Assembly: GCA_905479545.1 (NCBI GenBank)
Contig: CAJQNE010000435.1
Location: 1-26,354 of the forward strand
Length of the DNA: 26,354 bases
Direction of reading: 5' to 3'
Origin: an uncultured Gammaproteobacteria bacterium
GTDB lineage: Bacteria; Pseudomonadota; Gammaproteobacteria; CAJQNE01
In this document: positions 1 through 26,354 of the stretch, piece after piece
Numbering within the stretch: position 1 is the first letter of the stretch
Layout: every line of letters starts with the position of its first letter
Position numbers and translations under genes: made by a program
Notes under the pieces: model-generated
What the model was told of the DNA's origin: nothing
What the model saw: only the letters and a program-made list of their open reading frames with translations
The model's database searches: none

Positions 1-2
1 AC

Positions 3-1361
3 AGTGAAAGTAAGTTACTATTTCTGGGTGGGCTCGACGACTGGGGTTCAATGCGAGCCGGTGTGCCCGATTCGATGAAAACTGTGCTACTGCCGGGCGT
101 GTCGGTGGATAACTTGCCTGACGACGCGACTCGCTGGGACGACGCTGTCGCTAGTGCCAGCCCATTGGCTGAGCCGGTGAGCCGGGCGGCTGATGATCTC
201 GCCCGGTTGGTATATACCTCCGGTAGCACCGGTAGACCGAAGGGTGTGATGATTTCTTTTGGCAGCATGGCGGCAGCGTCGGCGCTGCTTTCCAACCTTA
301 CCGAGGTGAGCCCGGACGACCGGATGATTTCTTACTTGCCTTTGGCCCACGTCTTCGAGGCGGCGGCAGTGCTTACGGCCTCGTTACGCTACGGTTTTCA
401 GGTGTATTTCAGTGAAGGTTTGGCGACCTTTGCCGCTGATTTGCAACGTGCCCGGCCGACTATTTTTCACTCCGTGCCACGGCTGTGGGTGAAGTTCCAA
501 CAGGCGGTGCAGTCAAAACTGCCACAGGCGAAACTTGATGAGTTACTGGCCAACCCGGCCAGTGCAGAGCCAACCCGTAAGCAAATACTTACGCAGCTCG
601 GCCTGCAGGATACCCGCATCGCAGTCACCGGCTCAGCACCATTGGCGCCATCGGTTATGGAATGGTATCGCAGCCTCGGCCTGGAGCTGCTGGAAGGCTA
701 TGGTATGTCCGAAGATTTCACCTACTCGCACTGCTCACGACCCGGTGAGTCCCGCATCGGCTACGTCGGCCATGCCAACGAGGGTGTTCAGCGACGAATT
801 GACGACAGTGGCGAAGTGCAGATCAAAAGCCCGGCGGTTATGCAGGGCTACTACAAAGAGCCGGAGAAAACTGCCGAAGCTTTCACCGAAGAGGGCTGGT
901 TCCGTACCGGCGATTTAGGTGAGGTGGATGAAGCAGGGCGGCTGCGTATCACCGGCCGGATGAAAGAGCTGTTTAAAACCAGCAAGGGTAAATATGTTGC
1001 GCCCGCACCGATCGAGAATAAGTTCGGCCACCCATATATAGAAGCAATGTGTGTCAGCGGTGCGAACCAGCCACAGCCGTTCATACTGCTGATGCCGAGT
1101 GCTGAATCCCGGCCGAAACTTGAAAGCGCTGAAGCGCGGGCTGAATTCGAAGCTCAGATCGAAGCGACGATGGACAAAGTTAACGCGACGTTAGACCCGC
1201 ATGAAAAGCTGGGTTTTGCCGTGGTAGTGGCTGACCAGTGGACCATTGAAGACGGCTTCCTGACACCGACCATGAAGATCAAACGGAATGTGATCGAAGA
1301 GAATTACGAGTCGCAGGTTGATGGTTGGTATGCAGCCAAACAGCGCGTTATCTGGGCTTAA
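3..1361 (+). CDS. AMP-binding protein / long-chain fatty acyl-CoA ligase (5'-truncated by window edge)
   Basis: ANL-family motifs YTSGSTGRPKG, EGYGMSE, WFRTGDLG, RITGRMKELFK and TPTMKIKR. The frame is open from position 3 (SESKLLFLGGLDDWGS) into the tracked Met at 51, so the true start lies upstream of the window. Confidence 0.93.
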   Translation, partial: SESKLLFLGGLDDWGSMRAGVPDSMKTVLLPGVSVDNLPDDATRWDDAVASASPLAEPVSRAADDLARLVYTSGSTGRPKGVMISFGSMAAASALLSNLTEVSPDDRMISYLPLAHVFEAAAVLTASLRYGFQVYFSEGLATFAADLQRARPTIFHSVPRLWVKFQQAVQSKLPQAKLDELLANPASAEPTRKQILTQLGLQDTRIAVTGSAPLAPSVMEWYRSLGLELLEGYGMSEDFTYSHCSRPGESRIGYVGHANEGVQRRIDDSGEVQIKSPAVMQGYYKEPEKTAEAFTEEGWFRTGDLGEVDEAGRLRITGRMKELFKTSKGKYVAPAPIENKFGHPYIEAMCVSGANQPQPFILLMPSAESRPKLESAEARAEFEAQIEATMDKVNATLDPHEKLGFAVVVADQWTIEDGFLTPTMKIKRNVIEENYESQVDGWYAAKQRVIWA

Positions 1362-1377
1362 TCGAAAGGCTTGGCTA

Positions 1378-1501
1378 AAGAGGGTGATGTAAAACAGCAT
1401 CATTGCGAGCGCAGCGCGGCAATCTCTAAGCTCAAAGGTAGTGAGATTGCCGCGCTACGCTCGCAATGACAGGCTATTTGTTAGTTTAACGACGGCCTGT
1501 T
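1378..1501. mobile_element. Short MITE-like element: imperfect terminal inverted repeats enclosing a REP-like hairpin (copy 1)
   Basis: Left end AAGAGGGTGATGTAAAAC (1378-1395) matches the reverse complement of 1484-1501 (AACAGGCCGTCGTTAAAC) at 12/18. The left end is 15/18 identical to the right TIR of the 22779-22957 element. It lies between convergent genes. Confidence 0.5.
1400..1469. repeat. REP-like palindrome (GTCATTGCGAG...CTCGCAATGAC type), copy 1
   Basis: 27-bp arms TCATTGCGAGCGCAGCGCGGCAATCTC / GAGATTGCCGCGCTACGCTCGCAATGA with 1 mismatch and a 16-nt loop. A near-identical copy is at 8359-8430. Confidence 0.9.
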
Positions 1502-1570
1502 TGGTTATAGGTTAGTTCGATTATGAGCGGCGCTTGGCGCACTAATTCAACGTTAATTATGCTGGCCCAA

Positions 1571-2368
1571 TCAGCCGTTCTGCTTACCCACCAGCTCAGT
1601 AATAAGTCGCTGTAACCAGCGAGGCTGATGCTTGCCGAGTGTGATTAAGGCCCGGTTGCTGGCACCGTTAATATAGAGCGGCTTACCGGCCATACAGGCG
1701 GCATAGCCTTGCTGTGCGACTTCCTCGGCACTCATGTTTTTCACAAACGGTACATTCATCGATTTACCGTCTTCTTTGGCAATCATGTCTGTCTCGGTAA
1801 AGCCGGGGCACAGCGCGGTCACAGTAACGCCTTTGTCTTTTAGCTCAATATTCAGCGCCTCGGAAAACGACAGCACGAAGGCCTTGCTAGCTGCGTAAGT
1901 GGAAAGGTAGGGAATAGGTTGAAAGGCTGAAGTAGAGGCGATATTCATAATCCGGCCTTGCCCGCGTTCCAACATGCCGGGCAGTACACGGTGGCTCAGT
2001 GCCATGAGTGTGCCGATATTCACTTGCAGCAATTGTTGATGTTGGGGTTCTGGTGTTTCCCAAAACGGGCCTTCGTACAACAGCCCGGCGTTGTTGACCA
2101 GAATATCAATTACCAAACCCAGTTCGGTTGCTTTAAACAGCAACGCCTCTGCGGCATTGGTGGCACTCAGGTCCTGCGGTATCACCGTCGCCTTGATACT
2201 GTGCTTGCGTTGTAAGTCTTCGGCCAGACTTTGCAACTTATGGGCGCTGCGAGCCACCAGAATTACATCGTGACCGTTGCGGGCAAACTCAGTAGCGATA
2301 GCGGCCCCTATACCGCTAGACGCGCCGGTGACCAGCGCGGTGCCTTTGTTGTTGGTTTTGTTGGTCAT
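1571..2368 (-). CDS. Classical short-chain dehydrogenase/reductase (SDR, DltE-like)
   Basis: TGASSGIG Rossmann motif, NNAG, catalytic S and YAASK (YxxxK), PGFTET. Confidence 0.95.
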   Translation of the reverse strand: MTNKTNNKGTALVTGASSGIGAAIATEFARNGHDVILVARSAHKLQSLAEDLQRKHSIKATVIPQDLSATNAAEALLFKATELGLVIDILVNNAGLLYEGPFWETPEPQHQQLLQVNIGTLMALSHRVLPGMLERGQGRIMNIASTSAFQPIPYLSTYAASKAFVLSFSEALNIELKDKGVTVTALCPGFTETDMIAKEDGKSMNVPFVKNMSAEEVAQQGYAACMAGKPLYINGASNRALITLGKHQPRWLQRLITELVGKQNG

Positions 2369-2718
2369 GGTTTATTCCGGGTCGGGTCAGGCGGCTTCGA
2401 GGTGGACGGGTAGGCGTTGTACCTGCGGTGCAGTGTCACAACAGGCGATGGCCTAACTATACCCATCGGCCGGAGCTGCATTCCCTCCGAATTAATAGCC
2501 TTAAAGTCGGCAATCGGCTTATGCATAAGTTAGCGATGAATTTTTGACGGATTTAGGCTTAACTACTGGTGAAGTAGGTGTATTCTTATTGTATTCGTAT
2601 TAACGGTTGCTGTTCCCTGGAGTGCGCCGTTAGCGAGCCTGCCCGTGTGTGCATTGCACTTGTGAACTACACTTGTGAATTGTACGAAAGGCGACCTTGG
2701 CCAAAATGGAAGTAGCTG

Positions 2719-5433
2719 ATGCCCGCGTCTGAACAGGTCATAGCAGTGCTGCAAGCCTGCCCCGTATTTGCCGATTTGCCGGAGGCGGAAGTGCGGCAGC
2801 TTGCCGGGCTGGGGCAGTGCGTTACGGTACCTGCTGACGAGCTTCTTCTGAGCCAGGGCGATGTGGCCGATGCGCTTTATGTGTTGGCAGCGGGTAGCGC
2901 GGAAGTGTACTGCGCTGACGAGCAGGGCCAGAAGACCATTCTTACTGAGCTGGGGCCGAACGAATGTTTCGGCGAGATGAGCTATTTCTCCGGCGCTTTG
3001 CGGTCGGCCTCGGTACGGGCAAAGGTTGAGTGCCGCCTGGTTAGAATTGCTTATAACGACCTTAAGCAAGCGCTCTGCTCTTCGGCAGAGCTGAATCGCA
3101 AGTTTCTCGATATTATCAGTGAGCGCTTGCGGCACACCAATATGCGCATGCAAGCCACCAGTAGCCACGCCCGGCGGGTGGAACGGGCGCTGGAAAGCCT
3201 GCGTGACTTTGTCGACATGTCTGACGTACTCGACATGCGGATGGATATTGAAGGTCTTATTCGCCAGGTCGTTCATTCCGCCAGTCAGGTGCTCAGCGCT
3301 GATCGTGCTTCGCTGTTCCTGCTCGATCCGCTCAGCGGCGACCTCTGGTCGAAAGTGGCTGAAGGCGAGGGCACCCGTGAGATTTGCATTCCGGCCGGCA
3401 CCGGTGTGGCCGGTTGGGTCGCGACCCATGGCGAGCTGCAGAACATTGCCGATGCCTACGATGATGAACGGTTCAATCGTGATATCGACCGCGACACCGG
3501 CTACCGGACTCGTTCGATTTTATGCGGGCCGGTAAAGAACCTGCAGGGCGAAGTGATCGGTGTCATTCAGGTTATCAATAAGCGCAGCGGCGAAGGCCTA
3601 CCGGCGGCTGAATTTACCGCTGAGGACGAGGCGCTGTTTCGGGCGTTCTCTTACCAGACGGCCATTTCGGTTGAGAACTTCCGTCTGTATCAGCGAATGG
3701 TCAGCAGCCAGCAAAAAATGGTGCTGATGCTCGATGTGGCGACCTCGGTGGGCCAGACGCTGGACCTGGATCTGCTGATGGACCGCATCGTCATTAAAAT
3801 AACCGAGGTGTTGGAAGCGGACCGCTCGTCGTTGTTTCTGGTTGATCATGCGACCGGCGAGCTGTGGGCCAAAAGTGCCCAGGGAACCGGAGTTAAAGAA
3901 ATTCGTTTTCCACTGAATTCGGGCTTGGCCGGGCACGTCGCCACTACGGGTGAAGTGCTGAATATCGAGGATGCTTACGAGGACCCACGTTTTAATCAGG
4001 CCTTCGATAAAAGCACTGGTTTTCGCACCCGCAGCATGCTTTGCTGCCCGGTAAAAAACCGCGATGGTGAAGTGCTCGGCGTGACTCAGGTGATGAATAA
4101 ACACGCCGGTAGTCACGGCGAAATTGGCCCGTTTAGCGAAGACGATATTGAACTGCTGCTGGCGCTGTCGGCGCAAATTGCCGTCGCTCTGCAAAACGCC
4201 AAACTGTACGAAAACACCCGGGCGATGAAGAACTATCTGGAGAGCGTGCAGGAGAGCATTTCCAACAGCATTATCACGCTCGATAATCAGTGGCGTATCC
4301 AGACCGTTAACCGCGCTGCTGCAACCTTGCTGGAAGTAGACGCTGAGGGACTGGTGGGGCAAAACTTGCGGGAACTAATTGGTGAGGCAAATCCCGGTGT
4401 TATCAGTGCCATTGAAAACATCTACGCCAATCGCAAGATGCTGATTGAATACGATGTGACGCTTCAATTGCCCAATAGTCAGGAGCATTCGTTAAACGTC
4501 AACTACCTGCCGCTGCTCGCCCATGATGGCGAGAATCTGGGTGTGATCGCGGTGTTCGAGGACATCACCCGTGAAAAACGGGTTAAGAGCACGCTGACCC
4601 GCTATATGTCGAAAGACATCGTTGACCGGCTATTGTCTGACCCATCCCGTCAGGGTCTGGGTGGCAGCAGCAGTAAGGCTACCATTCTGTTTTCCGACAT
4701 CCGCAGTTTTACTGGTATTTCAGAGCACTACAGCGCCGAGCAGCTGGTGGAGTTTCTTAACGGCTACTTTGGTGCCATGGTCGAAACCGTATTCACCCAC
4801 AAGGGCGTACTCGATAAGTACATCGGCGACGCGCTAATGGCGGTTTTCGGCGTACCCTATGAGCAACCTGACGATGCCAGTCGCGCTGTTGCTGCAGCGC
4901 TGGATATGATCAAGGCGCTGGAGGGGCTCAATGAAGTTCGTGTCACTAACGGCGAAGATGCCATTAGCATCGGCATTGGCATCAGCTCCGGCAAAATCGT
5001 CTCCGGTAATGTCGGCTCCGAGAAGCGGATGGAGTTCACGGTAATCGGTGACGACGTGAACATTGCCTCGCGGCTGGAAGGATTGACCAAATTCTATGGC
5101 GTGCCGCTGATTATTTCCGAGGGCACCCTGGCCGGGCTATCGGACGATTTTCTGGTGCGGCCGCTGGACTGCGTGCAGGTTAAAGGCAAGAAAAGGGCGG
5201 TCGAAATTTTTGAGGTTATGGGCCGCCAGGGAGACAGGATATTGCTCGACGTTGAAGGCTATCTGGTCGGCTACGATGCCTATCGCGACGGTGATTTTGC
5301 CGCTGCGGTCGAAGCGCTTGCTGACTTGGTGGAACATGACCCGGTGAGCCGCTTGATTTCGCAACGCAGTGAAGAGCTGCTGCGTAATCCTGACAAGAGC
5401 TGGGACGGGGTTTGGGCCTGGGACGTTAAGTAG
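2719..5433 (+). CDS. Class III adenylate cyclase with cNMP-binding, tandem GAF, PAS and C-terminal TPR-like domains (CyaB1-like plus N-terminal cNMP domain)
   Basis: cNMP cassette FGEMSYFSGALRSASV. Two GAFs with FNxxxDxxTG(Y/F)RTRS and NK...F...D motifs, then a PAS region. Cyclase motifs LFSDIRSFT, DKYIGDALMA and EFTVIGDDVNIASRLE, with a WDGV-containing tail. Confidence 0.93.
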   Translation: MPASEQVIAVLQACPVFADLPEAEVRQLAGLGQCVTVPADELLLSQGDVADALYVLAAGSAEVYCADEQGQKTILTELGPNECFGEMSYFSGALRSASVRAKVECRLVRIAYNDLKQALCSSAELNRKFLDIISERLRHTNMRMQATSSHARRVERALESLRDFVDMSDVLDMRMDIEGLIRQVVHSASQVLSADRASLFLLDPLSGDLWSKVAEGEGTREICIPAGTGVAGWVATHGELQNIADAYDDERFNRDIDRDTGYRTRSILCGPVKNLQGEVIGVIQVINKRSGEGLPAAEFTAEDEALFRAFSYQTAISVENFRLYQRMVSSQQKMVLMLDVATSVGQTLDLDLLMDRIVIKITEVLEADRSSLFLVDHATGELWAKSAQGTGVKEIRFPLNSGLAGHVATTGEVLNIEDAYEDPRFNQAFDKSTGFRTRSMLCCPVKNRDGEVLGVTQVMNKHAGSHGEIGPFSEDDIELLLALSAQIAVALQNAKLYENTRAMKNYLESVQESISNSIITLDNQWRIQTVNRAAATLLEVDAEGLVGQNLRELIGEANPGVISAIENIYANRKMLIEYDVTLQLPNSQEHSLNVNYLPLLAHDGENLGVIAVFEDITREKRVKSTLTRYMSKDIVDRLLSDPSRQGLGGSSSKATILFSDIRSFTGISEHYSAEQLVEFLNGYFGAMVETVFTHKGVLDKYIGDALMAVFGVPYEQPDDASRAVAAALDMIKALEGLNEVRVTNGEDAISIGIGISSGKIVSGNVGSEKRMEFTVIGDDVNIASRLEGLTKFYGVPLIISEGTLAGLSDDFLVRPLDCVQVKGKKRAVEIFEVMGRQGDRILLDVEGYLVGYDAYRDGDFAAAVEALADLVEHDPVSRLISQRSEELLRNPDKSWDGVWAWDVK

Positions 5434-5468
5434 CAGAGGCTGCCTGCACTGCTCTGTAAGCTGAGCAG

Positions 5469-6326
5469 TTAAGTGCGTTGCAACTTTAATTCTATGTAGG
5501 CGTTTTCTTGCTTGGCCTGACTCACGGCCAACTGCAGGGTGGTGTGGTCCGTATCGGTGGATTTTTGCGCCAATAACCGAAGGCTAAACGGCAGGTCGAG
5601 TTCTACGTACCGTTTGAACTGCGCCTCGCCAGCTATGCACTCTAGCTTGCCACCCAAAAAAGCGTGGGCTGCCTGCAAAGCACAGTCTAATAAATGCCCG
5701 GCGTTTACATGGTCGCCGGTGCCGGTATGGAAAGGGTGCGTAGGGTGGAAGCCGGCTTCGCTGGTAACCTGAGCATCGACCCATTGCTCGCCGTCGAGCT
5801 CCTGGGCTCGCGTTACAAAGCTGATGCCGTCAGACCCCAGGCCCAGTTCATTAGGCGCAGCGAAATTCAGAGTGGCTGGGGATAAGGTCGCCAGCGCCTC
5901 GGCCCGGGATGCGGCTCGCATGGCCTTAAACTGCGCAACCGGAAAGTCTCTTCCGCGCCCCGTTTGCTTAAATACTTTGGCACCACTCGCTGTATAGCCG
6001 GTCAATTCGAAGCCCGACCGGCCTTCTTCAACGATAGAGTTAAAACTGCCCTGGTCCGCGTGCAGCTGATCGCTGTCATTCCGAAAGATTTCCCAACGTA
6101 CCTGCGTTAAGGCGGTGAGCACAGAGTCGTCGAATTTCCCTTCGGCGATATAAACGCTGAGCGTGGAGAAATACAGGTATTTATCCTGCAAAACGGGGTG
6201 GTTCACAGGTAACGATAACCAAGGCCAGCGATCGTGATTCAGGTCGTAACGCAGCGTGGCCCGGCCATTGGTTAGTGACTCGATGTCGACAAAGTTATGG
6301 GTCTGGCCGGGGATAGAAATTTTCAT
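5469..6326 (-). CDS. Hypothetical protein, probable double hotdog fold with AfsA-like C-terminal half
   Basis: 285-aa ORF. HPFHTGTGDHVNAGHLLDCALQAA and FKRYVELDLPF resemble the AfsA/ScbA hotdog motifs DHVPGMxLxEAARQ and FxRYAELDxPC. The CDS is well supported; the function is tentative. Confidence 0.7.
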   Translation of the reverse strand: MKISIPGQTHNFVDIESLTNGRATLRYDLNHDRWPWLSLPVNHPVLQDKYLYFSTLSVYIAEGKFDDSVLTALTQVRWEIFRNDSDQLHADQGSFNSIVEEGRSGFELTGYTASGAKVFKQTGRGRDFPVAQFKAMRAASRAEALATLSPATLNFAAPNELGLGSDGISFVTRAQELDGEQWVDAQVTSEAGFHPTHPFHTGTGDHVNAGHLLDCALQAAHAFLGGKLECIAGEAQFKRYVELDLPFSLRLLAQKSTDTDHTTLQLAVSQAKQENAYIELKLQRT

Positions 6327-6399
6327 ATGGGTCTAAGCCGCTTGCGCCAGTGAATAAAGCAAGCGACTTACTGAAGTTGCAGCGAAGTGGCAGCACCGG

Positions 6400-7023
6400 C
6401 TAGCCATCACAATTTCCACAGGCGCATACCGGAGCACAGGCACAACATACTTGTGGCCGACTTGAGCCTCCTCCTCCTCCGCCGGAATCTCTCACGGATT
6501 GAACAGCCGGAAGCAGCAACCCTGCCGTCGCCGTGCCATTAGCCGTCTTAAGCTGGCCCGATACCAAAGGGTCAAATACTGCTTCGGCCTCGGTTATCGA
6601 GGTTAATACAATCACCACAGACTCGGCGGCGCCACTGTTGGCGATCTGACGCCCGGAAATTTCGACACAGGCACCCTTGCCGCTGGAAAAAATAAGATCG
6701 CTAATGACAATAGGCAGTGCAGTATTGATATCCAGACTGTCAAAAACCTCCACTCCGGTGCTCGACCAAACGACCGTTCCGGGTTTTTGCTGCGGTGAGT
6801 GCCGACGGCTCGAATAGCGTTTTTCCCTGTCTTTGAAGCCCAGCTTAGTAACAACAGAGATATCCGAAGCGCAGACGTTAAGATTCTGCTCAGCTTCGAT
6901 AGCCACCGGGCCGATTACAGAAACGACCCGGTCGAAACGAAGTTGCCTTTTTGCGTCGCCAGCCAATGCGTTAGTCAGCATTGCAGAGCTAGCGAATATG
7001 ATTAATACCGTTATAAATTTCAT
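6400..7023 (-). CDS. Secreted hypothetical protein with GLLLPAVQ motif, Gly6 linker and Cys-rich C-terminal tail
   Basis: RBS GAGGA upstream of the ATG and signal peptide MKFITVLIIFASSAMLTNALA. The protein ends GLLLPAVQSVRDS-GGGGGG-SSRPQVCCACAPVCACGNCDG. Confidence 0.8.
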   Translation of the reverse strand: MKFITVLIIFASSAMLTNALAGDAKRQLRFDRVVSVIGPVAIEAEQNLNVCASDISVVTKLGFKDREKRYSSRRHSPQQKPGTVVWSSTGVEVFDSLDINTALPIVISDLIFSSGKGACVEISGRQIANSGAAESVVIVLTSITEAEAVFDPLVSGQLKTANGTATAGLLLPAVQSVRDSGGGGGGSSRPQVCCACAPVCACGNCDG

Positions 7024-7281
7024 AGTATTTCATCCTCGTCACGCTAAAAAACGGCGTCATGCTGATGCTAATGACACCGGGAAATTAATCGTAACGCCAA
7101 ACGCCCTGAGACGCCTAAATAACGGTATTTGGACACATTCCGGCGCTTATCAGACATATTTCCGAGCAACAGACCGGCCACGTTGTTTGTTGGACGCAGA
7201 GAGTTTCAACGTCATGGCAAAACCCGCGTTCGCGATTCACTAAATTTCCGGCTAACCCTGTAGGCGTGGCCCGTCAGCGAC

Positions 7282-8190
7282 TCAGGTCTGTGCCGGTTGA
7301 AGTTCATAACCGTACTTCGGGAAATGTACATGCACTGTGCCAACCTTAGGGTGGTGGCGTTGTAGCACCCATGCTCCCTCGCTTTCACTCACTAGTAGTC
7401 CGGCGACCGGGTCGCGAGCGTAATCGCGCGGCGCAATACTGACAGACTCAGGCGTGATGACTGCAGTTTCAGGCGATGCTGGTTCCGCTGCGCGGGCTAT
7501 ATCAAGTGCCTGACCCGCGCTTAGGGCCTCGGGCTCGCCTTGGCCGAAGGCTGTCATGCGGGAATACCATGCAGCTATCCGGGGGTGGTTGTCGAGCCAG
7601 GGTTTGCCAGCGAAATCACAGGCTAACCACAGCGAGTAATAGGCAGAAAAATCGGCGATGCAGGGTTGGTTGCCGAACAAAAAGTCAGCCGTGAGCAGCG
7701 CGTCCATGTCGCTAAGGTAGGCTCGGATTTTGGCGGTTGCCTGTTTGCCTACGGCCGGTTTAATCTTTGCTTTAAGGCCGATTCCGATCCGGTCTTTAAA
7801 GAATTTTAAGGTCTCCAGCAGTGAGGTGTTTCTCACTAGTCCGGTAACAAGCCCGCTACCGGCAGTCAGAATGAAAGTCATAAACATCTCATTGTCAGCT
7901 TTCCGCACAAAGGTCTGAACTTCCTCTGAGCAGTTCTCAAGCGCTAATTCCGGCTTGCCCGTAAGCCGGGCAATCTCGCTCGTAATCGTTTGTGTATCAC
8001 AAAATACATCAGCGCCTATTTGTGCAACCGGAATTTTGCGATAGCCACCCGTTAGTATTTTCAGCTCAGGGCGTGGTGGCATCGCCGCTACGATTACGCT
8101 GCGCCATGGCAGGCCGGTGTAGCCCAGCATTAAGCGGATTTTTTCAGAGTAGGGTGACATCGGGTAGTTGTAGAGAATCAGATCTGCCAT
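7282..8190 (-). CDS. Glutathione S-transferase family protein
   Basis: N-terminal YPMSPYSEKIRLMLG, GGYRKIPVAQIG and CDTQ. GST-C motif FLFGNQPCIADFSAY and C-terminal HPKVGTVHVHFPKYGY extension. Confidence 0.92.
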   Translation of the reverse strand: MADLILYNYPMSPYSEKIRLMLGYTGLPWRSVIVAAMPPRPELKILTGGYRKIPVAQIGADVFCDTQTITSEIARLTGKPELALENCSEEVQTFVRKADNEMFMTFILTAGSGLVTGLVRNTSLLETLKFFKDRIGIGLKAKIKPAVGKQATAKIRAYLSDMDALLTADFLFGNQPCIADFSAYYSLWLACDFAGKPWLDNHPRIAAWYSRMTAFGQGEPEALSAGQALDIARAAEPASPETAVITPESVSIAPRDYARDPVAGLLVSESEGAWVLQRHHPKVGTVHVHFPKYGYELQPAQT

Positions 8191-8277
8191 GAAGTGTTGT
8201 TGTCGTTCAGAAAGTTGAGCTTAGTGTACTGGTTTGGTTAGGCAGTTGGCTGGTAGCGATTTATCCGTGCGGGAGGC

Positions 8278-8311
8278 ATAAAAAAACCGGGTCAGCTGAT
8301 GCTTTCCCGGT
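8278..8311 (-). terminator. Probable intrinsic terminator for the minus-strand peroxidase transcript
   Basis: Stem ACCGGG(TC)AGC / GCT(TT)CCCGGT. The A-run on the + strand to its left is a U-tract on the minus strand. Confidence 0.6.
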
Positions 8312-8358
8312 CTCGTTAATCGTAGATAGTGCGGCTACGAAGGGTGCTGAAAATTTGC

Positions 8359-8430
8359 GTCATGGCGAGCGGAGCGCGACGATCTCTATGCTCAAAGGTA
8401 ATGAGATCGCCGCGCTGCGCTCGCGATGAC
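8359..8430. repeat. REP-like palindrome, copy 2 (starts CGTCAT)
   Basis: 28-bp arms with 3 mismatches and the same 16-nt loop core (CTCAAAGGTA) as copy 1, followed by the same AGGCTAT flank. It is preceded by AGGGTGCTGAAAA, similar to the left end of copy 1. Confidence 0.9.
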
Positions 8431-8458
8431 AGGCTATGTATTCAGCCTATAGCAATCG

Positions 8459-10189
8459 TTAAGGCGTTACCCGAAACACATCGGCCTGAATTTCATCTGG
8501 CGTAATAGAGCTGTTCCGGGTGATGACATTAGCCAGCGTGCTGTTTTCAACCAGTCGCAGTTCTTTTTTGTCTAAAGCACGCTGGTACCAAAAGCGGTCA
8601 CCGTCACGTAGCTTCTTAAACTGTCGCTTAACAATGCGCTTAAACAGCGGCCCCAAGTGTGATTTTCCACGAGGCTGTTCCGCCAGGCCGCCTACCCAAA
8701 GGTCAATTTTATCGATATCGCCATAGGCTGTTTCCAGTCGCTGTTGTAAGTCAGCATCGCCGGTTACATCGCTAAAGCGGGTGGCTTTGTCGAAACCCAT
8801 ATGTTCGCGCATGTCGTTATAGCCGGGGAGGCCGTGGTCGCGACCGCGTTGAATGTTGAGCGCGACCAGGTCAAAACCGCCTGCACCTGGCGCGCCAAAC
8901 AGGAAGTTGCGAACGTCGTCGATAATTTCGGCATCAATGGTTTGCATACGCTGCGCAGCTAAGCCCCGCAGTATCGGTTCTATGCCGCCTTCATTAACCA
9001 AGCGATCGGGGCGGAAGAAAGCACTACGAAGTGGCAGGTGACCTGCAGTGTGCGCGGAGCCATCGGCATTCAGTCGGAGTAGCTGCGGGCTTAAAGCGCT
9101 GTGGCCAAAGCGGTAAGCAGCGCTCGAGAATTCGTTACGAATGCTGGCGTTCTTCTTCTCGTTGTAACCTTCGTATGCGGGTAAAGGCTTACCGAGTAGA
9201 GCAGGTAGAAACTCGTTGTAAGTAATCTGCTGCATCAGGCCACCCACCACACGGCGGGCTTTCTCATATATGCGGTCGCCGCTCAAATTACGATGCTTGG
9301 CGCGGTAGGCATCTGCCAGCCGGTTGTGCTCGCGAACAAACAGCGTGTGCATTACTGTCAGGCCAACTTGCTCGTTGGCACGAATGTCACCACCTAAAAA
9401 CAGATTGTCGCCTTCACCGCCCGCGTTAGGCAGACCAAAGGTGTTAAACGGCAGTAAGTCGCCGGCGCTGGTTTTTAACCGACCGCTGCCATCGTTCGTG
9501 CGCAGGGCGGTGGCGCGTTCGTCATCTGAGCCGTAGACGTTAGAAGCGTCAATCCAACCGGTAATCTCGTTAATTTGTTCGCGAGAGTCGTCGATACCGG
9601 TGGCGGCGTCAAAAATGGAGCGATTAAGCGCCATGGTTACCGTGCCGGTGTTCTGGGGGTCGAAGTGAGCATCGCCTGCAGGAATCAGAATCGGTGCTGC
9701 TTCACCGGGGTGTACGCCGTCGGTAAGGTCAATGTCGTGATCCAGAAACTGGCCCCACTGCCATAGATAATCGCTGGCGCCTTTGCTGTTGGGCTTTAAT
9801 TCAGTCTGAGCTGAAACGACATTACTGATCAGCCGGGCACTGGGGCGGTCGGTACCAGCCATCGCCGAGAAACCGTCGCTGTAATAGGCTTTTTTAGCAA
9901 ATCGCTTAAGTTGGGTATTGGCAGCGTTAATGCTTGGTTTCCGCTCGTTGTTGTCGCTGCCATCGATGGTGCGGTAGCTATCGGCGCGATGGTGGCCACG
10001 ATGCTTGTCTTTCTTGCCGTGCTGGTCGCGATGGCCGTTGTGGCTATTGTTCTGATCACGTTGGCCACGTTTCTGGTGATCATGATTAATTTTACGCGCC
10101 GGTGAAATTTCGCGGTCTTTTTCAGCGTGTGCGGCGGGTAACGCCAAGGCTGCAATTAATACGGTAGCCGTCGTTAAACGATTTAACAT
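8459..10189 (-). CDS. Secreted heme peroxidase of the peroxidase-cyclooxygenase (animal/lactoperoxidase-like) superfamily
   Basis: Signal peptide. WGQFLDHD (distal Gln, Asp, His), ITGWIDASNVYG (Ca loop), DIRANEQ (distal Arg, ester Glu), AAYRFGHS (proximal His) and LNIQRGRDHG. Confidence 0.93.
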   Translation of the reverse strand: MLNRLTTATVLIAALALPAAHAEKDREISPARKINHDHQKRGQRDQNNSHNGHRDQHGKKDKHRGHHRADSYRTIDGSDNNERKPSINAANTQLKRFAKKAYYSDGFSAMAGTDRPSARLISNVVSAQTELKPNSKGASDYLWQWGQFLDHDIDLTDGVHPGEAAPILIPAGDAHFDPQNTGTVTMALNRSIFDAATGIDDSREQINEITGWIDASNVYGSDDERATALRTNDGSGRLKTSAGDLLPFNTFGLPNAGGEGDNLFLGGDIRANEQVGLTVMHTLFVREHNRLADAYRAKHRNLSGDRIYEKARRVVGGLMQQITYNEFLPALLGKPLPAYEGYNEKKNASIRNEFSSAAYRFGHSALSPQLLRLNADGSAHTAGHLPLRSAFFRPDRLVNEGGIEPILRGLAAQRMQTIDAEIIDDVRNFLFGAPGAGGFDLVALNIQRGRDHGLPGYNDMREHMGFDKATRFSDVTGDADLQQRLETAYGDIDKIDLWVGGLAEQPRGKSHLGPLFKRIVKRQFKKLRDGDRFWYQRALDKKELRLVENSTLANVITRNSSITPDEIQADVFRVTP

Positions 10190-10351
10190 TCCCTGGTTCC
10201 TATGCCTGTTTTTAGGATAATTCTGATTTAACTCAGCATTATTAGTGCTAAAAACTAATCATTTAGTAGCTGAGAAGCCGAATCAAAACCCGAAACGCCT
10301 TATGTAACAATGGCCGCATCGTTAGTTCACAATTCGGAACCACAAAATGCG

Positions 10352-10930
10352 TCATTCGGGCTGAATATTGCGGAAAGTCAGGTTTATACGGCTACGCATC
10401 GCGCGCCGTGACTTGTGAATAGCGTGCTGCCAGTAGCGTTGAGTGTCGCCCGCCATGATGAGCAGGCTGCCACTGGGGAGTAGTAATTTCTCTCGTTGGC
10501 CGGTGATTTTGTGCCGTAGCTGGAAATGGCGGGGCTCACCGAAACTTAGCGACAAAATAACCGGTCGCTCGCCAAGCTCAGGTTCGTCATCGCTATGCCA
10601 ACCCATGCTGTCTTGCCCATGGCGATACCAGTTCGCTAAAACGCTATTTACGGCGGTATCAGCGGTTCTTTCAGCTAATTCCCTAAGTGCCTGTATCCGC
10701 TCGGTCCAAGGCTCTGGCAGCAATGGCAGGCCTGAATAGGCATATCGTGCATTCGCATCGCCGTGCCAGGCCGAAAGACGGGGGCAATCGACTTGTTTGC
10801 CGTACAACTTAATACGGTGTTGTTGCCAGGCCAGAGACTGCTCCAGCTCTGCCTGCCAGCGCGCCGCATCTGCGGGCAGAATGAAGTGCGGCAGCAAGCT
10901 TATCTGTGCGTCGGGGAAGTTAAGGTTCAT
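10352..10930 (-). CDS. 2-oxoglutarate/Fe(II) dioxygenase, AlkB family (ALKBH2/3-like DNA repair)
   Basis: PRLSAWHG, NSVLANWY, GWHSDDE (HxD), WQHAI (distal His) and RINLTFR. Confidence 0.92.
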   Translation of the reverse strand: MNLNFPDAQISLLPHFILPADAARWQAELEQSLAWQQHRIKLYGKQVDCPRLSAWHGDANARYAYSGLPLLPEPWTERIQALRELAERTADTAVNSVLANWYRHGQDSMGWHSDDEPELGERPVILSLSFGEPRHFQLRHKITGQREKLLLPSGSLLIMAGDTQRYWQHAIHKSRRAMRSRINLTFRNIQPE

Positions 10931-11127
10931 GGTTTGGTAAGGGTGTTTTTTGTATTAAATCAATCGCTTGCTTAATAAATAACTGCGGATTTTATGCGTC
11001 GAGCACTTGCTTGGTTGCACTGCACCATTTATTCTAGATGAGTGGGCATCCGACAGCGTTAGCTAACTATAACGGTTACGCGCGTTGTTAATTATGAAAG
11101 GCGGCTTAGCCGCTATGGAGAAACATT

Positions 11128-13632
11128 ATGAGCACCTTAGTTGGTCTATTGGTTGTATTGGCAACCGGCCTGATACTCGCGTTTAACAGCGCTTCGGCAG
11201 CCGTTTCAGTTGCCGTGTTTGGCGTATTACTGTTGGCGGCAACGGTAACGGGCTTTGTTGGTACCGGTGGTTTCATCGCTGGTGCAGTGATTCTCGGCGC
11301 GGCTTTTGCCTTATTGGCCGTTAAGCCTATTCGACAGAAAGTATTGTCGACCCCGATTCTGGGCATCTTCCGCAAAATTATGCCGCCGATGTCGGAAACC
11401 GAAAAAGCCGCTATTGAAGCGGGCAACGTAACCTGGGAAGCCGAAGTATTCAGCGGTAAGCCAAACTGGAGCGAGCTACACGCCATTGAGCGCACCGAGC
11501 TTTCAGCTGAAGAGCAGGCCTTTATCGATGGCCCCTGCGAAGAGCTTTGCCGCATGCTCAAAGGCTACGAAATCGTCACCGAGAACGAAGTGCCGGATGA
11601 AGTGATGGATTTCATCTGCAAAAAAGGCTTCCTCGGCATGATTATTCAGAAGAAGTACGGCGGCCTGGAGTTTTCTGAGCGTGCCCACTCTGAAGTACTA
11701 CTGAAAGTCGGTGCTGTGTCTGTGACTGTCGGTGTAATTATCGCCGTACCCAACTCTCTCGGCCCCGGTAAGTTGCTACGTTATTACGGTACCGAAGAGC
11801 AAAAAGATTACTACCTGCCGCGTTTGGCTAAGGGCCAGGAGATTCCTTGTTTTGGCCTGACCAACCCGCATGCGGGTTCAGACGCCACCTCAATTCCGGA
11901 TTTCGGTATTGTGAAAAAAGGCACTTTCGACGGCGAAGAAACCGTCGGTTTGGAGCTGACCTGGAGCAAGCGTTACATCACGCTCGCACCTATCTCTACT
12001 GTACTGGGCCTGGCTTTTCAGCTGAGCGATCCTGACGGGTTGCTGGGCGATGACAGCAAAAAAGACTACGGCATTACCTGCGCGCTTATTCCTACTAACC
12101 TGGAAGGGGTAGATATCGGTCGCCGTCAGCTACCCAGTGGCGCACCGTTCTACAACGGTACTACTACAGCTAATAAGCTGTTTGTGCCGCTGAGCTACAT
12201 TATTGGTGGTGCAGAAAACGCCGGTAAAGGTTGGCAGATGCTGGTTGAACAGTTGTCTGTTGGCCGGGCGATTTCGCTACCTACCAGTGGTACCGGTGCA
12301 GCTCGTTTGTCAGCACTTACTTCAGGTGCTTACGCCCGTATACGTCGTCAGTTCGGTTTGCCAATTGCTGATTTTGAAGGTGTTGGCGAAGCGCTGACGC
12401 AGGCGACCGGTCGTGCTTACATGACCGAAGCCTCACGCGTATTTACCTTGAGCCTGATTGACAAGCTACATGCCAAGCCGGCCGTCGCCTCCGCGATATT
12501 GAAGTATCACGCTACTCATATGGGCCAGCAGGCAACCATCAACGCGATGGACATTCAGGCCGGTAAAGCGGTTATGACCGGTCCTAAAAATATGATCGCT
12601 GATGCCTACCTTGCCGCACCGGTTAACATTACCGTCGAAGGCGCGAACATTCTTACCCGTAATATGCTCATTTACGGTCAGGGCGCTATTCGCTGCCACC
12701 CGTGGGTACTGAAAGAAATGCAGTCGCTGGATATTGAAGGCGAAGCTGGCGTAGTGGCGTTTGATGAAGCGCTATGGAGCCACCTCGGCTTCGCAATAAC
12801 TAACGCTTCCCGCTCGTTGATTCACGGTCTAACCGGTAGCCACTTGGCTAGCTCAAGTGACGGCGAAATGAAGCGCTACTATCAGCACTTCAGTCGCTAC
12901 TCAGCCATTCTGGCTCTGCTAAGCGATAGCGCTATGTTCACTTTGGGCGGTAGCCTGAAATTCCGTGAGAAGCTTTCGGCTCGTTTAGGCGATTTGCTCA
13001 GCTACGTGTACATGGGTAGCGCGGTACTGAAGCACTGGGAAGACCAGGGTCGTCAGGAAGAAGACCGTCCGTTGGTTGAATGGTGCTGTCAGTGGTTGTT
13101 GCATGAGTTACAGCTAGCGGCAGACGGCGTGCTGAAGAACCTGCCGGCCCGTCCGGTCGCGTGGATTCTTCGTGGTCTGGTATTTCCTCTGGGTCAACGC
13201 TTCGATGCGCCAAGCGACAAGCTGGGCGACAAAGTAGCTAAGCTCATCAGCCTGCCATCGGGTACCCGTGACCGTATCGCTGAAAACTTGTTCGCTGCGA
13301 CCGACACCGCTTACGAGCCAGGCCTGTGCTATCAGGCGATGGAAGAAGCTGTTCGGGTTGAACCGCTGGAAAACAAAGTGCTTAAAGCCGCTAAGAAAGG
13401 TCAGATTGGCTTCGTCTTCGCTACTCAGGTAGAAGAAGCTGTCGCCGCTGGTGTTCTTACTAAAGCCGAAGGCGAAGACGTGCAGAAAGTTCGTGAGCTG
13501 GTATTCAACATCATCGAAACCGATGACTTTGACCCACGTGACCTTTCTGACAAGCCAAGCAAGTACAGCGCTTTCCCGGCGCTTCGTAAAGAGCGGGAAG
13601 CGGCTAAGAAGAAAGTAAAAAAAGCGGCTTAA
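11128..13632 (+). CDS. fadE: Acyl-CoA dehydrogenase FadE
   Basis: RBS GGAG and N-terminal transmembrane segments. MSETEKAAIEAG, PNSLGPG, CFGLTNPHAGSDA, KRYITLAP, ITVEGANILTR and the long FadE C-terminal domain. Confidence 0.93.
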   Translation: MSTLVGLLVVLATGLILAFNSASAAVSVAVFGVLLLAATVTGFVGTGGFIAGAVILGAAFALLAVKPIRQKVLSTPILGIFRKIMPPMSETEKAAIEAGNVTWEAEVFSGKPNWSELHAIERTELSAEEQAFIDGPCEELCRMLKGYEIVTENEVPDEVMDFICKKGFLGMIIQKKYGGLEFSERAHSEVLLKVGAVSVTVGVIIAVPNSLGPGKLLRYYGTEEQKDYYLPRLAKGQEIPCFGLTNPHAGSDATSIPDFGIVKKGTFDGEETVGLELTWSKRYITLAPISTVLGLAFQLSDPDGLLGDDSKKDYGITCALIPTNLEGVDIGRRQLPSGAPFYNGTTTANKLFVPLSYIIGGAENAGKGWQMLVEQLSVGRAISLPTSGTGAARLSALTSGAYARIRRQFGLPIADFEGVGEALTQATGRAYMTEASRVFTLSLIDKLHAKPAVASAILKYHATHMGQQATINAMDIQAGKAVMTGPKNMIADAYLAAPVNITVEGANILTRNMLIYGQGAIRCHPWVLKEMQSLDIEGEAGVVAFDEALWSHLGFAITNASRSLIHGLTGSHLASSSDGEMKRYYQHFSRYSAILALLSDSAMFTLGGSLKFREKLSARLGDLLSYVYMGSAVLKHWEDQGRQEEDRPLVEWCCQWLLHELQLAADGVLKNLPARPVAWILRGLVFPLGQRFDAPSDKLGDKVAKLISLPSGTRDRIAENLFAATDTAYEPGLCYQAMEEAVRVEPLENKVLKAAKKGQIGFVFATQVEEAVAAGVLTKAEGEDVQKVRELVFNIIETDDFDPRDLSDKPSKYSAFPALRKEREAAKKKVKKAA

Positions 13633-13659
13633 TCGCTGCGCGATAGCTGTGTAAAACAG

Positions 13660-13691
13660 AAAGCCCCGGCCATTTGGTCGGGGCTTTTTTT
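13660..13691. terminator. Bidirectional intrinsic terminator between fadE and the AraC gene
   Basis: AAAGCCCCGGCC-ATTT-GGTCGGGGCTTT followed by a T-run, between convergent genes. Confidence 0.9.
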
Positions 13692-13715
13692 GTTTGAGCC
13701 ATGGCTGGTGGGGGT

Positions 13716-14759
13716 TCACGGGTTCCCTTGAGTGTTTTTGCGAAATTCACTCGGGTTACTGCCAACGTGAGTTCGAAACGCCCGAATGAAATTACTAGTG
13801 TCAGAATAGCCTAGCTCTTGAGCGATTCGGGTAACGGATAGGTGCGTTGTGCTCAATAGTTCTTTGGCCTTGCGGTGACGTTCTTCAACGCAGAGGGAGC
13901 GGTAGACTAGTCCTTCTCGCTTTAAATGGCGGTGGAGGGTGCGGCTGTTGACGTTCAAAGTGGCCGCTAATTCTTCAATGCTTGGCAAGCCATCGTTGGA
14001 GTCCCGCAGCATCATTCTGGTCCAATCACCAACTGTGCCGTTAGTGACAATTCGCTGCATCAACTCCCGGCAACGTTGCTCGGCGATCATTAGAGAAGCG
14101 TTGTTCGACATTGCGGGTTTACCATTCAATATCGATATTGGGTAAACCAGCCGCACGCCGGGGTAGGGTAATGCGGCAAAGTGAACCTGAACCCTTGGTA
14201 ACAGTTGCTCGTATCGGCTTTTGTGTGGCGGAGCGGGGATTGAAAGCTCCATTACGTAAGGTGGTAGCTGCCCCTGCACGAGATCTTTGATGCTCGTGTG
14301 AGCTGCCAGTGCTACCAGCTCGATATTGAAGTCCAGGCACTCGGCCGACATAGCCATGGTAGATGAAAAATCTAACTCCACCTTGTCATCGAGAACGCTA
14401 TAACGCATTCGAAAAGCCGGAAAAACCAGCCGGAAAAAACGCGTGATAAGCCTCAGGGCGTAGTCAATACTCGGGCTCGATAACACCCCGTAACCAACGG
14501 CGGCGTGGTCGCCCATATAAATTCTTCGACCCATTTCTAGCGGTACGGCTTGCCCGCCAATTTTGATAATGCAGCTGACAATTCGTTCAAGTTCTGCGAC
14601 GCCCAGCTCAGCCAGAGGGTCGGCTAACTTTGCGGGTGATATGCCCGCTGTTTCTAAAACCTCCTCGGCGTTAATTCCCTGGCTGGCCAATAACCTCGGC
14701 AGCCCGGCGTAATAGCGGGCTGGCACGGTAGTCTGGAAATGGCCGTCTACTCTTGTCAT
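13716..14759 (-). CDS. AraC family transcriptional regulator (long N-terminal ligand domain plus C-terminal HTH)
   Basis: C-terminal SRTLHRHLKREG...IAQELGYSDTSNFIRAFR AraC signature. It is divergent from ferredoxin-CYP153. Confidence 0.93.
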   Translation of the reverse strand: MTRVDGHFQTTVPARYYAGLPRLLASQGINAEEVLETAGISPAKLADPLAELGVAELERIVSCIIKIGGQAVPLEMGRRIYMGDHAAVGYGVLSSPSIDYALRLITRFFRLVFPAFRMRYSVLDDKVELDFSSTMAMSAECLDFNIELVALAAHTSIKDLVQGQLPPYVMELSIPAPPHKSRYEQLLPRVQVHFAALPYPGVRLVYPISILNGKPAMSNNASLMIAEQRCRELMQRIVTNGTVGDWTRMMLRDSNDGLPSIEELAATLNVNSRTLHRHLKREGLVYRSLCVEERHRKAKELLSTTHLSVTRIAQELGYSDTSNFIRAFRTHVGSNPSEFRKNTQGNP

Positions 14760-14789
14760 GTAATGACAGTATCAAGTCTGAAAATGACA
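14754..14789. promoter_or_regulatory. Candidate AraC-regulator boxes: AATGACA direct repeat with 21-bp period, plus TGTCAT-GTA-ATGACA palindrome over the AraC start codon
   Basis: AATGACA at 14762-14768 and 14783-14789, and TGTCAT at 14754-14759. Confidence 0.45.
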
Positions 14790-14832
14790 ATCAATCGCCT
14801 TGAACACGTCGGATACTGGTGACGCTGTACAA

Positions 14833-14868
14833 ACCAATAAGTGGGCCAATAACTGGACTAATAAGTCG
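14833..14868 (+). repeat. Three tandem 12-bp direct repeats upstream of the ferredoxin RBS
   Basis: ACCAATAAGTGG / GCCAATAACTGG / ACTAATAAGTCG. Confidence 0.8.
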
Positions 14869-14886
14869 AACTGCGAGGTGGACAAA

Positions 14887-15207
14887 ATGGTAAATATCGA
14901 GTTTATAGAGCACGGCGGGGATGTGCATAAGGTTAGCGTTGAATCTGGTGAGAGCCTTATGGAGGCTGCGGTATCCAATGCGGTGCCGGGCATTGACGCG
15001 GATTGTGGTGGTGCCTGTGCTTGCGGCACTTGCCACATAAAAGTGGCGAGCGAGTGGCGTGATCGGGTCAATCCACCCGATGACAGTGAGTCGATGATGC
15101 TGGACATGACTCCTGAAAGAGAAGAGGGCTCCAGGCTCGCCTGTCAAATTATCGTGAACTCTGAGTTAGAAGGGCTCGTTGTCGAACTTCCTGAATTTCA
15201 AATGTAG
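14887..15207 (+). CDS. fdx: 2Fe-2S ferredoxin (putidaredoxin/adrenodoxin type)
   Basis: ADCGGACACGTCH and SRLACQ Cys motifs. RBS GAGGT precedes the ATG at 14887, which is preferred over the tracked start at 14800. Confidence 0.95.
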   Translation: MVNIEFIEHGGDVHKVSVESGESLMEAAVSNAVPGIDADCGGACACGTCHIKVASEWRDRVNPPDDSESMMLDMTPEREEGSRLACQIIVNSELEGLVVELPEFQM

Positions 15208-15235
15208 TTAAACGCTCACATTAGGAGAGATCCAC

Positions 15236-16510
15236 ATGACATTTACCACAACACTAACAAGTCCGGAATTGCCGAATCCATATTCTGTGCCGTTGGAATC
15301 AATCGATTTAAGTGATCCACGCTTATATGAGCAAAATAAATGGGGCGATTATTTTCGGCGGGTACGAGATGAAGCGCCGGTTCATTACCAGAAAGATAGC
15401 CCGTTTGGTCCTTTCTGGTCGGTGACTCGTTTTGAAGACATCGTAGCGGTAGACACGAACCACAATGCCTTCTCATCCGAGCCATTTATTATTATCGGCG
15501 ACCTTGATCCGGAATTGCCGCTGGAACAATTTATTTCTATGGACCCGCCGAAGCACGATGTGCAGCGTGCTGCGGTTCAGCCAGCGGTAGCTCCGAAAAA
15601 TCTCAAGCAACTGGAGGGTTTAATTCGGGAACGTATCGTCACGATATTAGACGAGTTGCCACTGGATGAGCCGTTTGATTGGGTTTCTAAAGTCTCTGTC
15701 GAATTAACCTCGCAGATGCTGGCGACTATTTTTGATTTCCCCTATGAGCGGCGGCATAAACTTCCGTACTGGTCCGATATTGCAACAGCGGCGCCGGAGA
15801 TTTCCGGCGGCGGGGCATCAAAAGAAGAGCGTTTTGCTGCACTGGGTGACATGGTGAATTCGTTCGCCGAAATATGGCACCGCAAGGCGGCTGAGCGGGA
15901 GGCTGGTGAAGAATTGGGTTTTGATCTGATAGGTTTGCTGCAGGCCGACGAGAACACCAAGGACATGATCGACAAGCCGGCTGAATTCCTCGGTAACTTA
16001 GGTTTGCTGATTGTTGGCGGTAACGACACGACGCGTAATTCGATTTCCGGCAGTGTTGTGGCAATGAATCAGTTTCCTGAAGAGTTTGAAAAGCTAAAGC
16101 AAAACCCTGAACTGGTTGCGAACATGGTGTCGGAAATTATTCGCTGGCAAACACCGCTTGCCCATATGCGTCGGGTTGCCACTGAGGACATTGAGCTGGG
16201 CGGTCAACAAATCAAGAAAGGCGACAAGGTTGTCATGTGGTACATCTCGGGCAATCGGGACGAGCGAAAGGTCGAAAACCCGGACAATGTGATAATCGAC
16301 AGGAAGAACGCTCGCCATCACCTCTCATTTGGCTTCGGTATTCACCGTTGTATGGGCAATCGGCTCGGTGAAATGCAGTTACGCATTACCTGGGAAGAGC
16401 TTCTGAAGCGCTTCGATCGTATCGAAATAGTGGGCGACCCGGTGCGAATGCAGTCCAACTTCGTGCACGGCTATGCCTCGATGCAGGTTAAGGTCTCGGC
16501 TAAAAAGTAG
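15236..16510 (+). CDS. cyp153: Cytochrome P450, CYP153 family (terminal alkane/fatty acid hydroxylase)
   Basis: RBS AGGAG. GPFWSVTRFEDI, FISMDPPKHDVQR, LLIVGGNDTTRNS, RWQTPLAHMRR and the heme motif FGFGIHRCMG. Confidence 0.93.
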   Translation: MTFTTTLTSPELPNPYSVPLESIDLSDPRLYEQNKWGDYFRRVRDEAPVHYQKDSPFGPFWSVTRFEDIVAVDTNHNAFSSEPFIIIGDLDPELPLEQFISMDPPKHDVQRAAVQPAVAPKNLKQLEGLIRERIVTILDELPLDEPFDWVSKVSVELTSQMLATIFDFPYERRHKLPYWSDIATAAPEISGGGASKEERFAALGDMVNSFAEIWHRKAAEREAGEELGFDLIGLLQADENTKDMIDKPAEFLGNLGLLIVGGNDTTRNSISGSVVAMNQFPEEFEKLKQNPELVANMVSEIIRWQTPLAHMRRVATEDIELGGQQIKKGDKVVMWYISGNRDERKVENPDNVIIDRKNARHHLSFGFGIHRCMGNRLGEMQLRITWEELLKRFDRIEIVGDPVRMQSNFVHGYASMQVKVSAKK

Positions 16511-16614
16511 GATGGGGATTTGCCTCAGCATGGCGATCAAGCCACGAATAAGAAAATTTCTCAGGTTAGTAAAAACTACTGCGCCATTAGCGAGTAAAGA
16601 TCAATGCTGTTGAT

Positions 16615-16650
16615 AACAAAGCCCCGACCGTTTGGTCGGGGCTTTGTTTT
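16615..16650. terminator. Bidirectional intrinsic terminator between CYP153 and the MshEN-hydrolase gene
   Basis: AACAAAGCCCCGACC-GTTT-GGTCGGGGCTTTGTT followed by a T-run. It is nearly identical to the 13660 terminator. Confidence 0.9.
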
Positions 16651-16680
16651 TATCTACGTTATAGACTCTGCGATGAACTA

Positions 16681-18285
16681 CTATCGCGCCGCATTGATGG
16701 ATGCCTGAGCGAGGCGCACGGTAGGGCTGTTCGCCGGGTCAAACACCACGTCGTCCATTGCGACGATTACATCAGAGAGCCACTTACCGCCGCTGGCAGA
16801 TTCTGCCAAGGCTACCGCCACGTAACGGCGACCGTCGCGTTCGACGATTGCGCCATCAGCGTGATAATTACGCCAGCTGCCGGATTTACGGAAAATGCGT
16901 GAGCCGGGCCGGGCATTCAGGCCTTTAACGAACTTGTGATTGATGCCCGGGTTGCCCAGCATCGTTTTCATCTCACGACAGGCCTCAGGCGAAACCAATT
17001 GGCCGGTTTCTAACATGTAGAAGTAGCGCGCCACCTGTACTGCCGAGGCACCGTGAGAAATGTTGTGTAACGGGTCGCGCTGTTGCGGGCCGCTTTTGGC
17101 GTAACGCTTACCCACCCACAGTCCACCATCAAATTTCGGGTCGTATAGCTTATAAGTGCTAGAACGGAGCAAGGCGTTCAGGTCTTTCATGCCGACTTTA
17201 TCGAGCATGTTGGTAGCCGCTGTGTTCGATGAGCGACGGATCATGCTGGTCAGCTGGCGACGATTCTCCGGCGTGAGCGAAAGCTTGCCGTCATGAATTT
17301 TTTGGAACGCGCCCAGCAAAATCGCGATTTTCGGCAAGCTGGCGGCGTAACGCATTTTCTCGCCATTTATTTCTGCCAACCGCGGCCGGTGGGAGTCAGT
17401 AATGTCGACCAGTGCGACGCTAAGCTGGCCGCTGTTTAAAGCGGATTTCAGCCCGATGCGGTGGAGAGAGGCTTCCAGAGCCGCCTGTAATTGCCGGTCG
17501 TGGGTCTGACGCAGTTCCGGGTATTGGTCATAAACGTCTCCGGCAAACGTATCACTCTGCAAATAGGCATCGCTGTCGATAATTTGCGGATCGACTACCG
17601 ACGGCACATCATGCAGTAGCGCGATATCGAGGTTCGGATTGGCTAGCACGGCACTGGAGCCAAAGGTGAGGGCCGTGCCGAACGCCGCTGCGGCCAGCTT
17701 GCGTTGCAACTTCAGTGAGCGGTTTATTTGGCGCTGATTCACCAAGCCTTTTTCGCGCAGAATAGTACCCAGCGGTTGGCCGGTTTTACGCTGCACTCGC
17801 AACGCTTTCTTCAGTTCTTTCTTGCTCAAATCACCGTGCTCTACCAGTAAATCACCCAGCCGCATACCGGCAAGCTTGCGGGCACTGATATCCGGCGCGT
17901 GCTCTACCTCTAAACAGGTAATTGCCCGGCCGCGATCAATATAACCTGCACTTAGAAGCGCCCGTACCCAGCTGAGGGTAGAGCGGGGTTTGCTTGCTGA
18001 AACTTTGCGTAATTCATATGACGAGATCTGGCCGGAACGTAATAGCCGTTCGCCGATATCTTCATCATCGTTCGCGGCAATAGCCAGCGCCTGCTCGCGC
18101 GACTCCAATACGTGCTGAAGACGATGCAGCGAATCACAAACCTGTTGGTCTATAACACCGCGCTGCACGAGTATTTCCGAGAGGTGCCTATTCGTACCGA
18201 TTTGCACTTCAAGCGCAGCATCAACGTCTTTGCGTGTTGCAAAACCGCCGTCTACTAACAGATCACCTAAACGTCTATGGAACAT
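16681..18285 (-). CDS. Fusion of three MshEN-like c-di-GMP-binding modules, an internal signal-like segment and a class A beta-lactamase-related serine hydrolase domain
   Basis: RBS GAGGT. MshEN-type 24-aa motifs at aa 5-28 and 142-165/171-194. Hydrophobic RKLAAAAFGTALTFGSSAVLA at aa 195-215. SxxK (S316-LP-K319), SSN (352-354) and KSG (467-469). Confidence 0.88.
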   Translation of the reverse strand: MFHRRLGDLLVDGGFATRKDVDAALEVQIGTNRHLSEILVQRGVIDQQVCDSLHRLQHVLESREQALAIAANDDEDIGERLLRSGQISSYELRKVSASKPRSTLSWVRALLSAGYIDRGRAITCLEVEHAPDISARKLAGMRLGDLLVEHGDLSKKELKKALRVQRKTGQPLGTILREKGLVNQRQINRSLKLQRKLAAAAFGTALTFGSSAVLANPNLDIALLHDVPSVVDPQIIDSDAYLQSDTFAGDVYDQYPELRQTHDRQLQAALEASLHRIGLKSALNSGQLSVALVDITDSHRPRLAEINGEKMRYAASLPKIAILLGAFQKIHDGKLSLTPENRRQLTSMIRRSSNTAATNMLDKVGMKDLNALLRSSTYKLYDPKFDGGLWVGKRYAKSGPQQRDPLHNISHGASAVQVARYFYMLETGQLVSPEACREMKTMLGNPGINHKFVKGLNARPGSRIFRKSGSWRNYHADGAIVERDGRRYVAVALAESASGGKWLSDVIVAMDDVVFDPANSPTVRLAQASINAAR

Positions 18286-18643
18286 TTACGACCTCACAAT
18301 CCCACCGATGGCAGAAAATTAAGCAAGTGAGCATTTTAGCATATCGCTGAAATTCGTATAGCTATGCTCAGAGGTTGAGTGTCGTCGGTATTAAGCACAG
18401 CGGGGCATCGCTTGGCTAGCATTGTGTCAGCGGTCAACTTCAGAATCGTTTAGCAGTTCAGGTACCAGTGTTTACGTCGCAACATATAAATGTTGTCGGC
18501 TTGGCTTACTCTCTTTCGGTAGTGCGGCGTTTCAATCTCTCCTGTGATTTAGCTGCCATGGGTAAGTTATAACCCTGCGCCAGCCTGTTAGGCGGATTTT
18601 TGTGGTGGGCTTCGCGGGTACAGTGTGAAGTCCCGCGTGTCGA

Positions 18644-18934
18644 CTAATAAATTTCGTAATAATCATCCAAAGCTTCGCCAGCCATAGATGTAATTACTTT
18701 GTACAGACCGAGTTCTTTATCGTCCTTTAGCAGGCTGTAAGTCGATTCAAAGTATGGGTAGCCCACTGAAGCCGATTGAAAACAAAGCTTGTGACTATGG
18801 AAGACAAGGTCGGAGCCGCTAAGCACGCTTTTGTCGTCCTCATGGTCTGATGACCAGTTTGCTATCGCTTGCTTAGCGATAGCACAAATGGCTGAGCTGT
18901 CGATGGAGTTAGATAGCTCATTGATAATATCCAT
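18644..18934 (-). CDS. Small acidic hypothetical protein
   Basis: 96-aa ORF with RBS AGGA and about 43% GC by hand count. No recognised family. Confidence 0.7.
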   Translation of the reverse strand: MDIINELSNSIDSSAICAIAKQAIANWSSDHEDDKSVLSGSDLVFHSHKLCFQSASVGYPYFESTYSLLKDDKELGLYKVITSMAGEALDDYYEIY

Positions 18935-18962
18935 GATTTATTTCCTGCAATTAAGGCTTACT

Positions 18963-19029
18963 ACCTGACGTGAAAGTGGAATACCACTCCGGGCCCGAAG
19001 ATGAGTGTTCCATGATGGCGCCGTTATGA
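18963..19029. other. Degenerate attC-like imperfect palindrome
   Basis: On the minus strand, TCATAAC (containing the TPR gene stop) ... GTCAGGT spans 67 bp, with internal pairing TGGAA/TTCCA and CACTC/GAGTG. The core is GTC rather than GTT and the L boxes are poor. Confidence 0.3.
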
Positions 19030-19413
19030 GCTTCTCATTTTTTCCAGAATATCAATAATATGATGTTCAACAGCATCAATTAAATCGTCATCGCCAACGG
19101 CGTGAGCCAGATTAACGGCATCGCTGAAGTCTCTCAGCGCGAGGTAATAGTCATTGTTGTGGTGGTGTAAAGAGCCTCTGTCGTAAAACAACCCGGCTGA
19201 ACTCGGCGCCAGGCTTATTGCTTCATTCAAGTCACTTTTTGCCAGGCCAGCGTTGCCCGCCAAATAGTGCAAATGCGACCTTAGCTGTAAGCCCCGGCAA
19301 ACGTCATCCCCCTTCAGAATAAGTGCGCTAAGCGTATCGAAGCTAGGCTCATAATTTCCGGTTTGAACGCATTCGGAATAGATGCGTTGTGCTTTATCGA
19401 AAGCCGCGCTCAT
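19024..19413 (-). CDS. TPR-repeat-containing protein
   Basis: TPR-like helical pairs LRSHLHYLAGNAGLAKSDLNEAISLAP and FYDRGSLHHHNNDYYLALRDFSDAVNL. Confidence 0.8.
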   Translation of the reverse strand: MSAAFDKAQRIYSECVQTGNYEPSFDTLSALILKGDDVCRGLQLRSHLHYLAGNAGLAKSDLNEAISLAPSSAGLFYDRGSLHHHNNDYYLALRDFSDAVNLAHAVGDDDLIDAVEHHIIDILEKMRSS

Positions 19414-19589
19414 TTATCCAGCCACCAGGCCAGTAATATTGCGGTAGCCAGTGTGGCGATGGCTGCCATAAGAAAGGCTAGCGGCACAGAAATTAATAAC
19501 GACCAGGAGCAATATTTTAATACCCCGAAAGCAAATAGCACCAGTAGTACTAAATACTGCAGCTTGAGCAATAAAGCACGGTAGCTCAT
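19410..19589 (-). CDS. Small 59-aa two-TM membrane protein (absent from the ORF track)
   Basis: MSYRALLLKLQYLVLLVLFAFGVLKYCSWSLLISVPLAFLMAAIATLATAILLAWWLDK. RBS AAGGAAG, and its stop overlaps the TPR gene start as ATGA. Confidence 0.7.
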   Translation of the reverse strand: MSYRALLLKLQYLVLLVLFAFGVLKYCSWSLLISVPLAFLMAAIATLATAILLAWWLDK

Positions 19590-19648
19590 TGGGCTTCCTT
19601 TTCGTGGCGTAAACTCACTGGCACGCAGGTGTTCGATAGCAGCAAATG

Positions 19649-20227
19649 TTATTGCTGTTGGTCAATAGCTGATTTATAGAGGCTCTGGCGAGGCTTAGCC
19701 ATTACCGACTTCACCAGCGGGGCAAATATTTCCAGATCGAGCTTTGGCTTCGATGCGTCGAAGGCCGGGTTGTCATATTTTGCGACAAACCGCTTGGTGT
19801 GCTCGTAATGCTCAGAGTCTATAAACTTCTCGTGCATGTTGCGATCCATACCAAGGTGATGGAAGAAATTATATCCCTGGAAAATCGCATGGTGCTTAAC
19901 CATCCAGTGGTTAGCTTCCGAAACAAATGGCTGCAATATAGCGGCGCCAACGTCAGCGTGGTTGTAACTGCCCAGCGTGTCCCCCATGTCATGCAGCAGC
20001 GCACAAACAACGAACTCGTCATTCTCGCCAGCCTCTGCAGCGAGCTCTGCGGTTTGCAGGCAATGCTGCAAACGGTCAATCGGAAAGCCACCATAATCGC
20101 CGCTCAGCAGCTGCATATGCTGCAGAATTCTATCCGGCAAAACCGCCATAAACTTCACCTGCTCGCCGACGATAGTTTTCCAGTCCTCTTCGGTACTTTC
20201 GTCAATTGCTTTGAAGTGCGTTTTCAT
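19649..20227 (-). CDS. HD-domain protein, PhnZ/TmpB-like
   Basis: RLQHCLQTA, ALLHDMGD, NHADVGA, VKHH and KYDNPAFD. The start is placed at 20227 (MKTHFKA) because of RBS GGAG. Confidence 0.88.
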   Translation of the reverse strand: MKTHFKAIDESTEEDWKTIVGEQVKFMAVLPDRILQHMQLLSGDYGGFPIDRLQHCLQTAELAAEAGENDEFVVCALLHDMGDTLGSYNHADVGAAILQPFVSEANHWMVKHHAIFQGYNFFHHLGMDRNMHEKFIDSEHYEHTKRFVAKYDNPAFDASKPKLDLEIFAPLVKSVMAKPRQSLYKSAIDQQQ

Positions 20228-20396
20228 TTCTTTCTCCAGAATAAGTCTTGTCGCACCATTCAGCGACTGACAACCTGACGCCAAGACTCCGGGTTTGCCG
20301 ATTGTTTGAATTTGCAGGGGGCGGAGTTTGAGAACAATGCAATGTAAGAGTGTATACAAAGTCGGCAAGCGTGTTCATCCGCTAATGAACCCCGCT

Positions 20397-21050
20397 TTAT
20401 CGGTCACTTCTGCAAAAACGCTCAATAATATAAGCCACGCCAGCTAGCGATATAAACGTGATAAACGCTGAGGCGCTGAGCAGCGAAACGGTGTCGGGCG
20501 CTGCGCCGAACGATGAAGCGAGTTGAACGACCACCAGTAGTGCTATGAATCCGGCAAAGCCAATTTGCTGGCGTCTTTCTCCGACGTACCGGAAGTGCAG
20601 CCAGACCGCTGCCGCGCCGAGCAAGGCGAATTCCAATATCAATGCTGCTACCGGAAGATTCCACAACCCGAAACCGAATTTGTCGCCGCCGGCAATCGTA
20701 AGGTCGGGCCGGTGTACCAGTAGATCGAGTACCCAGTGTGAACCCACCACCAGCGCCACCAGCAAACACTGCGTTTTGCTTAAGAACGTTGTGGCAAATA
20801 GCCTGAGCGCGAAGTAGGTGGCTGCCATCCAGCCCAAGGTCGCAACTAAGCTGTGGGTATAGGGCATGTGGTACAGGTCGAGGTGATTCGATGCCAGGCT
20901 ATCGTCGAACCGTACCTTTTCAATGCCCACTGCTATTAGTATGGCCCAGGCAATGTCGACCAATTGCGCGGCGACGATTAGTAGCCAGAGCGGTGTTCTG
21001 GGCGATGCGGCTTTTGCGGCGATGGCCGCGCTGTAGTGACCGACGAACAT
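20397..21050 (-). CDS. Membrane-bound metal-dependent hydrolase (YdjM-like)
   Basis: MFVGHY, AQLVDIAW, MPYTHSL, SHWVLDLLVHRPDL and multiple TM segments. The start is placed at 21050 (RBS AGGAG). Confidence 0.88.
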   Translation of the reverse strand: MFVGHYSAAIAAKAASPRTPLWLLIVAAQLVDIAWAILIAVGIEKVRFDDSLASNHLDLYHMPYTHSLVATLGWMAATYFALRLFATTFLSKTQCLLVALVVGSHWVLDLLVHRPDLTIAGGDKFGFGLWNLPVAALILEFALLGAAAVWLHFRYVGERRQQIGFAGFIALLVVVQLASSFGAAPDTVSLLSASAFITFISLAGVAYIIERFCRSDR

Positions 21051-21269
21051 AGTGAGGCTCCTGTAGCCCGGTGATTGTCGTTGAAATTGGCACAGCGCGA
21101 CCGCTACAACGGCCTTGGCTGTTAGCAGCACACTATAAGCCGTGTTAAAGGGAGAGGCGATGACCACTGGCACGGTCGACAGCCGCTAACCCTAAGCGGC
21201 CATTGAATCGGGCGCGGCGAATGTGGAATATCGGCGTGACTTGCTGCTTTTCCTGCCCCGGTTGAATCG

Positions 21270-22736
21270 ATGAAATTCATTAAATTTTTACTTATCGCCA
21301 TACTCCTGCTCATTACGATTATGCTGTTTCGCACGCTAACGCTGGAATCTAAGCAACTCGATGTAGAGCCGATAAAGATTAGCGGCTTTGATGCCGACGA
21401 GCTGGCTCAAAAATTAGCCGCAGGGCTGCAGATTAAAACCATTTCTCATCGCGACCCGGCCAAAGCGAACATTGCTCCGTTCCGAGAGTTTCAGCAGCTT
21501 TTAAAACAGCAGTTTCCGGCGCTTCACGGAACGTTGGAACTTGAACGCGTCGCCGAAACCCTGCTATTCCGCTGGCGCGGAACGGATGCTAACGCCGCAC
21601 CGATAATGCTGATGGCGCACTACGACGTGGTGCCGGTTCAGGCGGAAACGCAGGACCGTTGGGACTTTGAACCGTTTTCCGGACAAATAACGGACGACTA
21701 CGTGCTAGGCCGCGGCGCATTAGACGATAAAGGCCAGCTGTATATGATCGTCGCTGCAGTTGAACAAATGGTGAGCAGCGGTTTCCAGCCATACAGCGAT
21801 ATTTGGTTATCGTTCGGCCACGACGAGGAAGTCGGTGGCAAATACGGTAACGAGGCGATAGCCAAGCGGTTCGAACAACAGGGCGTTCGGTTCGCGGCGG
21901 TTATCGACGAAGGCGGCAGCATTACCCGAAACATTGTGCCGGGCATCGACGGCCGCGTTGCCATGGTCGGCATTGCTGAAAAAGGCTACCTGACGATACA
22001 GCTAGCGGTTGAAGGCGTTGGCGGCCACTCTTCAATGCCGCCCGAACAAACCACCGTCAGCACATTGGCGAAAGCGATCGCCGATCTCCAAGCCAAACCG
22101 TTCGACTTCCGAATTACCCAGCCGGTTGAAAAGTTTTTAGCCTACACCGCACCGGAGTTGCCGTTCGCAAAGCGTGTGGCAATTAGTAATCGCTGGTTGC
22201 TCGAACCACTGCTAATTTCAGAAATGACTAAATCACAAAAAACCCGCGCCACGCTGCACACCACTACCGCAGCCACTATGTTGGTGGCTGGCGTGCAGGA
22301 AAATGTTCTGGCCAAGCGGGCAGAAGCGACGATTAACTTCCGAATTCTACCCGGTGAAACACGCGAAACTGTGCTCCAGCGGGTCAGCGAGGTAATCGAT
22401 AACAACCGCGTGGAAATACAGCAGAGCGATGGCTTCTCATCCGACCCATCACCGGTTTCCAGCGTTGATTCAGCAGCCTTTACTGCCATTCAACGCAGCA
22501 TTCGCGAGGTCTACCCCAATACCACCGTTGCGCCGTTTTTAGTGATGGCAGGTACCGACTCGCGTCACTACTCCAGGGTGGCTGATAACGTTTATCGCTT
22601 CGCCCCGTTTGACCTCACCGGTGCTGATGAATTGGATGGCATTCACGGTATTAATGAACGCATTGCTATCGACAGCCTGGCCGCCGGCGCGATGCTCTAT
22701 CAGCGCCTGATTACCCACCTGACTGCTCCGAAATAA
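21270..22736 (+). CDS. M20 family metallohydrolase (PM20D1 / carboxypeptidase S-like)
   Basis: N-terminal signal/anchor. MAHYDVVP, GRGALDDKG, GHDEEVGG, DEGG, GGHSSMPP, GTDSRHY and IHGINERI. Confidence 0.93.
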   Translation: MKFIKFLLIAILLLITIMLFRTLTLESKQLDVEPIKISGFDADELAQKLAAGLQIKTISHRDPAKANIAPFREFQQLLKQQFPALHGTLELERVAETLLFRWRGTDANAAPIMLMAHYDVVPVQAETQDRWDFEPFSGQITDDYVLGRGALDDKGQLYMIVAAVEQMVSSGFQPYSDIWLSFGHDEEVGGKYGNEAIAKRFEQQGVRFAAVIDEGGSITRNIVPGIDGRVAMVGIAEKGYLTIQLAVEGVGGHSSMPPEQTTVSTLAKAIADLQAKPFDFRITQPVEKFLAYTAPELPFAKRVAISNRWLLEPLLISEMTKSQKTRATLHTTTAATMLVAGVQENVLAKRAEATINFRILPGETRETVLQRVSEVIDNNRVEIQQSDGFSSDPSPVSSVDSAAFTAIQRSIREVYPNTTVAPFLVMAGTDSRHYSRVADNVYRFAPFDLTGADELDGIHGINERIAIDSLAAGAMLYQRLITHLTAPK

Positions 22737-22778
22737 GGCAAGGTAGTTAAGCCTACCAGCAGCGATCATTCAGCCTAT

Positions 22779-22957
22779 AAGAGGGTTTCGCAAAAGCCCT
22801 TAATTTTTTCGAAAAACATCAAAACTAACGAAAACCCGTTCACGCTGAGCCTGTCGAAGCGCATGCTACGGGTCTTCGATACTTCGGCAAGCTCAGGCTC
22901 AGGCCGACCGGTTATGGGCCGCTTCGAATACGGAGTTAACTTTTACAACATCCTCTT
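22779..22957. mobile_element. MITE-like element with 18-bp imperfect TIRs enclosing a CTGAGCCTGTCGAAG-type REP hairpin
   Basis: AAGAGGGTTTCGCAAAAG (22779-22796) matches the reverse complement of 22940-22957 (AAGAGGATGTTGTAAAAG) at 14/18. No clean target-site duplication is seen. Confidence 0.55.
22836..22913. repeat. REP-like hairpin (CCGTTCACGCTGAGCCTGTCGAAG...CTTCGGCAAGCTCAG) with partially duplicated right arm
   Basis: 22845-22859 pairs with 22882-22896 (13/15 plus a wobble). An extra CTTCGAT (22874-22880) and GCTCAG (22897-22902) indicate arm duplication. Confidence 0.8.
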
Positions 22958-22976
22958 TAACCCATTCCTACCAACT

Positions 22977-23016
22977 CTTACACAGACTTACATTGCTTAG
23001 AAACACACTTACACAG
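22977..23016 (+). promoter_or_regulatory. Array of TTACA-like half-sites with about 10-bp phasing (OmpR-family box, TACA-N6-TACA)
   Basis: TTACA at 22978 and 22988, TTAGA at 22997 and TTACA at 23009. CTTACACAG occurs twice. Confidence 0.55.
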
Positions 23017-23070
23017 CTAAGGCGTACGCTGTTTCTGTGACTCGCATATACGCAACTTCAGGAGTTTGTT

Positions 23071-23409
23071 ATGAAACGTTTTAAATCTGGTTTAATTGTT
23101 TTAACCGCAGCCGTTGGCCTTCTGGGTACGACGGGTGTCGCTCAGGCTCATTCGCAAAAGAATGTCCGTTCTAACCATTCGCATTCAGTAACCGTAAACC
23201 GCGCCTTTTCGCCGCTACAGATTGTGGCCCGTTTGCCAATTGGCAGTGTTCGGGTTGCACTGCACGGGCAAGACTATTACTTCTCGGCGGGGCGTTACTA
23301 TAGTCGCGCTAACCGTGGCTGGAACGTTGTCGAAGCACCGAGCCGTTCACGTGCCGCGAAGCGAAATGAGCGAGAGCGTCGCGACAGCTCGCATCGTCGA
23401 AATCGCTAG
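23071..23409 (+). CDS. Small secreted protein, DUF6515-like
   Basis: RBS AGGAG and signal peptide ending AQA. RLPIGSVRVALHGQDYYFSAGRYY...VVEAP motif and an Arg-rich tail. Confidence 0.75.
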   Translation: MKRFKSGLIVLTAAVGLLGTTGVAQAHSQKNVRSNHSHSVTVNRAFSPLQIVARLPIGSVRVALHGQDYYFSAGRYYSRANRGWNVVEAPSRSRAAKRNERERRDSSHRRNR

Positions 23410-23423
23410 TAGGTAGTCGAAAA

Positions 23424-23459
23424 AATTATCCGGGAGTGCCGTGTTGCTTCCGGATAATT
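23424..23459. terminator. Hairpin downstream of the DUF6515-like gene (probable terminator)
   Basis: AATTATCCGGGAG / CTTCCGGATAATT 13-bp stem with one G-T pair, preceded by an A-run. Confidence 0.55.
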
Positions 23460-23728
23460 CTATTGGCAGCGAAGGGCGATCAGCCGTGTTGCGACGTATT
23501 AGCAGTTAAGCGTTAGTCGGGCGTATATAAACAGCTCTACTCGCACCCCTTTATCTCGTTTTACCCCCTTTACCGCTTAGGTATTGTCGTGGCATCGAAA
23601 AAGTCTGAATTGCTGGTTCTTCTGAGAGTTCAGCCCCGTCAATCAAACTAGCCAATGCTAAGCCGCTTAGTAACGCCTCGACCAGCATATAACCGGGCAG
23701 TAGGAAAAATTGACTCAGTCATGGCGTG

Positions 23729-24538
23729 CTAGTGATGGGGTTCCTCATCCGGAGTAACACTAAGCATCCATGCGTCCATTCTTTTATCTATCTCCGCGGC
23801 GTTTACTGCTCGTTCCAGTTCGTTGATGGACATGGCGTAAGCCTCGTCAATTCCGATGCCCGCACGCTTCGCAGCATCTAAAGTGTCAGAGGGCTTCGGC
23901 CTCATCCACTCGGGCAATTTTGAAATAGGCCAGCGTTTCATCTGCTTTCGGGTAACCAGTAACGAGCCCGCACCCCTCGATTCAGCATCCTTGAGTAACT
24001 CGTGATATTTCTTGTCCCAGCGGCGCATATCAAAATTAACGAAAAGCCCTTGCCCAAAAGCCGGTTTGCTACGGTCGTAGGTTTTCGGAGTGAAGTACCG
24101 AAGGGTTATGCGTTTCACGGCTTTATTAGTGGTGGCACCCGTAAATAGCGAGTCGTGTAATGCTTCAATAATATCCGACGGCATAGGGGTACTAACTATA
24201 AAACGGCCATCGATTTGTCTTGGAATATCCAGAACTCTGGAATCTCTGTTGGCTCTAACTTCAAGGTTTTCTATCAGCTTCGGGTCTTCTTCCTTCGGGC
24301 CAAACAAATAACCCAGCGTCCAGCCGTTGGCCACACCCGATTCACCTTGTCTTGCGGTAAGCACCATCACCAAGGTGATGTCTCTTTCAGGATGCTTTGA
24401 CTGAAGTACCCAACGAATGCCCCTGTCATCGCCTTTTGACGCATCCCCAACGGCATAAGACCAGTCGGGGTTAATGGCGACATTCGCGAAAGCAGACGAG
24501 CTAAATACCGTAATAAGTACAACCAGAGCGAGTTTCAT
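23729..24538 (-). CDS. Secreted hypothetical protein
   Basis: The start is placed at Met18 of the tracked ORF, giving signal peptide MKLALVVLITVFSSSAFA and 269 aa. No recognised family. Confidence 0.75.
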   Translation of the reverse strand: MKLALVVLITVFSSSAFANVAINPDWSYAVGDASKGDDRGIRWVLQSKHPERDITLVMVLTARQGESGVANGWTLGYLFGPKEEDPKLIENLEVRANRDSRVLDIPRQIDGRFIVSTPMPSDIIEALHDSLFTGATTNKAVKRITLRYFTPKTYDRSKPAFGQGLFVNFDMRRWDKKYHELLKDAESRGAGSLLVTRKQMKRWPISKLPEWMRPKPSDTLDAAKRAGIGIDEAYAMSINELERAVNAAEIDKRMDAWMLSVTPDEEPHH

Positions 24539-24845
24539 GGCTGGGTTTCCTGCGTTGTTCAAAGTTGGTGGTGACGGTACACGCGTCAATCAAAAGGCCT
24601 GAGCTTCCTTCGAATATATCATTTTTCGAAATGACAGTGCTTTAAAATGGCTTGTTATTTTTGGCACACGTCGTCATGTTGCTCAGTTTTATCTATGACT
24701 CAGCGAAGCGGGTAATAAAGTTAATGACATCTGTACTATCATTACAGCAATAGCGATGGCTAGCTACACCGCCAACTCATACCCCGTTCCTCGCTGATGA
24801 TAATCGGATTCAGCGGCACTGGCGGGCGACAAAAGGAAAAATACA

Positions 24846-25391
24846 ATGAAAAAATTTCTGCCCCTAATGCTGGTGGTAATGGGTGTGGCCATTGCGGCGA
24901 TAAGTTACTTTGGCTACCAGGCCGTAAACCGGCCGTCAGATATGGACATAATCAGGGGCGTGTTAGCTCAGCAGCGCCAGGCTGTTGAAGACTTGGCAGT
25001 ACTCGCCAAACAGCCGCCTGAAGTTCCAGCGGAATGCCAGAATGTCACTAGCAGCATCTTTTTTGATATCTGCGACCTAGACCCCAACGACCCGGAAAAG
25101 CCGGTCTCAGACTGGGAGCGGGTAGGCAGTGTTGAAGATCGTGGATGCGTAGAAGCGGCCTTTCACGTTACCAATGAACGAGCATTTACCCTGCAGCAGC
25201 GTAGCTATTCAAAGGCCGCGCCAGTATCCAAAGATATTGTATATTTTTCCTGCGAGGTGACGCAGGCATCGCTTTGGATGGAAGGCACATACGAGTGGGG
25301 CGATGCCGATACGCCGTTGGACGCAATATTGACCGCGTATTTTGAAGATAGAGCGGATTCGACCTATGGTGCGAAGAAGTCCTACGAGTGA
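24846..25391 (+). CDS. Hypothetical membrane-anchored/exported protein
   Basis: RBS AAGGA, N-terminal hydrophobic segment MKKFLPLMLVVMGVAIAAISYFGY and four Cys in the soluble part. Confidence 0.75.
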   Translation: MKKFLPLMLVVMGVAIAAISYFGYQAVNRPSDMDIIRGVLAQQRQAVEDLAVLAKQPPEVPAECQNVTSSIFFDICDLDPNDPEKPVSDWERVGSVEDRGCVEAAFHVTNERAFTLQQRSYSKAAPVSKDIVYFSCEVTQASLWMEGTYEWGDADTPLDAILTAYFEDRADSTYGAKKSYE

Positions 25392-25498
25392 AGTAGCGTC
25401 AGCTTTGTAGTACACACGCTTTCAGCTTCAGAACAAACTATATCAGGGCTGTGTGCAACGTTATGATGCTGCTGAAGTCCGGCCGGTGGCACCCTAGA

Positions 25499-25804
25499 TT
25501 AACCTCGGTTATTTTGACTGAACAGCTCAAGTTGATCAAAGAAGCCCTTTAATAGTTTTGGTTTTTCTAGCTTTTCTTCAAATGCTCGCGCCCAGCCACG
25601 GTTAACTGGCCAGCCAAGGGTAGCGGCTAAAAATTCCGCAAACTGTTGATTAAAATAATTACCAGACTCATGAATATTATGGTTATTCAAGGCTAGTTCG
25701 TAACCTTGAATAAGGTTTTCCAAATCACGCAAAGGTGCCGCGCCACCGACATACATTTCCGGTCGGGCTTTGATTTTCTGCAGTAGTAAATAGAGGTCGG
25801 TCAC
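25499..25804 (-). CDS. Small hypothetical protein (LLxxIKxRPxMYxG family-like)
   Basis: 101-aa GTG-start ORF with about 42% GC by hand count. N-terminal LLQKIKARPEMYVG...LIQGY pattern. Confidence 0.72.
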   Translation of the reverse strand: MTDLYLLLQKIKARPEMYVGGAAPLRDLENLIQGYELALNNHNIHESGNYFNQQFAEFLAATLGWPVNRGWARAFEEKLEKPKLLKGFFDQLELFSQNNRG

Positions 25805-26108
25805 GTTGTTGTCTGAGTGTTGATAGTGGCCATAACTATAGCGAACAAAAAACGTAATTCTAGGTTTTTACAATGCTAGCGGCTTACGGGCGGGCGTGGC
25901 GGTGTGTTGAATAACGCTACTCCCTCTTCTCAAAGGCCCGGTCAAAAATGAGGGGGGTACAGGGGGTTGCATCCTGGTGCAAAAAGTTTGGCAGGCATGA
26001 AGATGTCGTCCCACTGGGTGTTCGCCGAGCTAAAAACTCGCTGAAAGAGGTCAGGAATACTTACAGCACTCTAACCCCTTAAGCTAAGCTGCCGGATATT
26101 TCTTTGCG

Positions 26109-26354
26109 CTAGCCGAGTAAGCTAAAAGCCATATAAAAAATAAGAACAACTTGCGCCAAAAAGCAGGTGGCGCGTGCCATTACTTGAATAAATGAAGTGC
26201 CGCTAATGTGAATCAAACTTTGTGCCACACGAGCATAAAGCACGTATGCCGCAACGGCGTTAACCACTTCCAGTTGTCCCATAAGCCCGGCAATGGCGAC
26301 GACACCGGCGAATAATGGGAAGCTCTCGATGCAATTCAGATGCGCGGACTTGGC
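26109..26354 (-). CDS. MAPEG family membrane protein (5'-truncated by window edge; absent from the ORF track)
   Basis: The minus frame reads AKSAHLNCIESFPLFAGVV...ARVAQSLIHISGTS...RATCFLAQVV...LLG-stop(TAG), which carries MAPEG HxNxxE and RxxxxxxH motifs. Confidence 0.85.
   Translation of the reverse strand, partial: AKSAHLNCIESFPLFAGVVAIAGLMGQLEVVNAVAAYVLYARVAQSLIHISGTSFIQVMARATCFLAQVVLIFYMAFSLLG

Follow-up and report, generated by a model that had tools for sequence, protein, structure and literature searches.

To our knowledge, c-di-GMP effectors act almost wholly in the cytoplasm, with LapD/LapG as the one well-studied periplasmic route. The window analyzed here, a 26,354-nucleotide stretch of a contig from an uncultured Gammaproteobacteria bacterium, carries a gene that raises the question of whether this internal messenger could govern an enzyme whose place of work is the cell envelope. 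The original prediction, made from the letters of the DNA, had read the gene as a triple MshEN receptor joined by an internal signal-like segment to a β-lactamase-fold serine hydrolase, had suggested that c-di-GMP could gate the export, cleavage, or activity of that hydrolase, and had not recognized the architecture as characterized. The literature that we searched likewise offered no description of an MshEN plus β-lactamase-fold architecture, and the MshEN-helix-hydrolase arrangement is rare. The analysis established the domain content of the protein, its conservation and rarity, and the gene neighborhood.

The gene forms a single open reading frame of 534 aa, as revealed by the open reading frame list and its translation, and its features are summarized in Table 1. 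The ATG at 18285 is preceded by GAGG 6 nt upstream, a good ribosome-binding site, and an in-frame TAA lies immediately 5′ of this codon, which blocks upstream extension of the frame. That two genes were fused by an assembly or frameshift error, or that the hydrolase is translated from an internal start, is barely credible: the source genome is a fragmented MAG of 543 contigs and a TTG codon is present at Leu193, but the same in-frame architecture, with one to three modules, recurs in 12 protein clusters from independent assemblies, and the N-terminal modules are conserved at the amino acid level. Near the hydrophobic segment, no start-like codon other than the TTG at Leu193 was seen, and neither this codon nor Met141, which was also examined as an internal start, has a Shine-Dalgarno sequence, whereas the annotated ATG has a good one. 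Thus, the view of the gene as encoding one protein stood, since no credible internal start lies ahead of the hydrophobic segment and 12 independent relatives have the architecture in common.

Table 1. Features of the fused gene and its flank, with positions in the window
Feature	Positions	Strand	Basis
Whole gene: MshEN ×3, hydrophobic helix, spacer, serine hydrolase	16681..18285	-	ORF list, 12 full-architecture relatives
Translation start context: GAGG 18292-18295, in-frame TAA 18286-18288	18286..18295	-	read from sequence
MshEN module 1, aa 5-57	18115..18273	-	NF053729 43.7 bits, motif scoring
MshEN module 2, aa 76-128, degenerate	17902..18060	-	hhalign, NF053729, AF2 model
MshEN module 3, aa 142-194	17704..17862	-	NF053729 58.1 bits, phmmer, conservation
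Junction and hydrophobic helix, aa 195-216	17638..17703	-	hydropathy, AF2 models, conservation
Spacer, aa 217-252, likely flexible tether	17530..17637	-	AF2 pLDDT, variability among relatives
Serine hydrolase domain, aa 253-520, class-A-β-lactamase/PBP-A fold	16726..17529	-	Pfam PF13354, motifs, structural match
Hydrolase motifs: SxxK, SSN, KSG	17329-17340, 17224-17232, 16879-16887	-	
15-bp GC-rich hairpin between the gene and the convergent P450 gene	16615..16648		weak Rfam matches center on it

The MshEN-hydrolase fusion is a real one, and it is rare. A set of 5.8 billion proteins contained about 12 clusters with it, which have one, two, or three modules, are all of metagenomic origin, and always enter the hydrophobic helix by the same junction. 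Otherwise, the family of the hydrolase consists of widespread secreted enzymes of about 300 aa, and homologues were found both with and without the N-terminal modules. One protein that apparently matched the N-terminal profile (P0150) is a coiled-coil protein and was rejected. A search of genome contigs for related loci with the single protein returned nothing, and a search with a three-sequence alignment matched only a Spongiibacteraceae MAG. In the phylogenetic tree, the other 11 fused proteins formed a clade that did not include the hydrolase domain of the window, which fell on a long branch, while the AU test did not reject a single fused clade (p 0.275; p 0.587 with the stand-alone paralogue of the genome added).

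MshEN domains bind c-di-GMP and are best known on T2SS/T4P ATPases. We evaluated the three modules with NCBIfam NF053729, a 53-position profile of the MshE-related c-di-GMP motif with a curated cut-off of 38 bits. The half-sites were compared with the relaxed form of the 24-residue motif published by Wang et al. (2016), which is marked by Gly at position 3, the Leu positions, and a closing Gln. Module 3 was matched over profile positions 1 to 53 of 53 with 58.1 bits (E 5.5 × 10−16), and its half-sites, aa 142 to 165 and aa 171 to 194, showed one mismatch each and are separated by a 5-residue spacer, in agreement with the tandem consensus reported for them. For module 1, aa 5 to 49 scored 43.7 bits (E 1.8 × 10−11, profile positions 1 to 45 of 53); its first half-site (aa 5 to 28) had no mismatch, and its second (aa 34 to 57) had more than three, being degenerate with H34 in place of [RKPN], S36 in place of G, and the Leu positions gone. 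The half-sites with at most one mismatch amounted to 3, against a chance expectation of 0.012 per shuffled 200 aa. Module 2 fell below the cut-off (11.6 bits, E 0.18), with 3 mismatches in each of its half-sites (aa 76 to 99 and 105 to 128), which is the chance level; it is homologous to the MshEN modules and in register with them (hhalign probability 96%, E 3.6 × 10−9) and was modeled as helical by AF2 with a pLDDT of about 90, and it is probably a structural, non-binding copy. The description of one full module, a second module, and a degenerate third was therefore accurate, but "triple receptor" was an overstatement, since module 1 keeps one half-site, module 2 is degenerate, and only module 3 is, judged by sequence, a complete two-motif c-di-GMP site.

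The full T2SSE_N domain comprises an N-terminal helical bundle and a C-terminal α/β subdomain and spans about 145 aa. The corresponding Pfam profile of full-length MshEN (PF05157) had no match in the protein, the modules measure about 53 aa with short linkers, and aa 1 to 215 were all-helical in the AF2 model. These results indicated a minimal MshEN_N array rather than the full domain. Module 3 aligns to the c-di-GMP-bound domains of both Vibrio cholerae MshE (5HTL, phmmer E 1.5 × 10−5) and Thermus thermophilus PilF (E 1.9 × 10−13), which have the same 53-residue two-motif helical bundle. Its residues L143, G144, and G173 correspond to L10, G11, and G40 of MshE. PilF likewise has three consecutive copies, not all of them competent, and binds just two ligands (PMC12002112); the competence of the copies is judged here by their motifs. 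In contrast to MshE and PilF, the window protein is built of minimal modules and has neither the MshEN_C α/β subdomain nor a secretion ATPase, and its output would be a periplasmic hydrolase across the membrane rather than a cytoplasmic ATPase.

We weighed whether the MshEN modules no longer sense c-di-GMP and serve as a cytoplasmic anchor or oligomerization domain that holds an extra hydrolase copy at the inner membrane, which appears rather unlikely. Two of the three modules are degenerate, and module 3 itself departs from the motif: Pro171 opens motif II in place of Arg, a residue permitted by the published relaxed motif, and Asp152 and Arg177 occupy normally hydrophobic positions. Non-binding MshEN/GSPII copies are documented, for example PilF GSPII-A, in which a non-Arg residue at the start position of motif II abolished binding (PMC12002112), and the long branch of the hydrolase domain also fits a loss of sensing. 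Against this, module 3 scored well over the curated cut-off. It is the sole module common to all fused relatives. L143, G144, L146, L147, G151, L162, L172, L176, G180, and Q194 do not vary among 12 fused proteins that share just 36 to 57% identity across the module 3 region, so that its ligand-contact positions are kept in diverged relatives while the surrounding positions vary. Moreover, in one relative the fused gene lies immediately after genes for a hybrid histidine kinase and a REC-EAL protein. Searches of the source genome gave 15 matches to GGDEF and a single one to the MshEN motif, namely this gene.

The C-terminal half was predicted as a domain with SxxK, SSN, and KSG motifs of the class A β-lactamase/PBP fold, and this assignment was borne out at three levels. 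Pfam Beta-lactamase2 (PF13354) matched with 76 bits against a cut-off of 22, and S316-x-x-K319, S352-S-N354, and K467-S-G469 do not vary in an alignment of 35 members of the family. In structural comparisons of aa 254 to 520, the best match was PBP-A of Thermosynechococcus elongatus (2J7V; VIA-align Z 28.0, rmsd 2.4 Å over 233 residues; Foldseek E 2 × 10−9), and the matches 2J7V, 8EO5, 4HES, and 4EWF gave Z values from 28 to 26 and rmsd values of 2.4 to 3.2 Å at an identity of only 15 to 20%. The hydrolase has the SxxK, SxN, and KxG triad in common with PBP-A and class-A-like homologues. It differs from the PBP-A group in its spacing of 36 residues from Ser to SxN and in having no sequence-level match, as a comparison of the family profile with all solved structures returned nothing at an E value of 0.001 or below. 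Furthermore, no NCBIfam family matched aa 196 to 534, and the class A profile bla_class_A (NF033103) matched nowhere in the whole protein. By these profile searches, the enzyme is not a recognizable β-lactamase.

In class A β-lactamases, Glu166 of the omega loop is the deacylation base. The loop at this position in the hydrolase carries other invariant residues (G387 to K393, R403-D404-P405, and S410-H411), and its motifs GGLWVGK and RDP..SHG are invariant and family specific, another difference from the PBP-A group. Family members are fused to Amidase_3, AmiA-like, Peptidase_M15/VanY, and LysM_OapA domains, and PBP-A is a DD-carboxy/endopeptidase (PMC11189452); the likeness in fold and the peptidoglycan-domain fusions of relatives point to DD-peptidase-type action. 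The original prediction had named peptidoglycan or β-lactams as possible substrates.

BlaR1 and MecR1 sensor domains were also among the structural matches (Z about 17), and together with the single-pass architecture they bring up the reverse direction of signaling, in which the PBP-like domain would be acylated by a β-lactam or muropeptide and the signal passed to the MshEN region, which would then change its partner or its c-di-GMP binding. We regard such an outside-in sensor as very improbable. The outer domain is 55 to 65% identical to free, stand-alone secreted relatives with N-terminal signal peptides, and it is unaltered at all columns that are invariant in the alignment of 35 family members, of which it is one; it therefore looks like an enzyme, not a dedicated sensor. 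In addition, a disordered spacer is a poor signal conduit, and the cytoplasmic part has no output domain.

Between the two halves, aa 195 to 216 comprise RK followed by an Ala/Gly-rich helix ending in AVLA, and aa 197 to 215 are the hydrophobic maximum of the protein (Kyte-Doolittle 1.58), so a signal-peptide-like segment does lie inside the protein as described. In the AF2 model, the last MshEN helix (α4) and the putative membrane segment form one continuous helix (aa 184 to 215), and an independent model of a one-module relative (P0007) has the same continuous helix (aa 48 to 73). The sequence of the junction, L-[KR]-[LIM]-Q-[RKQ]-[RKQ]-L, is conserved, and a second family whose outer domain is different has it as well. 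Within the hydrophobic segment of the fused proteins, L197, A201, and G203 are invariant and A205 is nearly so, and Ala and Gly make up 52% of its residues versus 25% in stand-alone signal peptides. The stretch between the hydrophobic segment and the catalytic motif is about 28 aa longer in fused proteins than in stand-alone ones, with medians of 95 and 67 aa, respectively. The position-specific conservation, the Ala/Gly content, and the longer spacer suggested a tether rather than a plain signal peptide.

Basic residues precede the hydrophobic helix, and the corresponding position in stand-alone relatives is taken by an ordinary N-terminal signal peptide; the protein should therefore have N-in topology, which agrees with the predicted cytoplasmic N terminus and periplasmic hydrolase. 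A Tat signal was rejected because the junction has no conserved twin Arg (RK, RR, KQ, RQ, KR, and QR were all seen), as was a lipoprotein signal, since inspection of the protein revealed no lipobox Cys. Downstream of the helix, the AF2 pLDDT was below 50 over aa 226 to 252, and the spacer is variable among relatives, which makes aa 217 to 252 likely to be a flexible tether. In the model, a disordered spacer of about 35 aa argues against rigid allosteric gating of catalysis, and direct conformational control of the active site would thus be unlikely.

The segment could instead be an internal, cleavable signal peptide with the MshEN modules as a pro-region, whose ligand-dependent folding decides Sec engagement, and cleavage at about A216/N217 would then yield a soluble periplasmic hydrolase like the stand-alone relatives. 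This form of c-di-GMP-gated export is, in our estimate, unlikely. The summed hydrophobicity of the segment is +2.4 kcal/mol, no better than that of the cleaved signal peptides in the family; fused segments range from +2.4 to +6 and the cleaved signal peptides average +3.5 ± 2.4 kcal/mol, all approximate sums on a Hessa-type scale. Small residues occur at −3/−1-like positions past the helix in all fused forms, and the segment sits exactly where stand-alone relatives have their signal peptide. Given this hydrophobicity at the signal-peptide level and the signal-peptidase-like AVLA end, stable anchoring is not assured. Tight ligand binding by the compact helical bundle of MshEN_N has been reported (PMC5013675), which also speaks for this reading. 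On the other hand, the specific conserved residues and the Ala/Gly-rich make-up are unlike signal peptides, the longer spacer of the fused forms would be needless for a cleaved enzyme, and AxA-like sites are likely to arise by chance in Ala-rich sequence. Nor are we aware of any earlier case in which a ligand gates the use of an internal signal peptide.

Given that the same N-terminal cassette recurs with another outer domain, its design may be modular. A broader reading, which we consider quite improbable, is that MshEN, "LQRKL", and the hydrophobic helix together make a portable inside-out c-di-GMP cassette by which the cytoplasmic messenger would directly control the delivery of periplasmic proteins. 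Binding of the ligand beside the membrane would decide whether the signal-peptide-like segment acts as an anchor, forms a dimer, or is cleaved to release the enzyme, and the cargo would be the hydrolase of the dikinase/TLC module in the present family and an unrelated β-rich outer domain in the second.

That module is a conserved set of four genes to which the secreted hydrolase family belongs, encoding a secreted hydrolase, an exported dikinase-like enzyme (PPDK_N), a second hydrolase (a larger Beta-lactamase2 protein), and a TLC-type carrier. The window hydrolase is by sequence a member of the small-hydrolase family of the module (ASLPK, SSN, KSG type, about 55 to 65% identity), from which it differs in that MshEN modules and a membrane helix replace the plain signal peptide. 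The fused gene fills the hydrolase position of the module in three other lineages, whereas in the window it is not beside the module and adjoins a ferredoxin-P450 pair; a stand-alone paralogue occupies the module of the source genome on another contig (C390). The dikinase/TLC context raises the possibility that the substrate may not be ordinary peptidoglycan. The presence of a fused module hydrolase in at least three lineages suggests that the module is part of a sessile/motile or envelope-remodeling program, and the fusion would offer the first regulatory clue to this widespread, uncharacterized module of a dikinase-like enzyme, two PBP-like hydrolases, and a TLC carrier.

We propose, with confidence that is evenly balanced, that the protein is a tethered N-in/C-out hydrolase, the availability or clustering of which changes in response to c-di-GMP in the cytoplasm; ligand binding, topology, substrate, and the direction and mode of regulation are the inferred parts of this proposal. 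It would be a bitopic inner-membrane protein with a cytoplasmic N terminus and a periplasmic C terminus. On the cytoplasmic side, three small four-helix modules of the MshEN type would be stacked; the one nearest the membrane (aa 142 to 194) would form the complete c-di-GMP pocket and continue by its last helix into the hydrophobic helix, and the flexible spacer of about 35 residues would tether the PBP-A-like serine hydrolase in the periplasm. The protein may thus represent a membrane-anchored, c-di-GMP-coupled version of the widespread secreted enzyme, whose usual partners would be the exported dikinase-like protein, the second hydrolase, and the TLC-type carrier. Binding of c-di-GMP at module 3 could alter the packing or oligomeric state of the Ala/Gly-rich membrane helix, or recruit a partner, and so set the place and the amount of tethered hydrolase action on an envelope substrate, most likely the peptide stems of peptidoglycan.

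Two known systems bear on this proposal. NfrB of Escherichia coli is a c-di-GMP-activated glycosyltransferase with a C-terminal MshEN domain, hence also an MshEN domain on an inner-membrane enzyme acting on an envelope polymer, and NfrB profiles were the next-best matches to modules 1 and 3. The catalytic and MshEN domains of NfrB are both cytoplasmic, which makes direct allostery possible there, whereas in the window protein they would lie on opposite sides of the membrane, connected by one helix and a flexible spacer. NfrB is the only MshEN protein found in E. coli (PMC8669469), and each of the two genes is thus the only one of its kind found in its genome. The likeness to LapD/LapG is in concept only, with no sequence or domain relationship. 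In LapD, a HAMP domain and two membrane helices accompany a degenerate GGDEF-EAL pair, and the protease that it sequesters, LapG, is a protein of its own, while here MshEN module and enzyme reside in one polypeptide with a single helix. Domain profile searches found no LapD-type domains (GGDEF-EAL pair, HAMP, or periplasmic LapG-binding domain) in the protein. In Pseudomonas fluorescens, as outlined in the reports on this system, cytoplasmic c-di-GMP controls periplasmic hydrolysis via the membrane-spanning receptor (PMC3032553, PMC3032545). If the present proposal is true, a single polypeptide with an MshEN pocket set right against a membrane helix and a PBP-like enzyme outside would give c-di-GMP a second and simpler path to the envelope, the immediate impact of which is limited by the rarity of the fusion and the absence of cultured hosts.

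At the flanks of the gene, a promoter scan gave no sigma-70-like site ahead of it on the minus strand, the counts being no higher than in shuffled sequences, and no riboswitch or other RNA element was found in the 5′ region, with the weak, sub-threshold Rfam matches all centering on the hairpin between the gene and the convergent P450 gene. This hairpin is likely a bidirectional terminator.

The MshEN-hydrolase fusion is encoded by a single open reading frame, of which no longer form exists, since an in-frame TAA lies immediately 5′ of its ATG (see the table of features). No RNA element was recognised in the 358-nt gap 5′ of the gene. A separate start making the hydrolase an independent protein had been named among the findings that would refute the proposed one-protein link between c-di-GMP and the envelope; no credible internal start was found, the candidates TTG at Leu193 and ATG at Met141 both lacking a Shine-Dalgarno sequence.

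Coordinates and sizes of the genes and elements discussed
Feature	Position	Strand	Remarks
Fused MshEN-hydrolase gene	window 16681-18285	-	single ORF, 534 aa
Start codon ATG	window 18285	-	GAGG upstream, 6-nt spacing
GC-rich hairpin	window 16615-16648		15 bp, strong; between fused gene and convergent ferredoxin-P450 pair
G117 ORF, second MshEN family	L019:1078-2256	-	
PPDK_N dikinase-like proteins	L031:11724-14612; L001:12152-15100		~960-980 aa; adjoin fused hydrolase genes; signal-peptide-like N-termini
TLC-like carrier	L005:40-1329	+	429 aa; G000 contig C390 (loci L005/L010), short contig
Stand-alone hydrolase paralogue	L005:1402-2376	-	324 aa, signal peptide; convergent with TLC-like gene, C390
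P0004 neighbourhood	L030:3871-7753		fused gene 248 nt downstream, same strand; metagenome contig
TLC-type carrier			~425 aa; neighbour of stand-alone hydrolase
Larger Beta-lactamase2 protein			~425 aa; neighbour of stand-alone hydrolase
PPDK_N dikinase-like protein			~980 aa; neighbour of stand-alone hydrolase

The N-terminal region was compared with NF053729, the NCBIfam model of the MshE-related c-di-GMP motif (53 positions; cut-off, 38 bits). The membrane-proximal module (aa 142-194) matched over the full profile length with 58.1 bits and aa 5-49 with 43.7 bits, and the middle segment, at 11.6 bits (E 0.18), fell under the cut-off. In phmmer, aa 141-197 also aligned to the MshE domain in complex with c-di-GMP (5HTL, E 1.5 × 10−5) and to each of the three GSPII domains in Thermus PilF (E 1.9 × 10−13). 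Against the relaxed motif published by Wang et al. 2016 (PMC5013675, Methods), half-site aa 5-28 was free of mismatches and half-sites aa 142-165 and aa 171-194 each had one, where 0.012 half-sites with at most one mismatch are expected by chance per shuffled 200 aa. Half-site aa 34-57 had more than three, with His and Ser where the motif has [RKPN] and Gly, and with its Leu positions lost. Both halves of the middle module had three mismatches, which is chance level; despite this score it is a true MshEN homologue, being in register with MshEN modules in a profile-profile comparison (probability 96%, E 3.6 × 10−9) and forming the same type of helical unit in the AlphaFold model (pLDDT ~90). 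So, of the triple array in the original prediction, the three homologous modules stood, and completeness was retained for aa 142-194 only: a complete predicted site beside two further copies, one half-degenerate and the other degenerate. Three modules, not all competent as judged here from sequence, resemble PilF, whose three GSPII domains include only two that bind c-di-GMP, the third being disabled by changes at motif II positions 1 and 3 (PMC12002112). The MshEN_C/T2SSE_N subdomain is absent from the fused protein.

The hydrophobic maximum of the protein lies at aa 197-215 (Kyte-Doolittle 1.58), with Arg-Lys before it and AVLA at its end. On a Hessa-type scale, with approximate values, this segment sums to +2.4 kcal/mol and those of fused relatives to +2.4 to +6, which falls within the spread found for cleaved N-terminal signal peptides in stand-alone members (+3.5 ± 2.4 kcal/mol); the earlier label "signal-like" was therefore fair. 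An internal signal peptide whose use and cleavage are ligand-gated is unlikely in our estimate. Among 12 fused proteins L197, A201 and G203 are invariant and A205 nearly so, Ala plus Gly make up 52% of the segment versus 25% of stand-alone signal peptides, and a median of 95 aa separates its end from the catalytic YAASLPK motif, versus 67 aa in stand-alone forms (Mann-Whitney p 1 × 10−6, with relatives not independent of one another). These features favour, short of proof, a retained helix and tether over a simple cleaved signal peptide. In the AlphaFold model (mean pLDDT 88.7), the last MshEN helix runs on as a hydrophobic helix (aa 184-215), followed by a disordered spacer with pLDDT <50 (aa 226-252) and the globular hydrolase. 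The same layout was obtained independently for the one-module relative P0007 (mean pLDDT 88.9), with an unbroken helix at aa 48-73 and the spacer at aa 73-97.

The assignment of the C-terminal domain to the beta-lactamase/PBP fold was borne out by a Pfam Beta-lactamase2 match of 76 bits, and the fused protein keeps all 72 columns invariant across 35 aligned family members, among them S316-x-x-K319, S352-S-N354 and K467-S-G469. The NCBIfam class A beta-lactamase model did not match, nor did a sequence-profile search against all solved structures yield a match to the hydrolase family. The best structural match of aa 254-520 was Thermosynechococcus PBP-A (VIA-align Z 28.0, rmsd 2.4 Å, 233 residues; Foldseek E 2 × 10−9), a DD-carboxypeptidase/endopeptidase (PMC11189452), followed by class-A-like proteins (Z 24-27) and DD-peptidases (Z 18-20). 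The omega-loop position carries family-specific invariant motifs, and no omega-loop glutamate could be placed there. Remoter family members carry fused Amidase_3, AmiA-like, Peptidase_M15/VanY and LysM_OapA domains, which suggests peptide stems of peptidoglycan as the probable class of substrate. A BlaR1-like outside-in sensor is very unlikely.

Taken together, we propose with moderate confidence a PBP-like hydrolase that would be tethered in the periplasm by the helix, N-in/C-out, with its membrane-proximal MshEN module binding c-di-GMP in the cytoplasm. With a disordered spacer between helix and enzyme, catalysis is unlikely to be under direct allosteric control; more plausible outputs would be helix packing or oligomerisation through the conserved small residues, protein stability, or recruitment to a partner, for instance the TLC-type carrier of the four-gene module described below.

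Action of c-di-GMP across the inner membrane is already known from LapD/LapG, which the proposed protein resembles in this idea. Its sensor is a member of the MshEN_N family, which is also found in MshE, PilF and NfrB, and its enzyme shares the PBP-A/class-A-like fold; what is new is the combination of an MshEN module set against a single helix with an enzyme on the outside. The view that this architecture is uncharacterised agreed with our searches, as MshEN with a beta-lactamase-type or other periplasmic hydrolase was found neither in the 8.4 million full texts searched nor in the founding MshEN paper, which reports MshEN often joined to uncharacterised domains and nothing closer (PMC5013675).

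A second family shares this N-terminus: P0121 and an ORF of genome G117, 37% identical over their full length, have three MshEN modules, an L-K-L-Q-R-K-L type junction and the hydrophobic helix. Their beta-rich C-terminal domain of ~140 aa is unlike the hydrolase and has neither annotation nor Pfam match. The same N-terminus on a different outer domain suggests that MshEN modules and helix together form a portable cassette.

Besides stand-alone members of ~300 aa, a search of 5.8 billion proteins, clustered at 90% identity, recovered ~12 clusters with the full MshEN-helix-hydrolase architecture, four each with three, two and one modules; an artefact is thus regarded as extremely improbable. 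Every fused cluster has the membrane-proximal module and junction, and we consider a non-sensing vestigial anchor quite unlikely. When 1.84 billion representatives at 50% identity were searched exhaustively by HMM, the hydrolase family (E ≤1 × 10−30) comprised 282 clusters, three of which matched both halves. Two of 400 evenly sampled genomes of the same class had a fused hydrolase, namely G252 and the window's own genome, G000, a 3.5-Mb MAG (82% complete) that is the sole member of its order among species representatives in the genome collection. A neighbouring housekeeping protein had its best named matches in Gammaproteobacteria MAGs (~50% identity), and one fused relative came from a Spongiibacteraceae MAG. 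In the hydrolase-domain tree, eleven fused proteins grouped together with the G000 stand-alone paralogue (SH-aLRT 94), and the window's domain lay outside on a long branch; AU tests rejected neither a single clade of all twelve fused proteins (p 0.275) nor one including the paralogue (p 0.587).

In three unrelated contigs, stand-alone hydrolase genes adjoin genes for the TLC-type carrier, the larger Beta-lactamase2 protein and the PPDK_N dikinase-like protein, forming a four-gene module in which the dikinase-like protein and the larger hydrolase have signal-peptide-like N-termini. In three lineages (P0002, P0011 and P0276) a fused gene stands at the small-hydrolase position. On G000 contig C390 this position is taken by a stand-alone paralogue, 55% identical to the window's hydrolase, so the fused copy lies apart from the module. 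C390 also has part of the gene for the larger Beta-lactamase2 protein; the module's dikinase gene was not found in the G000 assembly, whose only PPDK_N match is PpsA-like (contig C93). Other fusions in the hydrolase family are seen in P0160, P0202, P0234, P0247 and P0133. In P0160 the two hydrolase paralogues of the module form a single chain; the rest carry the amidase-type, Peptidase_M15/VanY or LysM_OapA domains mentioned above.

Upstream of the two-module fused gene P0004 lie genes for a hybrid histidine kinase (HisKA-HATPase-REC-Hpt) and for a REC-EAL protein, a c-di-GMP-related neighbourhood and possibly a local c-di-GMP circuit. The 82%-complete G000 assembly yielded no MshEN ATPase of the PilB/MshE type; the fused gene is its sole MshEN-motif match, and GGDEF domains give 15 matches. 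The window neighbours of the fused gene are an AraC regulator, a ferredoxin and a P450, along with small ORFs and the HD, YdjM and M20 proteins. At 13716-16510, the AraC-family regulator is divergent from the 2Fe-2S ferredoxin and cytochrome P450 genes, an arrangement similar to hydrocarbon-hydroxylase clusters; the ferredoxin-P450 pair is convergent with the fused gene.
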